A stretch of 64,000 bases of DNA from Burkholderiales bacterium. GTDB lineage: Bacteria; Pseudomonadota; Gammaproteobacteria; Burkholderiales; SG8-41. The stretch spans positions 46,850 through 110,849 of the forward strand of contig CAXNMF010000012.1 in the NCBI GenBank assembly GCA_964203275.1, read 5' to 3'. Numbering within the stretch: the stretch's first letter is position 1; each line of letters opens with the position of its first letter. Under the pieces are notes generated by a model that worked only from the letters and a program-made list of their open reading frames with translations, was not told where the DNA came from and searched no databases. The position numbers and the translations under genes are program-made. Shown one piece after another: positions 1 through 64,000 of the stretch.

Positions 1-663
1 GGTCTTGACGACACGCGTTACAAAAATACCCGGCAGCGTTACCGAATCCGGCGGCAGTTCGCCGACTTCGACGATCTCATCAACCTCGACCACCGTGATG
101 CGCGCCGCCTTGGCAAAGGCCGGGCTGAGGTTCTGGCTGCCGCCGCGAAACTGCACATTGCCCGAACGGTCGGCGCGATAGGCACGGATGAAGGCGTAAT
201 CGACCTTGATTGCTGATTCCAGCACGTATTGCCGGCCGTCGAACTCGCGCGTTTCACGGCCAGTGGCCAAGTCAGTACCGACGCTCGCTGCAGCGTAGAA
301 CGCAGGGATGCCGGCGCCACCGGCACGACAGCGCTCAACAAGAATACCCTGGGGCACCAGTTCGACTTCGATCTCGCCGCTGACAATCTGCTCTTCAGTA
401 GCGGTCGGCATGCCCGGACGTACCGAAAATGCGGCAATCAGCTTGCGCACCTGTTTGTTCTCGGCCAGCACCTGCCCGCGCAGTTCGCCGGGCGCACCCA
501 TTGAGTTACAGACCAGACACAGATTTTTGGCGCCCTTGTCACGCAATGCGGTGATCAAGCCCAACGCAAAACGATGGCCAACACTGAAGCCGCCCAGTGC
601 TACGGTGGCGCCGTCCTCGAGGTCGGCAATGGCTTCTTCAGCGGAGGAAAATACTTTATTCAT
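1..663 (-). CDS. CoA-transferase subunit A (3-oxoacid/acetate CoA-transferase family); 3' end runs off the window
   Basis: Absent from the ORF track because no stop lies in the window. Reverse translation from ATG (663-661) gives MNKVFSSAEEAIADLEDGATVALGGFSVGH...ELVPQGILVERCRAGGAGIPAFY...RADRSGN, the alpha-subunit pattern of family I CoA-transferases. The frame is open to position 1. Confidence 0.8.
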   Translation of the reverse strand, partial: MNKVFSSAEEAIADLEDGATVALGGFSVGHRFALGLITALRDKGAKNLCLVCNSMGAPGELRGQVLAENKQVRKLIAAFSVRPGMPTATEEQIVSGEIEVELVPQGILVERCRAGGAGIPAFYAAASVGTDLATGRETREFDGRQYVLESAIKVDYAFIRAYRADRSGNVQFRGGSQNLSPAFAKAARITVVEVDEIVEVGELPPDSVTLPGIFVTRVVKT

Positions 664-1057
664 GATGTTGATGACTTGTCCGTTAGATACTTCAAGAAAT
701 GCAACGCACAGACACTGCATCCGTGCGACTCAAGCAGTCAGGTTGCTTACCCTCCTCCAAGGGATAGATATCTGTCAGGGCGCGCCTGCCGCTAACTCTT
801 TTTCAATGCATCGGCTGGCGATGCAGGGCCGCAGCAATTTTAGTGCTTATGGTTGGCGGGTTAAACAATCCAATCGCAAAACAGTATTAACTTTTTGTTG
901 AAAATACAAGGATTGTCCGTGACGCCGCATTGTGGGCTTGGCAAGCACTGTTGCTGGGGCAATGCTGCAGCACATCAATAGGGGAAACGCAGGCAATGTG
1001 ACCAGTATACGGTCCAATCAGACCAACCATGATGTCGCGAGTCCGCTTTCGCGACGG

Positions 1058-1171
1058 TCAGAAACTGCAGAACTTCAAGAATACGTAGCAGTTTCGACGG
1101 AAAAGTCTGTGCTGCAACACCGCAGGCAAAAGCGGCAAGTGCGGGCCGATGAAGATGGTTTTTAGATTCAT
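1058..1171 (-). CDS. hypothetical small ORF: 37 codons to TGA at 1060-1058, or 94 codons to TAA at 889-887 if the TGA is read through
   Basis: ATG at 1171-1169 is preceded by a near-perfect Shine-Dalgarno (AGGAGGGGG, complement of 1176-1184), about 70 nt downstream of the VWA gene. Peptide is MNLKTIFIGPHLPLLPAVLQHRLFRRNCYVFLKFCSF*. No family recognised, and GC3 is weaker than in neighbouring genes. Confidence 0.2.
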   Translation of the reverse strand: MNLKTIFIGPHLPLLPAVLQHRLFRRNCYVFLKFCSF

Positions 1172-1252
1172 GTGCCCCCTCCTGAAGAGCGGGCATTGTG
1201 TGGATCGCACCATGAACTGTCAAAGTTCAAAATGGATGCAGCGATTCGCCTA

Positions 1253-2662
1253 TCAGGACTGCTGTTCGAGCATTTCGCTGATCGCGCGATCAAGATGCTG
1301 GATCGTGTTGCAGACCCGCACAAGACCGCAGTACGGCGCGTAACGGAACATGTCGGAATCGCCGCTGCCCCAGCTGCCGGGGTGTTCCGGATTGAGCCAG
1401 ATGATGCGCCGCGAACGGTTGGCGATCTGCTCGAAGATGTCGATGCGCGGATCCGCATTGTTGCCGCGCGCATCGCCGACGATGATCACCGTGGTTTTGG
1501 GTGTCAGCAGGCGCATCCAGTTCGACTCGAAGTCGGCCAAAGCATTGCCGTAATTGGACGACTGGTAACCGATGTTCTCCATGATGCTGACAATCGCCTG
1601 TTCAACCAGCTGCTTCTCCAACTGGTAGCTCACATCGATCATCGATCCGGCAAACGCGAAAGAGTGGATATCCGAAAGCGCTTCATTGAGGGCATACAGA
1701 AACATCAGCAGGAATTGCGATACTTCGGCAACCGAACCGGACACATCACAGAGCACGACCACGCGCGGTTTCTCGATCTTGCGCTGCTTCCAGTGGGTGA
1801 CAAACGGCACACCGCCCCAGCCGACATTGCGGCGGATGGTTCGCCGCACGTCGAGTTGGCCGCGCAGGCGCCGGCGACGGACACGCGCATAACGCGAAGC
1901 CAGCTTGCGTGCCATCTGGCGCACCAGCAGGCGCATGTGCCGCATGTCGCGCTGGTTGACGTTCGAAAGCCGCGCGGCTTTCAGGCGTTCGATGCGGAAC
2001 TGCTCTGCGTCGGCCCGTCCGAACATTTCGAGGTGCTGTTCGACATAACGCTTGACCGAATCGCGCAGCAGGTCGATCTGCGCTGTCAGGCGCTGCCCGC
2101 GTATGATCGCCGCAGCCTCGCCGGAGCGGCGCAGCCCGTCAATCTGGTTTTCAAGATCACGCAAACCGATCTGCTGCAGGATGCGCAGGCTGTAGAGCCC
2201 CGTCTGCGTAAAGTAGCGGATGTTGTGCAGTCCGGTTTTTTCGGCAGCGGCTTCCACCGCAGCGGTGATGCCTGCATGATCCGATCCTTCCAGCATCTGC
2301 CCGAGCGCGGAGCCGCCCGATCCCTTGGCGGCGGCAACCGTTTGCATCGGCAACAAGTTTGCGGATTGCTCTTCGCTTGCGTCCGGTTTTGCGCCGTCCC
2401 AGACAAAGGCTTCGCGCTGGAAATAAAGATCAAAAACCTGGTCGTAAATGACTTTTTCTTCGGGTGTTTTGGCAATGACCAGGTTCAATGCCGCCTTCAG
2501 CAGTCTGCGGTCAGCGTAGCCCACCGCCTCGACCGCACGCATGACGTCGATGCTTTCCGCAGCGGAAATCCGCAGGCCGGCACCGCGGGCCGTCTCAAGG
2601 AAACGGCGGATCGGCTCCGTGGTCAGACGGTCGCGCGAGCCGTCGGCGTGCGCAGCACTCAC
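1253..2662 (-). CDS. VWA domain protein, CoxE-like
   Basis: 469 aa ORF with a C-terminal VWA domain carrying a MIDAS-like DxSxS (VVVLCDVSGSV). It overlaps the upstream MoxR ATPase gene by 4 nt, the typical CoxD/CoxE pairing. Confidence 0.85.
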   Translation of the reverse strand: MSAAHADGSRDRLTTEPIRRFLETARGAGLRISAAESIDVMRAVEAVGYADRRLLKAALNLVIAKTPEEKVIYDQVFDLYFQREAFVWDGAKPDASEEQSANLLPMQTVAAAKGSGGSALGQMLEGSDHAGITAAVEAAAEKTGLHNIRYFTQTGLYSLRILQQIGLRDLENQIDGLRRSGEAAAIIRGQRLTAQIDLLRDSVKRYVEQHLEMFGRADAEQFRIERLKAARLSNVNQRDMRHMRLLVRQMARKLASRYARVRRRRLRGQLDVRRTIRRNVGWGGVPFVTHWKQRKIEKPRVVVLCDVSGSVAEVSQFLLMFLYALNEALSDIHSFAFAGSMIDVSYQLEKQLVEQAIVSIMENIGYQSSNYGNALADFESNWMRLLTPKTTVIIVGDARGNNADPRIDIFEQIANRSRRIIWLNPEHPGSWGSGDSDMFRYAPYCGLVRVCNTIQHLDRAISEMLEQQS

Positions 2663-3642
2663 ACCACGCCGGCCTCGCGCCGCGCGCGATGCGTGAGGTT
2701 GACCAGTTCTTTTTGCGCCGACTCGATGTCAGCCTCGAACTTCAGCAACACGTTGAGCGTATCCCTGACCGTATCGTCACCCAGCACCGTGGCATGCAAC
2801 AGCACCAGCACACGAGCCCAGTCGATGGTCTCGCTGACCGATGGCGGCTTGCGCAGGTCCAGCACACGCAGCTGCTGCACGAAGCTCACCAGCTGCGTCA
2901 GCAGACGCGGATCAATGCCGGGTATGCGTGAAGCCACAATGCGTGATTCCAGTTTGGCATCGGGAAAATCAATGTGCAGGTGCAGGCAGCGGCGCTTCAG
3001 TGCATCGCCGAGGTCGCGTGTCGAGTTCGAAGTCAGCAGCACGATCGGCGGCACACGCGCAACCACGCAGCCGATTTCGGGAACCGTGACCTGATAGTCG
3101 GACAGTATTTCCAGCAGGAAGGCCTCAAACTCCTGGTCGGCCTTGTCGATTTCGTCGATCAGCAGGATGCTGCCGCGCGGTTCATCCAGCGCCTGTAGCA
3201 ACGGACGCGGTTCGAGAAAATCGCGCGAGAAAAACACGTCGTCGAATTCATGCAAGCGGCCCAGCGCCGCACCGAGGTCATCGGTATCACCGATCACCGA
3301 GCCGATCTTGTTGCGCAGGATCTGCGTGTAAAGCAGTTGCTTGCCGTATTTCCATTCGTACAGCGCCTTCGATTCATCAAGGCCTTCGTAACACTGCATG
3401 CGGATCAGCGGCAGGTCGAGCCACTGCGCCAGTGATTTGGCGAGTTCCGTCTTGCCGACGCCGGCAGGCCCTTCGACCACCACCGGTTTCTGCAAATGGC
3501 AGGAGAGATAAACCGCCATCGCAATCTGACGGCTGGCGATATACCCGGCGGCGCTGAGACCGGCTTCGACTTCCTCTACTGACGCCGGCACATGCATCTT
3601 AGTGACGAGTTTGGGTTCTGCTATTTTATTCATTAAAATCAA
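2659..3642 (-). CDS. MoxR-family AAA+ ATPase, CoxD-like
   Basis: 327 aa with Walker A GPAGVGKT and Walker B LLIDEIDK. Translationally coupled to the VWA gene. Confidence 0.9.
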   Translation of the reverse strand: MILMNKIAEPKLVTKMHVPASVEEVEAGLSAAGYIASRQIAMAVYLSCHLQKPVVVEGPAGVGKTELAKSLAQWLDLPLIRMQCYEGLDESKALYEWKYGKQLLYTQILRNKIGSVIGDTDDLGAALGRLHEFDDVFFSRDFLEPRPLLQALDEPRGSILLIDEIDKADQEFEAFLLEILSDYQVTVPEIGCVVARVPPIVLLTSNSTRDLGDALKRRCLHLHIDFPDAKLESRIVASRIPGIDPRLLTQLVSFVQQLRVLDLRKPPSVSETIDWARVLVLLHATVLGDDTVRDTLNVLLKFEADIESAQKELVNLTHRARREAGVV

Positions 3643-3727
3643 TAACTTATATTAAATATAAAGGCGAGCTCTTAATCGCGCCCGGCGCCATTGATCCGCT
3701 GCTGCGGCGACAGCAGTGAAGCATGAA

Positions 3728-5491
3728 TTACCAGGCCAGCGCGTAACCTTCGCGGCGCGGGTCAGCGCCGGCGTGGCGCATGCCTGTTTCCGGATCGACC
3801 TTGATCGCACACACCGCGGCATTCGCTGCCGGGAAACGCGGCCAGACTTCGACATCGTGGCCGCGGCGCTGCAGTTCAGCGATGACTGCAGGACCAAAAT
3901 CCTCCTCGACATTGAGGCGACCGGGGTAATAAGCATGCGGCGCGAAGGAATTGGGGAAACTTTGCGATGACACGCGCGGTGCTTCGACGGCCTGCTGCAT
4001 GGTCATGCCGAACTCAATAACATTGAGGAACACCTGCAGCATGCCCTGCGACTGCTGGTCACCGCCCGGTGTGCCGAAAGTCATGAACAGCTTGCCGTCC
4101 TTGAAGGCCATCGCCGGATTCGGCGTGAGGCGCGGGCGTTTGCCGGGCTTCACTTCGGCGGGATGACCAGGTTCCAGTCTCGACTGGCAGCCGCGTGACG
4201 AAATCGCCAGACCGGTGCCGGGGATGATCGGCGTTTCGCTGGCATTGTCCGACGTGGTCGCTGAGTAGGCATTGCCGAATTTATCAACGACGCAGTTGTA
4301 GATGGTGTCCTGGGACAGCCGGCTCAATCCGTGAGGCGCGGCATACAACGGTGTTGATGAACCGGTGACACGCCCCGTGTTCTCGGGGTCACCCGGGTCC
4401 GGCAGGCGGTCGAAGGCCTTCTGCATGTCGATGCGCGCGCGCTGGCGCACGGCATAGGCTTCCGAAATCATTGCGTCGCGCGGTACTTTCATGAATTTCG
4501 GATCGCCGACATAGGCTTCGCGGTCGGCAAACGACAGATTCAGCGCCGCCGCGATCAGATGCGCGTAATCCGGCGAGTTGTGTTTCATTGACTTCAGGTC
4601 GAAACCTTCGAGAATCTTCAGCGACTCCAGCAACACGATGCCCTGGCACCAGACGTCGCAGGCATGCACGGTGTAGCCGCGGTAGTTGACGGTGATGCTC
4701 TCTTCCACCGGAACTTCGAATCCGGCCATGTCCTCGAAGGTCATGAAGCCGCCGTTTTGGGCGTGGTAGTCGGCAATTTCGCGCGCAATCGGGCCACGAT
4801 AGAAGTAGTCATGAACCGCGCGCAGCTTCTTGTCACGGTCGCCGCTGCAGTCGCGTTCCGCCTGGATCAGGCGGCCGATGGTTTTGGCGAGATCTTCCTG
4901 CACGAACAGTTCGCCGACGCGCGGCGCACGCCCCTTGGGCAGGAATATGCGCTCGTTGTCGGGCCAGCGGCGGAAACTGTTTTCCAGATATTCAATATTG
5001 GTCGACAGCAGCGGATAGACGGCAAAACCATTGCGCGCGAGTTCCATCGCCGGCGTTGCCGCTTCTTCAAACGAAATCGTGCCGAAACGGCGCAGCGCTT
5101 CCACATAAGTCGCCGGTGCAGCAGGAATCACCGTGCGCAGCAGATTTTCGGGCACGGCCTTGCCGTTGCCGGCGGCAATCAGTTTTGCGACATCGGTGCT
5201 CTTCGGCCAGTAACCGAGTCCGGCCAGGCTGATGACCTTGTCGAGTTCCTTCATATAGATCAGCGTCGGCGCCACACAGGCGAAGCTGACCATGTCGGGC
5301 TGCAGCACGGAGAGCGCCATCGACGCGGTCACTCCGGCGTCAACGGCATTGCCGCCGTGATCGAGCACACGCATCGCCGCCAGCGTCGCCAGATAATGGC
5401 CGGCGGATGCCGCATGATTGCGTCCAACCAGATTCGGCCGGAAGCTCGGCGCCGGAACAGCCATTTTGACTGCGCGTTTTTTCTCTGCCAT
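3728..5491 (-). CDS. gamma-glutamyltransferase family protein (no obvious signal peptide)
   Basis: 587 aa with family-level similarity over the whole length: N-terminal GHYLATLAAMRVLDHGGNAVDAGV and a C-terminal FGTPGGDQQ block. Confidence 0.85.
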   Translation of the reverse strand: MAEKKRAVKMAVPAPSFRPNLVGRNHAASAGHYLATLAAMRVLDHGGNAVDAGVTASMALSVLQPDMVSFACVAPTLIYMKELDKVISLAGLGYWPKSTDVAKLIAAGNGKAVPENLLRTVIPAAPATYVEALRRFGTISFEEAATPAMELARNGFAVYPLLSTNIEYLENSFRRWPDNERIFLPKGRAPRVGELFVQEDLAKTIGRLIQAERDCSGDRDKKLRAVHDYFYRGPIAREIADYHAQNGGFMTFEDMAGFEVPVEESITVNYRGYTVHACDVWCQGIVLLESLKILEGFDLKSMKHNSPDYAHLIAAALNLSFADREAYVGDPKFMKVPRDAMISEAYAVRQRARIDMQKAFDRLPDPGDPENTGRVTGSSTPLYAAPHGLSRLSQDTIYNCVVDKFGNAYSATTSDNASETPIIPGTGLAISSRGCQSRLEPGHPAEVKPGKRPRLTPNPAMAFKDGKLFMTFGTPGGDQQSQGMLQVFLNVIEFGMTMQQAVEAPRVSSQSFPNSFAPHAYYPGRLNVEEDFGPAVIAELQRRGHDVEVWPRFPAANAAVCAIKVDPETGMRHAGADPRREGYALAW

Positions 5492-5516
5492 GACGACTCT
5501 CCTGCCGCTTTAACGA

Positions 5517-5705
5517 CTATCCGCGTTCTGCCAGGGTCTTGCCACCGACGCCCCAGGCGTTTTTCGGAATGTCCTGCACGGTAATCCACACTGATTCCGG
5601 TTTGACGCCGACGGCATCGACAAAGGCCTGCGTGACCTTTTCGATCAGCACTTTCTTTTGTTCAGGAGTACGGCCTTCGGCGACATAGAGTTGTGCAAAT
5701 GGCAT
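5517..5705 (-). CDS. 4-oxalocrotonate tautomerase family protein
   Basis: 62 aa starting MPFAQLYVAEGRTPEQKKVLIEKVT, with the catalytic Pro1 and typical size. Confidence 0.85.
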   Translation of the reverse strand: MPFAQLYVAEGRTPEQKKVLIEKVTQAFVDAVGVKPESVWITVQDIPKNAWGVGGKTLAERG

Positions 5706-5771
5706 GGTTGTTTTTCCTTGGTAGTGGGTTGATTTTGATGGTTGATGGTGGCCGGGGGCTGGTGGATGGAA

Positions 5772-6749
5772 TTATTTTTCGAGCTTGATGCCGGCTTCCT
5801 TGATGACCCTGGCCCACTTCGCCGTTTCGTTCTTGATGAAGGCGGTGAATTCGGCGGGGGTGCTGCCGACGGCGACTGCGCCGGAGGCTTCGAAGGTCTT
5901 GCCGATTTCCGGTGATCTGACGATGGCCGCAACCTCGCGTCCGAGTTTGTCGATGATGGCGCGCGGCACGCCGGCCGGCGCGATCATGCCCTGGAAGGCT
6001 TCAGCCTGATAACCCTTCAGCGTCTCGCCAACAGTCGGTACGCCGGGCATGCTGTCGAGCCGTTTGGCGCTGGTCAGCGCCAGGCCTTTGACCTTGCCGG
6101 TCTTGATATGCGGCGCAGCGGAAATCGTCGTCGTGAACAGCATGGTGACGCGGCCGCCGATGACATCGGTAATCGCTGGCGGGATGCCCTTGTACGGCAC
6201 GTGGATCATTTCGATGCCGGCCGTTTTCTTGAAGAGTTCCGCCGACAGGTGTGGCGCCGATCCAGCACCCGGGGTGGCGAAGGTCAGTTCTCCCGGTTTC
6301 GATTTCGCCAGTGCGATCAGGTCCTTCACCGTGGATACCGGCGCGCCGGCACTGACCACCAGGATATTGGGCTGGGAATTCAACTGGGTGACCGGGGTGA
6401 AATCCTTCAGAGGGTCATACGGCAGTTTGGCGTAAAGGCTGGGATTGATTGCAAACGTCGTGGTGACCATCAGCATGGTGTATCCGTCAGGAACGGCCTT
6501 TGAGGCAATTTCAGTACCGACGATGGTTGCAGCGCCGGGGCGCGTATCGACAACGATGCTCTGCCCCCACTTGTCAGTCAGTTTCTGGCCGATCAGCCGG
6601 GCGGTGATGTCGAGGCCGCCACCGGCGGCAAACGGCACAATCATGCGGATTGGTTTGCTCGGGTAATTGGCCGCGGCCTTGTCCTGAGCAATGGCAGTAC
6701 TGCTGATGGCGAGTGCTGCGGCGCAACCGGCAAGAATGAATGATTTCAT
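5772..6749 (-). CDS. Bug/TctC-family tripartite tricarboxylate transporter substrate-binding protein
   Basis: 325 aa with a signal peptide, then YPSKPIRMIVPFAAGGGLD and the other Bug-family blocks. Confidence 0.9.
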   Translation of the reverse strand: MKSFILAGCAAALAISSTAIAQDKAAANYPSKPIRMIVPFAAGGGLDITARLIGQKLTDKWGQSIVVDTRPGAATIVGTEIASKAVPDGYTMLMVTTTFAINPSLYAKLPYDPLKDFTPVTQLNSQPNILVVSAGAPVSTVKDLIALAKSKPGELTFATPGAGSAPHLSAELFKKTAGIEMIHVPYKGIPPAITDVIGGRVTMLFTTTISAAPHIKTGKVKGLALTSAKRLDSMPGVPTVGETLKGYQAEAFQGMIAPAGVPRAIIDKLGREVAAIVRSPEIGKTFEASGAVAVGSTPAEFTAFIKNETAKWARVIKEAGIKLEK

Positions 6750-6840
6750 GCGGAATTACCCCCTGAAAAAGTCGAAATGATGTTATCACGCAAGCCGCGA
6801 TATCCGCGGCAAGGCTCAGCATCTGGACTGGAAACCAGTG

Positions 6841-6895
6841 TCACCAAGGGTGACTGCCTTCGGGGCGCCACCCAAGGTGACTTCCTTCGGGGCGC
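6841..6895. repeat. tandem direct repeat, 28 nt + 27 nt, each unit containing a short palindrome
   Basis: Unit 1 is tcaccaagggtgactgccttcggggcgc (6841-6868) and unit 2 is cacccaaggtgacttccttcggggcgc (6869-6895). Unit 1 is part of the inverted repeat GTCACC-AAG-GGTGAC (6840-6854). The repeat lies between the GntR stop and the Bug gene start. Confidence 0.6.
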
Positions 6896-7621
6896 TCAGG
6901 TGAGCTGACTGCCGTCCTCACGCGCAGCACGGCTGCGGTTGCGTGCCTGATAAAGCATGTCGAGGGTGATCTTGCGCACCTCGAGTTTGCTTTGCTCGAT
7001 GTGCGCAGTCAGCAGGCGCTGGGCTTCATCGGCGCGGCGTCGCTGGATCGCCGAGAGAATCTTGCCGTGTTCGCCGTAGGTCGCAGCAATGCGGTCGGAC
7101 TTGGTGAAGTCGAGTCGCCGGATGATGCGCATGCGCTCGGTGATCTCGCGGTAGGTGCGCAGCATTTCGCCATTGTCGGTCGATTCGACGATACGCAGAT
7201 GGAAGGCCTCGTCAAGCAGGCCGACTTCCAGCGGGTCCTGGAGACGATCCTCCTCCGCGACCTTCCAGATTTTCGCCAGCGCCGCGAGCTCGGGGCGTTC
7301 TTCGGCGGCGGCACACAGTTCACGCACCGCAAAACATTCGATCAGCACACGGAAGTCATACAGTTCGTCGAACTTATCAAAACTGAGCAGCGGCACCAGC
7401 CAGCCGACCTTGGGCATCGCTTCAACGAAGCCCTCGTGCTGCAGTCGCTGCAATGCCTGCCGCAAGGGTGTGCGACTGACCTTGATCTGCTGTGCAAGCT
7501 CCGATTCGGAGAGGCGGTCGCCGGGCATCAGGTCAAAGTCAAAAATGCGCTTCTTGATCCGCGCATAAGCCTGATCGGCGAGACTGCCCTCATCCTTGCT
7601 GATATTGACTACCTTGGCCAT
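6896..7621 (-). CDS. GntR-family transcriptional regulator (FadR/FCD subfamily)
   Basis: Winged HTH LSESELAQQIKVSRTPLRQALQRLQHEGFV plus a C-terminal FCD-like helical domain. The ATG at 7621 is preferred over the TTG at 7627 used by the ORF track. Confidence 0.9.
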   Translation of the reverse strand: MAKVVNISKDEGSLADQAYARIKKRIFDFDLMPGDRLSESELAQQIKVSRTPLRQALQRLQHEGFVEAMPKVGWLVPLLSFDKFDELYDFRVLIECFAVRELCAAAEERPELAALAKIWKVAEEDRLQDPLEVGLLDEAFHLRIVESTDNGEMLRTYREITERMRIIRRLDFTKSDRIAATYGEHGKILSAIQRRRADEAQRLLTAHIEQSKLEVRKITLDMLYQARNRSRAAREDGSQLT

Positions 7622-7623
7622 GC

Positions 7624-9483
7624 TCAAGCCCGCTTCTGTTTCGGTTTGCCTGCTGTCACTGCTGACGCTGCTGAAACTGCTGACACAGTACCCGCCTCCA
7701 GATAATTGCGCCAGCCGCCCCAGCCCGTGATGTCCTCGGCATCGTTCAGCGCGCAGGGCTCACAGATGAAGCCGTTTACCCAGCTGCCGTCGGCCAGTTC
7801 AATTGCACCCAGCCCCAGCGGGGCAGGGATTCCGGCGAGAAACGTTCCGATGGTTTCAGCCGGCATGTCATAAACCTCGACCGCGATGGCTGCGCCCTGC
7901 GCCACACGCACAAGACCCGGTTTTGGCGGCTGCGTGCCTTTCAGTGCATACAGGCGGTAATGGGCTGCAGTGGTGGTGCAGGTGCGCAGGCGCGCACCGC
8001 GTTCGGTCAATTGGTGATGCAGCGGCATGCCGGCCAGATGCGCGCCAACAACAGCCAGCGGTATCGCGCCCGGCGGGGTCGCGTGGATACAGCTATCGGC
8101 CGTATCGAATGGACGCAGTTTCGCCCCGAGCGGCAAGCCCAGTGAACGCTGCCACTGCGCGGCCAGTTCGGCCAGCGCCCAGTCACAACCACCCCGGGCG
8201 ATGAAGGTCACGCCAAAGGGAAGACCGTCCGGCGTAAAGCCGAAGGGCACCGCGACTGCCGACAAGCCGAGCAGATTGACAAAATTGGTATAAGTGCCGA
8301 GTTCACTGTTGCGCGCAATCGGTGCGGCGGCGACATCGGTAAACGTCGGCAGATTTGGCGCAGTAGGCACCATCAGCACATCAAACTCGTCCCAGACATG
8401 CCGCGTCTGCACTTCGAGTTCGCGCACGCGATAAATGCCGTTGAAGGTATCGACTGCGGAGTAGTTGCGGCCGGCGCCGATGACTTCGGCAACCACAGGG
8501 TCGATACCCGCTCCGCCCTGTTCGATCATCGACCCGGCAATGGCGTAACGCTCGGCCGTCCATGGCCCCTGATACAACAGTTTCGCCACATCGGTAAACG
8601 GCTGCAGGTCAAAAAGACCCTGCGTGAATTGCATGCGAACGAGATGTCCGCAAGCCTGTGCATAAAGATCCCGGTAGTCCGGGTTGACGAAAAACGGCGC
8701 ATGCGGAATGCCGACATGGGGTTTGCCTGGAAACGCATAACGTGCATGCGGCGGATGATTGAAATGGGCCTCGCCCGCGCTGAGCGCACCATGTCCCGCC
8801 ACCACGCGCAGCAATGCAGCCGCGTCTGCCGCCGTCAGCGTCAGCAGCGACACGCAATCAAGCGTACGGCAGGCCGGCACCACGCCGGCTGTGCTGACAA
8901 GCCCCGGAGTCGGTTTCAGCCCGATCAGATTATTGAAACCCGCAGGCACACGCCCCGACCCGGCGGTATCCGTACCCAGCGCAAAACTGACCAGTCCTCG
9001 CGCCACCACCGAAGCAGAACCCGAGCTGGATCCGCCGCTGATGTGCTGCGGACTGAAGGTATTGGGCACAGCGCCGTACGGCGAACGCGTGCCGACCAGT
9101 CCGGTGGCGAACTGGTCGAGATTGGTCTTGCCGAGCAACACCGCGCCAGCCTGCATCAGGCGTGCAACCACATGCGCAGTTTCAGTGGCGATGTAAGCAA
9201 ATTCGGGACAGGCCGCCGTCGTGGTCCAGCCGGCGACATCGATATTGTCCTTGACGGCGAAGGGCACACCATACAGCGGGCATTCGGCGGGATCACGCTG
9301 TGCAAGCACGGCCAGTTGGGCTTCCAGTTGCGAGGCCGTTGCGAGATTGATCCACGACGGATCGCGCTGTTGTTCATTGCTGCGGTAAAGCTGCTGCCAG
9401 CGCGTACGGACAAACTCTGCGGCATCAAGGCCTCCTGCGGCGACTGCGGTATTGATGTCGGCAATGGTCAGCAAAGTATTCAT
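7624..9483 (-). CDS. allophanate hydrolase (amidase-signature domain plus AtzF-type C-terminal domain)
   Basis: 619 aa with the amidase signature GGSSSGSA within ISGGSSSGSASVVARG and an N-terminal FAVKDNIDVAG. The ~120 aa C-terminal extension is typical of allophanate hydrolases. It overlaps the upstream ABC ATPase stop by ATGA. Confidence 0.8.
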   Translation of the reverse strand: MNTLLTIADINTAVAAGGLDAAEFVRTRWQQLYRSNEQQRDPSWINLATASQLEAQLAVLAQRDPAECPLYGVPFAVKDNIDVAGWTTTAACPEFAYIATETAHVVARLMQAGAVLLGKTNLDQFATGLVGTRSPYGAVPNTFSPQHISGGSSSGSASVVARGLVSFALGTDTAGSGRVPAGFNNLIGLKPTPGLVSTAGVVPACRTLDCVSLLTLTAADAAALLRVVAGHGALSAGEAHFNHPPHARYAFPGKPHVGIPHAPFFVNPDYRDLYAQACGHLVRMQFTQGLFDLQPFTDVAKLLYQGPWTAERYAIAGSMIEQGGAGIDPVVAEVIGAGRNYSAVDTFNGIYRVRELEVQTRHVWDEFDVLMVPTAPNLPTFTDVAAAPIARNSELGTYTNFVNLLGLSAVAVPFGFTPDGLPFGVTFIARGGCDWALAELAAQWQRSLGLPLGAKLRPFDTADSCIHATPPGAIPLAVVGAHLAGMPLHHQLTERGARLRTCTTTAAHYRLYALKGTQPPKPGLVRVAQGAAIAVEVYDMPAETIGTFLAGIPAPLGLGAIELADGSWVNGFICEPCALNDAEDITGWGGWRNYLEAGTVSAVSAASAVTAGKPKQKRA

Positions 9484-11214
9484 GCGCGCACCGCTTCCAC
9501 CACCGGCGCGGCATGGCCCGGCAGATGCGCCGGCCGCGGAATCGCTGCCAGCAGTTCGCGGGTGTAATCCGCCTGTGGCGCCGACAGCACACGGGTGGCC
9601 GGGCCTTCTTCAACAATGCAGCCGGCCCGCATGACGATGACGCGATCACACAGCAGCCTCACGACTTCGAGGTCATGGCTGACAAAAAGGTAACTCATGC
9701 CGAACTCGGCTTTCAGGTCGGCCAGCAGGTTGAGCACCACGGCCTGCACCGACACATCCAGTGCAGCAGTTGGCTCATCCAGTATCAGCAGTTCCGGTTT
9801 GGTCGAAATGGCCCTTGCGATGCCGACACGCGCCTTCTGGCCGCCCGACAACTGATGCGGCAATCGATCCAGAAGATCATGCTGCAGACCGACTTGCGTC
9901 GCCAGCGCTTCGACACGGGCGCGGATTTCGGCGCCGTTGCTCATGCCTTCGAGCCGGATCAGCGGATCGGCAATCGACTGCGCGGCCGTCGATCGCGGGT
10001 TGAGGCTTTCATGCGGATCCTGAAACACCATCTGCAGTTCGCGGCGCAGCGGTGAACGCGCAAACGCAGCCGCACTCACCGCCGTCAGTTCCTGCCCTTT
10101 GAAACGAATGCTGCCGGAGGTGGCATCCAGCAGCCGCATCACCATCGCCGAGGTCGTCGATTTGCCGCAGCCGGATTCACCGACCAGGCCCACACTTTCA
10201 CCACGGGCAACGCTGAAGCTGATGCCGGCCACAGCGCGATACGGTGCGCGTTTTTTCAGCCGCTGCAGAAAACCGCCCGGCGGATCGAATTCCTTGACCA
10301 GATTGCTCACTTCCAGCAAGGGTTCTGTCGAAACTGCCATCGCCGGCAGCAGCGGCATGCGCAAATCATCGGGCAGCAGATCGCGAATGGTGGCCGCGGC
10401 ATGCGGAGTCGAACGGATCAGCCGCCGGGTATAGGGGTGTGCTGGCGTCGTGAACAGTTTAGCGGTGTCCTGCTGCTCAACAACATCACCCTTCTCCATC
10501 ACGACGATGCGGTCGCAGTATTCACCGGCAAGGCCGAGGTCATGGGTAATCAGCAACGTTGACATGCCCTCGGAGCGGGTCAGATCACGCACCAGCTCCA
10601 TCACCGCCTTCTGCGTCGTGACATCCAGCCCGGTGGTCGGTTCATCCGCAATCAGCAACTGCGGCTTGCAGGCAAGCGCAATGGCAATGACCACGCGCTG
10701 GCACATGCCGCCGGAGAGTTCGAAGGGATAGGCGTGATAACGCCCTGCGGCTGCGTCACGAATGCGCACACGCTCCAGTGCCTCAATGGCCTTGGCTTTG
10801 GCCTGACGTCATCGTGCTGGTCTGCGCATGGCGAATCAGCACGTCTTCAATCTGTTTGCCCACGGTACGGATCGGATTGAGCGCCGCACGCGGATTCTGG
10901 AAAATCATCGAGATTTCGCGGCCGCGCAGATCGCTCATCATCGTCTTCACGGCGCGTCGTGCAACTGCATGCCGGCCGACAGTTCGATGCCACCTGAAAC
11001 AATGCGAGCCGGCGCGATCAAGAATGCGCATCACCGCATAAGAAGTCACCGACTTGCCGGAACCGCGATTCGCCGACAATGCCCAGAGTCTCACCCTTGG
11101 CCACTTGCAGGTTGACCGAGCGAACCGCACGCGACCGCGACCTTTGCGCGTGGCGAACTCAACACACAGGTCGCGCACGGCGAGCAGCGGTGGATTGTGC
11201 AGAGGGGTACTCAT
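9480..11214 (-). pseudogene. fused two-domain ABC ATPase (DppD/DppF-like) of a peptide-type transporter; N-terminal domain disrupted by at least 5 frame changes (or assembly indels)
   Basis: The C-terminal 429 aa are intact (GESGCGKST, LSGGQKARV). The N-terminal domain can only be rebuilt by hopping frames near 11131-11150, 11059-11075, 10999-11011, 10945-10959 and 10802-10817. For example, SRAVRSVNLQVAKGETLGIVGES is encoded out of frame between in-frame MSTPLHNPPLLAVRDLCVEFATR and SGKSVTSYAVMRILD. Confidence 0.8.
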
Positions 11215-12113
11215 GTGCGCCTCTGCGGATCAACGAGGTCGCGCAGGCCGTCGCCGAGCAGATTGAAGGTAAATACCGCCAGCATCAGCGCCGCGCCCGG
11301 AAACAGTGCGAGCCACCATTCACCCGAAACAATGTTAGTTGGCGCCTTCGGCGACCATGATGCCCCATTCCGGCGTCGGCGGCACGCACGCCGAGGCCGA
11401 TGAACGACAGTCCGGCGGCATTGAGAATGGCGTAACCCATGGTCAGCGAAATCTGCACCATCATCGATCGGCAGTGATGTTGGGCAGGATATGCGGCCAA
11501 GCAGAATGCGGAAGTCGCTATTGCCGGACAGCCGCGCCGCCTGCACATAGCCGGCCTCGCGCCGCATCGATGACTTCGGCGCGCGCCACGCGCGCATAAA
11601 GCGGGAAGTTGATGATCGCGGTGGCGATGACGATGTTCTGGTCACGGTGTTGCCGAGGCGCGGCGACGATGCCCATGGCGAGCACGAACAAGCGGAAAGG
11701 CCATGATCGTGTCGAGCGATCCGTCCGGACCAGCTTATCGAACCAGCTGCCCCAGTAACCTGCGCAGGCGCCCATCAGCGCACCGCAGACAAACGATAAC
11801 GCCACCGCGGATGCCGATGATCAGCAGATCAAGCCGTGTGGCGACCACGACGCGGCTGAAAATACGTCGCGGCCCAGCTGGTCGGTGCCGAACCAGTGCT
11901 GCCACGATGGCGGCTTGAGTGCCTTGTCGGCGGCGGTCGGCGAGGGGATCGTACGGCACCAGCATGTAGGGTCCGAACAATGCGCACTAAGCGATCAGCG
12001 CAGCCAGCAGGCACGAAAGCGAGACCGGTGACGGGATTTTCGACGTCATCGACATAACGAAAATGGGCGAAACCCCGGCTCCAGGATCGAAGTGCGCTGT
12101 GCGGCAGACGCAA
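11211..12113 (-). pseudogene. ABC permease (DppC-like), heavily fragmented
   Basis: Conserved segments are spread over all three frames: WFGTDQLGRDIFSRVVV, MALSFVCGALMGACAGYWGSWFDKLV, QNIVIATAIINFPLYARVARAEV, GYVQAARLSGNSDFRILLG, MVQISLTMGYAILNAAGLSFIGLGV, SGEWWLALFPGAALMLAVFTFNLLGDGLRDLVDPQRRT. There is also an apparent in-frame TAG at 11986-11988. The 5' limit is approximate. Confidence 0.7.
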
Positions 12114-12157
12114 TCGCGGCGGCTCATTACGGCATCAGCACGATGGTCATCCATCCC

Positions 12158-13184
12158 TCAGCCGTCGAGCCTGCACGCGCGGATCGATCACGCGTGTACA
12201 GCAGTGTCGATAAACAGATTGAGCACCACAAACAGCACCGCCATCGACGAGCACAAAACCCTGCACTGCGGCGTAAGTCCGATGACCACCAGCGCCTCAA
12301 TGGCGAATGAACCGATGCCAGGCCAGGCAAAAACTTTTTCGACCAGCACATTGGCGCCCAGCAGTGAACGAGAACACCATGCCCAGCGTGGTCACCACCG
12401 GCAGCAAGGCGTTGCGGAAGGCGTAGACCATCAGCACCCGCCCCCGTGACAGACCTGCTGCTCGCGCGGTGCGTAGATATTCGGAGGACAGCGCCTGCAG
12501 CATAGAAGCGCGAGTCATCCGCGCGATCGGCGCCAGCGTGAACAGCGCCAGCGTGATTGAAGGGAGCAGTAATTGCTTGAGGGCAGACCATGCCGTGCCC
12601 CACTCGCGTGCAATCAGGCTGTCGAAGACCAGAAAACCGGTGACCTGCGGCGGCGTGATGTGCATCAGATCAAGGCGCCCGAGCGGCGCCGGCGCGACGC
12701 CCAGCAGAAAATAAAACACATAGACCAGCAGCAGTCCGGTAAAAAAAGTCGGCAGGCTGACGCCGGCAGTCACCACAAAACGGCACAACTGATCAATCCA
12801 GCTGTCCTGGCGCACGGCCGCCAGCACACCCAATGGTATGGCGACCGTCACCGACAGCAGCAGCGCGGTCAATGTCAGCTCCAGCGAAGCCGGTAGGCGT
12901 TTCAGCAATTCCGTCGCCACCGGCTGTCCGGTGGACACCGATTGACCGAGGTTGCCGCTGCCCAGATCCTGCACATACTTCAGGAACTGCACTGGCAGCG
13001 GCTGGTCGAGTCCAAGCTTGGTACGAATTTCGGCAATTGATTCCGGCGTCGCCGAAGCACCTGCAAAATACGCAGCAGGGTCTCCCGGCAGCGCGCGCGT
13101 CAGCAGGAAGGTGACGATGACGATTCCGATCAGCGTCGGTATCGCCTGCAAGACGCGCGCAAAAATGATCGCCAGTTGACCCAT
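12158..13184 (-). pseudogene. ABC permease (DppB-like); C-terminal ~80 codons frameshifted
   Basis: The 295 aa ORF is intact to ...LLPVVTTLGMVFSF. The expected tail (LGANVLVEKVFAWPGIGSFAIEAL...VLNLFID...DPRV) is readable only in other frames between 12158 and ~12400. Confidence 0.75.
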
Positions 13185-13196
13185 GAAGCGGACCGG

Positions 13197-14807
13197 TCAG
13201 ACCTTGAACGACCGCGCATCCACCTGACGGTGGAACCAAAACTCGTACCCTTCGAGTTTGGGTGACATCGCCGATTCCAGCGTCGGCTGCCACAGCGGAA
13301 TCCGCGGCACGTCGTCAAAGGCTTTCTGGATCAGCTGCCTGATCTTGCCATCGTAAGACTTGTCGGATTTCTCCATGTGCAGCGTTTCGTCGATCAGCTT
13401 TTTCACGGCAGGATCGTCGTAATTCGACGCGTTGAACAGGTTGCCCTTGATGTAGGACCAGTAGAAATAATAGTCGGCGGTATTCAGCCAGCCGCCGAAG
13501 TTTTCGAGCAGGAAGGGCAGTTTTTTCTCGACCAGCGCCACCGTGCGCCAGTTGGCGCCCGGCACCTTGTCGAGCGTGACCTTGATGCCGATCTTGCCGA
13601 GGCTTTCCTGGATCAGCAGCGCGGCGGGTTCACCCCAGTCGGCTTCACCCAGGTCATAGGACAGCGGCACTTCAAAGCCGTCCTTGTATTTGGTCTGCGC
13701 CAGCAGTGCCTGCGCCTTTTTCAGGTCGGTGTCGTAGGGGAATTTCTGCGGCCACGCAGCGGTCGCCGGTTTCGGCGACTTGGCACCCCACATCGGCACG
13801 CCGCGGCCATAGGCGGCCTGCTTGAAAATCTGCTCGTACGGGATGGCATAAGCCACGGCCTGACGCACCTTCTGATCCTTGAACGGCTCGAAGTTGTAAT
13901 TCAGGCAGGCGACGTATAGGCAGTTGTCGATCGGCGAGCCGATCACCTTGACCTTCTTCGCCGCAGCGAGCTCCTGCGCATCCTTGTTGGGAATCTGGAA
14001 GGACAGGTGCGCGTCGCCGCGCTCGACCATCGCGCGTCGGGTCGCCGTTGCCGGCACTTCACGGATGATCACACGCTGCACGCCGGGCAGCGGACCGCCG
14101 ACCCATTTGTCGTTGCGCACATAGACCAGCTGCTGGCCGGCATCCCAGCGTTCAACCTTGAAGGCGCCGCTGCCTGCGGGATTGCGATGCAGGTATTCGG
14201 CAGCCCAGGGATCGGCCGCAGTGGCGTTGGCCTTCGCCACTTTGGAATTGATGACTACGGCCACAGGAACACCCAGATTGGGCAGCGAGAGTTTTGAGGG
14301 TTGCTTCAGATCAATGCGGAAAGTTTTGGCATCGACAACGACAAACTGCGCCGGGTCGACAAAACCGCCGGCGCCCATCTGCACTTTGGGGAAACCACCC
14401 AAGGCCAGCGCGCGGTCGAACGACCATTTGACGTCTTCCGCAGTAACCGGCGTGCCGTCCCAGAACGTGGCGTTGGCCTTGATCTTGAACAACAGGGACT
14501 TGCGATCCGAAGAAATCTGCCAGCTCTCTGCAAGTTCAGGCTCGACCTTGTCGTAGTCATACGACAGCGAACCATCGGCGAGTTTTTTGGTGCCAAAGGT
14601 CACCAGCCGGTCATACACATTGACCGCAACCTGGTAACTCGGGCGGTTGGTGCCGGGCCGATGAATATCCAGGCTGTTGATGGTGTTGCCAATCAGCACA
14701 ACAACCGTGCTGGCCGACTGCGCCCAGGCGTTGGTTTTCAAAAACGGCAACATTGCAGCGCCCGCAGCAACAGCGCCTGCAGATTTAAGAAGTTCGCGAC
14801 GGTTCAT
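13197..14807 (-). CDS. ABC transporter substrate-binding protein, family 5 (peptide/nickel type), intact
   Basis: 536 aa with a Tat/Sec-like leader MNRRELLKSAGAVAAGAAMLPFLKTNAWAQ and family 5 SBP blocks throughout. It is the first gene of the minus-strand operon. Confidence 0.9.
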   Translation of the reverse strand: MNRRELLKSAGAVAAGAAMLPFLKTNAWAQSASTVVVLIGNTINSLDIHRPGTNRPSYQVAVNVYDRLVTFGTKKLADGSLSYDYDKVEPELAESWQISSDRKSLLFKIKANATFWDGTPVTAEDVKWSFDRALALGGFPKVQMGAGGFVDPAQFVVVDAKTFRIDLKQPSKLSLPNLGVPVAVVINSKVAKANATAADPWAAEYLHRNPAGSGAFKVERWDAGQQLVYVRNDKWVGGPLPGVQRVIIREVPATATRRAMVERGDAHLSFQIPNKDAQELAAAKKVKVIGSPIDNCLYVACLNYNFEPFKDQKVRQAVAYAIPYEQIFKQAAYGRGVPMWGAKSPKPATAAWPQKFPYDTDLKKAQALLAQTKYKDGFEVPLSYDLGEADWGEPAALLIQESLGKIGIKVTLDKVPGANWRTVALVEKKLPFLLENFGGWLNTADYYFYWSYIKGNLFNASNYDDPAVKKLIDETLHMEKSDKSYDGKIRQLIQKAFDDVPRIPLWQPTLESAMSPKLEGYEFWFHRQVDARSFKV

Positions 14808-15127
14808 CTGGCATCCCTTTCGTGGTCTGACCGCATCTCAGGCGGTATACAAGATGGGATGCAAGAGGCGTGCCAAAAAATAAATTACTTCAAATATAAT
14901 AAAATTTTGTTTAAAAACATATATTTATTAATAATTTTTCTGGAATACCTCCACATAAAAAAGGCACCAATTCAGGGCCAACATCTCATTTGTGGCACTT
15001 AACGGTGCAGAGGACAACACCGATTCCGCGTTGGCTATACTCCGGCGCATGTTTTCCGCAAACAAGGGGAGGGAAAACAGATCATCACCGTCAACTCCAT
15101 GCGCGAGCATCAAAGGACGATCAATCA

Positions 15128-16033
15128 GTGACCAGCAGCAAAAAAAACGGTAAAGGCATTCCTCGAGCGGAAACACTCAGTCTCGGCGGATTGCGCGCCT
15201 TTGTTACCGTCATTGAGGAAGAAAGTTTTTCGAAAGCGGCAGCGAAGCTTGGCCTGAGCCAGCCCACGGTGTCGCTGCAGGTTCAGGCGCTTGAGCAGAC
15301 CTGCGGCGTGCGCCTGATGAACCGCCTGCGGAAACCGACGCTGACCCGCGAAGGCCGCGAGTTGCTGGTCAAGGCGCGACTGGTTTTAAGCGGACTGCAG
15401 GATCTCGAAACAGCGATCAGCGGCTTTCGCAATCTGACGCATGGCCGCATCGCACTCGGATTCAGCAGCCCGCAGCATGCTCTGCCCATACTGGCGCGAT
15501 TCCTCAGCAGCCATCCCCAGGTCGAAATCAGCACACAGGCTGGAAACACCGATTCATTGCTTGCCGATGTCGCCGCCTGCAGGGTCGATGTGGCCGTGGT
15601 CACGCTTGAAAACCTACCCACCGGATTTAATTGCCTCCCAGTGGCCCGGCAAAAGCTGCTGCTTTGCATACGGCGAGACCATCCCTGGGCCGGGCGGCGC
15701 ACGATCCGCATGGAACAACTCAACAGCCAGCCCCTTGTTCTGCGCGAACCAGGATCAATGACACGACGCATGTTCGAGCATGCCTGCGCTGCAGCGAAAC
15801 TGAACCCGCGCGCCAATCTCGAGGTATGCACGCGCGAAGCCTTGAAGGAGGCAGTCGCCGCTGGACTCGGTGCAGGCATTGTCCTCAGCGGCGAGTTTGG
15901 CAGCGACGAACGCCTGGAAACCATCAGCCTTGCAGCACCGGCAACTGAAGCCGGCGTCTATGTGGTTTGCCTCGAAGGTGCAACAGAGCTGCCCGCCATA
16001 GCCGCATTCCTCAAGGCATCAAGCGCAACTTGA
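15128..16033 (+). CDS. LysR-family transcriptional regulator
   Basis: HTH FSKAAAKLGLSQPTVSLQVQALEQ plus a LysR substrate-binding domain. Start placed at GTG 15128, with AGGA 10 nt upstream. The ORF-track start at 14990 adds 46 non-homologous residues. Confidence 0.85.
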   Translation: MTSSKKNGKGIPRAETLSLGGLRAFVTVIEEESFSKAAAKLGLSQPTVSLQVQALEQTCGVRLMNRLRKPTLTREGRELLVKARLVLSGLQDLETAISGFRNLTHGRIALGFSSPQHALPILARFLSSHPQVEISTQAGNTDSLLADVAACRVDVAVVTLENLPTGFNCLPVARQKLLLCIRRDHPWAGRRTIRMEQLNSQPLVLREPGSMTRRMFEHACAAAKLNPRANLEVCTREALKEAVAAGLGAGIVLSGEFGSDERLETISLAAPATEAGVYVVCLEGATELPAIAAFLKASSAT

Positions 16034-16036
16034 ATT

Positions 16037-16594
16037 TCAGCGCTGTGCAGCGCACTGCGCCATCAAGTCGATGAAGTGCTCAATCCCCGGCGTCTGAAGA
16101 CCGGCAATTTTGGCCTGATCATCGTACCGCCTCAGTTGAACAGCATCCTCGTGTCCCGCGGTGCGGCAGAAATGCTTGACCTCCTCATCACTCATCGCTC
16201 CTCCCTGCAACCGCAGGCTGCGCATCGAATCGTCGGATAGTTTTTCCATATAGCCGGCCTCAGCGCGACACAGGTAGCGCTTGGCGGCGACATGTAGGTG
16301 CACCGGCCGGCAGACCTCTTCACTGAACCATTGCGACAGGAAATCGGCACCCATACGCTGATGCAGATCATCAACACCCGCAGCGGCTGGCGCCTCTCCG
16401 AGTTCGTGAACCATATGACCAACGTCGTGCAGCAGCGTCGCTACGATCAGATGCGGCGGGCAACCATCGCGCTCTGCGAGTTGCGCCCCCTGCAGCGCAT
16501 GCTCAAGCTGGCTCAACTTGGTCAATCCGTATTGGTGTGGGCCTTTTTCCTTGTAAATCTTGATCAGAGGCGCAAGGGATAGGGTGTTTGTCAT
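16037..16594 (-). CDS. HD-domain protein, PhnZ-like (phosphonate-degradation HD oxygenase family)
   Basis: Start taken at the internal ATG 16594 (186 codons). Motifs LSQLEHALQGAQLAE, LLHDVGH, HLHVAAKRYL, LRLQGGAMS and LRRYDDQAK match my recollection of the PhnZ/TmpB family. The upstream part of the 271 aa ORF is an AT-rich spacer. Confidence 0.7.
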   Translation of the reverse strand: MTNTLSLAPLIKIYKEKGPHQYGLTKLSQLEHALQGAQLAERDGCPPHLIVATLLHDVGHMVHELGEAPAAAGVDDLHQRMGADFLSQWFSEEVCRPVHLHVAAKRYLCRAEAGYMEKLSDDSMRSLRLQGGAMSDEEVKHFCRTAGHEDAVQLRRYDDQAKIAGLQTPGIEHFIDLMAQCAAQR

Positions 16595-16750
16595 AAAAAT
16601 GAAATTTATAAAGTTAATAATTAACTTAGTATTATTTATATTTTCAATAACATTTGGGTCAACGTCAATATTGCGCGGCCTCATCAACACCAGCGGCGCA
16701 GACAGTCCTGCTTCGCACCCCGGCAACCTTCCAATCAGGAAAACCCATGA

Positions 16751-17209
16751 ATACCTGAATTCAAGTGCGTCACCGGCTATATCGAAGCGGGAAAGCGCGA
16801 AAGCGCCATGCCCGTGACCGGAGGCGTTGGGCCCGCTGCACTCGAGCTGCAAGACGGTTATTTCGTAATGCCCACCGTATTCGACGGCGTCAACCAGAAC
16901 ATGCGGATTGCGCAGAAAGATATCTTCGGGCCGGTCATGCCTGTCATTGCCTGGCGCGATATCGAAGACGTGCCGGCACAGGCCAACAGCCTCTCACTCG
17001 AACTGACGACCACCATCGTCACCCGCGATCTGGCGCAGGCCATGAAAACCGCCGAGCGCATCGAAGCAGGCTACGTCTGGATCAACGGCAACGGCAGCTA
17101 TCTGGGTGCGCCCTACGGCGGCTGGAAACACAGTGGCCCGGGGGCTGAGGAAACCTTCGAAGAAATGCTGATCTATATCCAAATTAAGAACGTCCACATG
17201 CGCTGGTAA
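16751..17209 (+). pseudogene. aldehyde dehydrogenase, C-terminal remnant only
   Basis: Encodes ...VTGYIEAGKRESA..GYFVMPTVFDGVNQNMRIAQKDIFGPVMPVIAW...RIEAGYVWINGNG...APYGGWKHSGPG, roughly the last 150 aa of a ~490 aa ALDH. The catalytic Cys region and NAD-binding domain are absent. Degenerate ALDH-like codons continue back to ~16680 in other frames, then an AT-rich spacer follows. Confidence 0.8.
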
Positions 17210-17254
17210 ATCCGGCGCACCAATCACTTGAATCGGCCAATGAAAGGATTTCTC

Positions 17255-18835
17255 ATGACTGCCTCCATCGAAAGCCGCCCCTCCAAGCACTCCGTTTTCT
17301 CATTCCTGTGGCTGATGTTCGCATTTGCCGCAATGTGGCCCAGCCTTGCCGAAGCACAGATGCGTGAATTGCGCGTTGGTGTCGCTTCACACGTACGCTC
17401 GCTGGATGTGCAGGAAGAAACCGGCAACAACGGCGCCCAGTTCCTGCACCAGATCTACGACACCCTGATCGAACGCGACAACTACGCTTCGCCGCTGCGA
17501 TTTGTGCCGGGACTGGCAACCAGCTGGAAAATGGTGGCACCGACGACCATGGAACTGAAGCTGCGGGACGGCGTCGTCATGCACGACGGCACAACCATGG
17601 ATGCCCAGGATGTCAAGTTCTCGCTTGAACGCATGCTTGACACGAAAGAACCGCGCTATGCCAGCGCGCGCGGCCGTTTTTTCTACAATCTCAAAAGCGT
17701 GGAGGCTGTTGATCGCCTGACGGTTCGCGTGCATACCCACAAGCCCGATCCGTTACTCGAGACGCTCCTCTCCGCACGCAACGCCGGGATCACATCCAAG
17801 GAGCACGTCGAGAAAGTGGGTAAGGACAAATCGGGACTGATCCCGGTAGGCTCAGGACCGTACCGCGTTCAGAGTTTCCGTCCCAACGAAGTCGTGGTTA
17901 TGCAAAGACACGAGAAATTCTGGGGTGAAAAGCCGCCGCTGGACCGCATTACCTACACCCGCATTCCGGAGGTTGCTGCACGGATCACTGCATTGGTGAA
18001 CCGTGAAGTGGACTTCATCACCAATGTCCCCCCCGACCAGGAAGCCGCGGCAAGCCGGGTCAAAGGTTTCAAACTGGTGGGCTCGGCCGCACCGGTCTTC
18101 CACATCTGGGTCATCAACATGAGCCATCCGCTGATGGCGAACCCGGACATGCGCAAGGCGCTCAACCTCGCAGTTGACCGCGAGGCACTGGTCAAGGCGC
18201 TGTGGAACGGCCGCGGCATCGCCCCCAAAGCCCACCAGTTCAAGGAGTACGGCGCGCCGATGTACATGCCGGATCTTGATTACTACCGCCACGGTCCCAA
18301 GCAGGCGCAGGCCTTGCTGAAAGCCGATAAGGGGAAACCATCAACATCATGTTCTTCCCGGAGCATTACTTGCGGCGTGCAAACTATGCCGCTGCAGCGG
18401 TGGCGGAGCATGTGGAAAAAGATCGGCATCAACGTAAAACTGCTGCAGCATGAGCCGGTATTCAGCTCAGCAGACCACAGCAATATCCAGATACGTCCGT
18501 GGTCCAATCCCCTTTACTACCCCGACCCCATGGGCGTATTCGATACCCATTGGTCCGAAGACAGCTGGGTGACCAAACGCGGCCTGTGGAAACCGGATCA
18601 TCCGGAGTGGAAGTCCACCTACGAAAAAGCACGCTTTGCTGCCGACCCGAAAGAACGCGCAACGGCTTACCGCAAACTGCTGCAGCTGGCTGACCAGTTG
18701 AGCGGCTGGATCGTGCTCTACCAGCCCTACGAGTCAGTTGCCATGAGAGAGGATATCGACTGGCGCGTACCAACAGCACAGCGTCCTTACGAGCTCACCT
18801 TCAGGGCCGGACAAATCAATTTCAAGAACCGTTAG
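17255..18835 (+). CDS. ABC transporter substrate-binding protein, family 5 (peptide type), containing a compensated frameshift pair
   Basis: Signal peptide MTASIESRPSKHSVFSFLWLMFAFAAMWPSLAEAQ with AAAGGA 6 nt upstream of ATG 17255. Between ~18325 and ~18412 the conserved sequence GETINIMFFPEHYLRRANYAAAAVAE is in another frame, while the annotated frame reads KPSTSCSSRSITCGVQTMPLQRWRS. Confidence 0.85.
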   Translation: MTASIESRPSKHSVFSFLWLMFAFAAMWPSLAEAQMRELRVGVASHVRSLDVQEETGNNGAQFLHQIYDTLIERDNYASPLRFVPGLATSWKMVAPTTMELKLRDGVVMHDGTTMDAQDVKFSLERMLDTKEPRYASARGRFFYNLKSVEAVDRLTVRVHTHKPDPLLETLLSARNAGITSKEHVEKVGKDKSGLIPVGSGPYRVQSFRPNEVVVMQRHEKFWGEKPPLDRITYTRIPEVAARITALVNREVDFITNVPPDQEAAASRVKGFKLVGSAAPVFHIWVINMSHPLMANPDMRKALNLAVDREALVKALWNGRGIAPKAHQFKEYGAPMYMPDLDYYRHGPKQAQALLKADKGKPSTSCSSRSITCGVQTMPLQRWRSMWKKIGINVKLLQHEPVFSSADHSNIQIRPWSNPLYYPDPMGVFDTHWSEDSWVTKRGLWKPDHPEWKSTYEKARFAADPKERATAYRKLLQLADQLSGWIVLYQPYESVAMREDIDWRVPTAQRPYELTFRAGQINFKNR

Positions 18836-18856
18836 CCGAAAAAATCGACCCTGCCA

Positions 18857-19777
18857 ATGCTCCAATTCGTTGCCTGGCGCTTGGGACGCGCGATATTGAC
18901 AGTGCTGCTGGTGCTGATCGCCTGCTTCGCGGCGATCCGCATGGCAGGGTCTCCAGTTGACATGTTGTACCCGGACGGGGCGACTCCGGAACAGGTAGAA
19001 CAACTGGAAATCGAATGGGGACTGGACCGCAGTCTGCCGGAACAATTTGGTATTTACATCTCACAGATCGTATCCGGGGAATTCGGTGTCAGTATTGTTG
19101 AGCGTCGCTCAGTGACTGAAATGTACGCCGAAAAGCTGGAACCTACACTGCGACTCGCCGCGCTGGCTTTGGTCATTGGCATCGGAGTTGGTATCCCTTT
19201 GGGCGTGATCGCTGCCCGGAAACGCGGTCGCCCCATGGCTCGACTGGCCATGTCGGTAGCATTTCTTGGCTATGCCGTACCGCACTTCATTATCGCGATC
19301 ATCCTGATCCTGATTTTCGGGTATCACCTGAACTGGCTGCCCACCACTGGTGCCCAGTCAGCAGCACATTACATCCTGCCCGCCATCACACTGGCATTAC
19401 CGCTGATCGCAGCCATCGCCCGCTACATGCGTAGCGCCATGCTTGACGTCATGAATCAGGACTATGTCCGGACTGCACACGCCAAAGGAGTGACTGAACC
19501 GCGCGTGTTATCACTGCACATCATGCGCAATGCAATGCTGCCGCTGATCACCGTTCTGGGACTGGAAGTCGCAGGGCTGATCAATGGCTCATTGATCATC
19601 GAGACCGTGTTTTCATGGCCCGGACTTGGAACAGTACTAACCGGATCGGTGACACGCCGGGATTTTCCGGTACTGCAATTCGGCGTGGTGATTTATGCAG
19701 TTGCAGTCTCCGCCATCAACCTTACTGTGGATATTCTCTACGCAATAGCTGATCCCCGGGTCAAGGTGGAATCATGA
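18857..19777 (+). CDS. ABC transporter permease (DppB-like)
   Basis: 306 aa, multi-TM, with typical N-terminal MLQFVAWRLGRAILTVLLVL and the block YVRTAHAKGVTEPRVLSLHIMRNAMLP. Confidence 0.9.
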   Translation: MLQFVAWRLGRAILTVLLVLIACFAAIRMAGSPVDMLYPDGATPEQVEQLEIEWGLDRSLPEQFGIYISQIVSGEFGVSIVERRSVTEMYAEKLEPTLRLAALALVIGIGVGIPLGVIAARKRGRPMARLAMSVAFLGYAVPHFIIAIILILIFGYHLNWLPTTGAQSAAHYILPAITLALPLIAAIARYMRSAMLDVMNQDYVRTAHAKGVTEPRVLSLHIMRNAMLPLITVLGLEVAGLINGSLIIETVFSWPGLGTVLTGSVTRRDFPVLQFGVVIYAVAVSAINLTVDILYAIADPRVKVES

Positions 19778-20667
19778 ATATCGCAACAGCCTCAGCTCCC
19801 GGCGCCGCCGAATTCGCCATTCGCCGGCGCTTTGCATTCAGTCACATGCCGCCCTCCATCAGAGCATGCATTATTGTCGCTGCGTTGATCGCGGTAGCTG
19901 CGTTGTTTGCGCCGTGGATCGCCCCACACGACCCGGACACCATCAGCTTCATGAACAAGCTGAAACCCCCGTTGCTGATGGAGGGCCATGTTTCACAATA
20001 CCTGCTCGGCACGGACCAGCTTGGGCGCGATTTGCTGTCACGTTGCATCCACGGCATCCGGGTCAGCATCGGCATCGCTGCACTGGGCCTTTTCATCGGC
20101 TGCATGATCGGCACCACTCTGGGCATCGTCAGCGGACTAATGGGAGGGCTGACCGACCGCGTGATCATGATGATGGTCGATGTGTTCATCACCGTGCCCA
20201 ACCTGCTGATCGTGATGGTCGGCGTTGCCGTATTCAGCAACGATACCCTGGTGCTGGTCGCGCTGATCGGAATTGCCCGGTGGGAGTCCTATGCACGCGT
20301 GGTGCGCGGCCAGGTGTTGCAGGTGCGGGAGATGCCATTCATCGAGGCGAGCCGCGCGCTCGGCGCCGGCAATCTCTGGATCTCGCTGCACCACGTATTG
20401 CCCAACATCGCTTCGCCGCTGCTGGTATTGATGACCCTGAATTTTCCTTCGATACTGCTGCTTGAATCCTCATTGTCCTTCCTCGGCCTCGGCGTACAGC
20501 CTCCCACCGCCTCCCTAGGCAGCATGGTTGGCGACGGCCGTGATCACCTGATCTTCGCATGGTGGGTTGCAATCGTACCGGCAGCGGCAATCGTCGTGAT
20601 TACTTTTGTCGTGCAGACGCTGGGAGACTGGTTGCGAGACGTATTGGATGTGCGCATCGATGACTGA
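19774..20667 (+). CDS. ABC transporter permease (DppC-like)
   Basis: 297 aa with LLGTDQLGRDLLSRCIHG, FIEASRALGAGNLWISLHHVLPN and C-terminal GDWLRDVLDVR. ATGA overlap with the upstream gene. Confidence 0.9.
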   Translation: MNIATASAPGAAEFAIRRRFAFSHMPPSIRACIIVAALIAVAALFAPWIAPHDPDTISFMNKLKPPLLMEGHVSQYLLGTDQLGRDLLSRCIHGIRVSIGIAALGLFIGCMIGTTLGIVSGLMGGLTDRVIMMMVDVFITVPNLLIVMVGVAVFSNDTLVLVALIGIARWESYARVVRGQVLQVREMPFIEASRALGAGNLWISLHHVLPNIASPLLVLMTLNFPSILLLESSLSFLGLGVQPPTASLGSMVGDGRDHLIFAWWVAIVPAAAIVVITFVVQTLGDWLRDVLDVRIDD

Positions 20668-21661
20668 ACGCAATCTGCTTGAGGTAAGCAACCTGCGGGT
20701 GCGCCTCAGTACCGGAGAAGGTGTGATTGACGCAGTGCGCGGCATTTCGTTTGTTGTACGCCACGGCGAAACTCTTGCTCTTGTCGGCGAATCAGGCGCC
20801 GGTAAATCGGTCACTTCTCTGGCGATCATGCGTCTGCTGCACACAGAAAGCCAGTCGCACCCGGTTGAAGTCGAAGGGGAAATACTGTTCCGCAATGGCC
20901 ATTCACCGGATGTCGATCTGCTAGGCCTCGAGCCCGTCAAGATGCGCAGCATGCGGGGGCGCGCCCTGTCGATGATCTTCCAGGAGCCGATGACTTCGCT
21001 CAATCCGGTTATGCGGGTGGGTGACCAGGTCGTTGAAGCAGTCCGTGCACACGAAAAAGTCAGCAAAACTGCAGCACGAGCCCGCGCAGTGGAAATGTTG
21101 CGCCTGGTCGGGATTCCCGATCCGGCATCCCGGACACGAGCCTTCCCCCACGAACTCTCGGGAGGCATGCGTCAGCGCATAATGATCGCAATGGCACTGG
21201 CCTGCAGGCCGCAACTGCTGATTGCTGACGAACCGACCACAGCCCTGGATGTCACGGTGCAGGCACAGGTTCTCGACTTGATCCGCGGCCTTCAGCGCGA
21301 ATTCGCAATGGCTGTGTTGTTCATCACCCATGATCTCGGTGTGGTTGCCCAGATGGCCGATCGGGTGGCGGTGATGTATGCAGGACGTATCGTGGAAGAA
21401 GCTCCCGTGGATTTGCTGTTCTCCGATCCGCAGCACCCTTACACCCGCGGCCTGCTGGCCTCAATCCCGGATGCCGGTAAAGCTGGCTGCGCGGTACAGC
21501 CGATTCCGGGCACGATTCCAGGGTTGGCCAGTCTGCCTTCAGGCTGTTCCTTTCATCCGCGCTGCTCCGCCGCCTTGGCATCGCAATGTGACCGGGAGAT
21601 GCCGCCCGCCTTCACCGCAACGGCGATGCGCAGCGTACGTTGCTGGCTGCACGCGCCATGA
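20660..21661 (+). CDS. ABC transporter ATP-binding protein (DppD-like)
   Basis: Starts MTERNLLEVSNLRVRL. Walker A GESGAGKS, signature LSGGMRQR, Walker B LLIADEPTTALD. Confidence 0.9.
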   Translation: MTERNLLEVSNLRVRLSTGEGVIDAVRGISFVVRHGETLALVGESGAGKSVTSLAIMRLLHTESQSHPVEVEGEILFRNGHSPDVDLLGLEPVKMRSMRGRALSMIFQEPMTSLNPVMRVGDQVVEAVRAHEKVSKTAARARAVEMLRLVGIPDPASRTRAFPHELSGGMRQRIMIAMALACRPQLLIADEPTTALDVTVQAQVLDLIRGLQREFAMAVLFITHDLGVVAQMADRVAVMYAGRIVEEAPVDLLFSDPQHPYTRGLLASIPDAGKAGCAVQPIPGTIPGLASLPSGCSFHPRCSAALASQCDREMPPAFTATAMRSVRCWLHAP

Positions 21662-22632
21662 ATGCCCCCGATCTGCTGAACGCCGAGTCCCTGAGTGTCT
21701 CCTTCGAGCATGGACGCGGGCTCTGGCGCCGTCAGAGGCTGCAGGCCGTGCGAAACGTCGATCTGGCGATCCGCGAAGGCGAAGTTCTGGCACTGGTGGG
21801 GGAATCAGGCTCCGGAAAGACTACGCTCGGACGCGCGCTGCTGCGCCTGATTGAAGCCGATGCCGGACGAATCCGGTTTGCCGGTACCGATATCAGCCGT
21901 TTGTCCCCGCAATCGCTGCGTCCACTGCGACGGAACATGCAGATGATTTTCCAGGATCCTTTTGCGTCGCTTGATCCGCGCATGACCGTCGGCAACATCA
22001 TTGCAGAAGGCCTGAAAGTACATCGTATCGGTGATCGCGATAATCGCATCGCCCGCGTCGCCGAGTTGCTAATCCAGGTGGGACTTGAGCCAGTCCATGC
22101 TTGGCGTTATCCACATGCACTTTCAGGCGGCCAGCGCCAGCGCGTCGGCATCGCACGCGCTCTAGCAGTAAATCCACGCTTTATCGTCGCCGACGAGCCG
22201 GTATCCTCACTTGATGTTTCGGTTCAGGCGCAGATCATCAGCCTCCTGATGGAATTGAAGTCACATCTCGGTTTGACGATACTGTTCATCACGCACAACC
22301 TTGGAGTCGTGCGAATGATTGCGGATCGTGTCGCCGTGATGTATCTGGGCCGCATCATCGAACTGGCGGATACTGAGACGATATACACCTCACCGCGACA
22401 TCCTTACACACGCACTCTGCTCAGTGCGGTGCCCCAACCAGATCCCCGCGCCCGCAAACCTTTTGCCATCCAGCCTGGTGAACCTCCGAGCCCCGCTGCC
22501 CCGCCATCAGGTTGTGGATTTCGCACCCGTTGCCTGTTTGCCCGGGCAGCATGCGCTGCGCAGATGCCTGTGCTGGCCACACTGCACGAAGGTCATGAAG
22601 TCGCTTGCCTGCGCTCGCAGGAATTATATTAA
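21658..22632 (+). CDS. ABC transporter ATP-binding protein (DppF-like)
   Basis: Starts MNAPDLLNAESLSVSF. Walker A GESGSGKTT, signature LSGGQRQR, Walker B FIVADEPVSSLD. ATGA overlap with the upstream gene. Confidence 0.9.
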   Translation: MNAPDLLNAESLSVSFEHGRGLWRRQRLQAVRNVDLAIREGEVLALVGESGSGKTTLGRALLRLIEADAGRIRFAGTDISRLSPQSLRPLRRNMQMIFQDPFASLDPRMTVGNIIAEGLKVHRIGDRDNRIARVAELLIQVGLEPVHAWRYPHALSGGQRQRVGIARALAVNPRFIVADEPVSSLDVSVQAQIISLLMELKSHLGLTILFITHNLGVVRMIADRVAVMYLGRIIELADTETIYTSPRHPYTRTLLSAVPQPDPRARKPFAIQPGEPPSPAAPPSGCGFRTRCLFARAACAAQMPVLATLHEGHEVACLRSQELY

Positions 22633-22657
22633 CCTATTGTTTTATATGGACAATTAA

Positions 22658-24190
22658 ATGTCTTCGCAACCGATGAATATACTGATGATCGTAGTCGACC
22701 AGTGGCGCGCCGATACGCTGGGCTTTCTCGGTCACCCCTGCGTGCGCACGCCAAACATCAACCGTCTGGCGGCCGAGGGCGTGACATTTACCCAGCACTA
22801 TGCCCAAAGCTCACCCTGCGGGCCGAGTCGCGCTTCCTTGCTTACCGGCCAGTATCTGATGAACCACCGCGTAATCACCAATAACACCCCGACATCACGT
22901 CACCTGAAAACGCTGCCCTGGTTCATGCGCGAGTCCGGCTACGAGCCGGCGCTGGTCGGTTACACCACGACGGTGCCGGATCCGCGCACCACCGACGCAA
23001 ATGATCCGCGCTTCCGCACCAACACCATTGCCGACGGTTGGAACATCGTGCGCGACTTTGAGGGTGAACGCGAGCACTACCTCGCCTACCTGTCGGGACT
23101 GGGTTACGCCATCCCAGCCAAGTATGAGGAACTTTTTCACCCTGCTCCGGGCAGTGATGAGTCACTGCGCCTGGCGGCCTCCCCCATTCGTGCCGAACAC
23201 TCCGAAACGGCCTGGTCTGTGGACGGCGCGCTTGATTACATCCGCATACGCGATGATGAACCCTGGTTCATGCACTTGGGTACCTTTCGCCCGCATCCGC
23301 CGTTCATGGCACCGGCACCTTTCCACGAAATGTACGATCCGCAAAAAGTGCCCCGACCGATACAGGCAGAAACGCTTGCTGCGGAAAAAAAAGTGCACCC
23401 ACTGACGCACCTTCTGCTGGACACCATCAAAGCCAAAAGCGGAGTGCAATACATGGAAGGACTTGCAGCTGACGTCAGCATTGAAGACTGGTGCAGGATG
23501 CGCGCCGCCTACTACGGACTCTGCAGCGAGGTGGATCACCACCTGGGTCGTGTGTTCCAGCTGCTGCGCGACACCGGCCAGGATGAACGCACGCTGATCA
23601 TCTTGACTTCCGACCACGGCGAGCAACTCGGCGATCATCATCTTGTCAACAAACGCGGCTACTTCCCGCAGTCTTATCACATTCCCTGCATCGTACGCGA
23701 CCCGCGACCGCAGGCTGCGGCCACGCGAGGTCGAAGAATTGGCGCCTACACAGAAAACATCGACGTACTGCCGACCATCTTCGAATGGCTGGGCCGGGAG
23801 CAGCCCCACCAGTTCGACGGCCGGTCACTGCTGCCTTTTGTTCATGGCGACAAGCCCGAGGAATGGCGCCGTGAAGTGCACTGGGAATATGACTTCCGCG
23901 ACATGGCCGGCGGCGAAGCAGCTGCCAGACTCGGCATCGACCCGGATGCGACCAGCCTTGCCGTAATCCGTGATGAATCTTTCGCCTACGTACATTGCGC
24001 CGAACTGCCGCCGCTGCTGTTCGATCAATCAAAAGATCCGCACTGGCTGCACAATGTCGCCGATGACGATGCCTATGCCGGAACTGCGCTGCAGTATGCA
24101 AGGCGCATGCTCGACTGGAGGCTGCGCAACGCGGACCGTACGCTGACCGGACTGTCGATCAGCAAAAATGGTCTGATTGGCCGTCATTGA
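22658..24190 (+). CDS. sulfatase-family enzyme resembling phosphonate monoester hydrolase (PMH/PehA group), cytoplasmic
   Basis: 510 aa. MNILMIVVDQWRADTLG, the formylglycine motif SSPCGPSRASLLTGQY, TSDHGEQLGDHHL, LLPF..G and C-terminal WRLRNADRTLT are collinear with the Rhizobium/Burkholderia PMH sequences as I remember them. No signal peptide. Confidence 0.8.
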   Translation: MSSQPMNILMIVVDQWRADTLGFLGHPCVRTPNINRLAAEGVTFTQHYAQSSPCGPSRASLLTGQYLMNHRVITNNTPTSRHLKTLPWFMRESGYEPALVGYTTTVPDPRTTDANDPRFRTNTIADGWNIVRDFEGEREHYLAYLSGLGYAIPAKYEELFHPAPGSDESLRLAASPIRAEHSETAWSVDGALDYIRIRDDEPWFMHLGTFRPHPPFMAPAPFHEMYDPQKVPRPIQAETLAAEKKVHPLTHLLLDTIKAKSGVQYMEGLAADVSIEDWCRMRAAYYGLCSEVDHHLGRVFQLLRDTGQDERTLIILTSDHGEQLGDHHLVNKRGYFPQSYHIPCIVRDPRPQAAATRGRRIGAYTENIDVLPTIFEWLGREQPHQFDGRSLLPFVHGDKPEEWRREVHWEYDFRDMAGGEAAARLGIDPDATSLAVIRDESFAYVHCAELPPLLFDQSKDPHWLHNVADDDAYAGTALQYARRMLDWRLRNADRTLTGLSISKNGLIGRH

Positions 24191-24209
24191 CAGTTAAAAC
24201 GGGACAACC

Positions 24210-25808
24210 ATGAAACTTGGCACCCTGACCACCATTGTCACGCTGCTTATAGCCACGCCGGCGACCGCTCAACTTCTTGCCAGTGGCGACATCACTGAAA
24301 CATCAGCCGTACTGTGGATGCGGGGGGATACTCCCGGCAACTATCGTTTTGAAGTGTCGATTGATGCAGGATTCGCAAACATTGCCGTACAAGCCAGAAT
24401 CCAGACTACCGCCGGTCAGGACCATACAGGCCAGACTGAAATCACCGGGTTGTCACCGGCAACACGTTATCACTATCGAGTCCGCAATAACAACGGAACA
24501 CTTTCACGAACCGGCATATTCACCACGGCACCACTTCCACGCTCGGCAAGCACGCTGACGCTGCTGTTTGGCGCCGACCTTGGTGGCCAAGGTTACGGCC
24601 GTCTGCGGCCTGGCAGCGGCCTGCCGGTTGACGGCTGGCCGATTTTCAAACCGATGGCAGAAGAAAACGCTGACTTGTTTCTGGCGCTGGGTGACATGAT
24701 CTACTCCGACCGTCCGATTTCCAGCGAGGCACCGGATTTCCCTAAAGGCAACGACTACCAAATACCCAAACCTGGCCCCGGTTACGTCACCAGCGCAGAC
24801 GATTTCAGACGAGACTGGCACTATCATCGCAGCGACCATCGTTATGCGAATTTCCTGGAGCGCACACCGATCATCGCCACCTGGGATGATCATGAAATCG
24901 TCAATGACAGCGGCGGACCGGAACTGACTCGCGGCCCCTCAACAGAAGAACTCGCACGCGACTCAAGGCTTAAACAGGGTGATCCGTCACGCCCTCGCGG
25001 CGAGTTCATGCCTTGGAGTACAACAAAAAGCGCCGAAGGACGACGTCGTTCAGTATTTTTCAATCCGGATTTGTTTCGTAACGGACGCCAGGTCATGCTG
25101 GAATACAACCCGATCCGGATTCTGCCTGACCCTTCTGGGACGCATGAGCGCAGGCTTTATCGCAGCATCCGCTGGGGAGCGCACGCTGAAATCATCATGC
25201 TGGATACCCGCAGCTACCGCGATCCACGCTACCGGGTCGACAGCATCAATCTTCCGAAAACCATGCTTGGCACAGAACAGAAGCGATGGCTGCTGGAACG
25301 GCTTGAAAAATCAGATGCCACCTGGAAAATCATCGTCAGTTCAGTCCCGCTGTCAATCGAAGGTGGCAATGAGCGTGATCCTCAAGGGCACTGGTACCGC
25401 GACGGCTGGGCTGCGGTGCAAGCGGACAATCCTTACGGTTATGCCCGCGAACTTGCCGAGATTGTTGGCCACATCAAGAATCGCAACACAAAAAACGTGT
25501 TGTTCATCACTGGAGACAAACACTTCTCCAATCTGTTTGCCTACGACGTTGATCGCGACGGCAAGCCCGATTTCCATGAGGCCAATATCGGACCACTACG
25601 CGCCGGTGCAGCCTCGGGCAAGGCACTGATCGACCAGTCCCTCAATCCTCAACAACTGGCGACCTATGCCGGACGTGATCGCTTTGCCTACGGACGCCTG
25701 CAAATCGATCACTCCGGCCGGCTTGCCGTGGAAATCAGGGACGTTGAAGGCCGCACGGTGCCAGGCGGCCTGCTTCGACTGGACCCGGTCAGACCGGATC
25801 CCAGCTGA
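24210..25808 (+). CDS. phoD: PhoD-family alkaline phosphatase/phosphodiesterase, secreted
   Basis: 532 aa with signal peptide MKLGTLTTIVTLLIATPATAQ. PhoD N-terminal domain (ETSAVLWMR, YHYRV) and metallophosphatase motifs LGDMIYSD, WDDHEIVND, FITGDKHFS. Confidence 0.85.
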   Translation: MKLGTLTTIVTLLIATPATAQLLASGDITETSAVLWMRGDTPGNYRFEVSIDAGFANIAVQARIQTTAGQDHTGQTEITGLSPATRYHYRVRNNNGTLSRTGIFTTAPLPRSASTLTLLFGADLGGQGYGRLRPGSGLPVDGWPIFKPMAEENADLFLALGDMIYSDRPISSEAPDFPKGNDYQIPKPGPGYVTSADDFRRDWHYHRSDHRYANFLERTPIIATWDDHEIVNDSGGPELTRGPSTEELARDSRLKQGDPSRPRGEFMPWSTTKSAEGRRRSVFFNPDLFRNGRQVMLEYNPIRILPDPSGTHERRLYRSIRWGAHAEIIMLDTRSYRDPRYRVDSINLPKTMLGTEQKRWLLERLEKSDATWKIIVSSVPLSIEGGNERDPQGHWYRDGWAAVQADNPYGYARELAEIVGHIKNRNTKNVLFITGDKHFSNLFAYDVDRDGKPDFHEANIGPLRAGAASGKALIDQSLNPQQLATYAGRDRFAYGRLQIDHSGRLAVEIRDVEGRTVPGGLLRLDPVRPDPS

Positions 25809-26706
25809 ACACATCCTGATTACGCTCCAGCGGATAAAAATCCGGCTTGAACGCGGGCAATACCTGCTCGGCAATGGCCCGGGGCGTCCAGCCTTCGCTG
25901 CGCTGCATGCCGCGGATCGGCCGCGACTGGCTCATCAGGAAAATCTCGTTCATGCGCGTGTAGAAGATCTGGCCATTGACGTCCTTTGCCGCATCGCTGG
26001 CCAGAAACACGGCCAGCGGCGCATTCTTGTCCGGCGTGACCAGCTGGCGCTGCGCCACACGCGCCGCCTTGTCTGGCGTATTGGAAGGAATGGAACCCGT
26101 CATGCGGGTCCAGGCCGAAGGGGCGATGCAATTGGAGCGCACGTTGAAACGCTGCATGTCGAGTGCGATGTGTTTGGACAGCATCACCATGCTCGCCTTG
26201 GCTGCGCCGTAGTTGGCCTGACCGACGTTGCCGGCAAGGCCGGAATTGGAAATCATATGCACAAAACTGCCGCCGTTCTGGTTGCGGAAATGCGTCGCTG
26301 CGGCGCGGCTCATGTTGAAGGCACCGTAACCGATCACCTTCATCACAGAATCCCAGTCGTCAAACGTCATCTTGTGGAAAATCACGTCGCGCAGGATCCC
26401 GGCATTGTTGACCACGCAATCGACGCGACCGAAGGTATCAACCGCCTTCTGCACGATGCGTCCGGCCGCATCAAAATCAGCGACGCTGTCGTAACTGGCC
26501 ACCGCTTCTCCGCCGCTCTTCTTGATCAGTTGCACCACCTCTTCTGCCGGCGTCTGATCCGTGCCCTCGCCGGCAAGCGAAGTGCCGATGTCGTTAACGA
26601 CAACTTTTGCGCCCTCCTTCGCCATCATCAGCGCAATCTCTCGACCGATACCTCGTCCTGCCCCCGTCACCACGACTACTTTGCCTGCAACAATGCCTTC
26701 ACTCAT
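25789..26706 (-). CDS. SDR-family oxidoreductase (MFE-2/hydroxyacyl-CoA dehydrogenase-like)
   Basis: 305 aa with TGAGRGIG, NNAG and catalytic YGAAK. It converges on phoD with a 20 nt overlap. Confidence 0.9.
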   Translation of the reverse strand: MSEGIVAGKVVVVTGAGRGIGREIALMMAKEGAKVVVNDIGTSLAGEGTDQTPAEEVVQLIKKSGGEAVASYDSVADFDAAGRIVQKAVDTFGRVDCVVNNAGILRDVIFHKMTFDDWDSVMKVIGYGAFNMSRAAATHFRNQNGGSFVHMISNSGLAGNVGQANYGAAKASMVMLSKHIALDMQRFNVRSNCIAPSAWTRMTGSIPSNTPDKAARVAQRQLVTPDKNAPLAVFLASDAAKDVNGQIFYTRMNEIFLMSQSRPIRGMQRSEGWTPRAIAEQVLPAFKPDFYPLERNQDVFSWDPV

Positions 26707-26752
26707 GGACCTGCTCCTTGTTCAGGAATGATGCTGTATCGCGCCTCAAACG

Positions 26753-26778
26753 AAAAGCCCGCGCGACGCGGGCTTTTT
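26753..26778. terminator. bidirectional rho-independent terminator-like hairpin
   Basis: AAAA-GCCCGCG-cga-CGCGGGC-TTTTT, immediately downstream of the minus-strand Bug gene (stop 26796). Confidence 0.6.
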
Positions 26779-26795
26779 GTACGCTGCTTTTCTGA

Positions 26796-27785
26796 TCAAT
26801 GCAGCTTCAGGTTCGCAGCCTTGGCCAGCGCGCGCCACTTGTTAACTTCCGACTTGATGTGCGCGCTGAACTGCTCCGGTGTCGATCCCACCGGTGTCGA
26901 TCCATCAGACGCCAGGCGTTTGGTTACGGCGGGATCCTTCAAAGCCACCACGATGCCATCGCGAATCTTGTTGATGATCGGCTTCGGAATCTTTGCGCTG
27001 CCGATGATGCCGTACCACTGGTCCACTTCGTAACCGGGCACGCCCGCTTCATCGACGGTGGGGATGTCAGGCACTGCAGGAGAACGCTTCTTGGCGGTGA
27101 TCGCCAGCACGCGCAGCCGGCCGCTCTGCATGTGCGGCCGGACACCGAACAGCGTGCCGAACCCGACCTGTACTTCACCGGCGAGGTTGGCGACGATGCC
27201 CGCAGCCGAACCCTTGAACGGAACGTGGATCATCTTGACCTTGGCCAGATGGTCGAACATCTCGCCGGCGAAATGCTGCAGGCCGCCGGTACCGGAGGAA
27301 CTGTAGTTCAGCTTGCCCGGGTTGGCCTTGGCATAGGCAATCAGTTCCTTGATCGATTTCGCCGGCACCTTCTCATTGACATAGACGGCGTAGAACAGCG
27401 AAGTCGCCTGGGAGATGCCCTGCAGATCCTTGGTCAGGTCATAGGGCAGGTTGGGATTGGTCGCCGAGTTGACGCTGTGCGAAGCGGAAATCAGGCAAAT
27501 CGTGTAACCGTCGGGAGTGGCTTCGTTGGCGATGCTCACGCCGATCGCACCGGCGGCGCCGGTGCGGTTGTCGACGACGACCTGCTGGTTCCACTGGTCG
27601 CTGAGGTGTTTGGCCAGCATGCGCGCCGTGGTGTCGGTGCCGGCACCCGGCGTGAACGGTGCGATCAGCCGTACCGGCTTGTTCGGATAATCCTTGGCTG
27701 CGTCGGCAGCCTGGCCGGTAATGGCGGTCGCCGCGAGCACGGCGACGGTGATCGCGCCGGCGGCGCGTTTGAAGTTCAGCAACAT
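26796..27785 (-). CDS. Bug/TctC-family substrate-binding protein
   Basis: Start at ATG 27785 (MLLNFKRAAGAITVAVLAATAITGQA), preceded by GAGGAGAA. YPNKPVRLIAPFTPGAGTD plus Bug blocks. Confidence 0.9.
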   Translation of the reverse strand: MLLNFKRAAGAITVAVLAATAITGQAADAAKDYPNKPVRLIAPFTPGAGTDTTARMLAKHLSDQWNQQVVVDNRTGAAGAIGVSIANEATPDGYTICLISASHSVNSATNPNLPYDLTKDLQGISQATSLFYAVYVNEKVPAKSIKELIAYAKANPGKLNYSSSGTGGLQHFAGEMFDHLAKVKMIHVPFKGSAAGIVANLAGEVQVGFGTLFGVRPHMQSGRLRVLAITAKKRSPAVPDIPTVDEAGVPGYEVDQWYGIIGSAKIPKPIINKIRDGIVVALKDPAVTKRLASDGSTPVGSTPEQFSAHIKSEVNKWRALAKAANLKLH

Positions 27786-27931
27786 GGTGTTTCTCCTCTG
27801 TAAAAAATGGTTTTCCGCTGTATATGGGCGGGCAATCAAACCGCAGCGCGCCTGTACCGCCATGCGGCCTGCCATAGCACCACCGTACGCGCATCGATGA
27901 TTTAATTTAAATAACTGATTTAATTGATATT

Positions 27932-28780
27932 TTAACCCATCGCTGCCTTGGCCTCACGAATCCATGCAGCCACTGTTGCGGCATTCTGCCCCGGCGGCAT
28001 CAGCGGCGACATCCGTGCATCGGGCAGCAGTTCGCGCAGGGCATGTGCGGAAGAACAGGAATGCGAAGCATCGTCGCCGGGCATGATGAACGCCGGTACA
28101 TTCATCGCCAGCAGTTCTTCAGCATTCGCACCCGAAGGCATGGTGTCGCTGAACAGGTTGTCGCGCGACTGCGCAACCAGCGCACGGTAGGCTTCAACAT
28201 CCTGCTTGAGGTAGCGGTCGGCAAACGCGGCATCGTATTTGATCGGTGCCGACCACGGACCGGCTTCGGGATCGTTCCAGAACAGTCCGGACTGCTTGGC
28301 ACGGGCCGCAACACCCGCGAAACCGTGCTCACCCAGATAAGCAAGATGTTTGTCGAAGTTGCTGCGCGCTTTAACCATCCAGCGATAACCGCCTACCGGC
28401 CAGTGCAACAGCAGGCCGCGCACACGCTGGGGATAATGCACGCCGATGGCCAACGCAACAGATACGCCCATGCAACCGCCGACGATGAAAGCCTTGTCGA
28501 TGTTGAGATGGTCGAGCAGCGCGACGGCATGGCGCGCGTAAGCCGCCCAACTCAGCGCTTCGATGCGACCTCCGGATTCGCCAGCTTCGCGGCGATCATA
28601 GGCGATCATCATGAAATCCTTGCGCAAGGTGTCGAGCGGCTGCATGTCCTTCCACACGCCGTTCAGTCGCCAGCGGGAAATGGATGAATCAAAACCCGCG
28701 GGCGCCAGCATCAGCAGGGGCGGCCCCTCGCCTGCGATTTCATACTGGGTGCGAATACCATCAATTTCGGCAAAAGCCAT
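27932..28780 (-). CDS. alpha/beta-fold hydrolase with Cys at the nucleophile elbow (GGCMG)
   Basis: Starts MAFAEIDGIRTQYEIAGEGPPLLMLAPAGF. The nucleophile-elbow position reads IVGGCMGVS instead of GxSxG. Confidence 0.75.
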   Translation of the reverse strand: MAFAEIDGIRTQYEIAGEGPPLLMLAPAGFDSSISRWRLNGVWKDMQPLDTLRKDFMMIAYDRREAGESGGRIEALSWAAYARHAVALLDHLNIDKAFIVGGCMGVSVALAIGVHYPQRVRGLLLHWPVGGYRWMVKARSNFDKHLAYLGEHGFAGVAARAKQSGLFWNDPEAGPWSAPIKYDAAFADRYLKQDVEAYRALVAQSRDNLFSDTMPSGANAEELLAMNVPAFIMPGDDASHSCSSAHALRELLPDARMSPLMPPGQNAATVAAWIREAKAAMG

Positions 28781-28951
28781 GCAAACTCTCCACCAATCAA
28801 GACGCATATTTTACTGCGACAGCACATCATGGATGACTTCCTTTGCGATCATGTGGACTCACAGGCATTACCGCAATCCGGATTACTAACTCCGGCAGCA
28901 GCAGGCAAGCCGTATACTTTTGCGCATCTTCCCGGATTAAAAGGCCACATC

Positions 28952-29935
28952 ATGAAACACCATTTCGCACGACTGCTGCGGGCATCGCTGCTATTGTCCG
29001 GCGCGTTATTGTCCGGCGCGCCGCATGCACAAGGCGCGGACGCCTATCCCAATCGCCCGCTGCGCATGATCATTCCCAGCGGCGCCGGCGGAATCACCGA
29101 CATCATCGGCCGCACCATTGCGCCCAAACTCTCGGACAGCCTTGGTCAGCAGGTCGTCATCGACAACCGGCCCGGGGCCAGCGGCGTGCTCGGTTCAAGC
29201 ATCGTTGCAAAATCCGCCCCCGATGGTTACACGCTGCTGATGGTATTCCCGTCGCATCCGGTCAATCCGGCGCTGTATCCGGACATTCCATTCGATACCG
29301 AAAAAGCCTTCGCGCCGATAACACTGGTCAGCGCGGTGTCGCCGGTGCTGATCGTCGGCAGCGGATCACCTGCACGCTCCGTCAAGGAACTGCTGGATCT
29401 CGCAAAAGCGCGCCCCGGCAAGCTGAACCACGGCTCAGTTGGTGCCGGCAGCATGGGCTCGCTCGGGGCGGAATTATTGAGGACCATGGCCGGCATCCAG
29501 TTCACCCAGGTCGCCTACAAGGGCTCACCGCAGGCGCTGACGGCTGTGATCTCGGGTGAAATCGATTTCTACCTGATCGGCTCAGCCGGTGTAGTCGGCC
29601 CGCAGGTCAAAGCCGGACGCATCCGCGCGCTGGGCGTCGGCTCGAAGCAACGCCTCGCGGTCATGCCCGATGTGCCGCCCATCGGCGACACCCTGCCCGG
29701 TTATGAAGCCCGCGGCTGGAACGGCATACTCGCACCAGCCGGTACGCCCAAAAGCATCATCGACAAGTTGAACCGCGAAATCGTCAAGATCGCGCGTTCG
29801 CCCGAATTTGCGCAGGTGCTCACCGGTGAAGGTGCGACAGCCGTCGGCAACACACCGGTCGAGTTCGACGCCATCATCCGCGCCGACATCCGCAAGTGGG
29901 CCAGGATCATCAAGGACAACGGCATTCGCCAGTAA
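28952..29935 (+). CDS. Bug/TctC-family substrate-binding protein
   Basis: Start at ATG 28952 (MKHHFARLLRASLLLSGALLSGAPHAQG). YPNRPLRMIIPSGAGGITD plus Bug blocks. Confidence 0.9.
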   Translation: MKHHFARLLRASLLLSGALLSGAPHAQGADAYPNRPLRMIIPSGAGGITDIIGRTIAPKLSDSLGQQVVIDNRPGASGVLGSSIVAKSAPDGYTLLMVFPSHPVNPALYPDIPFDTEKAFAPITLVSAVSPVLIVGSGSPARSVKELLDLAKARPGKLNHGSVGAGSMGSLGAELLRTMAGIQFTQVAYKGSPQALTAVISGEIDFYLIGSAGVVGPQVKAGRIRALGVGSKQRLAVMPDVPPIGDTLPGYEARGWNGILAPAGTPKSIIDKLNREIVKIARSPEFAQVLTGEGATAVGNTPVEFDAIIRADIRKWARIIKDNGIRQ

Positions 29936-29975
29936 GCGATGCCATCGAACAAATATTCAGGAATCAGGAGACGCC

Positions 29976-30767
29976 ATGCCCTACCTCGACCTGCCCGACT
30001 GCAAGCTGCACTACATTGTTGACGACCACACCGACGGCTGGACGCAGCCGGAAACCGTGCTGTTTGTGCACGGCTTCACCGAATGCACCGAAGCCTGGCG
30101 CGCCTGGGTGCCGCACTTCTCCCGGCAGTACCGCATGCTGCGTATCGACCAGCGCGGTTTCGGACTATCGACGCCTGTGCCCAATGATTACCCGCTGAGC
30201 AACGACCGTTACATCGACGACCTGAGCCAGATCATCCAGCAGACCTGCAACGGCGGTCCGGTGCATATCGTCGGCGGCAAAAGCGGCGGCATCAGCGTGC
30301 TTGCGCTGGCTGCGGCACGCCCGGAACTGGTTAAGACGGTGACGGTGTCCTGTTCACCGGTAACGCCACCGAATGCAGCCGGCTGGGTCGATGAAATGGA
30401 ACGCACCAGCGTACGCGCCTGGGCAAAACGCACCCAGCGTGAACGCATGGGCAGCAAAATGCCGGACGCCGGTATCGACTGGTGGTCGGACATGATGGGC
30501 CGCACGCCGTTGTCGACCATACACGCCTATATGCGCTGGGTCAGCGCCATCGATATCCGGGAAGACCTGAAACGAATCAAGGCACCGACACTGGTGATCG
30601 GCACAGACACCGCGCGGCGCGGCAAGGAAATCTTCGAGGGCTGGCAAAAAACCATTCCCGGTTCGGAACTGGCGATTCTGCCGATCGACGGTTATCACGC
30701 CGCTGGCACCGATCCCGACCTGACCGCAAAAACCACGCTGGAGTTCATCAAGCGGCGCAGCCGCTGA
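29976..30767 (+). CDS. alpha/beta-fold hydrolase
   Basis: Start at ATG 29976 (MPYLDLPDCKLHYIVDD) with GGAG upstream. Oxyanion HGF, elbow GGKSGG. Confidence 0.85.
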   Translation: MPYLDLPDCKLHYIVDDHTDGWTQPETVLFVHGFTECTEAWRAWVPHFSRQYRMLRIDQRGFGLSTPVPNDYPLSNDRYIDDLSQIIQQTCNGGPVHIVGGKSGGISVLALAAARPELVKTVTVSCSPVTPPNAAGWVDEMERTSVRAWAKRTQRERMGSKMPDAGIDWWSDMMGRTPLSTIHAYMRWVSAIDIREDLKRIKAPTLVIGTDTARRGKEIFEGWQKTIPGSELAILPIDGYHAAGTDPDLTAKTTLEFIKRRSR

Positions 30768-30798
30768 ACCGAAACGCCTGACGGAGAATCGCCGCGTC

Positions 30799-31125
30799 TC
30801 AGCGCGGCGGCATCGCAAGGTAAAAAACCAGTCCACAGTAGGCCGAAGACATACCGGTGATGGCGGCAAGAAATGCCCAGTCCAACCAATAACGCAGGTC
30901 ACCAATGCCGCCACCGATGACCGCAAAAGCGAGCATCGGCCCAAGCACCAGTCCGCCGATGAAACCGCCCAAAGCCGCCAGACGCCGCCGCGGATGACAC
31001 CATCCGCGATGGCGCAGCGCGTTTATCAGCAACAACAGCGGCAGGCCTGCGGCAGCGAGTGCTATTGACCAGACACCGATGACCATCATCACGCCGACCG
31101 GCAGATTGTCGAGTATTCCTTCCAT
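30799..31125 (-). CDS. small integral membrane protein, unknown function
   Basis: 108 aa with about three hydrophobic spans, starting 12 nt downstream of sqr on the same strand. No family recognised. Confidence 0.55.
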   Translation of the reverse strand: MEGILDNLPVGVMMVIGVWSIALAAAGLPLLLLINALRHRGWCHPRRRLAALGGFIGGLVLGPMLAFAVIGGGIGDLRYWLDWAFLAAITGMSSAYCGLVFYLAMPPR

Positions 31126-31136
31126 GATCGCTTCCT

Positions 31137-32450
31137 TCAGGTCCAGCCCTTGAGCATCGCGAGGTAAGCCGGCTTCAGCATGCGCTCCTCGAGGAACCAG
31201 GCAAACCAGCTTTCGGTGAGCGGCTCCACGCCGGGCAACGTTGGCGTCAAACGACCTTCGTAATCAAATTCGATGAGCATTGCGCGCCCGATCGAAGTGA
31301 CCATCGGGCAGGAGGTATAGCCGTCGAACTTGAGCACCGGCTCCCGCCCTGCAATCACGGATACCAGATTGGCCGCAGCAACGATGCCGCTTTTCTTGAC
31401 GGTCGCCGCGGTTTTTCCGCGCGGCGTACCGTTGATGTCGCCACAACCAAAAATTTCTGGAAACCGCGTATGACGCAGCGTGCCCTTGTCGACCTCCATC
31501 CAGCCACCGTCAGCCATCGGACCGCTCTTGATCGACAGGGGACTGTTGCGCACCACCGCAGGCGCGCGCATCGGAGGCACGACATGCAGGAAATCGTAAG
31601 TCTGTTGGATATCACCGTCATTAGTGGCGAATGTAGCAATGCGTTTTCCCTGATCAACCGCCTTCAGCCGACGGCCATAGGCAACGCCGATGTCACGCTG
31701 CTTCCACAGTTCGAGAACGCGGGTGTTGACTGCAGGCACGCCGAATACAGTGGACAAAGGCGACAGAAAATTCACCTTCGCGCGGCTGCGGCCACCGTGA
31801 CGTCGCAGAAGATCGTCGGTGATGAAGGTCAGCTTCAGCGGCGCGCCCGCACATTTAAGCGGCGTGTGCGGCAATGTCATCACCGCATCACCACCTTTTT
31901 CGGCGAGCGCCATGATCATGCGGTAGGTGCCCAGTGCGGCCTGCGGACCGGCATAAACACAGCCGAGACCGTCTTGGCCGATCATCTTCGGGTCGAAACC
32001 GGCGATTTGATCAAAGGCGAGCTCCAGTCCCGTCGCCACCACCAGAAAATCGTAGGAAATGCGTTTACCGCCGGTGGTCACCACAGCCTTGGCTACCGGA
32101 TCGATCTCTGCAGCATATTCCTGCAGCCATTCGATGCCTCGCGGCATCCAGTCCGCTTCGGATTCGATGACCTGTGCCGGATCCCAGGTTCCCGCGGCAA
32201 CCAGCGTCAGACCCGGTTGATAGATATGCTGCTGCGCGCCGTCGATCAGCGTGATCCGTGCGCCTTCCAGTTGTGCGGACAGGCGCGCCGCCATGCTGAT
32301 GCCTGCCGCGCCGCCGCCAACGATGACAATGTTGGCAGTAGTACGGATTGCCGCACGCGCTGGTGCCGGCAACACGGTTGCCACACTGCCGCAACCGAAG
32401 GCCCGTAAAAAACGGCGCCGGCTGATAACTGAATAATCTGGATTGTTCAT
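31137..32450 (-). CDS. sqr: type II sulfide:quinone oxidoreductase (SQR) with Tat-like leader
   Basis: 437 aa with leader SRRRFLRAFG...APARA and FAD motif IVIVGGGAAG. PLKCAGAPLK, FGCGDINGTPRGKTAATV and FDGYTSCPMVT are collinear with eukaryote-like type II SQR. Confidence 0.85.
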   Translation of the reverse strand: MNNPDYSVISRRRFLRAFGCGSVATVLPAPARAAIRTTANIVIVGGGAAGISMAARLSAQLEGARITLIDGAQQHIYQPGLTLVAAGTWDPAQVIESEADWMPRGIEWLQEYAAEIDPVAKAVVTTGGKRISYDFLVVATGLELAFDQIAGFDPKMIGQDGLGCVYAGPQAALGTYRMIMALAEKGGDAVMTLPHTPLKCAGAPLKLTFITDDLLRRHGGRSRAKVNFLSPLSTVFGVPAVNTRVLELWKQRDIGVAYGRRLKAVDQGKRIATFATNDGDIQQTYDFLHVVPPMRAPAVVRNSPLSIKSGPMADGGWMEVDKGTLRHTRFPEIFGCGDINGTPRGKTAATVKKSGIVAAANLVSVIAGREPVLKFDGYTSCPMVTSIGRAMLIEFDYEGRLTPTLPGVEPLTESWFAWFLEERMLKPAYLAMLKGWT

Positions 32451-32483
32451 TGAACAATCCTAATACATGAAGACGGCCTCGTT

Positions 32484-32497
32484 TTGATGCAAATCAA
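32484..32497. promoter_or_regulatory. FNR/Anr-type box TTGAT-GCAA-ATCAA upstream of sqr
   Basis: Perfect match to the TTGAT-N4-ATCAA consensus, centred ~40.5 nt upstream of the sqr ATG. A TAGGAT hexamer lies 12 to 7 nt upstream of the ATG. Confidence 0.5.
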
Positions 32498-32530
32498 ATT
32501 CCGGTCATACCTTCAAGTACAAAAAGGAAA

Positions 32531-33745
32531 TCAATCTCGGCGGGCAACACCCTCTTCCCAGGAATAAGACACCCGCTCATCAGGACCAAAGGGGATTTCT
32601 ACCGGGCTGCCGGGCGGATATTCCCGGCTGTGCTGCTCAAGCAGCCGCAGACGTTGCGCCTCACGGGCATGAACCAGAGACAGCGGATCGGAATAACCGA
32701 GTTCACGCGCCGCATGCAGCGGCCAGTTCGGGTTGTCCATCAGGCCGCGCGCGAGCGCGATCAAATCGGCATGGCCTTCACGCAGAATGGCCTCGGCATG
32801 TTTTGCACTGCTGATCATGCCGACCGCAACCGTCGGCATACCCGTTCCAAGTTTTACTTCGCGCGAATAGCCAGCCTGGAATCCAGGCACACGCGGCACC
32901 GCAGGCATCGCGCTGTCGCCGCCAACACCGCCGGAAGAACAATCGATGACATCAACGCCACGCTCCTTGAGCGCCCGTGACAGCGCCAGCGTCTCTTCGA
33001 TGCCCCAGACACCGCCAGGGCCCTCGACTGCAGAAGTACGGAACCACAGCGGACGATCTGCGGGCCACACTGCACGCACCGCTTCAGCCACTTCGAGTGC
33101 GTAGCGCATGCGGCCTTCGAGGTCGCCGCCGTAGGCATCCTTGCGCAAATTGGACAGCGGCGAAAGGAACTGATGAATCAGATAGCCGTGGGCGCCGTGG
33201 ATTTCACAGATGTCATAGCCGGCATCGACCGATCGTTGTGTGGCCTCGCGCCAGGCAACGATGGTTTCGCGGATATCCTTTAAATCCATCTCGCGGGGAA
33301 TCGCACCGTCCGGCGTCGGCGGCAGCGGACTGGGGGAAATACCCTGCCATGGACGCTCGGCGTCGCTCAGCAGCGCGCGGTCCTTCAGCGGACCGTGCTG
33401 CGACGCACGGCGGCCGCAATGTCCGAGCTGGATCGCCGGCACGGCGCCCAGCGACTTGATGAAATCGGTGATGCGACGGAACGCCGGCACATGGCTGTCC
33501 TTGTAAATGCCGGCGCAATGATGGGTCTTGCGGCCGCGTGCTTCGACTGCAGACTCCTCACCGAAGACGATGCCGCAGCCGCCCATGGCGAAACGACCGA
33601 AATTGACGAGTTGCCATTCTTCGGGACCACCGTCGTCAGATGCGTACTGGCACATCGGCGAAGACACGATGCGGTTGCGCGCAACAATCGAACGCAACTG
33701 GATGGGGGTGAACAGCAGCGGCACTTCGCGGGAATCGTTGTTCAT
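32531..33745 (-). CDS. NADH:flavin oxidoreductase, Old Yellow Enzyme family
   Basis: Start at ATG 33745 (MNNDSREVPLLFTPIQLRS). RIVSSPMCQY, AIQLGHCGR, EIHGAHGYLIHQFLSP. Confidence 0.85.
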   Translation of the reverse strand: MNNDSREVPLLFTPIQLRSIVARNRIVSSPMCQYASDDGGPEEWQLVNFGRFAMGGCGIVFGEESAVEARGRKTHHCAGIYKDSHVPAFRRITDFIKSLGAVPAIQLGHCGRRASQHGPLKDRALLSDAERPWQGISPSPLPPTPDGAIPREMDLKDIRETIVAWREATQRSVDAGYDICEIHGAHGYLIHQFLSPLSNLRKDAYGGDLEGRMRYALEVAEAVRAVWPADRPLWFRTSAVEGPGGVWGIEETLALSRALKERGVDVIDCSSGGVGGDSAMPAVPRVPGFQAGYSREVKLGTGMPTVAVGMISSAKHAEAILREGHADLIALARGLMDNPNWPLHAARELGYSDPLSLVHAREAQRLRLLEQHSREYPPGSPVEIPFGPDERVSYSWEEGVARRD

Positions 33746-33861
33746 TTTGTGGAATTGATTAGAGGCAATGATGCCGGAGTGTAATCGAACATACAGGGGC
33801 CGGAACGCCGGGGACCAATTGGTGAATCCTGAAGACCGGATGCAGATGCAGCTTGGAGGCG

Positions 33862-36800
33862 CTAGCCCATCGCGCCCCATAACTTGTCTAGGCGTTTGTA
33901 AGACACCGGATACGGCGTCTTCAGTTCCTGTGCATACAGTGACACGCGCAACTCCTCGATCTGCCAGCGGAATTCCAGCAGGCGCGGATCAACCAGTCCG
34001 GCTTTTTTCTGCTGGTCGAGACGCATTTCAAAACGCCCCCACAGCTGGGCGATGCTCGCCGCGTGTTTGCCGTCGCGCTCGGCATTGGCCGGATATTTGG
34101 CGAGGCGCATCTGCATCGCCTTGATGTAACGCGGCAGGTGGGTCAGCTGCGACCATGGCGTAGCGCTGAAAAAGCCCTTGTGGATCAGGCGCTGGCTTTG
34201 CGCGCGGATGTCATTGGCGGCTCTGGCGACATTGCCCTTGGCCGCACCCAGTGCCAGCGAGAGCTGGTGCACATCGGCGGCAATCGTCACAAACAGGCGG
34301 CAGGCTGCTTCAGACACCGCCGGAAGCCGCGTGCGCGCGCGTTTGACCTGGTCTTCAAACGCCTTTAATCCGCGCGGCAGTTCATCATCACCGATGAAGG
34401 CGCGGTCGCAGATCGCCGTGATCAGATCGGCGCGCAGGTCATCAGGACTGGCGATGGTGCGCAACTGCAGTGCCGCCTGATCGAAGCCCTTCAGATTTTT
34501 TCGAGCTGGCGCATCTGCTCCTTCAGCATCAGCCGCATCAGGCGCACGATGCCGGCGCGCATCGATTCCTGCGCGGCGCTTTCGACATCGAACAGGCGAA
34601 TGGCGACGCTGTCACCCTCGTCCGCGAGTGCGGGATAACCCGTCACCTGGCGGCCGCCACGGTTGAAGGTAATCGTCGGCGGCAGGTCGCCGAAATCCCA
34701 GACCTTGATGCCTTCGCGCTCGATGCCGGTATTGGTATCACTGAAAGTCAGCTGCGCAGCCTCACCCGAGTTGCGCTTTGAGCACCGCCAGATCGCGCCC
34801 CATGGCCAGTTCGCGTCCCGATTCATCCACCACCCGGTAGTTGCAGCGCAGGTGCGGCGGGAATTCGATGGCCGCCGCTTCATCACGCGCCAGCGGCGCG
34901 CCGGACGCGCGCGAGGCATAACGCACCACGGCGTCGGCGAAGCTGCCGTGGGCCGTGCCTTCGGTCTGCAGGAATTTGGTGATGTGCTCGGTCGGCGGCG
35001 TCAGATGGCGGCGCCAGTTTTTCGGCAGTGCCTTGAAGGCGAAGGCCACCTTGTCGCGAATCATCCCCGGCACCAGCCAGTCGAAAGCCGCGGCATCGAG
35101 CTTGTTGAGCAACGCCAGCGGCACGGTCGCGGTGATGCCGTCGAGCGGATGGCCGGGATCAAAACGGTATTTGAGTTTGACCTCGAACTCACCCGCTTTT
35201 TCCCCGACCAGGACGCTGTCGGGGAACTGCGCTTCGGTGATGTCTTCAGCAGCATGGCGCATCAGGTACTCGCGCGTCAGCAGCAGGTGGTCCGCGTTGT
35301 TCTGCTCGACCGTCTTGCGCCACTGCTCAAAGCCCGCGCCGTTGACGATGTCCTGCGCGATCCGTTCATCGTAGAACGCGAAGATCACCTCGTCGCTGAC
35401 CAGCACATCGCGTTTGCGCGCCTTGTGCTCCAGCTCCTGCACTTCTTTTATAAGCCTTTGATTTTGTTGTATAAATTTTGCGGGCGTGGCGTAGTCGCCG
35501 GCGACCAGCCCCTGGCGGATGAAAATCTCGCGGGCTTCCTTCGGATTGATCGGCCCGTAATGCACGCGGCGCTTGGGCACGATGGTGATGCCATACAGCG
35601 TGACGCGTTCATAGGCGGTGACCATCGCACGTTCACGCTCCCAGTGCGGATCAAAGTAATGACGGTCCACCAAATCACGCGCCAGCGGCTCGATCCATTC
35701 CGGTTCGATACGCGCAACGCAGCGTGCATAAAGCCGCGCGGTATCCACCAGTTCACCGGCCATCACCCATTTCGGCGCATTTGTATTTTTTTCTTTGCGC
35801 AGGCCCGAACCCGGGAAAATCGTGAACTTGATGCCGCGCGCGCCGAGATATTCGCCCTCTTCGTTCTTGAAACCGATATTGCCAAGCAGACCGGCGAGCA
35901 AGGCACGGTGGATCTGGTCCTCGGTGGCCGGCTTTTCATTGACCTGCAAACCGAGTTCAGCGGTCAGCGAAGCCAACTGGCCATGGATGTCGCGCCATTC
36001 ACGCATCCGCCGCTGCGACAGGAACAATTCCGCCAGCTGCTGCGCCAGCTTGCGGTTGGACTGCTTGTGTTTGATCGACTCGTCGAAAAAATCCCAGAGC
36101 TTCAGATAACTCATGAAGTCGGATTTGGCGTCGGCGAATTGCGCATGCGCACGGTCGGCGGCCTCTGACTTGTCGAAAGGCCGGTCGCGCGGGTCCTGCA
36201 CCGACAGCGCGGAGGCGATGATCAGCACTTCGCGCAGGCAGCCTTCCTGTTTTGCGGCGATGATCATGCGTGCAATGCGCGGATCAATCGGAAATTTGGC
36301 GAGCTGCCAGCCGACGGGGGTGAGCTGTTTCTGCGCATCGACCGCACCGAGCTCGGCCAGCAGTTGATAACCGTCGGTGATCATCCGCGGGGTCGGCGCC
36401 TCAAGAAAGGGAAAATCCTCGACATCGCCGATGCGCAGCGCCTTCATGCGCAGGATCACATGCGCCAGCGAAGAGCGCAGGATTTCCGGATCGGTGTACT
36501 GCGGCCGCGCGTTGTAATCGTCCTCGTCATAGAGACGGATCGCCACGCCGGCGGCGACGCGTCCGCAACGTCCGGCACGCTGGTTGGCCGAGGCGCGCGA
36601 CACCTTCTCGATCTGCAGCTGTTCGACCTTGTTGCGGTAGCTGTAGCGGTTGACCCGCGCCAGCCCGGTATCCACCACGTAATGAATGCCCGGCACCGTC
36701 AGCGAGGTTTCGGCGACGTTGGTGGCGAGAACGATGCGCCGTGCACCATGCGCACGGAACACTTCATCCTGCTCTTCAAAGGAAAGACGTGCATACAGGG

Positions 36801-37629
36801 GCAGAATTTCCGCGCCCTTCGGATGATTTTTGCGCAGGGCCTCGGCCGTCTCGCGGATTTCACGCTCGCCGGGCAGGAACACCAGCACGTCGCCGCCCGA
36901 CCGTTCGCGCCACAACTCGGAAACGGCATCGACAATCGCTTCGTCGAGATCCTTTTCTTCCTGCTTTTCGTTTTTCGCCAGCGGGTGATAACGCACTTCC
37001 ACCGGATAGGTGCGGCCCGACACTTCGATCACCGGCGCCGGTTTGCCGTTGATCGCGAAATGCTGCGCGAAGCGGTCCGCATCGATGGTGGCCGAGGTGA
37101 CGATGATTTTCAGGTCGGGACGGCGCGGCATCAGCCGGCGCAGGTAACCGAGCAGGAAGTCGATGTTCAGGCTGCGCTCATGCGCCTCGTCGATGATCAG
37201 CGTGTCGTAGGCGCGCAGGTCGCGGTCACCCTGGGTTTCGGCGAGCAGGATGCCGTCGGTCATCAGCTTGATATAGGTGTTCTGCGACAGCTTGTCGGCA
37301 AAACGCACCTTGTAACCGACGGCATGGCCCAGCGGGCTTTTCAGCTCATGAGCGATACGCGTCGCAACAGTACGCGCAGCAATGCGCCGTGGCTGGGTGT
37401 GGCCGATCAGGCCATGCACACCGCGCTGCAGTTCGAGACAGATCTTCGGCAGCTGTGTGGTCTTGCCCGATCCGGTTTCGCCGCAGACGATGACCACCTG
37501 GTTGTCGGCAATTGCGCGCGCGATGACCTCGCGTTTTCCGACCACCGGCAGGTCTTCCGGATAGGTCGGCTGCGGCAGGTTGCGCAGCCGGTGTTCGATG
37601 TCTTCGGGGGTACGGGGCTTCAAAGTCAA
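33862..37629 (-). pseudogene. hrpA: ATP-dependent RNA helicase HrpA, interrupted by two frameshifts (or assembly indels)
   Basis: DEAH helicase motifs GETGSGKTT and DEAHERS, plus HA2/OB and the HrpA C-terminal region. The reading frame breaks at a G-run (complement of CCC 34765-34767, one extra base) and at an A-run (complement of T6 34496-34501, one base short). Total length of 3768 nt is a multiple of 3. Confidence 0.85.
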
Positions 37630-37637
37630 AAGCCATT

Positions 37638-37704
37638 AGCCACAGAGGTCACAGAGAAAACCCGTGATTTGCCGTTCTCTGCGCTATCTGTGACCTCTGT
37701 GGCT
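37638..37704. repeat. REP/MITE-like imperfect palindromic element
   Basis: The 18-nt arms agccacagaggtcacaga (37638-37655) and tctgtgacctctgtggct (37687-37704) are perfect reverse complements. Inner agagaa/ttctct pairing extends the stem. Located in the hrpA upstream spacer. Confidence 0.5.
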
Positions 37705-37723
37705 GAAAAGTTTTTAGGGTTCA

Positions 37724-37752
37724 AACAAAAAAGGCCGGCGTTCACCGGCCTT
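37724..37752 (-). terminator. rho-independent terminator downstream of the PEBP gene
   Basis: Minus-strand reading is AAGGCCGG-tgaacg-CCGGCCTT followed by TTTTTTGTTTG, 20 nt after the stop at 37772. Confidence 0.65.
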
Positions 37753-37771
37753 TGCTGAACATTCAATCCAG

Positions 37772-38401
37772 TCAAAGCTTCACTTTCGGGTTCAGCGTGT
37801 AGAGGCCAGTGAGTTTGGCTTCACCCAGCACATGACCAACGATGGCCTTGCGCACATCGGCGCCGCCGAATTTCCCTTCAACAGGGCATTTAGCCACGTC
37901 CAGCGCATACAGCGTGAAGACGTAATGGTGCTTGATGCTGTCGTTCCACGGCGGGCAGGGACCGTCGTAACCGAAATAGTCGCCCTTCATGTCATTGTCG
38001 CCGGCAAACCACGCGGTGTAATCATTGATGCCCTGACGGGTGCCGCGCGGACCGTTCGGACCGGCTTTGCCGCGGGCAGTAACCGTATCGGAGAACTCCC
38101 CTGCCGCAATCGCACCGGAAGCGGGATCGAGATCGACCAGCACCCAGTGAAAAAAATCGACGCGGGGCAAAGTCGCCGGAATCTCGCGACCTTCCTGATT
38201 CACGTCATCGGGTTTGGACGGCACATCGTAGTCATGACAGATCAGCGCCAGTGATTTCGTGCCGGCGGGCAGATCACTCCATGCCAGTTGCGGATTGCGG
38301 TTGGCGCCCAGCGTGCAATGGGTCTTGGCATCGGGGGCGCAAAAGGCGAATTCGGCCGGAATGGGCTGGCCGTCGCTGAAGCTGGTGCTGGTGAGTTTCA
38401 T
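37772..38401 (-). CDS. YbhB/YbcL-family PEBP (Raf kinase inhibitor-like) protein
   Basis: 209 aa with LICHDYDVP, HWVLVDL, YDGPCPP and HHYVFTLYALD. Confidence 0.9.
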   Translation of the reverse strand: MKLTSTSFSDGQPIPAEFAFCAPDAKTHCTLGANRNPQLAWSDLPAGTKSLALICHDYDVPSKPDDVNQEGREIPATLPRVDFFHWVLVDLDPASGAIAAGEFSDTVTARGKAGPNGPRGTRQGINDYTAWFAGDNDMKGDYFGYDGPCPPWNDSIKHHYVFTLYALDVAKCPVEGKFGGADVRKAIVGHVLGEAKLTGLYTLNPKVKL

Positions 38402-38445
38402 GCTGGAATCTCCTTCGATGGCAGTCGCGGATTATAACAATGCGC

Positions 38446-39492
38446 TCATCTGGGGGACTGCAGTGCCGCCATCCGCTGCTTGCGCTCAGCCGCCGGCAAA
38501 CCTGCAAGTTCGCGCACGGCCGCATAAAACCGCCCGAGATCGTTGCCCTGCTGCTGGAGCATTGCCTCAAACGCCGGCACCTGCTGCGTGTAAATCGCGA
38601 CAGACGCAAGATGGGCATTTCCCAGCGACTGGGCGAACCATCGGTCATATCCGGCAAAACCACCCCAGTCCTGGCGTTGTGCCACATAGGCGTTTTTCAG
38701 AGCAGCGAAAACCTCCCCCTTGCGTCGGCGCTTTTCTTCGATTGAAGCATTGCCGGCATACAACTGCGCAAGATCACTGCGCGTGCGCGCGACCAGTTCA
38801 CGAAAATCGGCGCGGAAACGCTGCAGTTGCAAAAACCGCGCGCGATCTTCATCGCTGCCGTGTGCTGCGAGCCAGCGCGCCACACCGGCCTGCTCGACTA
38901 CAGTGGCGAAGGATTCATTGAACACGGTGTCGTCCTTGACGTAGACGACCTGGTGCGCAAGCTCGTGAAACAGCAGTCGCGCCAGTTCCGGTTCGGGATA
39001 GTGAACAAACGTATTGAGCACCTGGTCGGCAAACCAGCCGATCGTCGAATATGCAGGCACACCGCCGACATGCACATCGTAGCCCTCTGTTTTCAGCATT
39101 GCCGCATGGGAACGCGCTTCGGCTTCACTGAAATACCCGCGATAACCGACGCAGCCGGCGAATGGAAAACACCATTGTTTCGGTTCGACGGAAAACTCCG
39201 GCGCCGCAAAAACGTTCCACACCACAAACGGCCGCGCGAGATCGGCGTAGGACCGGTAACTGCGATTGTCGGGCAGACCGAGTTCGCGGCTGGCGTAGTC
39301 ACGGATGCGCAGCGCGCGTTCGAGCTGCGCTTTAGTCTTCGGATCCAGCGCAGGATCGGCAAGAATGCGCTCGATCGGCGCTTCGCGCTGCCAGATCTCC
39401 AACTGGCCACCCACCGAGTTCCAGTAATAGCCGATATTGCCGCAACCGGCGAGCGCCAGCACTCCAACCAGCAGCCACAGGCGGCGCATCAT
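38446..39492 (-). CDS. putative aminopeptidase lipoprotein (zinc HExxH type)
   Basis: 348 aa with lipobox LALAGC. WCFPFAGCVGYRGYF, and an HExxH in LLFHELAHQVVYVKDDTVFNESFA. Confidence 0.8.
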   Translation of the reverse strand: MMRRLWLLVGVLALAGCGNIGYYWNSVGGQLEIWQREAPIERILADPALDPKTKAQLERALRIRDYASRELGLPDNRSYRSYADLARPFVVWNVFAAPEFSVEPKQWCFPFAGCVGYRGYFSEAEARSHAAMLKTEGYDVHVGGVPAYSTIGWFADQVLNTFVHYPEPELARLLFHELAHQVVYVKDDTVFNESFATVVEQAGVARWLAAHGSDEDRARFLQLQRFRADFRELVARTRSDLAQLYAGNASIEEKRRRKGEVFAALKNAYVAQRQDWGGFAGYDRWFAQSLGNAHLASVAIYTQQVPAFEAMLQQQGNDLGRFYAAVRELAGLPAAERKQRMAALQSPR

Positions 39493-40133
39493 GATGCGAC
39501 AGGGTCAAAATGCCCGTTTCGCAGAAACGCACCGCATTGCCGGGCCACTTCGGAAGAGAACAGCATTTCAGTATGACTGACATGAACGGTGATCCGTTCC
39601 GTAACGCCGGGGATCACGGTTTCGTCGACAGCAACAACACCATCATGAGGTTCCGGCAGACCGGCGCCGATCATTGCACCAAGGCCAAGGCCGCGCGTGC
39701 CGGCGATCACTCCGGTTGCCTTCGCGCACACGCCGGGTCGCCGCTCACTGAGCCATTGCCGGATGCTGTTACCCAGCAGCAGTTCACCGCCGGGAAACTG
39801 CGCAAGCCTTTGCGCCGCCGCACTGCCCGTGTACGGCGTACCGAGCAGTATCAGCCGCTCGCATCGAATCTCCGGCGCCAGTTCGAGCATTTTCAGCGCC
39901 ACCAGTCCGCCCATGCTGTGCGCAATGATGTTCAGCCTGGGCACGGCCAAGCTTTTGCAGTGCTCGGCCAAACGTTCGGCGTTGTCCGTCAATGTCAGAC
40001 GCATCGACGGGTATGACCAGGTCTGCGCTGCAAAACCTTTTGCGGTCAGTTGGTGCGCGAGATATTCCATCACCAGGCCATGCACCCACAAGCCATGAAC
40101 AACGATCACCGGGGGAGATCGAGCGTCATTCAT
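39489..40133 (-). CDS. alpha/beta hydrolase (lipase/esterase-like)
   Basis: 214 aa with VIVVHGL and elbow AHSMGG. ATGA-type overlap with the downstream aminopeptidase gene. Confidence 0.8.
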   Translation of the reverse strand: MNDARSPPVIVVHGLWVHGLVMEYLAHQLTAKGFAAQTWSYPSMRLTLTDNAERLAEHCKSLAVPRLNIIAHSMGGLVALKMLELAPEIRCERLILLGTPYTGSAAAQRLAQFPGGELLLGNSIRQWLSERRPGVCAKATGVIAGTRGLGLGAMIGAGLPEPHDGVVAVDETVIPGVTERITVHVSHTEMLFSSEVARQCGAFLRNGHFDPVAS

Positions 40134-40162
40134 ATATTATTGATTCTATTGATTATTTTTAC

Positions 40163-40804
40163 TCAGATCCGGCGATCGCCAAAAATGGTGACACCGTCGG
40201 GGCCGAGATGCTCGGCATCACCCCACGCCCCCGCGCTCCAGTGGCTGCCGTCAAAGGCAAACCAGTTCAGACTGGCATTCACCAACGGCACCGGACGCTG
40301 TGCATCCAGCGCCAGTCCGGTGGCGGCGCGATAGGCGGAATCGAGCACCAGTCCGTGAGTCACGATAGCGATGGTTTCATCAGGATGGCGCAGAGCGAGT
40401 TCCTCCAGCGCTGTACGGCAGCGCGCAAAAAAATCCGCAGGGCTTTCACCGCCGGGTACCGCGTAATACGGATCACGCGACATGAAGCGTTCATAAGCCT
40501 CAGGTTCGCAGGCCTGCATTTCCTTCTGCGTCATGCCTTCGAAAACACCGAAGTGGCGTTCGCGCAGGCGTTCATCGGTAACGATGTCGTGCCCGGTGAC
40601 GATAGCGATCTGTTCAGCGGTTCGCGCGGCACGCGGGAGATCGCTGGAATAAAGCGTGGTGAAAGTCTGGGTTTTGAGGCGAATGCCGAGTTGCCGGGCC
40701 TGCCACAGTCCGCGTTCAGTCAGCGGGCTGTCGAGTTGGCCCTGCATGCGCCGTTCGGTATTCCACAGCGTTTCGCCGTGGCGGATCAGGATGAGTTGGG
40801 TCAT
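40163..40804 (-). CDS. histidine phosphatase family protein (GpmB-like)
   Basis: 213 aa. The N-terminal LILIRHGETLWN contains the RHG catalytic motif. Confidence 0.85.
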   Translation of the reverse strand: MTQLILIRHGETLWNTERRMQGQLDSPLTERGLWQARQLGIRLKTQTFTTLYSSDLPRAARTAEQIAIVTGHDIVTDERLRERHFGVFEGMTQKEMQACEPEAYERFMSRDPYYAVPGGESPADFFARCRTALEELALRHPDETIAIVTHGLVLDSAYRAATGLALDAQRPVPLVNASLNWFAFDGSHWSAGAWGDAEHLGPDGVTIFGDRRI

Positions 40805-40875
40805 TCGGAAAAAGGGGGCTGGTGGCTGGTAATGCGGTCAGGGTCCTGCTGATTGTACCGGTTATACTCGGTGCG

Positions 40876-41625
40876 ATGCCGATCACCGACCTGCTGCAAC
40901 CCGAAATCCTGATCCTCGCGCCGCTGATCGTGTTCGCGGCTTATGTGGTATTCGGCATTTCCGGTTTTGGTTCCACATTGATCGCCGTTCCATTGCTGGC
41001 GCACCTGCTCCCGCTGAAATTCGTCGTACCTTTTTTCGTGATTCTCGACTGCGTCGGCGCCTTCAACATGGGGCTGCGGCTGCGCGCGGATGTGATGCGC
41101 CGTGAATTGCTGTTGCTGATGCCGTTCATGGCACTGGGCATACTCGCCGGCGTCTGGCTACTGGTGCGGCTGCACCCGGAGCTGCTGCTGGGCGGCCTCG
41201 GAGTGTTTGTATTTCTGTTCGGAATTTCCTATGTAATGCGCAGCGGCAAAGGCTTTCCACTGCCGCGCTGGACTGCCGCGCCAATTGGCATATTCGGCGG
41301 CGCGACCTCGGCGGTCTTCGGCATCGGAGGCCCGATCCATGTGTTCTTCCTCGCGGGTCGCGGCGCCAACCCGACACAGATTCGCGCGACAATGCCTGTG
41401 GTCTTCATGTTCACCACGCTGGCGCGCATCGCGCTGTTCATTACCGCCGGTCTGTATTCGCCGGCAGCACTGGTTGCCGCTGCGGCACTGTTGCCGGTGA
41501 TGGCTTTGGGCATATGGGCCGGCCATCACCTGCATCTCAATCTGTCTCGGGAGGCCGTCATCCGCGTCATGGGCGGATTGCTGGTCATCAGCGGGATCTC
41601 GCTGATCGTCCGCGCGCTGACTTAA
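40876..41625 (+). CDS. TauE/SafE-family sulfite/anion exporter
   Basis: Multi-TM protein with VVFGISGFGSTLIAVPLL and a second GGATSAVFGIGGP repeat. Start chosen at ATG 40876 inside the longer ORF. Confidence 0.75.
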   Translation: MPITDLLQPEILILAPLIVFAAYVVFGISGFGSTLIAVPLLAHLLPLKFVVPFFVILDCVGAFNMGLRLRADVMRRELLLLMPFMALGILAGVWLLVRLHPELLLGGLGVFVFLFGISYVMRSGKGFPLPRWTAAPIGIFGGATSAVFGIGGPIHVFFLAGRGANPTQIRATMPVVFMFTTLARIALFITAGLYSPAALVAAAALLPVMALGIWAGHHLHLNLSREAVIRVMGGLLVISGISLIVRALT

Positions 41626-41673
41626 TTAATATCAAGGGCCACCCGCATTTTCATGCGTTGCGGCTGCTGCACA

Positions 41674-42108
41674 TCAGATCAGTTCGCGCAGAATCTGCTC
41701 GCGCCTGTAGGACTCCGATGCAAACTCTTCCAGATCAGGATCAAGCGCATTGCGTGCGGAAACCATGCCGACCGGGATCCCGTTTTCGGTCACCGGCATG
41801 TGGCGAAAACCGTTTTTCTGCATCAGCACCAAAGCCAGACCAAAGGATTTTTCAGGATCAATGGTTATCGGTGAGGGCGTCATGACTTCGGAGAGCAGCG
41901 TTTTCTCTGCCTCACGTCCCTGCGCAATCACACGAAACACCACGTCGCGCTCGGTAAAAATCCCGACCAGCTTTTCCTTGCGCGTCACCATGACGGCCCC
42001 AACCTTCCGTCGCGCCATCAACCGAGACGCCTCGCCGACCGTTGCCTCCGGAGGAGCGGTCAGCAAATTATTGCGCTCCATGAGACTGCCAACCCTCTCA
42101 CTGAACAT
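41674..42108 (-). CDS. CBS domain pair protein
   Basis: 144 aa with two CBS repeats (VGAVMVT...LVGIFTERD and FRHMPVTENGIPVGMVSARN). Confidence 0.85.
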   Translation of the reverse strand: MFSERVGSLMERNNLLTAPPEATVGEASRLMARRKVGAVMVTRKEKLVGIFTERDVVFRVIAQGREAEKTLLSEVMTPSPITIDPEKSFGLALVLMQKNGFRHMPVTENGIPVGMVSARNALDPDLEEFASESYRREQILRELI

Positions 42109-42225
42109 CGCCGCTCCTTCGACCGAAAACTGCTGTGTTGACCTGCGGGATATGCCATTGCCGGACTGCGACAGATAAAACCCGCTCCTCGCCCAGCATG
42201 CTATGAGGTCATTGGATCGGGACTT

Positions 42226-42239
42226 TGACCCAAGTCAAA
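42226..42239. promoter_or_regulatory. FNR/FixK/Dnr-like box TTGAC-CCAA-GTCAA
   Basis: Core of a perfect 9-bp inverted repeat GACTTTGAC-CCAA-GTCAAAGTC (42221-42242), ~115-130 nt upstream of the CBS gene start (42108). Confidence 0.4.
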
Positions 42240-42302
42240 GTCGAATGAGAATTCTGAAGTGGAAGCCGGCACAGTCGAACCGGCAATATATTCCGGGATG
42301 CG

Positions 42303-43511
42303 TTACCGCCGCAGAAACCGGGCAATCCTGTCCACGCCCTCGCGCAGCACCTCAACCGGACGGGTATAGGCAAACCGTAGATGTTCGGCTGCAGCGTACA
42401 CTCCGAAGTCGATGCCCGGTGTTATCGCGACACCCGCCTCTTCCAGCAGATCGCTCGCAAACATAAAGCTGTCCGAGGTAAACGCAGCGCAGTTTGCATA
42501 GATGTAAAAAGCACCCTGCGGACGCTGCGCAACAGCAAAACCCAGGTCACGCAATGCGGGCAACAGATAGTCACGGCGCTTGCGGAATTCATCTCGTCGC
42601 GCATCCAGCAGCGCCAGCGTTTCCGGCTCAAATGCGGCCAGTGCCGCAAATTGCGATGGCGTCGGGGCTGCCAGAAAAACGTTTTGTGCAATACGGTCGA
42701 CCGCATCGACATAACGCTCGGGCGCCACCAGCCAGCCCAGCCGCCAGCCGGTCATGTTGAAATACTTCGAGAAACTGTTGATGACAAACACGTCATCCCG
42801 CGATTGAAGTGCGGTCTGCGCGGGATCTTCATACACCAGACCGTGGTAGATCTCGTCGACGATCAGGGCCCCACCACGTCCGGCCGCAAATGCAGCCATC
42901 GCCTGCAACTCATCCGGCGGGATCAGCGTACCTGTCGGATTGGACGGTGTCGCAACCAGCGCCGCAGCCGTGCGCCGCCCCCAGTGCTGCTCCAGATGCG
43001 CACGACGCAGCTGGTAATTGCTGTCCGGGCCGACCGCGATACCCACCGGCACACCATCCATCAACCGCACGAAATGGCGGTTGGCCGGATATCCGGGATC
43101 GGCGAGCAATACCTCGTCGCCGGGATTGACCAGAACGGATGTTGCCAACAACAGCGCGCCGGAAGCGCCGGGGGTGACGATGATTCGTTCAGTTGCGACC
43201 TCAACACCGTAACGACTTTTGTAAAAAGCGGCGATAGCCTGCCGCAGTGCCGGCAGGCCCGTCGCCGGGGTGTAAAAAGTGTCACCCCGCTCGATGGCTT
43301 TCGCACCGGCAAGGCGGATCGGTTCCGGCGTCATGAAGTCCGGCTCTCCGATTTCCATGTGGATGATGCTGCGGCCAGTCGCTTCAAGCTCCCGCGCCCG
43401 TGCGAGCAAGGCCATCACATGAAATGGCTCGATGTGACCGACGCGCTGCGCCAGCGGCCAGTCTTTGCGGGAGACAACGGTTCTATCTGGATCCGGATTC
43501 TGATCGGTCAC
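42303..43511 (-). CDS. class I/II PLP-dependent aminotransferase
   Basis: Homology begins near VTDQNPDPDR. IHMEIGEPDF, NPTGT, SFSKYFNMTGWRLGW (the PLP Lys region). Start tentatively GTG 43511; the ORF-track 5' extension is not homologous. Confidence 0.85.
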   Translation of the reverse strand: MTDQNPDPDRTVVSRKDWPLAQRVGHIEPFHVMALLARARELEATGRSIIHMEIGEPDFMTPEPIRLAGAKAIERGDTFYTPATGLPALRQAIAAFYKSRYGVEVATERIIVTPGASGALLLATSVLVNPGDEVLLADPGYPANRHFVRLMDGVPVGIAVGPDSNYQLRRAHLEQHWGRRTAAALVATPSNPTGTLIPPDELQAMAAFAAGRGGALIVDEIYHGLVYEDPAQTALQSRDDVFVINSFSKYFNMTGWRLGWLVAPERYVDAVDRIAQNVFLAAPTPSQFAALAAFEPETLALLDARRDEFRKRRDYLLPALRDLGFAVAQRPQGAFYIYANCAAFTSDSFMFASDLLEEAGVAITPGIDFGVYAAAEHLRFAYTRPVEVLREGVDRIARFLRR

Positions 43512-43548
43512 GATGAGGAATGCATAAACATAGAGTTTCGACACTAGC

Positions 43549-43576
43549 AAAAAAACACGGGGCCCGCGGGCCCCGT
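43549..43576 (-). terminator. rho-independent terminator downstream of the dienelactone hydrolase gene
   Basis: Minus-strand reading is ACGGGGCCCGCGGGCCCCGT followed by GTTTTTTTG, ~25 nt after the stop at 43600. Confidence 0.6.
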
Positions 43577-43599
43577 ATCGTTGAAGGGTGCAGAAAAGT

Positions 43600-44480
43600 T
43601 CAGACGCCGTTTTTCCTGAACCATTCGGTGGCGCGTTTCCAGCCGTCTTCTGCCTGCGCCTTGCGGAAACTCGGCCGGTAGTCGGCATGGAAGGCATGCG
43701 GTGTATCGGGATAGAGATGGATCATCGACGGCTTGCCTTTTTCTTTCAAGGCGGCATTCATTTTTCGACGGTATCGTTGGGAATTCCGGCGTCGGCGCCG
43801 CCGTAGAGTCCGAGTACTGGCGCATTGATCTGATCCACGAGCTCGATCGGATGTTTCGGCGTCATCTCGGTCGACTGTCCGACGAGACGTCCATACCAGG
43901 CCACGCCGGCTTTGACGTTTTTGTTATGTGCCGTGTAGAGCCAGGTGATGCGGCCACCCCAGCAGAAACCGGTGATGCCAAGGCGTTTGCCGTCTGCACC
44001 GTTTTTGCCTGCCCAGGCCACGGCAGCATCGAGATCGCTCATCACCTGCGCATCCGGCACGAAGTTGACGACCTTGGCGAAAATTTCCTTGTTGTCTTTC
44101 AGTTGCGAAACATCACCCTGGCGGAAAAACATTTCCGGCGCAATCGCCAGATATCCCAGCTTGGCAAAACGGCGGCAGACATCCTTGATATGTTCGTGCA
44201 CGCCGAAGATTTCCTGCACCACCAGAATGGTCGCCAGATTTTTGCCGTTGGCCGGCATTGCGCGATAACCCGGAATGTCGCCGTTGGAAGTAGGAATCTT
44301 GATTTCGCCGGCAGTCAGGCCGTTGGTATCGGTGGTGATCATCGTTTGCGCGCACACCGGCTGCACGGCCAGCGCAAATCCCGCCGCCAGCGAGCCGGCA
44401 ACAAATTCACGGCGTGTTACGGTCGTGCGGTTGGAAACCAGGGCAAGCATGTCCTCACGCAGCATGTCGTTCATGGTCAT
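43600..44480 (-). pseudogene. dienelactone hydrolase family protein with Tat-like leader; one frameshift in an A-run (or assembly indel)
   Basis: [18 protein letters not shown] leader, [20 protein letters not shown] and GFCWGG. The frame ends at ...IPNDTVEK* (stop 43758-43760), but the conserved tail [32 protein letters not shown]...WFRKNGV continues in the next frame. The break is at the T5 run 43761-43765, and the length is one base short of a multiple of 3. Confidence 0.8.
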
Positions 44481-44604
44481 CTCCGGATAAAGGAAGGAAA
44501 AACAGAGCGGCAAAGACTAGGGCAAAGGTTACAAATTGACAAGGCACAAGCGTGCCGCCGGTGTTATTCCAGCGGCACAAAACCCTGAGTCGGTCAGGGT
44601 TACG

Positions 44605-45969
44605 TCAATTCTTAGGAACAGGCTTGTAGTCGTCGGGAGCACCCGGGGGAATTGGCGGATTGCGCTTCAACCCTTCCTGGAAGTCGTGAATCATGCGGCG
44701 GATCGGCGTGCGCGCCCAACCCGCGATCGTATTGACGTCAGTTTCTTCCTTCGGATCCTGAATCAGATTGAACAACAGCGGAGATTCAAGGTGGTTGGCG
44801 CCGGCATTGGGTTCAGGCTCCCAAACCAGGTGCATTTTCCAGTCGCGCCATTTGGCAGCCCGCATTTCGGATTTGATGTAAAAAACCAGTCCTTCGCGTG
44901 CAGATTTTTCGTTCTGCCCTGTAAAAAACGCGCGCTGGTCCAGCCCGTCGATCGGACGGTCGGAAGGCACATCGGCCCCAGCCCAAAGGGCCAGCGTCGA
45001 GAACAGGTCAGTGACCTGCACGATCTCGTTCGAAACCCGCCCGGCCGGAATGCGACCGGGCCAGCGCAAGATGCACGGCGCGCGCAACCCGCCTTCCATG
45101 GCAGTGTGATAGGTGCCCTGCCACATCCCGGCCGAGCCACGCCAGGGACGACGGAACTCCGGGCCGTTGTCGCTGGCGAAAATGAACAAAGTGTTTTCTG
45201 CAGTGCCCAGCCGGTTGACGGTATCAAGCAGTTGCCCGACGCGATGATCCATCTCCACCATCACGTCGGCAAAATCACCAGCGCCGGTCCGTCCCTCGAA
45301 ATCGCGGTGCGGTATGGTGGGGTAATGCATCTGGGTAATGGGCAAATAAGCGAAAAATGGTACGCCGGCCTCATGCTGGCGAGTAATGAATTCTGCTGAG
45401 CGTTCAAACAGGTCGCTATCGATGCGCCGGCGCATCTCCAGATCGTAGATGGCCACTTCGCGCGGAATTTCACCGGCCCTGGCTTCAAGCACGTACGGCA
45501 GCGGCGTGACCTTCGGGTCATACCCCGGCGTGCTGGTGAACATGCTCTCGTTGGTGGTCCGCGGAATGCCATACCACTCGTCGAAGCCTCGATCCGTAGG
45601 AAAGCGTCCCGGGCGATCGCCGAGGTGCCACTTGCCATGTATCGCAGTGGCATAGCCCTGCGCCTTCAACAGCTGCGCCAGCGTGATCTCCCAGGGAATG
45701 ATGCCCTGCGGCAAACCCGCAGGCACCGACTGCTGGGCGCCGGTGCGAATCGGATGGCGCCCGGTCATCAACGCCGAACGCGTCGGCACGCAATCCGACT
45801 CGATATTGAAGTTCAGCAGCCGCAGGCCTTCCCCTCCCAGCGCGTCAATGCGCGGCGTCGGCGCACCACGCAGCGCGCCGCCGCCGTAACATCCAAGTTC
45901 GCCCCAGCCGAGGTTGTCAGCGAGGATCAACACAATGTTGGGACGGGGAGTCGGTTTCGATACAGCCAT
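44605..45969 (-). CDS. arylsulfatase (Cys-type, no signal peptide)
   Basis: Start at ATG 45969 with AGGAGAA upstream. NIVLILADNLGWGELGCYGG, and the formylglycine motif CVPTRSALMTGR. Confidence 0.85.
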   Translation of the reverse strand: MAVSKPTPRPNIVLILADNLGWGELGCYGGGALRGAPTPRIDALGGEGLRLLNFNIESDCVPTRSALMTGRHPIRTGAQQSVPAGLPQGIIPWEITLAQLLKAQGYATAIHGKWHLGDRPGRFPTDRGFDEWYGIPRTTNESMFTSTPGYDPKVTPLPYVLEARAGEIPREVAIYDLEMRRRIDSDLFERSAEFITRQHEAGVPFFAYLPITQMHYPTIPHRDFEGRTGAGDFADVMVEMDHRVGQLLDTVNRLGTAENTLFIFASDNGPEFRRPWRGSAGMWQGTYHTAMEGGLRAPCILRWPGRIPAGRVSNEIVQVTDLFSTLALWAGADVPSDRPIDGLDQRAFFTGQNEKSAREGLVFYIKSEMRAAKWRDWKMHLVWEPEPNAGANHLESPLLFNLIQDPKEETDVNTIAGWARTPIRRMIHDFQEGLKRNPPIPPGAPDDYKPVPKN

Positions 45970-46025
45970 TTCAGGTTCTCCTGGAGTAACGGGTCTGGGA
46001 AAGCAGTTTTTCGTTCTGTGCAAAC

Positions 46026-46928
46026 TTAAAGGGGCTCGGGTTCGGCACCCTCTAGTACCGGGCGCTCGCGGCCCCGGGGACGGTACTTCAGGCGCAGACG
46101 GCCCAATTGGCGGCCGAATTTCGAGTCAAGCTGGCTGCCGAACGCCGCATGGATTTCCGCAAGATAGACCTCATGCAGCAGCAGCGTCTCGATCACATAG
46201 ACAATCGAGTAATCCCGCGCAAAAGAAGCCTTGGGGGTTCCGGAAAAAGACGCGATCAACATGCCTTCGCTGTCGACGGTCGCAGTAAGCATACGGTCCG
46301 ATGGCGGACCATGCGGTTCGCCATCCCCTTCGTGCGGAATCAGTTGGAGTCGCTTGTGCGGCTTCAGACCCGGAACAGCCTTGCCGAACACGATCAGTCG
46401 CACCATCACACCGCGGCTTGCCGCATCAGCAAGAGCAGCAGCATGCGGCTCGATCAGCCCGACCGGTGCTTTCATCCAGATGTGATCACGCGCACTCTCG
46501 ATCATCTCCGTGAGTTTGCGCCGGACATCCTGCTCACCCCGAAAAATCGAAACGTAAGCATTTTCGGCGGACTTTGCACTTTGGCGCATCGCCCGAACCA
46601 CGTCCTCACACAGGTCGCTGGTGTCGCGCTGGACACCGCGAAAAAACTGCTCAGGGTCGACCGGGACATAACGCACGGGATTTTCTGTAACCGGCTGGAT
46701 CGCACCCCGCGCCTCCAACGCATGCAGAGTGGCGTAGACATTGGCCCTCGGTAAAACCGCCTTCTTGGCGATCTCGTAGGCGGTTGCCGGCTGAGTCGCG
46801 GACAGCGCCGCATAGGCGCGTGCTTCGTAATCGGTAAAGCCGAGCCGGCGCAAGGCGTCCGCCAGCGGTGTTCCTGCGCGCACGGGAAGAGCACCGAGCT
46901 TTTTCTTTTTTTGAGAAATATGTGGCAT
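46026..46928 (-). CDS. TrmB-family transcriptional regulator
   Basis: N-terminal wHTH LGFTDYEARAYAALSATQPATAYEIAKKAVLPRANVYATLHALEARG, followed by a ~200 aa effector domain. Confidence 0.7.
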   Translation of the reverse strand: MPHISQKKKKLGALPVRAGTPLADALRRLGFTDYEARAYAALSATQPATAYEIAKKAVLPRANVYATLHALEARGAIQPVTENPVRYVPVDPEQFFRGVQRDTSDLCEDVVRAMRQSAKSAENAYVSIFRGEQDVRRKLTEMIESARDHIWMKAPVGLIEPHAAALADAASRGVMVRLIVFGKAVPGLKPHKRLQLIPHEGDGEPHGPPSDRMLTATVDSEGMLIASFSGTPKASFARDYSIVYVIETLLLHEVYLAEIHAAFGSQLDSKFGRQLGRLRLKYRPRGRERPVLEGAEPEPL

Positions 46929-47037
46929 AGTAGTTGCTAATGCTACTTCCAATGATCTCCAATGGCAAAAGCCATCATGCCTGCAGACAACTGCCGCAGG
47001 CCGGGATCACGAATATAACCTGTTGAAAGGAATGCAA

Positions 47038-48024
47038 ATGATTCTGCCGCGCGTCCTGCCGATCCGCTTCGCCATTACTGCTTCAGTGCTGACTATCGCA
47101 CTGTTTCCGCTCGCCGAGCAGGCAACTGCCCAATCCTGGCCCAGCCGTCCTATGCGACTGGTCGTGCCTTACGTGCCCGGCGGCGCCACCGATCTGGTTT
47201 CGCGAATCGTCGGCGAGCAACTGACCATCCGTCTAGGCCAGCAGGTGGTGATCGACAACCGCCCTGGCGCCACCGGCACCATCGCCTTCACCAGCGTTGC
47301 CGCTGCCGAGGCCGACGGTTATACGATGATCACCACGGCCGATTCACTGACTGTGGTGCCGTTCTCCTACAAAAACCTGAAATTCGATCCGCGCAGCAGT
47401 TTTTCCCCGATATCCACCATGTCCACCCAGCCCCTGGTGCTCGCCGTTCATTCCGCAGTGCCTGCAAAGGGCGTGAAGGAGTTCATCGCCCTCGCCAAAA
47501 CCCGATCACTGTCATTTGCCACCTCGGGCACCGGAACCTCCCAGCACCTGTCGGGCGAACTGATCAAGAAAATCACCGGCATCGAGATGGTGCATATCCC
47601 GTACAAGGGCGGCGGACAGGCGATCATCGACCTCAGCGGCGGTCAGGTGCCGGCTGCGGTCCTCGGCTCATCCACGGTGATCCCGCAGCACAAGGCCGGG
47701 CGGGTCCGGATACTCGCGGTGACTTCAAAGAAACGCTCTGCCGTTCTGTCCGATATACCTACGCTGGATGAATCCGGATTGAAGGGATTCGATGTATATC
47801 AATGGACAGCAATGCTCGCGCCGGCAAAAACACCGAAAGCGGTCATCAGCCGGCTGAACACCGAGGTCAATTCCATCCTCAAGCAACCCGCTGCACGCGA
47901 CAAGTTACAGGCCGCAGGCTTCGAAGCACAGCCGAGCACCCCCGAGGAAGTTTCAAAACTGATCAGCGACGGGATGGCACGCTGGGGCAAACTGATCCAG
48001 GAACTCAAGCTGGATCTGCGCTAA
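47038..48024 (+). CDS. Bug/TctC-family substrate-binding protein
   Basis: Signal peptide, then WPSRPMRLVVPYVPGGATD and Bug blocks. Start could be 47023 (TTG), 47032 or 47038; AAAGGA precedes 47038. Confidence 0.9.
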   Translation: MILPRVLPIRFAITASVLTIALFPLAEQATAQSWPSRPMRLVVPYVPGGATDLVSRIVGEQLTIRLGQQVVIDNRPGATGTIAFTSVAAAEADGYTMITTADSLTVVPFSYKNLKFDPRSSFSPISTMSTQPLVLAVHSAVPAKGVKEFIALAKTRSLSFATSGTGTSQHLSGELIKKITGIEMVHIPYKGGGQAIIDLSGGQVPAAVLGSSTVIPQHKAGRVRILAVTSKKRSAVLSDIPTLDESGLKGFDVYQWTAMLAPAKTPKAVISRLNTEVNSILKQPAARDKLQAAGFEAQPSTPEEVSKLISDGMARWGKLIQELKLDLR

Positions 48025-48063
48025 ACCGACCTTCTTTTACGACCATTCTGTGCCGAGGCATCC

Positions 48064-49377
48064 ATGAAAATGACCGTGCGATCAACTCTTTTACTGGGCA
48101 TTGCGTTCACCTTGCTGACTGGCTGCGCAAGCACGCCATCACATCCGCCCGAGGGCGCACCAAAGGCTGCTGCCTGCCCGGCGGGCGTGCCGGAAGGTGC
48201 CCGCTGCCTGCGTGGCCAGGATTCGGCTAAAGCGCATTATCTGATCGTGATGCCTGCTCAATGGAGCGGTGTGCTGGTCGTGCATGCACATGGCGGCCCG
48301 GCGCTGGGCGAACCCAAGGTCTCTCGTGCAGACGCTGACATCAAACGCTGGGCCATCACGGTGCAGCAGGGCCATGCCTGGGCGGGCTCTGTATTCCGCC
48401 AGGGCGGCTTTGCTGTCACTACAGCCGCCGAAGACACCGACCGTGTGCGTCGCATATTCATCGAGCATGTCGCCCAGCCGCGGCGCACGCTGCTGCACGG
48501 GCAGTCCTGGGGTGCGATGGTCGCCACAAAGGCGGCAGAGATGTACCCGGCGTCATGGGAAGGCATGCTCTTGACCAGTGGCGTCGTCGCCGGCCCGACC
48601 ACCTACGATTTCCGGCTCGACCTTCGGGTGATCTACCAGTATCTGTGCAACAACCACCCGCGGCCCGATGAAGCGCAATACCCGATGTGGATGGGCCTGC
48701 CGGCCGACAGCAAGTTCAGCAATTCCGATCTCTCAGTGCGCGTAAACGACTGCCTTGGATTGAACAAGCCTGCCGCCCAGCGTACGCCCGAACAGATGCA
48801 GCGTGTGCGCACCATCGTCGATGTCGTACGTATCCCCGAGAATGCGATCATCGGCCACCTGCGGTGGGGAACTTTCACGCTCCGTGACGTGATCAGCCGT
48901 ACCGGCACCAGCCCCTTCGGCAACGAAGGTGTGCGTTATAGCGGCTCAAGAGACGATGCGGCACTGAATGCCGGCGTCAAGCGCTACCGCGCCGATCCTG
49001 CAGCTGCCGCCCGTTTCGCAGCCGACGTCGACTACGCCGGCCGTTTCGCGATGCCCGTTCTTGCAGCTCACGGCATCAACGACTCAACTGTCTTCGTCGA
49101 AGGCAGCGACACGCTGCGCAGGCGCATGGAAGCCACGGGAAACGGCGAGCGTCTGGTGCAGACCTTTGTCGATTCGAACCAGCACAGCTACTGGGGTGAT
49201 GCCATGTATCCACCCTTGTTCGAAGCCTTGCTGAACTGGGTGGACAAGGGCGTAAAACCCAATCCGGCAAGCATTGCAGCGCGTTGCAGGGCAATGCGTG
49301 CGGCAACACCAGCAGACTGCAAATTTGTTGTCGACTACGCCGTAAAACCCTTGAGCTCACGGATTCCGCCGCGCTGA
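48064..49377 (+). CDS. lipoprotein, alpha/beta-hydrolase-like, function unknown
   Basis: 437 aa with lipobox LLTGC and a possible nucleophile elbow GQSWG. No precise family recognised. Confidence 0.65.
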   Translation: MKMTVRSTLLLGIAFTLLTGCASTPSHPPEGAPKAAACPAGVPEGARCLRGQDSAKAHYLIVMPAQWSGVLVVHAHGGPALGEPKVSRADADIKRWAITVQQGHAWAGSVFRQGGFAVTTAAEDTDRVRRIFIEHVAQPRRTLLHGQSWGAMVATKAAEMYPASWEGMLLTSGVVAGPTTYDFRLDLRVIYQYLCNNHPRPDEAQYPMWMGLPADSKFSNSDLSVRVNDCLGLNKPAAQRTPEQMQRVRTIVDVVRIPENAIIGHLRWGTFTLRDVISRTGTSPFGNEGVRYSGSRDDAALNAGVKRYRADPAAAARFAADVDYAGRFAMPVLAAHGINDSTVFVEGSDTLRRRMEATGNGERLVQTFVDSNQHSYWGDAMYPPLFEALLNWVDKGVKPNPASIAARCRAMRAATPADCKFVVDYAVKPLSSRIPPR

Positions 49378-49482
49378 AATCCTCTACTATTCGACGGCAT
49401 GGCGGGCCCATTACAGGTGATCAATCCATTGGAGAATCACTGTCTCGGGTGGCGCCGCCGCCTACGAACAGAAACCGCGCAA

Positions 49483-50091
49483 TTATTTGATCAAACCTTC
49501 AGCGCGCAACGCAGTCTGTACCTGCGGACGCTCAAGGACACGATTGAATAATGCCTGGATATTGGGCCAGGGCGCGAGGTCGATCTTGTGGAAGCCGCAC
49601 CAGCGCAACACGTTGAACAAATAGGCATCTGCCACGCTGAAGGCGTCGCCTGTGAAGTAGGTTTTTCCGGCGAGCATCTTGTCGAGGGCATTGAAGCGCC
49701 GAGTGATATAGGCCTTCTGCACTTCCTTCATTTCCGGGGTCATCGCCGGATTGAACAGCGCGCCGACGGACTTGTGAACCTCGGTGGCGATGAAATTGAG
49801 CGCTTCCATCAGGCGGTACCGCGCCATCGTGCCAGCAGCAGGCGCCAACGCCGAAGCCGGTTTCTGGTCAGCCAGATACTGCAGGATGGTGCTGACTTCG
49901 GTGAGCACTTCACCGTTGTCGAGCTGCAGCGCAGGCACGTAACCCTTGGGATTGATCTGCCAGTAATCAGCGCCGGAAGCGGTCTTTTTGTTCGGGATAT
50001 CGACCTTTTCGAGATCAAAGGCGAGACCGGCTTCCAACAATACGATGTGCGGAGCGAGTGAACAGGCGCCGGGCGAAAAATAAAGCTTCAT
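49483..50091 (-). CDS. glutathione S-transferase (GstA/beta-class-like)
   Basis: Start at ATG 50091 (MKLYFSPGACSLAPHIVLLEAG), 202 aa. The N-terminal Cys/Ser region and size are typical of bacterial beta-class GSTs. Confidence 0.9.
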   Translation of the reverse strand: MKLYFSPGACSLAPHIVLLEAGLAFDLEKVDIPNKKTASGADYWQINPKGYVPALQLDNGEVLTEVSTILQYLADQKPASALAPAAGTMARYRLMEALNFIATEVHKSVGALFNPAMTPEMKEVQKAYITRRFNALDKMLAGKTYFTGDAFSVADAYLFNVLRWCGFHKIDLAPWPNIQALFNRVLERPQVQTALRAEGLIK

Positions 50092-50317
50092 GGGATCTCC
50101 TTGGTTTGGAACGGATGAGCAGAAAGGGCTTGGTCCGGCATCGTGCCGTAAGCCGATATTCCTTGCAAACAGAAGGACATCCGCCCATACTGCGCGCCGG
50201 CGCCTGGATTCTGTCCGCCCTTCGCACCCGCACGGGTGCTTCTGTTTGGCCTTCTCCACACGTCATTGATGCCTTGCCCACTTCGGACGAGGATCGCCAA
50301 ATTCTGGAGAACTGCTC

Positions 50318-50527
50318 ATGGCCACTATCGGCACCGTTAAATTTTTCAACGCCACCAAGGGTTTCGGCTTCATTCAGCCCGACGGCGAATCCAAAGACGT
50401 TTTTGTGCACATCTCGGCCGTTGAACGCGCCGGCATGAAGACGCTTAATGAAAACCAGAAAGTGTCGTTCGACCTCGAAAAAGGTTCCGACGGCCGTTCT
50501 TCCGCCGTCAATCTGCAAGAAGTCTGA
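50318..50527 (+). CDS. cspA: cold-shock protein, CspA family
   Basis: 69 aa with RNP1 KGFGFI and RNP2 VFVHIS. Confidence 0.95.
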
Positions 50528-50582
50528 TCGCACTGCGGCGGGCTCAACCCGCCGCAAATCATTCCTAAGAAGGAAGCTGCAG

Positions 50583-50855
50583 ATGTCCAAAGAAGAGATG
50601 GTCGAGTTCGAGGGTGTCATTGAAGAAGTGCTGCCCGACACCAAATTCCGCGTCACACTGTCCAACGGACACGCCGTGACCGCCTATGCCTCGGGCAAGA
50701 TCCGCAAGCACCGTATCCGCATTCTTGCCGGCGACCGCGTCACGGTGGAGATTTCGCCATACGACCTGAGCAAGGGCCGGATCAGCTTCCGCCACAAGGA
50801 CGAGCGCGCGGGCCCGCCTGCAGCACGCCCTGGCAATTTTTTCCGCAAGCGCTAG
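50583..50855 (+). CDS. infA: translation initiation factor IF-1 paralog with a basic C-terminal extension
   Basis: [70 protein letters not shown] is a full S1-fold IF-1, followed by an extra [28 protein letters not shown] lies upstream. Confidence 0.9.
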
Positions 50856-50866
50856 ACGCAGCGGAT

Positions 50867-51382
50867 TCAACCCGCCGTTTTGCGGCGGGTCGCCCTGACC
50901 GCCGGCGCCACGCCGGCCAGCGGCAAAGCAGTCTTGTATTTCACCTGCTTCAGCGCAAAACTCGATTTCAGATTGCCCACTCCGGGTATCTTCGCCAGAA
51001 AATCGACGATAAATCTTTCCAGCGCCTGCACGTCAGCCACCATCACGCGCAGCATGTAATCCGAATCGCCGGTCATCAGGTAACACTCCATGACCTCGGG
51101 CCGTTCGGCAATGGCGCGCTCGAAGGTCTCCAGCGCCTTCTCCACCTGCCGTTCCAATCGCACCTGGATGAACACCGACACAGTGAGTCCCAATGCCAGC
51201 GCATCGAGCAGGCTGACGTAACGGCTGATCAGCCCCGCCTCCTCCAGCCGCCGCACCCGCGCCAGACAGGGAGACGGCGACAGATTCACCGCCTTCGCCA
51301 ACTCGACGTTGGACAGCCGCGCATCCTCCTGAAGCCGGGCGAGGATTTTCCAGTCTGTTGCATCAAGATCAATTTTCGGCAT
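50867..51382 (-). CDS. Lrp/AsnC-family transcriptional regulator
   Basis: 171 aa with [46 protein letters not shown] plus a RAM domain. Divergent from aceE. Confidence 0.9.
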
Positions 51383-51522
51383 TTTGTGCTTATTTAATAA
51401 ATATTTACACTATTTTATGCTTATTTATTGTCTAAAAACAAGAACATACAGAACCCTGTTCCGCGCGATCCCGCGTAGCATCCGGGGTCATGCGCGCACG
51501 CCCGCGCGCGGAGAAAAACACC

Positions 51523-54219
51523 ATGACCGATTTATCCGCTCATTTGCCCGATTTGGCCGCCGCATTCTGGCGCGTGATGCCCGCCGACCCCGATCCGGTG
51601 GAGACGCGCGAATGGCTCGACGCATTCAATTCACTGATCGAATCCAATGGCCGTGAGCGCGCCACCTATCTGCTGCGCAAATTGCTCGACGAAGCGCGGG
51701 CGAAACGCGTGCCGATGCCGCCGGTACTGAACACGCCCTACAGCAACTCCATCGCCCTGGCCGAGCAGCCGCAGTTTCCCGGCAACCTCGACATCGAGGC
51801 ACGCATTTCCGCGCTGGTGCGCTGGAACGCGCTGGCGATGGTGGTCCGCGCCAACCGCGGCGCCGCGGAGCTCGGAGGCCACATCGCGACCTACGCTTCG
51901 ATCGCCGACCTGTTCGAAGTCGGCTTCAATCATTTTTTCCGCGCCGGCCAAAATGGCGATGCAGTGTTTTTTCAGCCGCATGCCTCGCCCGGCATCTATG
52001 CCCGCGCTTGGATGGAAGGTCGCCTGAACGAAGACCAGCTCAATAATTACCGTCGTGAAACTGGCGGCCGAGGTACCGGCCTGTCCTCGTACTGCCACCC
52101 CTATCTGATGCCCGATTTCTGGCAGTTCCCCAACGCCTCGATGGGCCTGGGTCCGGTCAATGCGATCTATCAGGCGCGTTTCATGCGCTATTTGGAGCAC
52201 CGCGGCATCCAGAAAACCGCCGGGCGCAAGGTCTGGGCCTTTATCGGCGACGGTGAGATGGACGAACCGGAGTCGCTGGCCGGCCTGTCGCTGGCGGCAC
52301 GCGAAGGTCTCGACAACCTGATCTTTGTCGTCAACTGCAATCTGCAGCGCCTGGACGGCCCGGTGCGCGGCAACGGCTCGCTGATCCAGGAACTCGAAGG
52401 CCTGTTCTCGGGTGCGGGCTGGCATGTAGTGAAACTTTTGTGGGGTTCCGAATGGGATCCGCTGTTCGCGCGTGACACCGAGAACGTGATCCTCAAACGT
52501 CTGCATGAAACTGTTGATGGCGAATTCCAGAAATACGCCGCGACCGACGGCCGTTTCAATCGCGAACAGTTTTTCAACAAGGACCCGGACCTGCAGGCAC
52601 TGGTTTCGCACCTTTCGGATGAAGACATCGACCGCCTTCGTCGCGGCGGCCATGACCCGGTGAAAATTCACGCCGCCTATCACGCCGCAATGAACCATCA
52701 CGGCCGGCCGACGGTGATCCTCGCCCAGACCAAAAAAGGCTACGGCATGGGCCATTGGGGCCAGGGCAAGATGGGCGCGCACCAGCAGAAAAAAATGGAA
52801 GACGACGCGCTGCTCGCCTTCCGCGACCGTTTCTCGTTGCCGATTCCCGACGCCGATGTCAAAGCATTGAAATTCTGGAAGCCCGCCGACGACAGCCCGG
52901 AGATGCGTTACATGCACGCACGCCGCAATGCACTGGGCGGTTATCTGCCGGCGCGCGTCACCACTGCGCCGAAAATCACCGTACCCGTACCGGAAACCTA
53001 TGCGCGGATCAGCGAAGGCTCTGGCGGACGCGAAGAATCGACGACGATGAGCTTCGTCAAGATGCTCGCGCAGATGCTCAAGGATCCTGCGATCGGCAAA
53101 CAGATCGTGCCCATCGTGGCCGACGAAGCGCGCACCTTCGGCATGCAGTCGCTGTTCCGCCAGGTCGCGATTTACTCACCCTTCGGCCAGCTCTATGAAC
53201 CGGAAGATCGCGACGAGCTGCTCTATTACAAGGAAGCGCAGGACGGACAGATTCTGGAGGAAGGCATCAACGAAGCGGGCGCGATGTGCGTCGTGGATTG
53301 CAGCCGCAACCAGCTACAGCGTGCACGGCACACCGATGCTGCCCGTTCTATATCTTCTACTCGATGTTCGGATTCCAGCGGGTCGGCGACCTGATCTGGC
53401 AGGCGGGCGACTGCCGGTCGCGCGGCTTCCTGATCGGCGCCACCGCCGGCCGCACCACGCTATCGGGCGAAGGCCTGCAGCACCAGGACGGTTCATCCCA
53501 CCTGATCGCATCGACCGTGCCCAACTGCCGGGCATGGGACCCCGCCTACGGTTATGAACTCGCGACCATCATCCAGGACGGCACTGCAGCGCATGCTCGA
53601 AGCGCAGGAGGACGTCATCTATTACATCACAGTGATGAATGAAAACTACGCCCAGCCGGCAATGCCGGAAGGCGCGCGCGACGGCATCCTCAAAGGCATG
53701 TATCTGTTGCATTGGAAACCGGATGCTGCCGTGCAGTTGCTCGGCAGCGGCACCATCCTGCGCGAAGCCATCGCTGCCGCAGAATTGCTGCACAAGGACT
53801 TCGGCATCGAAAGCAACGTCTGGAGCGTGACCAGCTGGAGTGAATTGCGCCGCGACGGCATGGCCTGCGAACGTCATAACCGCCTGAATCCGGCGTCGTC
53901 CCCGCGGACAAGCCATGTTGCCGAATCGCTGGCAGCGCATCAGGGACCGGTCATTGCGGCATCGGATCACGTCACTGCAGTGGCTGATTTGGTCCGTGCA
54001 TATGTGCCGGGTCGTTATGTCGCTCTCGGCACTGACGGTTACGGCCGCAGCGATTCACGGGAAAATCTGCGACGCTTTTTTGAAATGGACCGCCACCACA
54101 TCGTGGTTGCCGCACTGGCGGCACTGGCGGATGAAGGCACCATTGCCAGAGAACGTGTCGTGCAAGCCATCCAGCGCTACGGAATCATTGCCACCGATAC
54201 CGCGCCCTGGGAAAACTGA
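51523..54219 (+). pseudogene. aceE: pyruvate dehydrogenase E1 component, homodimeric type, interrupted by three +1 frame changes (or assembly indels)
   Basis: Start at ATG 51523 (MTDLSAHLPD...DPVETREWLDAF). ThDP motif GDGEMDEPES. The conserved sequence moves from frame 1 to 2 near 53288-53292 ([18 protein letters not shown]), from 2 to 0 at CCC 53342-53344 ([15 protein letters not shown]...[13 protein letters not shown]), and from 0 back to 1 near 53583 ([22 protein letters not shown]...). No E2 or E3 genes follow. Confidence 0.85.
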
Positions 54220-54226
54220 CACCCAA

Positions 54227-54916
54227 CTAAGCCGTGCGACGCCTCGGTGCCGCCGGTTTGCTGCGCACGGCAGCTCGCCGTGGTTTATGCGGCGCCTCAG
54301 GTGCGTGGCGCAGACCTTCGATAAAAACGTCGATCAGACGCCCGGCTTCATTTGCCGCCGGAATCGCCTTGGGATCCATCACCCAGTTGCTGATCAGACC
54401 GTCAAGGAGACAATGCAAGCCCTCCGCCTTGCGCCGTACATCCAGCCCCTGCGGCAACTGACCGGCTTTGATCGCCGCCCTCAGGCCGTTTTCAAGACGC
54501 GTACGGCAGCCTGCGCGCATTTCACTGAAACGGTTCCACACCGGCTTCATCTCGTCGACGTATTCACATTTGTGGAAAACGATATGAAACACGCGCCGCC
54601 CCTGCTCGTCGCCTGACGTACGCTCAAGGACGCCGACCAGCATGGCGCGCACACTGGCCAGTGGATCATCCGTCGTTGCAGGATCAATCTGGCAGGGCGC
54701 ATGCTCCATCGGCATGGTGACCCGCGCCACCATTTCACAGAACAATTCGGCCTTGTCCTTGAAATGCCAGTAAATCGCGCCGCGCGTGACCGATGCTGCT
54801 TCCGCGATGTCGGTCAATGAGGTGCGGGAGACCCCGCGCTCGCTGAATACCCGCTCTGCCGCATCAAGAATCTGATTGCGGGTCTCGACCGCCTCATCTT
54901 TGGTGCGCCTGACCAT
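54227..54916 (-). CDS. TetR/AcrR-family transcriptional repressor
   Basis: 229 aa with HTH RTSLTDIAEAASVTRGAIYWHFKDK. Divergent from the RND operon. Confidence 0.9.
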   Translation of the reverse strand: MVRRTKDEAVETRNQILDAAERVFSERGVSRTSLTDIAEAASVTRGAIYWHFKDKAELFCEMVARVTMPMEHAPCQIDPATTDDPLASVRAMLVGVLERTSGDEQGRRVFHIVFHKCEYVDEMKPVWNRFSEMRAGCRTRLENGLRAAIKAGQLPQGLDVRRKAEGLHCLLDGLISNWVMDPKAIPAANEAGRLIDVFIEGLRHAPEAPHKPRRAAVRSKPAAPRRRTA

Positions 54917-54973
54917 GCTCCTCCGGATACCCCGGACTGTGGCCGGGTGTTGTCATCAAATTCAAAGCGATAC

Positions 54974-55001
54974 TTTACATACATTCATGGTTGTATGTAA
55001 A
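54974..55001. promoter_or_regulatory. putative TetR/AcrR operator
   Basis: Perfect 10-bp inverted repeat TTTACATACA-N8-TGTATGTAAA in the divergent spacer. The half-site resembles the E. coli AcrR operator (TACATACATT...AATGTATGTA). Confidence 0.6.
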
Positions 55002-55061
55002 CTAGAATCCATAAGCATGCTTGCGTACATCTCGCCGCGCAGCTTTCAGGGAAACTACAGC

Positions 55062-56281
55062 ATGATCAACCTCCGCCCCCTCACGTTCCGTCGCGCCGCC
55101 ATTGCGGCCTCATTGTTGCTGACCGCCGCCTGCGGCCCTGCCGGAGGCCCTCCGGGCGGTTTCCCTCCGGCACCGGTCTCGGTCATCACCACGGAAACAC
55201 GGGACGTGTCCGTCACCCTGGAATACACCGCACAGACCGCTGGCTACCGCGAAGTTGAAGTACGCGCCCGCGTCAGCGGCATTCTGCTCAAACGCAATTA
55301 CAAGGAAGGCGGCACCGTACGTCAGGGCGAATCCCTGTTTTCAATCGATCCCGCCCCGTTCAAACTCGCGCAGGCACGTACGGCAGCCGATCTCGGTGTC
55401 GCCGAAGCGCAACTGCAACAGGCACAGCGCGAACTGGCCCGGTTGAAGCCGGTCTACGAAGCCAAAGCCGTAAGTCAGAAAGAATTCGATGACGCGACCT
55501 CCGGCGAACGCATCGCCCGCGCCCAGGTTGAAAGCGTTCGCGCCCGCCTCAATGAAGCGAACCTCAACCTGGAATGGACCCGCGTTGAATCCCCGATCAC
55601 CGGTGTCGCAGGTCGAGCCGCAGTTTCGGATGGCACACTCGTATCGGGCCCGGGCGTACTGTTGACCACCGTCACGCAAACCGATCCGATGTATGTGATT
55701 TTCGGCGTCTCTGACCGTGATCACCTCGCCTTGCGACGCGATGTTGAAGCAGGCCGCATCAAATTGCCGGCCGACGGAAAACTCAAAGCGACCCTCAAAC
55801 TGGGCGACGGACGCGATTACGCCAGAACCGGCGCCGTCAATTTCAGCGATGTGCGGGTCAACACCAGACGGGCACCAGCGAATCGCGCGCCGAGTTTGCC
55901 AACCCCGCCAATCAGCTTCGCGCTGGTGAATTCGTGCGCATTGCCCTGTCCGGCGCGACGCGGCCGGCAGCCATCGTCGTGCCGCAGCGCGCCGTACTCG
56001 AGGGCCCGGGCGGGAAATTTGTCTATGTGGTCAATGCCGAATCCAAAGCCGAGCCGCGTCCGGTCGAGGTCGGCGCATGGGTCGCCGACGGCTGGGTCAT
56101 CAATTCAGGATTGAAAGCGGGCGAACGGGTGATCGTCGATGGCGTGCTGAAAATCGGTCCCGGCGCACCGGTCAATGTCACCGAGCCGGCCGCCCCCAAA
56201 ACCAACGGCAAACCGCCGGCAGATAAACCTGCGGACAAGCCTGCAGAAAAACCCGCAGCCAAACCGGCTGTGAAATCCTGA
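55062..56281 (+). pseudogene. RND efflux membrane fusion protein (AcrA/MexA-like lipoprotein) with one frameshift (or assembly indel)
   Basis: Start at ATG 55062 with lipobox LLLTAAC. The frame is lost after ...AVNFSDVRVNT at 55864-55866 (aacaccagacg, where aacacccagacg would keep the frame). The conserved tail QTGTSESRAEFANPANQLRAGEFVRIALSG...VIVDGVLKIGPGAPV continues in ORF 55934-56281. The length is one base short of a multiple of 3. Confidence 0.85.
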
Positions 56282-56300
56282 GCCCGGCGGACTGACGACC

Positions 56301-59300
56301 ATGTCCCGTTTTTTCATAGACCGCCCGATCTTCGCGGTAGTGGTATCGATTTTCATCGTGCTGGCCGGCCTCGCTGCGATGCGTGTGCTGCCGATCGCGC
56401 AATACCCGGAAATCGCGCCTCCGGTGGTCACCGTCCGCGCCGTCTATCCCGGTGCGTCAGCCCAGGTCATCGAGCAGACCGTCGCCGCGCCACTGGAAAA
56501 CCAGATCACCGGCGTCGAGCACATGCTCTACATGAGTTCGAACTCGACTTCGAACGGCGTACTCGAAATCCAGGTCACTTTCGACATCGGCACCGACATC
56601 GACACCGCGGCGCTCAACGTCAACAACCGCGTCAAACAGGCCGAACCGCGCCTGCCGCTGGAAGTCCGGCGTCAGGGCGTCAGCGTCGAAAAAGGTTCTT
56701 CATCGTTCCTGCAGGTCATCGCGTTCAGCTCCCCCGACGGCAGCCGCGACGACCTGTTCATCTCGAACTACGTCACCTTGAATGTGCTTGATGCGCTGAA
56801 ACGCGTACCGGGCACCACCAATGTACAGATCTTCGGCGCCAAGGACTATGCGATGCGCATCTGGACGCGTCCGGACCGCCTCGCACAGCTGAAGCTGACA
56901 CCTGGCGACCTGACGCGCGCACTCAATGAGCAGAACGCACAGTTTGCCGCCGGCAAAATCGGCCAGTCACCGACCGGCGGTCCCCAGGAACTGGTTTACA
57001 CCATCACCACCAAGGGACGGCTGTCGGAACCCGCCGAGTTCGAAAACGTCGTCATCCGCGCCAATCCGGATGGCTCACTGCTGCGTCTGAAAGATGTGGC
57101 GCGCGTGGAGTTGGGCTCCAAGGATTACGACTTTATCGGCCGCGTCAACGGCAAATCAGCGACCCTGGTAGGCATTTTCCTGCAACCCAATGCCAATGCG
57201 CTGGCCACCGCAGATCGTGTAAAAGCGGCCATGGCACCGCTCGCCGAGGCCTACCCGCCGGGATTCACCCATAACGTGGTGTACGACACGACTCGATTCG
57301 TCGAGGTATCGATCCGCGAGGTGATCTACACGCTGCTGGAAGCAATGGCGCTGGTGTTCCTGGTCGTGTTCCTGTTCCTGCAGAACTGGCGTGCCACGCT
57401 GATTCCCTTCGCCGCCGTTCCGGTATCGCTGATCGGCACCTTTGCCGGCCTGCTGCTGCTCGGTTATTCGATCAACACACTGACATTGTTCGGCATGGTG
57501 CTGGCCATCGGCATTGTCGTTGACGATGCCATTGTCGTGCTCGAAAACGTCGAACGCATCATGCACGAGGAACATCTGCAGGCGCGAGAAGCCGCGGTCA
57601 AGGCAATGAAGGAAGTCACCAGCCCGATCATCGCCATCGTGCTGACACTGTGCGCGGTATTCGTGCCGATCGCCTTCCTCGGCGGACTGACCGGCGAACT
57701 CTACCGGCAATTCGCAGTGACCATTTCCATTGCGGTGGTGATCTCCGGCATCGTCGCCCTGACACTGACACCTTCGCTGTGCGTGCTGATTCTCAAACGC
57801 CAGCACGGCACACCGGGCCGTTTCTTCACCTGGTTCAACAACTGGTTCGCGCGCATGACCGGCCGTTATGTTGACGGTGTCACCTGGATGCTGCGACGCG
57901 GCTTAATCGCCCTGCTGCTGTTTGTCGGCATGGTCGCACTGACCTTCGGCCTGTGGCGTGCCACGCCGGGCTCGCTGGTCCCCGATGAAGACCAGGGCTA
58001 TTACATCGCCGCAGTGTTCCTGCCCGACGGCGCAACCCTGGAACGCACCGACAAGGTCGTCAATGAAGTGGTCGAGATCATCAAATCAAATCCGGCCAAT
58101 GAAACCGCGATCGCCTTCACCGGCCTTGATTTCCTTGGCGGCGGTTTCCGCAACAGCGCGGCGACGATTTTCGTGACTCAAAAACATTGGGACGAACGTA
58201 CCGTATCGACCGGACAGCTTGTCGGCGAATTCTTCATGAAAACCGGGCATATCAAGGAAGGCCTCGCGCTGGCTTTCGGTCCGCCACCGATTTTCGGCCT
58301 CGGCAACGCCGGCGGCTTCGAGTTTTACATCCAGAACCGCGGCGAAGGCGGTGCACAGAAACTCTCCGAAGCCACGCAGCAACTGCTCGCCGCGGTGCAG
58401 AAGGATCCGATGTTTGGCCAGGTCAACACGCTGTGGCGCGCCAATGTGCCGCAACTTTATGTTGAAACAGATCGCGAGAAAGCCAAGACGCTGGGCGTGC
58501 CGATCGACGAGGTTTACGGCGCACTAGCCGCCACCCTGGGCACCGCCTACGTCAACGATTTCAACAAATTCGGCCGCACCTGGCAGGTGCTCATGTCCGC
58601 CGAACCGGCCTACCGCAAACGTCCGGACGACGTTGGCGCGATCTATGTACGTTCGGATCGCGGCGCAATGATTCCGCTATCGTCGCTGGCCAAGGTCAAC
58701 TACTCCTCCGGCCCGGACTCACTCGACCGCTTCAACAACCTGCCGGCGGTGAAGATTTTCGGCTCGGCCAAACCCGGATACAGCTCGGGTGAGGCGATTG
58801 CCGGCATGGAACGCATCGCCAAGGAGACGCTGCCGCCCGACTTCACCTTCGACTGGGGCGGCGCATCCTTCCAGGAAAAACGCTCCGGCGGCACCTCGAT
58901 CATTGCACTGGGACTTGCGGCTTTGATGGTATTCCTGATTCTCGCCGCGCAATACAACCGCTGGTCGCTGCCGCTGGCCGTCATGCTGGCACTGCCCTTC
59001 GGCACTTTCGGCGCGCTGCTGGCGATTTTCATCAACAACCTGCTGCCGATGCCGTTTTATCTGGCGCAGGGTATTCCCTGGCTGCAAGGACTGCTGTCAC
59101 CGCTGTCGCACATTGCACGGCTGAGTAACGACGTATATTTCCAGATCGGCCTGGTCACGCTGCTCGGCCTTGCCGCAAAAAACGCAATTCTGATCGTTGA
59201 ATTCGCGGTGATGAAAAAACAGGAAGGGCTGTCCACGGCGGGTGCCGCGATTGAAGCCGCGCGACTGCGCTTCCGCCCGATTCTGATGACGTCACTGGCT

Positions 59301-59582
59301 TTCATCCTCGGCGTGGTGCCACTGGTGATTTCCAGCGGCGCCGGTGCCGGCGCCCGCCACTCCGCAGGTACTGGTGTGATGGGCGGCATGCTGGCAGCCA
59401 CCTTCCTCGCGATCTTTTTCATTCCGTGGTTCTACAAACTGATCATCGAACGCAAACTTTCGGATCCGCGCTCGACCAAGGAAATCGAAGATGAAGTCGC
59501 CCATCACCGCGAATTGATGCTGCGTTCGGTGCAGACACCGCATCACACCCCCGTCGGCAAGGGAGATGATGATGCGAAATAG
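56301..59582 (+). CDS. RND multidrug efflux pump, inner-membrane component (HAE1, AcrB/MexB-like)
   Basis: 1093 aa. [62 protein letters not shown]. Confidence 0.95.
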   Translation: [1093 protein letters not shown]

Positions 59583-61026
59583 GTATATGATTTTATTCGC
59601 ATTTTCTTCGACCCTCAGCGCCTGCACCATGGCGCCCGACTACCAACGCCCCGAAGCTGAACTGCCGCAGACCTGGCAGGCAGCACCGGCGCAGGGACAG
59701 AACCTGCCGGCGGATCGCTGGTGGACGCTGTATCAGGACGGCACGCTAAACCTCCTCGTCGAAGAGGCGCTGATCTACAACCAGGATCTGGCACTGGCGA
59801 CCGCACGACTGGATGAAGCCCGCGCACTGGCGCGCGTCGCTGATGCGCAACTGGCTCCCGCCGTTGATGCCGCGTTCCAGCGTGATCGCACACGCCGCTC
59901 GGACAGCACCGCGACACGATTCCCCGGCGCACTGGAAAACAATAACTACCGCGCACAGGTCAATGTTTCCTACGAAATCGATCTGTGGGGAAAACTGCGC
60001 GAATCCGCCAAAGCCGCGCAGGCCGAACTGCTCGCCACGACGGCTGCACGCGAAACCGTACGCATCGCCCTGACTGCCGGCGTTGTGCAGTCCTACTACG
60101 CCCTGATCTCGCTGGATTCACAGGTCGATGCAACACGCCGGTCGCTGACGCTCCGCCAGAACGACCTCAAGCTGCAACGTGTCCGTGCAGACGCCGGCAT
60201 CATCAATGACTTTTCATTGCGTCAACTGGAAGCCGAAGTGTCTGCAGCCCAGGCACAGTTGCCGGCACTGGAAAGCCGCCGCACCAGCGAGGAACTCGCA
60301 CTGGGCGTGCTGCTCGGACGCAGCCCGCGCGCACTGCTGCAGGATCGTGTGCTGCGCAATGCCGGCAATGCCGCGCCAGCAACACCCGTGATTCCGGCGG
60401 ACCTGCCTTCGGAACTGCTGCTGCGACGCCCTGACATCGTCACCGCGGAACAACAGCTGATTGCCGCCAACGCCCGCATCGGCGCGGCACGCGCCTCACT
60501 GTTCCCTAGCATCGGTTTGAGCGGCTATCTCGGCAGTGAAAGTGCTGCGCTGTCGAACCTGTTTTCAGGTCCCGCCGGCATTTGGCAGCTGGGCTTCGGG
60601 CTTGCGCAGCCGATTTTCCAGGGCGGCCGTCTCTTCGGCGAAATCGAGGCGGTGGAAGCCCGTCAGCGCCAGGCGCTGGCGCAATACCAGAAGACGCTGC
60701 AAACCGCGTTCCGTGAAACCCACGACGCATTGGTCGGCCAGGTGCGCGCGCGCGAAGCTTTCGATGCGGAAAATGCACGGGTGATTGCGCTGACCGAAGC
60801 ACTGCGGCTGTCGCGCATCCGATTTGTCAACGGACTGACCAGTCAACTGGAAGTGCTGGACGCCGAACGCAATCTGCTCAATGCCGAACTGAACCGCGCC
60901 GACGCACTGCGTGCCCAGCGCTCCGCAGTGGCCAATGTGGTGAAAGCGCTGGGCGGCGGCTGGACCGGCCTGCCGGGTGCAGAAACCGCACCGGCACAGG
61001 CGCAATCCGCCCCGGCGACGCCATGA
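59566..61026 (+). CDS. outer-membrane efflux lipoprotein (NodT/OprM family)
   Basis: 486 aa with lipobox LSAC followed by TMAPDYQRP and two OEP repeats. It overlaps the pump gene end; three consecutive ATGs at 59566-59574. Confidence 0.9.
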   Translation: MMMRNRYMILFAFSSTLSACTMAPDYQRPEAELPQTWQAAPAQGQNLPADRWWTLYQDGTLNLLVEEALIYNQDLALATARLDEARALARVADAQLAPAVDAAFQRDRTRRSDSTATRFPGALENNNYRAQVNVSYEIDLWGKLRESAKAAQAELLATTAARETVRIALTAGVVQSYYALISLDSQVDATRRSLTLRQNDLKLQRVRADAGIINDFSLRQLEAEVSAAQAQLPALESRRTSEELALGVLLGRSPRALLQDRVLRNAGNAAPATPVIPADLPSELLLRRPDIVTAEQQLIAANARIGAARASLFPSIGLSGYLGSESAALSNLFSGPAGIWQLGFGLAQPIFQGGRLFGEIEAVEARQRQALAQYQKTLQTAFRETHDALVGQVRAREAFDAENARVIALTEALRLSRIRFVNGLTSQLEVLDAERNLLNAELNRADALRAQRSAVANVVKALGGGWTGLPGAETAPAQAQSAPATP

Positions 61027-61138
61027 ACTGCTGCGGCACCAGCCCAAGGCCCTTGATCAGCTTGCCGTAAACATCCGGCCTGATGGATGGACTGCAAGGC
61101 GCAGAAAACAAAAAGCCGCGTAAAGTTCACGCGCAAAT

Positions 61139-61167
61139 CAAAAAGCCCCGCTGAAACGGGGCTTTTG
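61139..61167. terminator. bidirectional rho-independent terminator
   Basis: AAAAA-GCCCCG-ctgaaa-CGGGGC-TTTTG, between the convergent efflux operon and nitroreductase gene. Confidence 0.65.
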
Positions 61168-61188
61168 ATTGTTGTCCTCAAGCAGCGC

Positions 61189-61780
61189 TCAATCGACGGA
61201 CTTGCCCCACTGACTGCTGTAAAAGCGCTCACCAATCGCCTTGCGCCCCCGTGCCTTGAGTTCCTTCTGACGCGTCTCCTCATCCTCGATGGTCTCGGGC
61301 GCCGCCTGATACCCGACCGCGATCATTGCCATCGGCATGAAGTCGTCGGGGATGGCAAATGCCGCGCGCGCTTTCGCAATGTCGAAACCGCCCATCTGGT
61401 GCGCAACCAGTCCCTGCGCCACGGCTTCCAGCGACAGAGACAGTGCAGCCATGCCGGTGTCGTAGTGCGACCAGCGGTTGGGCTGGCCGTTGTGGTTCAA
61501 AGGTCGCGCCCGCACAGGCCAGCAGCAACAGCGGCACGCGGCCCACTGGCATTTTGAAGTTTGACGAGCTTGATGCAGCTGCGAATCTGTCGCGCGCTTC
61601 AGCATCGAGGAAGCGCCAGGGCTCGGCACCAAAACACGACGGCGCCCAGCGCGCGGCCTCGATCAGGGCGGTGACCTGCACCGGCGTGACGCTGCGCTGC
61701 GCATCGAATGCGCGCGGACTCCAGCGCCGTGAAGACAGGTCGTTGATCGGCACACTGGTTATTGCGTTGCGGTTCTGCAT
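61189..61780 (-). pseudogene. nitroreductase family protein with one frameshift (or assembly indel)
   Basis: The N-terminal part (MQNRNAITSVPINDLSSRRWSPRAFD...APSCFGAEPWRF...LLLLACAGAT) and the C-terminal part (LNHNGQPNRWSHYDTGMAALSL...VAHQMGGFD...MIAVGYQ) are in different frames. The junction is at the AAA run 61499-61501 (TTT in gene sense; TT would give ...GATLNHNG...). The length is one base more than a multiple of 3. Confidence 0.8.
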
Positions 61781-61816
61781 GTACTCCTCCGTTGATGACA
61801 ACAAGTTGAACTGGCT

Positions 61817-63436
61817 TCAGACAATTTCACTACCCGTCTCGTCCGAAGCATTGACGGCGATCCAGTGCGTGACAAGCGGCGAATCTTCACCCCGGTGAAA
61901 AGCGCGCACACGCGCGAACAGCGGCGCGTCATCGGCGGTTCCACGATGATGCTGCCGCATGTGTTCCGCCCACGATTCCACGACGAAGGTCTCGACATAA
62001 CGACCCGGCACATCCGGGTCCTCAAACAGTCCCCAGGATAATGCCCCGTCACGCCGGCGTATCCGCTCCATGCCCTGAGCCGCAGCGATAAACGCATCGG
62101 CATCGTCGAGCGCAATCCGGTATTCAACATGCACTGCGACCGGCCCGCGTTCCGGCGCGATATCGTCATGTCCGGGTGCGCGCATCAGTACAGCCGGTGC
62201 GCTGCGCGCCAGCCCATCCTCGCCCCCCAGCGTCAAACGCCAGGTGAAGAACATGGCAAGCAACGCGCCAGCCGATGCCGACAACAACGCCGGGGGCACA
62301 CCCCAGCGCGTCGCCAGCGCGCCCCACAATACCGCGCCACCGGTCATCCCCGCGGCATAAACCATCAGATAGACGGAGAGCGCACGCGCCCGCACCCACT
62401 GCGGAACCGCGGTCTGGGCACTGACATGCAACGTCGACAACAGCGCGAGCCACGCCGCACCGCAGGCGAACACCGCCGGAAACAAAATAAACAGCGTTTT
62501 GGCCCAAGCAACACCAACCGTACCCGTCACATAAACAACAGTTGCAACCCGCACCAGCACATCACGGCTGCAGCGCCTCCGCAAATAAGGCATCACAAGC
62601 GCTACAGAAACTGCACCCACACCAATTCCTGCGAGCAACAGACCATAGGTATCCGCACCGCCCCCCGTATCGCGCGCAACCAGCGGCAACAGCGCCCAGG
62701 TTGCCGATGAAAAGACAAAAAACGCCGCGGCCCGCCCCATGACATGTTGCAGCGCCGTGGCCTCGCGGACATAACGCACACCGGCACGCAAGGCGCCGGA
62801 AAAACGCTCCGCCGGCAGCGTGCTCGGCACAGGTGCCCGCGGCCAGCGCGCCAGAACGACAATGACACCGATGAAAGATACCGCATTGAGGATGAACGCC
62901 GCCTGTGGTCCGGAAGCGGCAACAACAACGCCCGCCAGCGCCGGACCGACGGCACGCGCCAGATTGATGCCGAGACTGTTCAGCGCAATTGCCGCCTGCA
63001 ATTCGCCACGCGGCACAAGCTCGTGCACAGTTGCCGCCCATGCCGGCGTATTCAATGCCGCTCCGCAGGCCAACGCAAACGTGAACGCGAGCAATCCCCA
63101 GGCATTGACCCAGCCCAGCGCCGTCGTTACCGCCAGCGCCAGCACCACCAGCAGCATCCAGGCCTGCGTGTAGATCAGGTAGCGGCGCCGGTCAATAATG
63201 TCGGCCAGCGCGCCGCCGGGCAGCGCCAGCAGAAAAATCGGCAGGGCGGTGGCCGCCTGCACCAGCGACACCATTAGCGGGTTCGGATTCAGCGTGACCA
63301 TCAGCCAGCCGGCACCGACCTCGTGCACCCAGGTACCGATGTTCGACACCAGCGTGGCAATCCACAACGCGCGGAACAGCGGCTGGCGCAGCGGCGCCCA
63401 CGCAGAAGGTGGTGCTTCAGGTTGCTTTTCGGTCAT
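61817..63436 (-). CDS. MFS transporter (MFS_3/EntS-like) with a ~130 aa soluble C-terminal extension
   Basis: 539 aa. N-terminal FRALWIATLVSNIGTWVHEVGAGWLM and 12 predicted TM spans. The hydrophilic tail HVEYRIALDDADAFIAAAQGMERIRRRDGALSWGLFED looks like a Dabb/ABM-like fold. Confidence 0.85.
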   Translation of the reverse strand: MTEKQPEAPPSAWAPLRQPLFRALWIATLVSNIGTWVHEVGAGWLMVTLNPNPLMVSLVQAATALPIFLLALPGGALADIIDRRRYLIYTQAWMLLVVLALAVTTALGWVNAWGLLAFTFALACGAALNTPAWAATVHELVPRGELQAAIALNSLGINLARAVGPALAGVVVAASGPQAAFILNAVSFIGVIVVLARWPRAPVPSTLPAERFSGALRAGVRYVREATALQHVMGRAAAFFVFSSATWALLPLVARDTGGGADTYGLLLAGIGVGAVSVALVMPYLRRRCSRDVLVRVATVVYVTGTVGVAWAKTLFILFPAVFACGAAWLALLSTLHVSAQTAVPQWVRARALSVYLMVYAAGMTGGAVLWGALATRWGVPPALLSASAGALLAMFFTWRLTLGGEDGLARSAPAVLMRAPGHDDIAPERGPVAVHVEYRIALDDADAFIAAAQGMERIRRRDGALSWGLFEDPDVPGRYVETFVVESWAEHMRQHHRGTADDAPLFARVRAFHRGEDSPLVTHWIAVNASDETGSEIV

Positions 63437-63540
63437 GGGCAGGCATCACGGTAAGCGCGATCATAACCGAGCATGCGCCCGCAAGACTCAGCGCCGCTCT
63501 CTCCGCGAATTGCCCGTCGCAAAACTTCAGGTAAACAGCA

Positions 63541-64000
63541 TCAGGACTTTTCAGCCATCGCAGCAGCAAGCTCCCCCTGCTTCGCGGACAGGGTTTTCAG
63601 CCAGCGTTGCCCGCCGAATGTAAATCCGATCCAGTAACCAAGCTCAACCAGCTCCGGCTCGGTGAATTCCGCGCGTAACGAAGCCCACATCGCATCATCG
63701 GCCTGATTGGGGTCATACATGATGGCATCCGCGTAACGCAATGCGATTTTCTCTCGCGGGGTGAATTTGGCGGACTTTTCGTACTGCATCAATTCCGCCA
63801 TCTTGCTGTTGGCATCCCGCGCGGACCGCGCGGTTCCCTGATTACTTCAATAACCGCATTCGATGGTGAACGCGACGTAAGCGCGCAGCGTCTCCTTCAA
63901 GTCGTGCTCGACAACACCAGCGCCGTTGTCAAACAGCATTTCGCGTGTCAGTGTAAATGAACGCATCACATCCGGTTGATGCGCGCGAATCGCCTGGTTC
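63541..64000 (-). CDS. carboxymuconolactone decarboxylase (CMD)/AhpD-like protein, 5' end off window, with an in-frame TGA at the CxxC position (candidate selenocysteine, or a nonsense mutation)
   Basis: One frame is continuous from 63999 to the stop at 63541 apart from TGA at 63849-63847: ...LKETLRAYVAFTIECGY[TGA]SNQGTARSARDANSKMAELMQYEKSAKFTPREKIALRYADAIMYDP...ELVELGYWIG. CMD-family similarity is present on both sides of the TGA. Confidence 0.75.
63817..63833 (-). other. candidate bacterial SECIS-like hairpin
   Basis: In mRNA sense this is CCGCGC-GGUCC-GCGCGG (6 GC pairs, loop starting GGU). The loop begins 19 nt 3' of the in-frame UGA. Confidence 0.35.

What the first reader, a model, noticed from the sequence alone, without database searches (positions are those of the whole stretch)
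63541..64000. AhpD/CMD-like gene with UGA replacing the second Cys of CxxC, followed by a GGU-loop hairpin: candidate selenoprotein
The minus-strand frame is open from the window edge to 63541 except for one TGA (63849-63847). That TGA falls in ...AFTIECGY-TGA-S..., where CMD/AhpD-family proteins carry the redox motif C-x-x-C, so it would read C-G-Y-U. Family-like sequence continues after the TGA (FTPREKIALRYADAIMYDP...ELVELGYWIG). The two halves therefore look like one gene, not two.

Nineteen nt downstream of the UGA, the mRNA can form CCGCGC-GGUCC-GCGCGG. The spacing and the GGU apical loop resemble the E. coli fdhF-type bacterial SECIS as I recall it. AhpD-like selenoproteins with CxxU have been predicted computationally in other bacteria.

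There are three caveats. This window has many other gene lesions, and TGC/TGT to TGA is a single substitution. The stem is short. The usual His four residues after the motif is Gly here.
Basis: partly seen in the sequence, partly recalled or inferred. Interest (0 to 1): 0.7.

Follow-up and report, generated by a model that had tools for sequence, protein, structure and literature searches.

The report
AhpD-like selenoprotein gene with SECIS
The "broken" gene at the window edge is almost certainly intact: its internal TGA very likely encodes selenocysteine in the redox site of an AhpD-like enzyme and is followed by a conserved RNA hairpin, which makes it a real but unsurprising new member of a known selenoprotein family that public annotation cuts in two.

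Summary
The minus-strand frame 63541-63999 has one in-frame TGA (63849-63847), at the second Cys of an invariant C-x-Y-C-[SA]-N-Q-G motif of about 190-aa AhpD/CMD-fold proteins.

The selenoprotein reading is strongly supported.
- All 58 species-level Burkholderiales/Betaproteobacteria MAG orthologues (74-97% aa identity) carry TGA at this codon and no other stop. All 21 Actinomycetota homologues carry TGC or TGT.
- Substitution patterns are the same upstream and downstream of the TGA (63% synonymous on each side).
- The hairpin CCGCGC-GGUCC-GCGCGG (63833-63817) is kept only in the TGA clade. It shows compensatory changes on both arms (0 of 500 shuffles reach the observed value) and frozen four-fold sites.
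- The published bacterial SECIS model is met in 58 of 59 TGA sequences and 1 of 21 Cys homologues.
- The GGUC loop lies 22 nt from the U of UGA; in E. coli fdhF it lies at 21 nt.
- At least four independent metagenome assemblies show the same TGA.

Not shown: selA, selB, selC and selD could not be looked for in the source genome.

AhpD-like CxxU selenoproteins have been known since 2005, so this is a new member of a known kind. No curated model covers this subfamily, and public records split the gene into two "hypothetical" ORFs. Interest is moderate (0.38).

The parts
63541..64000 (-). AhpD/CMD-fold selenoprotein gene, codons 34-185 plus stop. The 5' 33 codons and the start lie beyond the window edge and are known from the identical contig L001:5453-6010.
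   Evidence: Homologues of about 196 aa align at 58-65% identity over 97-99% of the read-through product. AF2 model pLDDT 77.7, all-helical; Foldseek probability 1.0 and TM 0.67 to P. aeruginosa AhpD 7xw1.
63847..63849 (-). In-frame TGA, read as selenocysteine (codon 84). It occupies the second position of the redox motif, giving C-G-Y-U.
   Evidence: It aligns to the near-invariant second Cys. TGA in 58 of 58 betaproteobacterial orthologues and TGC/TGT in 21 of 21 actinobacterial homologues. Same TGA in independent assemblies.
63856..63858 (-). TGC codon of the first Cys of the C-x-x-U motif (resolving Cys by analogy with AhpD).
   Evidence: Invariant C48 in alignment A1; columns 1-3 of A3.
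63817..63833 (-). SECIS-like hairpin inside the coding sequence: 5' arm CCGCGC (63833-63828), loop GGUCC (63827-63823), 3' arm GCGCGG (63822-63817). It encodes (T)AR-S-AR.
   Evidence: 97.3% of cells paired. Three pairs change on both sides (8 cells); 0 of 500 shuffles reach this. RNAalifold predicts the same helix. Four-fold sites in the stem have 0-0.13 bit entropy against a mean of 1.26 elsewhere. The bSECIS model is met in 58 of 59 TGA sequences against 1 of 21 Cys homologues. Hairpin alone -11.9 kcal/mol.
63541..63543 (-). Genuine TGA stop codon of the gene, which shows that TGA is a normal stop in this genome.
61817..63436 (-). Downstream neighbour on the same strand: an MFS_3/MFS_1 transporter of 539 aa. 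This is context only; it is not conserved next to the gene in most relatives.
   Evidence: Adjacent in only 2 of 43 loci that hold enough flank.

Best explanation
This is one intact gene of 185 codons for an AhpD/CMD-fold thiol-selenol oxidoreductase. Its active-site motif is E-x11-C-G-Y-U, and the U (selenocysteine) is encoded by the TGA at 63849-63847.

Proposed mechanism (inferred). During translation the hairpin 13-29 nt after the UGA presents a GGUC(C) apical loop 19-20 nt after the codon. SelB·GTP·Sec-tRNA(Sec) binds this loop and delivers Sec to the UGA in the A site, so the ribosome continues into S-N-Q-G-T-A-R... instead of terminating. The selenolate at the second motif position acts as the attacking nucleophile on a peroxide, a sulfenic acid or disulfide, or another electrophilic substrate. 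The Cys three residues upstream resolves it to a selenenylsulfide, as the second and first Cys do in M. tuberculosis AhpD (from memory of the AhpD literature).

Shown here:
- the gene is a single unit;
- the TGA sits at the redox Cys;
- the TGA is conserved across the clade;
- both halves are under purifying selection;
- the hairpin is conserved, covaries and matches the SECIS model;
- the predicted fold is AhpD-like.

Inferred, not shown: SelB-dependent Sec insertion, the catalytic roles of the two residues, and the substrate.
For: - Homologues of about 196 aa span 97-99% of the read-through product at 58-65% identity, so the two halves are one gene.
- The TGA falls on the second Cys of an invariant C-x-Y-C-[SA]-N-Q-G. 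E36 lies 11 residues before the first Cys and is invariant.
- Of 79 related genomic loci, all 58 betaproteobacterial ones (74-97% identity) have TGA and all 21 actinobacterial ones (51-62%) have TGC or TGT.
- In 59 TGA sequences the TGA is the only in-frame stop. The synonymous fraction of codon differences is 0.63 upstream, 0.58 in the 15 codons after the TGA and 0.63 further downstream, with third-position changes dominating throughout.
- Hairpin: 97.3% of cells paired, 3 pairs with changes on both sides, 0 of 500 shuffles as high, and slid controls at 18-68% paired.
- Compensatory changes cost amino-acid replacements: ACC>ACT with CGG>CAG (R>Q), ACC>ACA with CGG>CTG (R>L), and GCG>GCA with GCG>GTG (A>V).
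- Four-fold third positions in the stem are frozen.
- The published bSECIS model (PMC13188914, Fig. 2) is met at the same place in 58 of 59 TGA sequences and in 1 of 21 Cys homologues.
- The GGUC loop starts 22 nt from the U of UGA; in E. coli fdhF it starts at 21 nt.
- The identical TGA occurs in at least four independently assembled samples, and the same 83-aa product ending at that stop is called in two more.
- AhpD fold.
- AhpD-like CxxU selenoproteins are an established family (PMC1088965, PMC2398784, PMC9312934), and the Sec-decoding trait is common in Betaproteobacteria (PMC1794560).
Against: - No selA, selB, selD, fdhA or tRNA-Sec was found in the 1.17 Mb held (the window plus all loci). 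These are small parts of the genomes, so the machinery remains unverified.
- The hairpin alone is not significant in a single sequence (z = -1.46).
- It is a perfect 6-7 bp stem. It lacks the bulged U that I recall as important in the E. coli fdhF element.
- No Rfam family matches.
- The protein is below the curated cut-offs of Pfam CMD (17.1 against 23), TIGR01926 (30.5 against 81.8) and NF053654 (51.8 against 310).
- There is no experimental evidence of Se incorporation.
Confidence: 0.9

Rival explanations
1. Pseudogene: a single TGC/TGT to TGA nonsense substitution in a genome with other decayed genes. On this reading the hairpin is a chance GC-rich palindrome.
For: - TGY to TGA is one substitution.
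- aceE and hrpA in the same window carry frameshifts.
- The hairpin is not significant in a single sequence.
Against: - The TGA is fixed in 58 of 58 species-level orthologues that have diverged to 74% identity.
- There is no second stop or frameshift in any of them, and purifying selection is equal on both sides of the TGA.
- The hairpin covaries.
- The other lesions in the window are indels, a different kind of event.
Confidence: 0.02
2. A genuinely split gene. Translation stops at the TGA and an independent 82-93 aa polypeptide starts at the conserved ATG 16 codons later. The hairpin would serve translational coupling or mRNA stability.
For: - The Met codon at +16 is conserved in the TGA clade (Leu in the Cys clade).
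- Gene callers produce two ORFs in hundreds of assemblies.
Against: - The 15 codons between the TGA and the ATG encode the family's most conserved motif, S-N-Q-G-[TS]-A-R, and evolve mostly by synonymous change (0.58).
- No conserved Shine-Dalgarno sequence precedes the ATG (by inspection).
- Called starts of the 3' ORF vary (82-93 aa).
- A split would remove the second redox residue altogether.
Confidence: 0.03
3. SelB-independent recoding: the UGA is read through as Cys or Trp by a near-cognate tRNA, with the hairpin stimulating read-through, in organisms without the Sec machinery.
For: The Sec machinery was not seen in any sequence held here.
Against: - The hairpin's loop sequence and its distance from the UGA are those of SelB-dependent elements.
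- G33 in the loop is an invariant four-fold site, and U34 is kept in at least 90% of sequences. Both point to sequence-specific recognition.
- There is no precedent for a clade-wide fixed read-through at a catalytic Cys when TGC is one step away.
- The Sec trait is common in Betaproteobacteria (PMC1794560).
Confidence: 0.03
4. Sequencing or assembly error at 63847-63849.
For: The window shows indel-type lesions elsewhere.
Against: The same TGA and hairpin are present in L001, L084, L085 and L086, which come from different samples and assemblers, and in 58 other genomes.
Confidence: 0.005

Closest known systems
AhpD-like selenoproteins (COG2128/YciW type; 'AhpD-like 1' of the GOS survey; TIGR01926 in recent reviews), CxxU motif
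   Same: - CMD/AhpD fold.
- Sec replaces the second Cys of CxxC (CxxU).
- The SECIS lies immediately downstream within the coding sequence.
- Cys-containing homologues are abundant.
- JGI names the fragments and the Cys homologues 'alkylhydroperoxidase family enzyme' (PMC1088965, PMC2398784, PMC9312934, PMC13188914).
   Different: - It scores only 30.5 bits against TIGR01926 (cut-off 81.8).
- It has a distinct C-x-Y-U-S-N-Q-G signature with no His at +4.
- The hosts are uncultured Burkholderiales from freshwater, soil and groundwater rather than marine plankton.
- Public records do not annotate it as a selenoprotein.
NF053654 'GroundWater_YciW' YciW-related (seleno)protein
   Same: It is the best NCBIfam hit, aligned end to end (residues 1-160 to profile positions 1-159 of 179). 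It belongs to the same superfamily, and the family includes Sec forms.
   Different: 51.8 bits against an equivalog cut-off of 310, so it is a different subfamily.
E. coli fdhF SECIS (SelB-binding hairpin)
   Same: The apical loop contains GGUC. It starts 21 nt (fdhF) or 22 nt (here) from the U of UGA. Both lie inside the coding sequence.
   Different: Here the stem is a perfect 6-7 bp G+C stem, with no bulged U and no long lower helix reaching back to the UGA. SelB binding is untested.
M. tuberculosis / P. aeruginosa AhpD and related CMD-family thiol enzymes (PDB 7xw1, 2ijc, 3c1l, 2gmy; Bmp8 debrominase 6ohi)
   Same: All-helical AhpD fold (TM 0.60-0.67, Foldseek probability 1.0). E-x11-C-x-x-C spacing. 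Bmp8 is the best PDB sequence match (E = 6.5e-7).
   Different: 13-22% identity. Sec replaces the second Cys. Gly replaces the proton-relay His. The physiological substrate and the reductant are unknown.

Membership tests
Bacterial selenoprotein gene (Sec-UGA plus bSECIS) | The in-frame UGA aligns with a conserved Cys in homologues (Sec/Cys pair) | tested here: met
   the TGA column is the second Cys of C-x-Y-C; 21 of 21 actinobacterial homologues have TGC or TGT.
Bacterial selenoprotein gene (Sec-UGA plus bSECIS) | The UGA is conserved in orthologues, with coding conservation on both sides | tested here: met
   58 of 58 orthologues carry TGA and no other stop; synonymous fraction 0.63 upstream and 0.63 downstream.
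Bacterial selenoprotein gene (Sec-UGA plus bSECIS) | A hairpin meeting the bSECIS consensus: loop 3-9 nt, stem 4-16 bp, G in the first two loop positions, 16-37 nt from the UGA, MFE <= -7.5 kcal/mol | tested here: met
   with criteria taken from PMC13188914: stem 6-7 bp, loop GGUCC or GUC, spacing 19-20 nt, -11.9 kcal/mol. Met in 58 of 59 TGA sequences and 1 of 21 Cys homologues.
Bacterial selenoprotein gene (Sec-UGA plus bSECIS) | Evolutionary support for the RNA structure (covariation) | tested here: met
   3 pairs with changes on both sides, 0 of 500 shuffles as high; four-fold sites in the stem are frozen.
Bacterial selenoprotein gene (Sec-UGA plus bSECIS) | selA, selB, selC (tRNA-Sec) and selD present in the same genome | not testable with these tools
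   None found in the window or in the 1.17 Mb of loci held, but these are small parts of the genomes.
Bacterial selenoprotein gene (Sec-UGA plus bSECIS) | Selenium actually incorporated at the UGA | not testable with these tools
   Needs 75Se labelling or mass spectrometry.
AhpD/CMD superfamily (Pfam PF02627) | Score at or above the Pfam gathering threshold | tested here: not met
   17.1 bits against 23 for the 152-aa window product, although the match covers profile positions 1-83 of 84. Several Cys homologues carry a precomputed PF02627 hit.
AhpD/CMD superfamily (Pfam PF02627) | All-helical AhpD fold | tested here: met
   pLDDT 77.7; the top 36 PDB matches are all AhpD/CMD proteins, with TM up to 0.67 and probability 0.98-1.0.
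AhpD/CMD superfamily (Pfam PF02627) | E-x11-C-x-x-C-x3-H signature (recalled from the AhpD literature) | tested here: inconclusive
   the Glu, the 11-residue spacing and the C-x-x-C/U are present and invariant. The His is replaced by an invariant Gly within N-Q-G.
TIGR01926 peroxidase-related enzyme (the 'AhpD-like protein' selenoprotein family of reviews) | Score at or above the curated cut-off (81.8 bits) | tested here: not met
   30.5 bits.
NF053654 YciW-related (seleno)protein | Score at or above the curated cut-off (310 bits) | tested here: not met
   51.8 bits.
E. coli fdhF-type SECIS | GGUC-containing apical loop about 21 nt from the UGA | tested here: met
   index 21 in fdhF, 22 here.
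E. coli fdhF-type SECIS | Bulged U in the upper stem (recalled from memory as needed for E. coli SelB) | tested here: not met
   the stem here is perfectly paired.
Rfam SECIS families | A covariance-model match | tested here: not met
   no SECIS family at E <= 10 in 63500-64000.

The most novel reading that the evidence does not exclude
The genomes of this Burkholderiales clade lack selA, selB and selC, and the conserved UGA-plus-hairpin is decoded by a SelB-independent recoding mechanism. My evidence does not exclude this only because the Sec machinery could not be examined.

A milder and far more likely novelty is that this is a clade-wide, Sec-fixed AhpD-like subfamily that nobody has annotated. 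Its SECIS was built inside the coding sequence by turning E-I-R into S-A-R, which makes it a second selenoprotein family in Betaproteobacteria beyond FdhA.
Probability: 0.03. Interest if true: 0.85.

Novelty: new member of a known kind. Interest (0 to 1): 0.38.

Why it matters
- **Annotation.** Gene callers split this gene into an 83-aa 'hypothetical protein' and an 82-93 aa 'alkylhydroperoxidase family enzyme' in more than 100 sequence clusters and at least 58 species-level genomes. No curated model captures it. A dedicated HMM with a Sec flag would repair all of these records.
- **Selenium use in Betaproteobacteria.** The 2006 survey found FdhA as their only selenoprotein. This gene would extend selenium use in uncultured freshwater, soil and groundwater Burkholderiales to a thiol-type redox enzyme.
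- **How a SECIS is built.** It is a clean example of a SECIS shaped inside coding sequence. The two stem arms encode Ala-Arg twice, and RNA pairing is kept even at the cost of amino-acid replacements.

It does not change the understanding of Sec decoding.

Tried and rejected
- tRNA scan of the window and 60 loci: no tRNA at all, so no selC.
- tblastn of E. coli SelA, SelB, SelD and FdhF against the window plus all loci (1.17 Mb): no hit for SelA, SelB or SelD; FdhF gave one hit, in the actinobacterial locus L069, and none in the window or the TGA-clade loci. The machinery remains untested.
- Rfam scan of 63500-64000 at E <= 10: only a chance snoRNA hit.
- Single-sequence folding: not significant. 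I dropped it as evidence.
- Gene-neighbourhood analysis. There is no conserved operon partner. A GntR/FCD regulator lies upstream on the same strand in 24 loci (immediately upstream in 12), and Bug/TctC-type binding-protein genes often flank the gene on the opposite strand. The MFS_3 neighbour is specific to this species group. No functional inference was drawn.
- tblastn against PLSDB plasmids, to find a cultured carrier: no match.
- Look-up of the truncated AceE product elsewhere: not on record.
- Pseudogene, split gene and sequencing error were considered and rejected (see rival explanations).

Full report
**1. The observation**

On the minus strand, window 63541-63999 translates to 153 codons. 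The only internal stop is TGA at 63849-63847, in the context ...AYVAFTIECGY*SNQGTARSARDANSKMAELMQ... The frame ends at its own TGA stop (63543-63541), so TGA is an ordinary stop in this genome.

- 5' arm CCGCGC, 63833-63828
- loop GGUCC, 63827-63823
- 3' arm GCGCGG, 63822-63817

The stem begins 13 nt after the UGA and the loop begins 19 nt after it.

The gene runs off the window edge. An identical 7.9-kb metagenome contig (L001, ERZ27280278) supplies the missing 33 codons, an ATG and a GGAGG ribosome-binding site. The full gene has 185 codons.

**2. One gene, and the TGA is at the redox Cys**

I replaced the stop with Cys and searched the protein collection. The product matches about 196-aa 'alkylhydroperoxidase family / CMD family' proteins at 58-65% identity over 97-99% of its length.

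In the alignment, the TGA column is the second Cys of an invariant C-x-Y-C-[SA]-N-Q-G. An invariant Glu lies 11 residues before the first Cys. The Gly where AhpD has His is a subfamily trait shared with the Cys homologues.

The fold is AhpD-like:
- The AlphaFold model is all-helical, with pLDDT 77.7.
- Its best PDB matches are all AhpD/CMD proteins: P. aeruginosa AhpD 7xw1, PA0269, mlr4105, Atu0492 and D. radiodurans AhpD, with TM 0.60-0.67.
- The best sequence-level PDB match is the thiol-dependent debrominase Bmp8 (E = 6.5e-7).

**3. Selenocysteine or lesion? The comparative test**

A scan of one genome per species returned 80 loci. I read the codon at the Cys column in 79 of them:

| Group | Loci | aa identity to query | Codon |
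|---|---|---|---|
| Burkholderiales/Betaproteobacteria MAGs | 58 | 74-97% | TGA in all |
| Actinomycetota (Acidimicrobiia, Nitriliruptoraceae, Gaiellaceae) | 21 | 51-62% | TGC or TGT in all |

In the 59 TGA sequences this TGA is the only in-frame stop, and the frame stays open for 184-202 codons.

Codon differences are synonymous in the same proportion on both sides of the TGA, and third-position changes dominate throughout:

| Region | Synonymous fraction |
|---|---|
| Upstream of the TGA | 0.63 |
| 15 codons between the TGA and the next ATG | 0.58 |
| Next 80 codons | 0.63 |

The sequence after the TGA is therefore translated in frame and is under the same purifying selection. This rules out a pseudogene. 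It also makes two independent polypeptides unlikely, because the intervening codons encode the family's most conserved motif.

The same TGA is seen in DNA from four separate samples, and the same 83-aa product is called in two more. This rules out a sequencing error.

**4. The hairpin**

In a single sequence the hairpin is unremarkable: -16.2 kcal/mol for 50 nt, z = -1.46. Across the 59 TGA sequences it is strongly supported.

- 97.3% of cells are paired over 7 pairs.
- Three pairs show changes on both sides. No shuffle out of 500 reaches the observed covariation, and slid controls fall to 18-68% paired.
- RNAalifold predicts the same helix independently.

The compensatory changes are informative. 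A synonymous change in the Thr codon (ACC to ACT or ACA) is matched by CGG to CAG or CTG in the 3' arm, at the cost of an Arg to Gln or Leu replacement. GCG to GCA is matched by GCG to GTG, an Ala to Val replacement.

Four-fold degenerate third positions inside the stem and loop (codons +6, +7, +9, +10) carry 0-0.13 bit of entropy. The mean at 51 other four-fold sites in the gene is 1.26 bit. This includes the loop G, which is free to vary for coding purposes but is invariant.

I applied the published bacterial SECIS model: loop 3-9 nt, stem 4-16 bp, G in the first two loop positions, 16-37 nt from the UGA, and MFE <= -7.5 kcal/mol (PMC13188914). A qualifying hairpin lies at the same position (spacing 19-20 nt) in 58 of 59 TGA sequences and in only 1 of 21 Cys homologues.

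I also read the E. coli fdhF element from NC_000913.3. Its GGUC loop starts 21 nt from the U of UGA; here GGUC starts at 22 nt. The stem here is perfect and lacks the bulged U I recall from fdhF. No Rfam model matches.

**5. What could not be shown**

The Sec machinery was not found in the sequence available. There is no tRNA in the window or in 60 loci. E. coli SelA, SelB and SelD have no tblastn hit in the 1.17 Mb held. FdhF has none in the window or the TGA-clade loci.

The test is therefore open, not negative. As background, the Sec-decoding trait is common in Betaproteobacteria (PMC1794560).

**6. Mechanism**

My best-supported reading has confidence of about 0.9. SelB with Sec-tRNA(Sec) binds the GGUC(C) loop and recodes the UGA, giving a 185-aa AhpD-fold enzyme with an E-x11-C-G-Y-U centre.

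By analogy with AhpD (from memory), the second motif residue is the attacking nucleophile and the first resolves it. Sec sits at the nucleophile position, as in all CxxU AhpD-like selenoproteins.

The two stem arms encode Ala-Arg twice: (T)AR-S-AR. The Cys homologues have (I/V)AR-(E/D)-I-R at these positions. The 3' arm therefore appears to have been created by remodelling two codons.

The substrate is unknown. The gene neighbourhood is not conserved: a GntR regulator lies upstream on the same strand in 24 loci, Bug/TctC genes flank the gene on the opposite strand, and the MFS_3 neighbour occurs only in the closest relatives.

**7. Comparison with what is known, and novelty**

AhpD-like (COG2128/YciW) and CMD-domain selenoproteins with CxxU were described from the Sargasso Sea in 2005. 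They are among the most abundant families in the GOS survey, with 299 and 70 sequences (PMC1088965, PMC2398784). Reviews list them under TIGR01926, PF02627, NF041047 and NF041238.

This protein works like those, but it is below every curated cut-off:
- TIGR01926: 30.5 against 81.8
- NF053654: 51.8 against 310
- Pfam CMD: 17.1 against 23

Public records split the gene into an 83-aa 'hypothetical protein' (cluster of 134 members) and an 82-93 aa fragment (cluster of 119 members). The 2006 survey listed FdhA as the only selenoprotein of Betaproteobacteria. I found no paper describing this clade.

My verdict is a new, unannotated subfamily and member of a well-known kind of selenoprotein.

**8. 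Verdict**

Interest is moderate (0.38). A specialist would expect such genes. The value lies in the very clean comparative evidence, in the annotation fix, and in the example of a SECIS evolving under a coding constraint.

Noticed in passing
window ~51490-54219 (+): The aceE (pyruvate dehydrogenase E1) homologue is frameshifted three times within about 300 nt. It goes from frame 1 to frame 2 near 53290, then to frame 3, then back to frame 1 near 53575. Otherwise it aligns to E. coli AceE residues 5-884 at 47% identity. The truncated 634-aa product is not on record in other assemblies. I did not resolve whether this is an assembly error or real decay.
   Followed up: partly
window 33889-37575 (-): The hrpA (RNA helicase) homologue changes from frame -2 to -3 at about 34767 and returns to -2 between 34497 and 34290. 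These are again indel-type lesions, not nonsense codons.
   Followed up: partly
window 56301-59582 (+): The AcrB-type efflux ORF (1093 aa) matches the ACR_tran profile only to position 912 of 1021. This suggests a further frameshift near its 3' end, where it overlaps the next ORF (59566-61026).
   Followed up: no
L002-L081 (record titles): The titles of the TGA-clade MAGs disagree. Most say Burkholderiales or Betaproteobacteria, but some say 'Bordetella parapertussis', 'Streptomycetaceae', 'Streptomyces sp.' or 'Chitinophaga pinensis'. These look like automatic names. The clade assignment rests on the majority of titles and on the Bug/TctC-rich context.
   Followed up: no
L002:13011-16891 vs window 61070-61097: The closest species-level relative has this gene at 97% aa identity and flanks at 83-87% nt identity. 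It carries about 3.9 kb of extra DNA between the MFS_3 gene and the efflux genes that the window lacks.
   Followed up: no
window 63799-63801 (-); column 58-60 of alignment A3: The Met codon 16 codons after the TGA is conserved in the TGA clade, whereas the Cys clade has Leu there. It might allow a 3' fragment to be made when selenium is scarce. No conserved Shine-Dalgarno sequence precedes it.
   Followed up: partly
L057-L076, L080 vs L002-L056: The nearest Cys-containing homologues of this betaproteobacterial Sec clade are all from Actinomycetota (51-62% identity). No betaproteobacterial Cys form appeared among the 80 loci. This hints at transfer between phyla followed by Cys to Sec conversion, or the reverse.
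   Followed up: no
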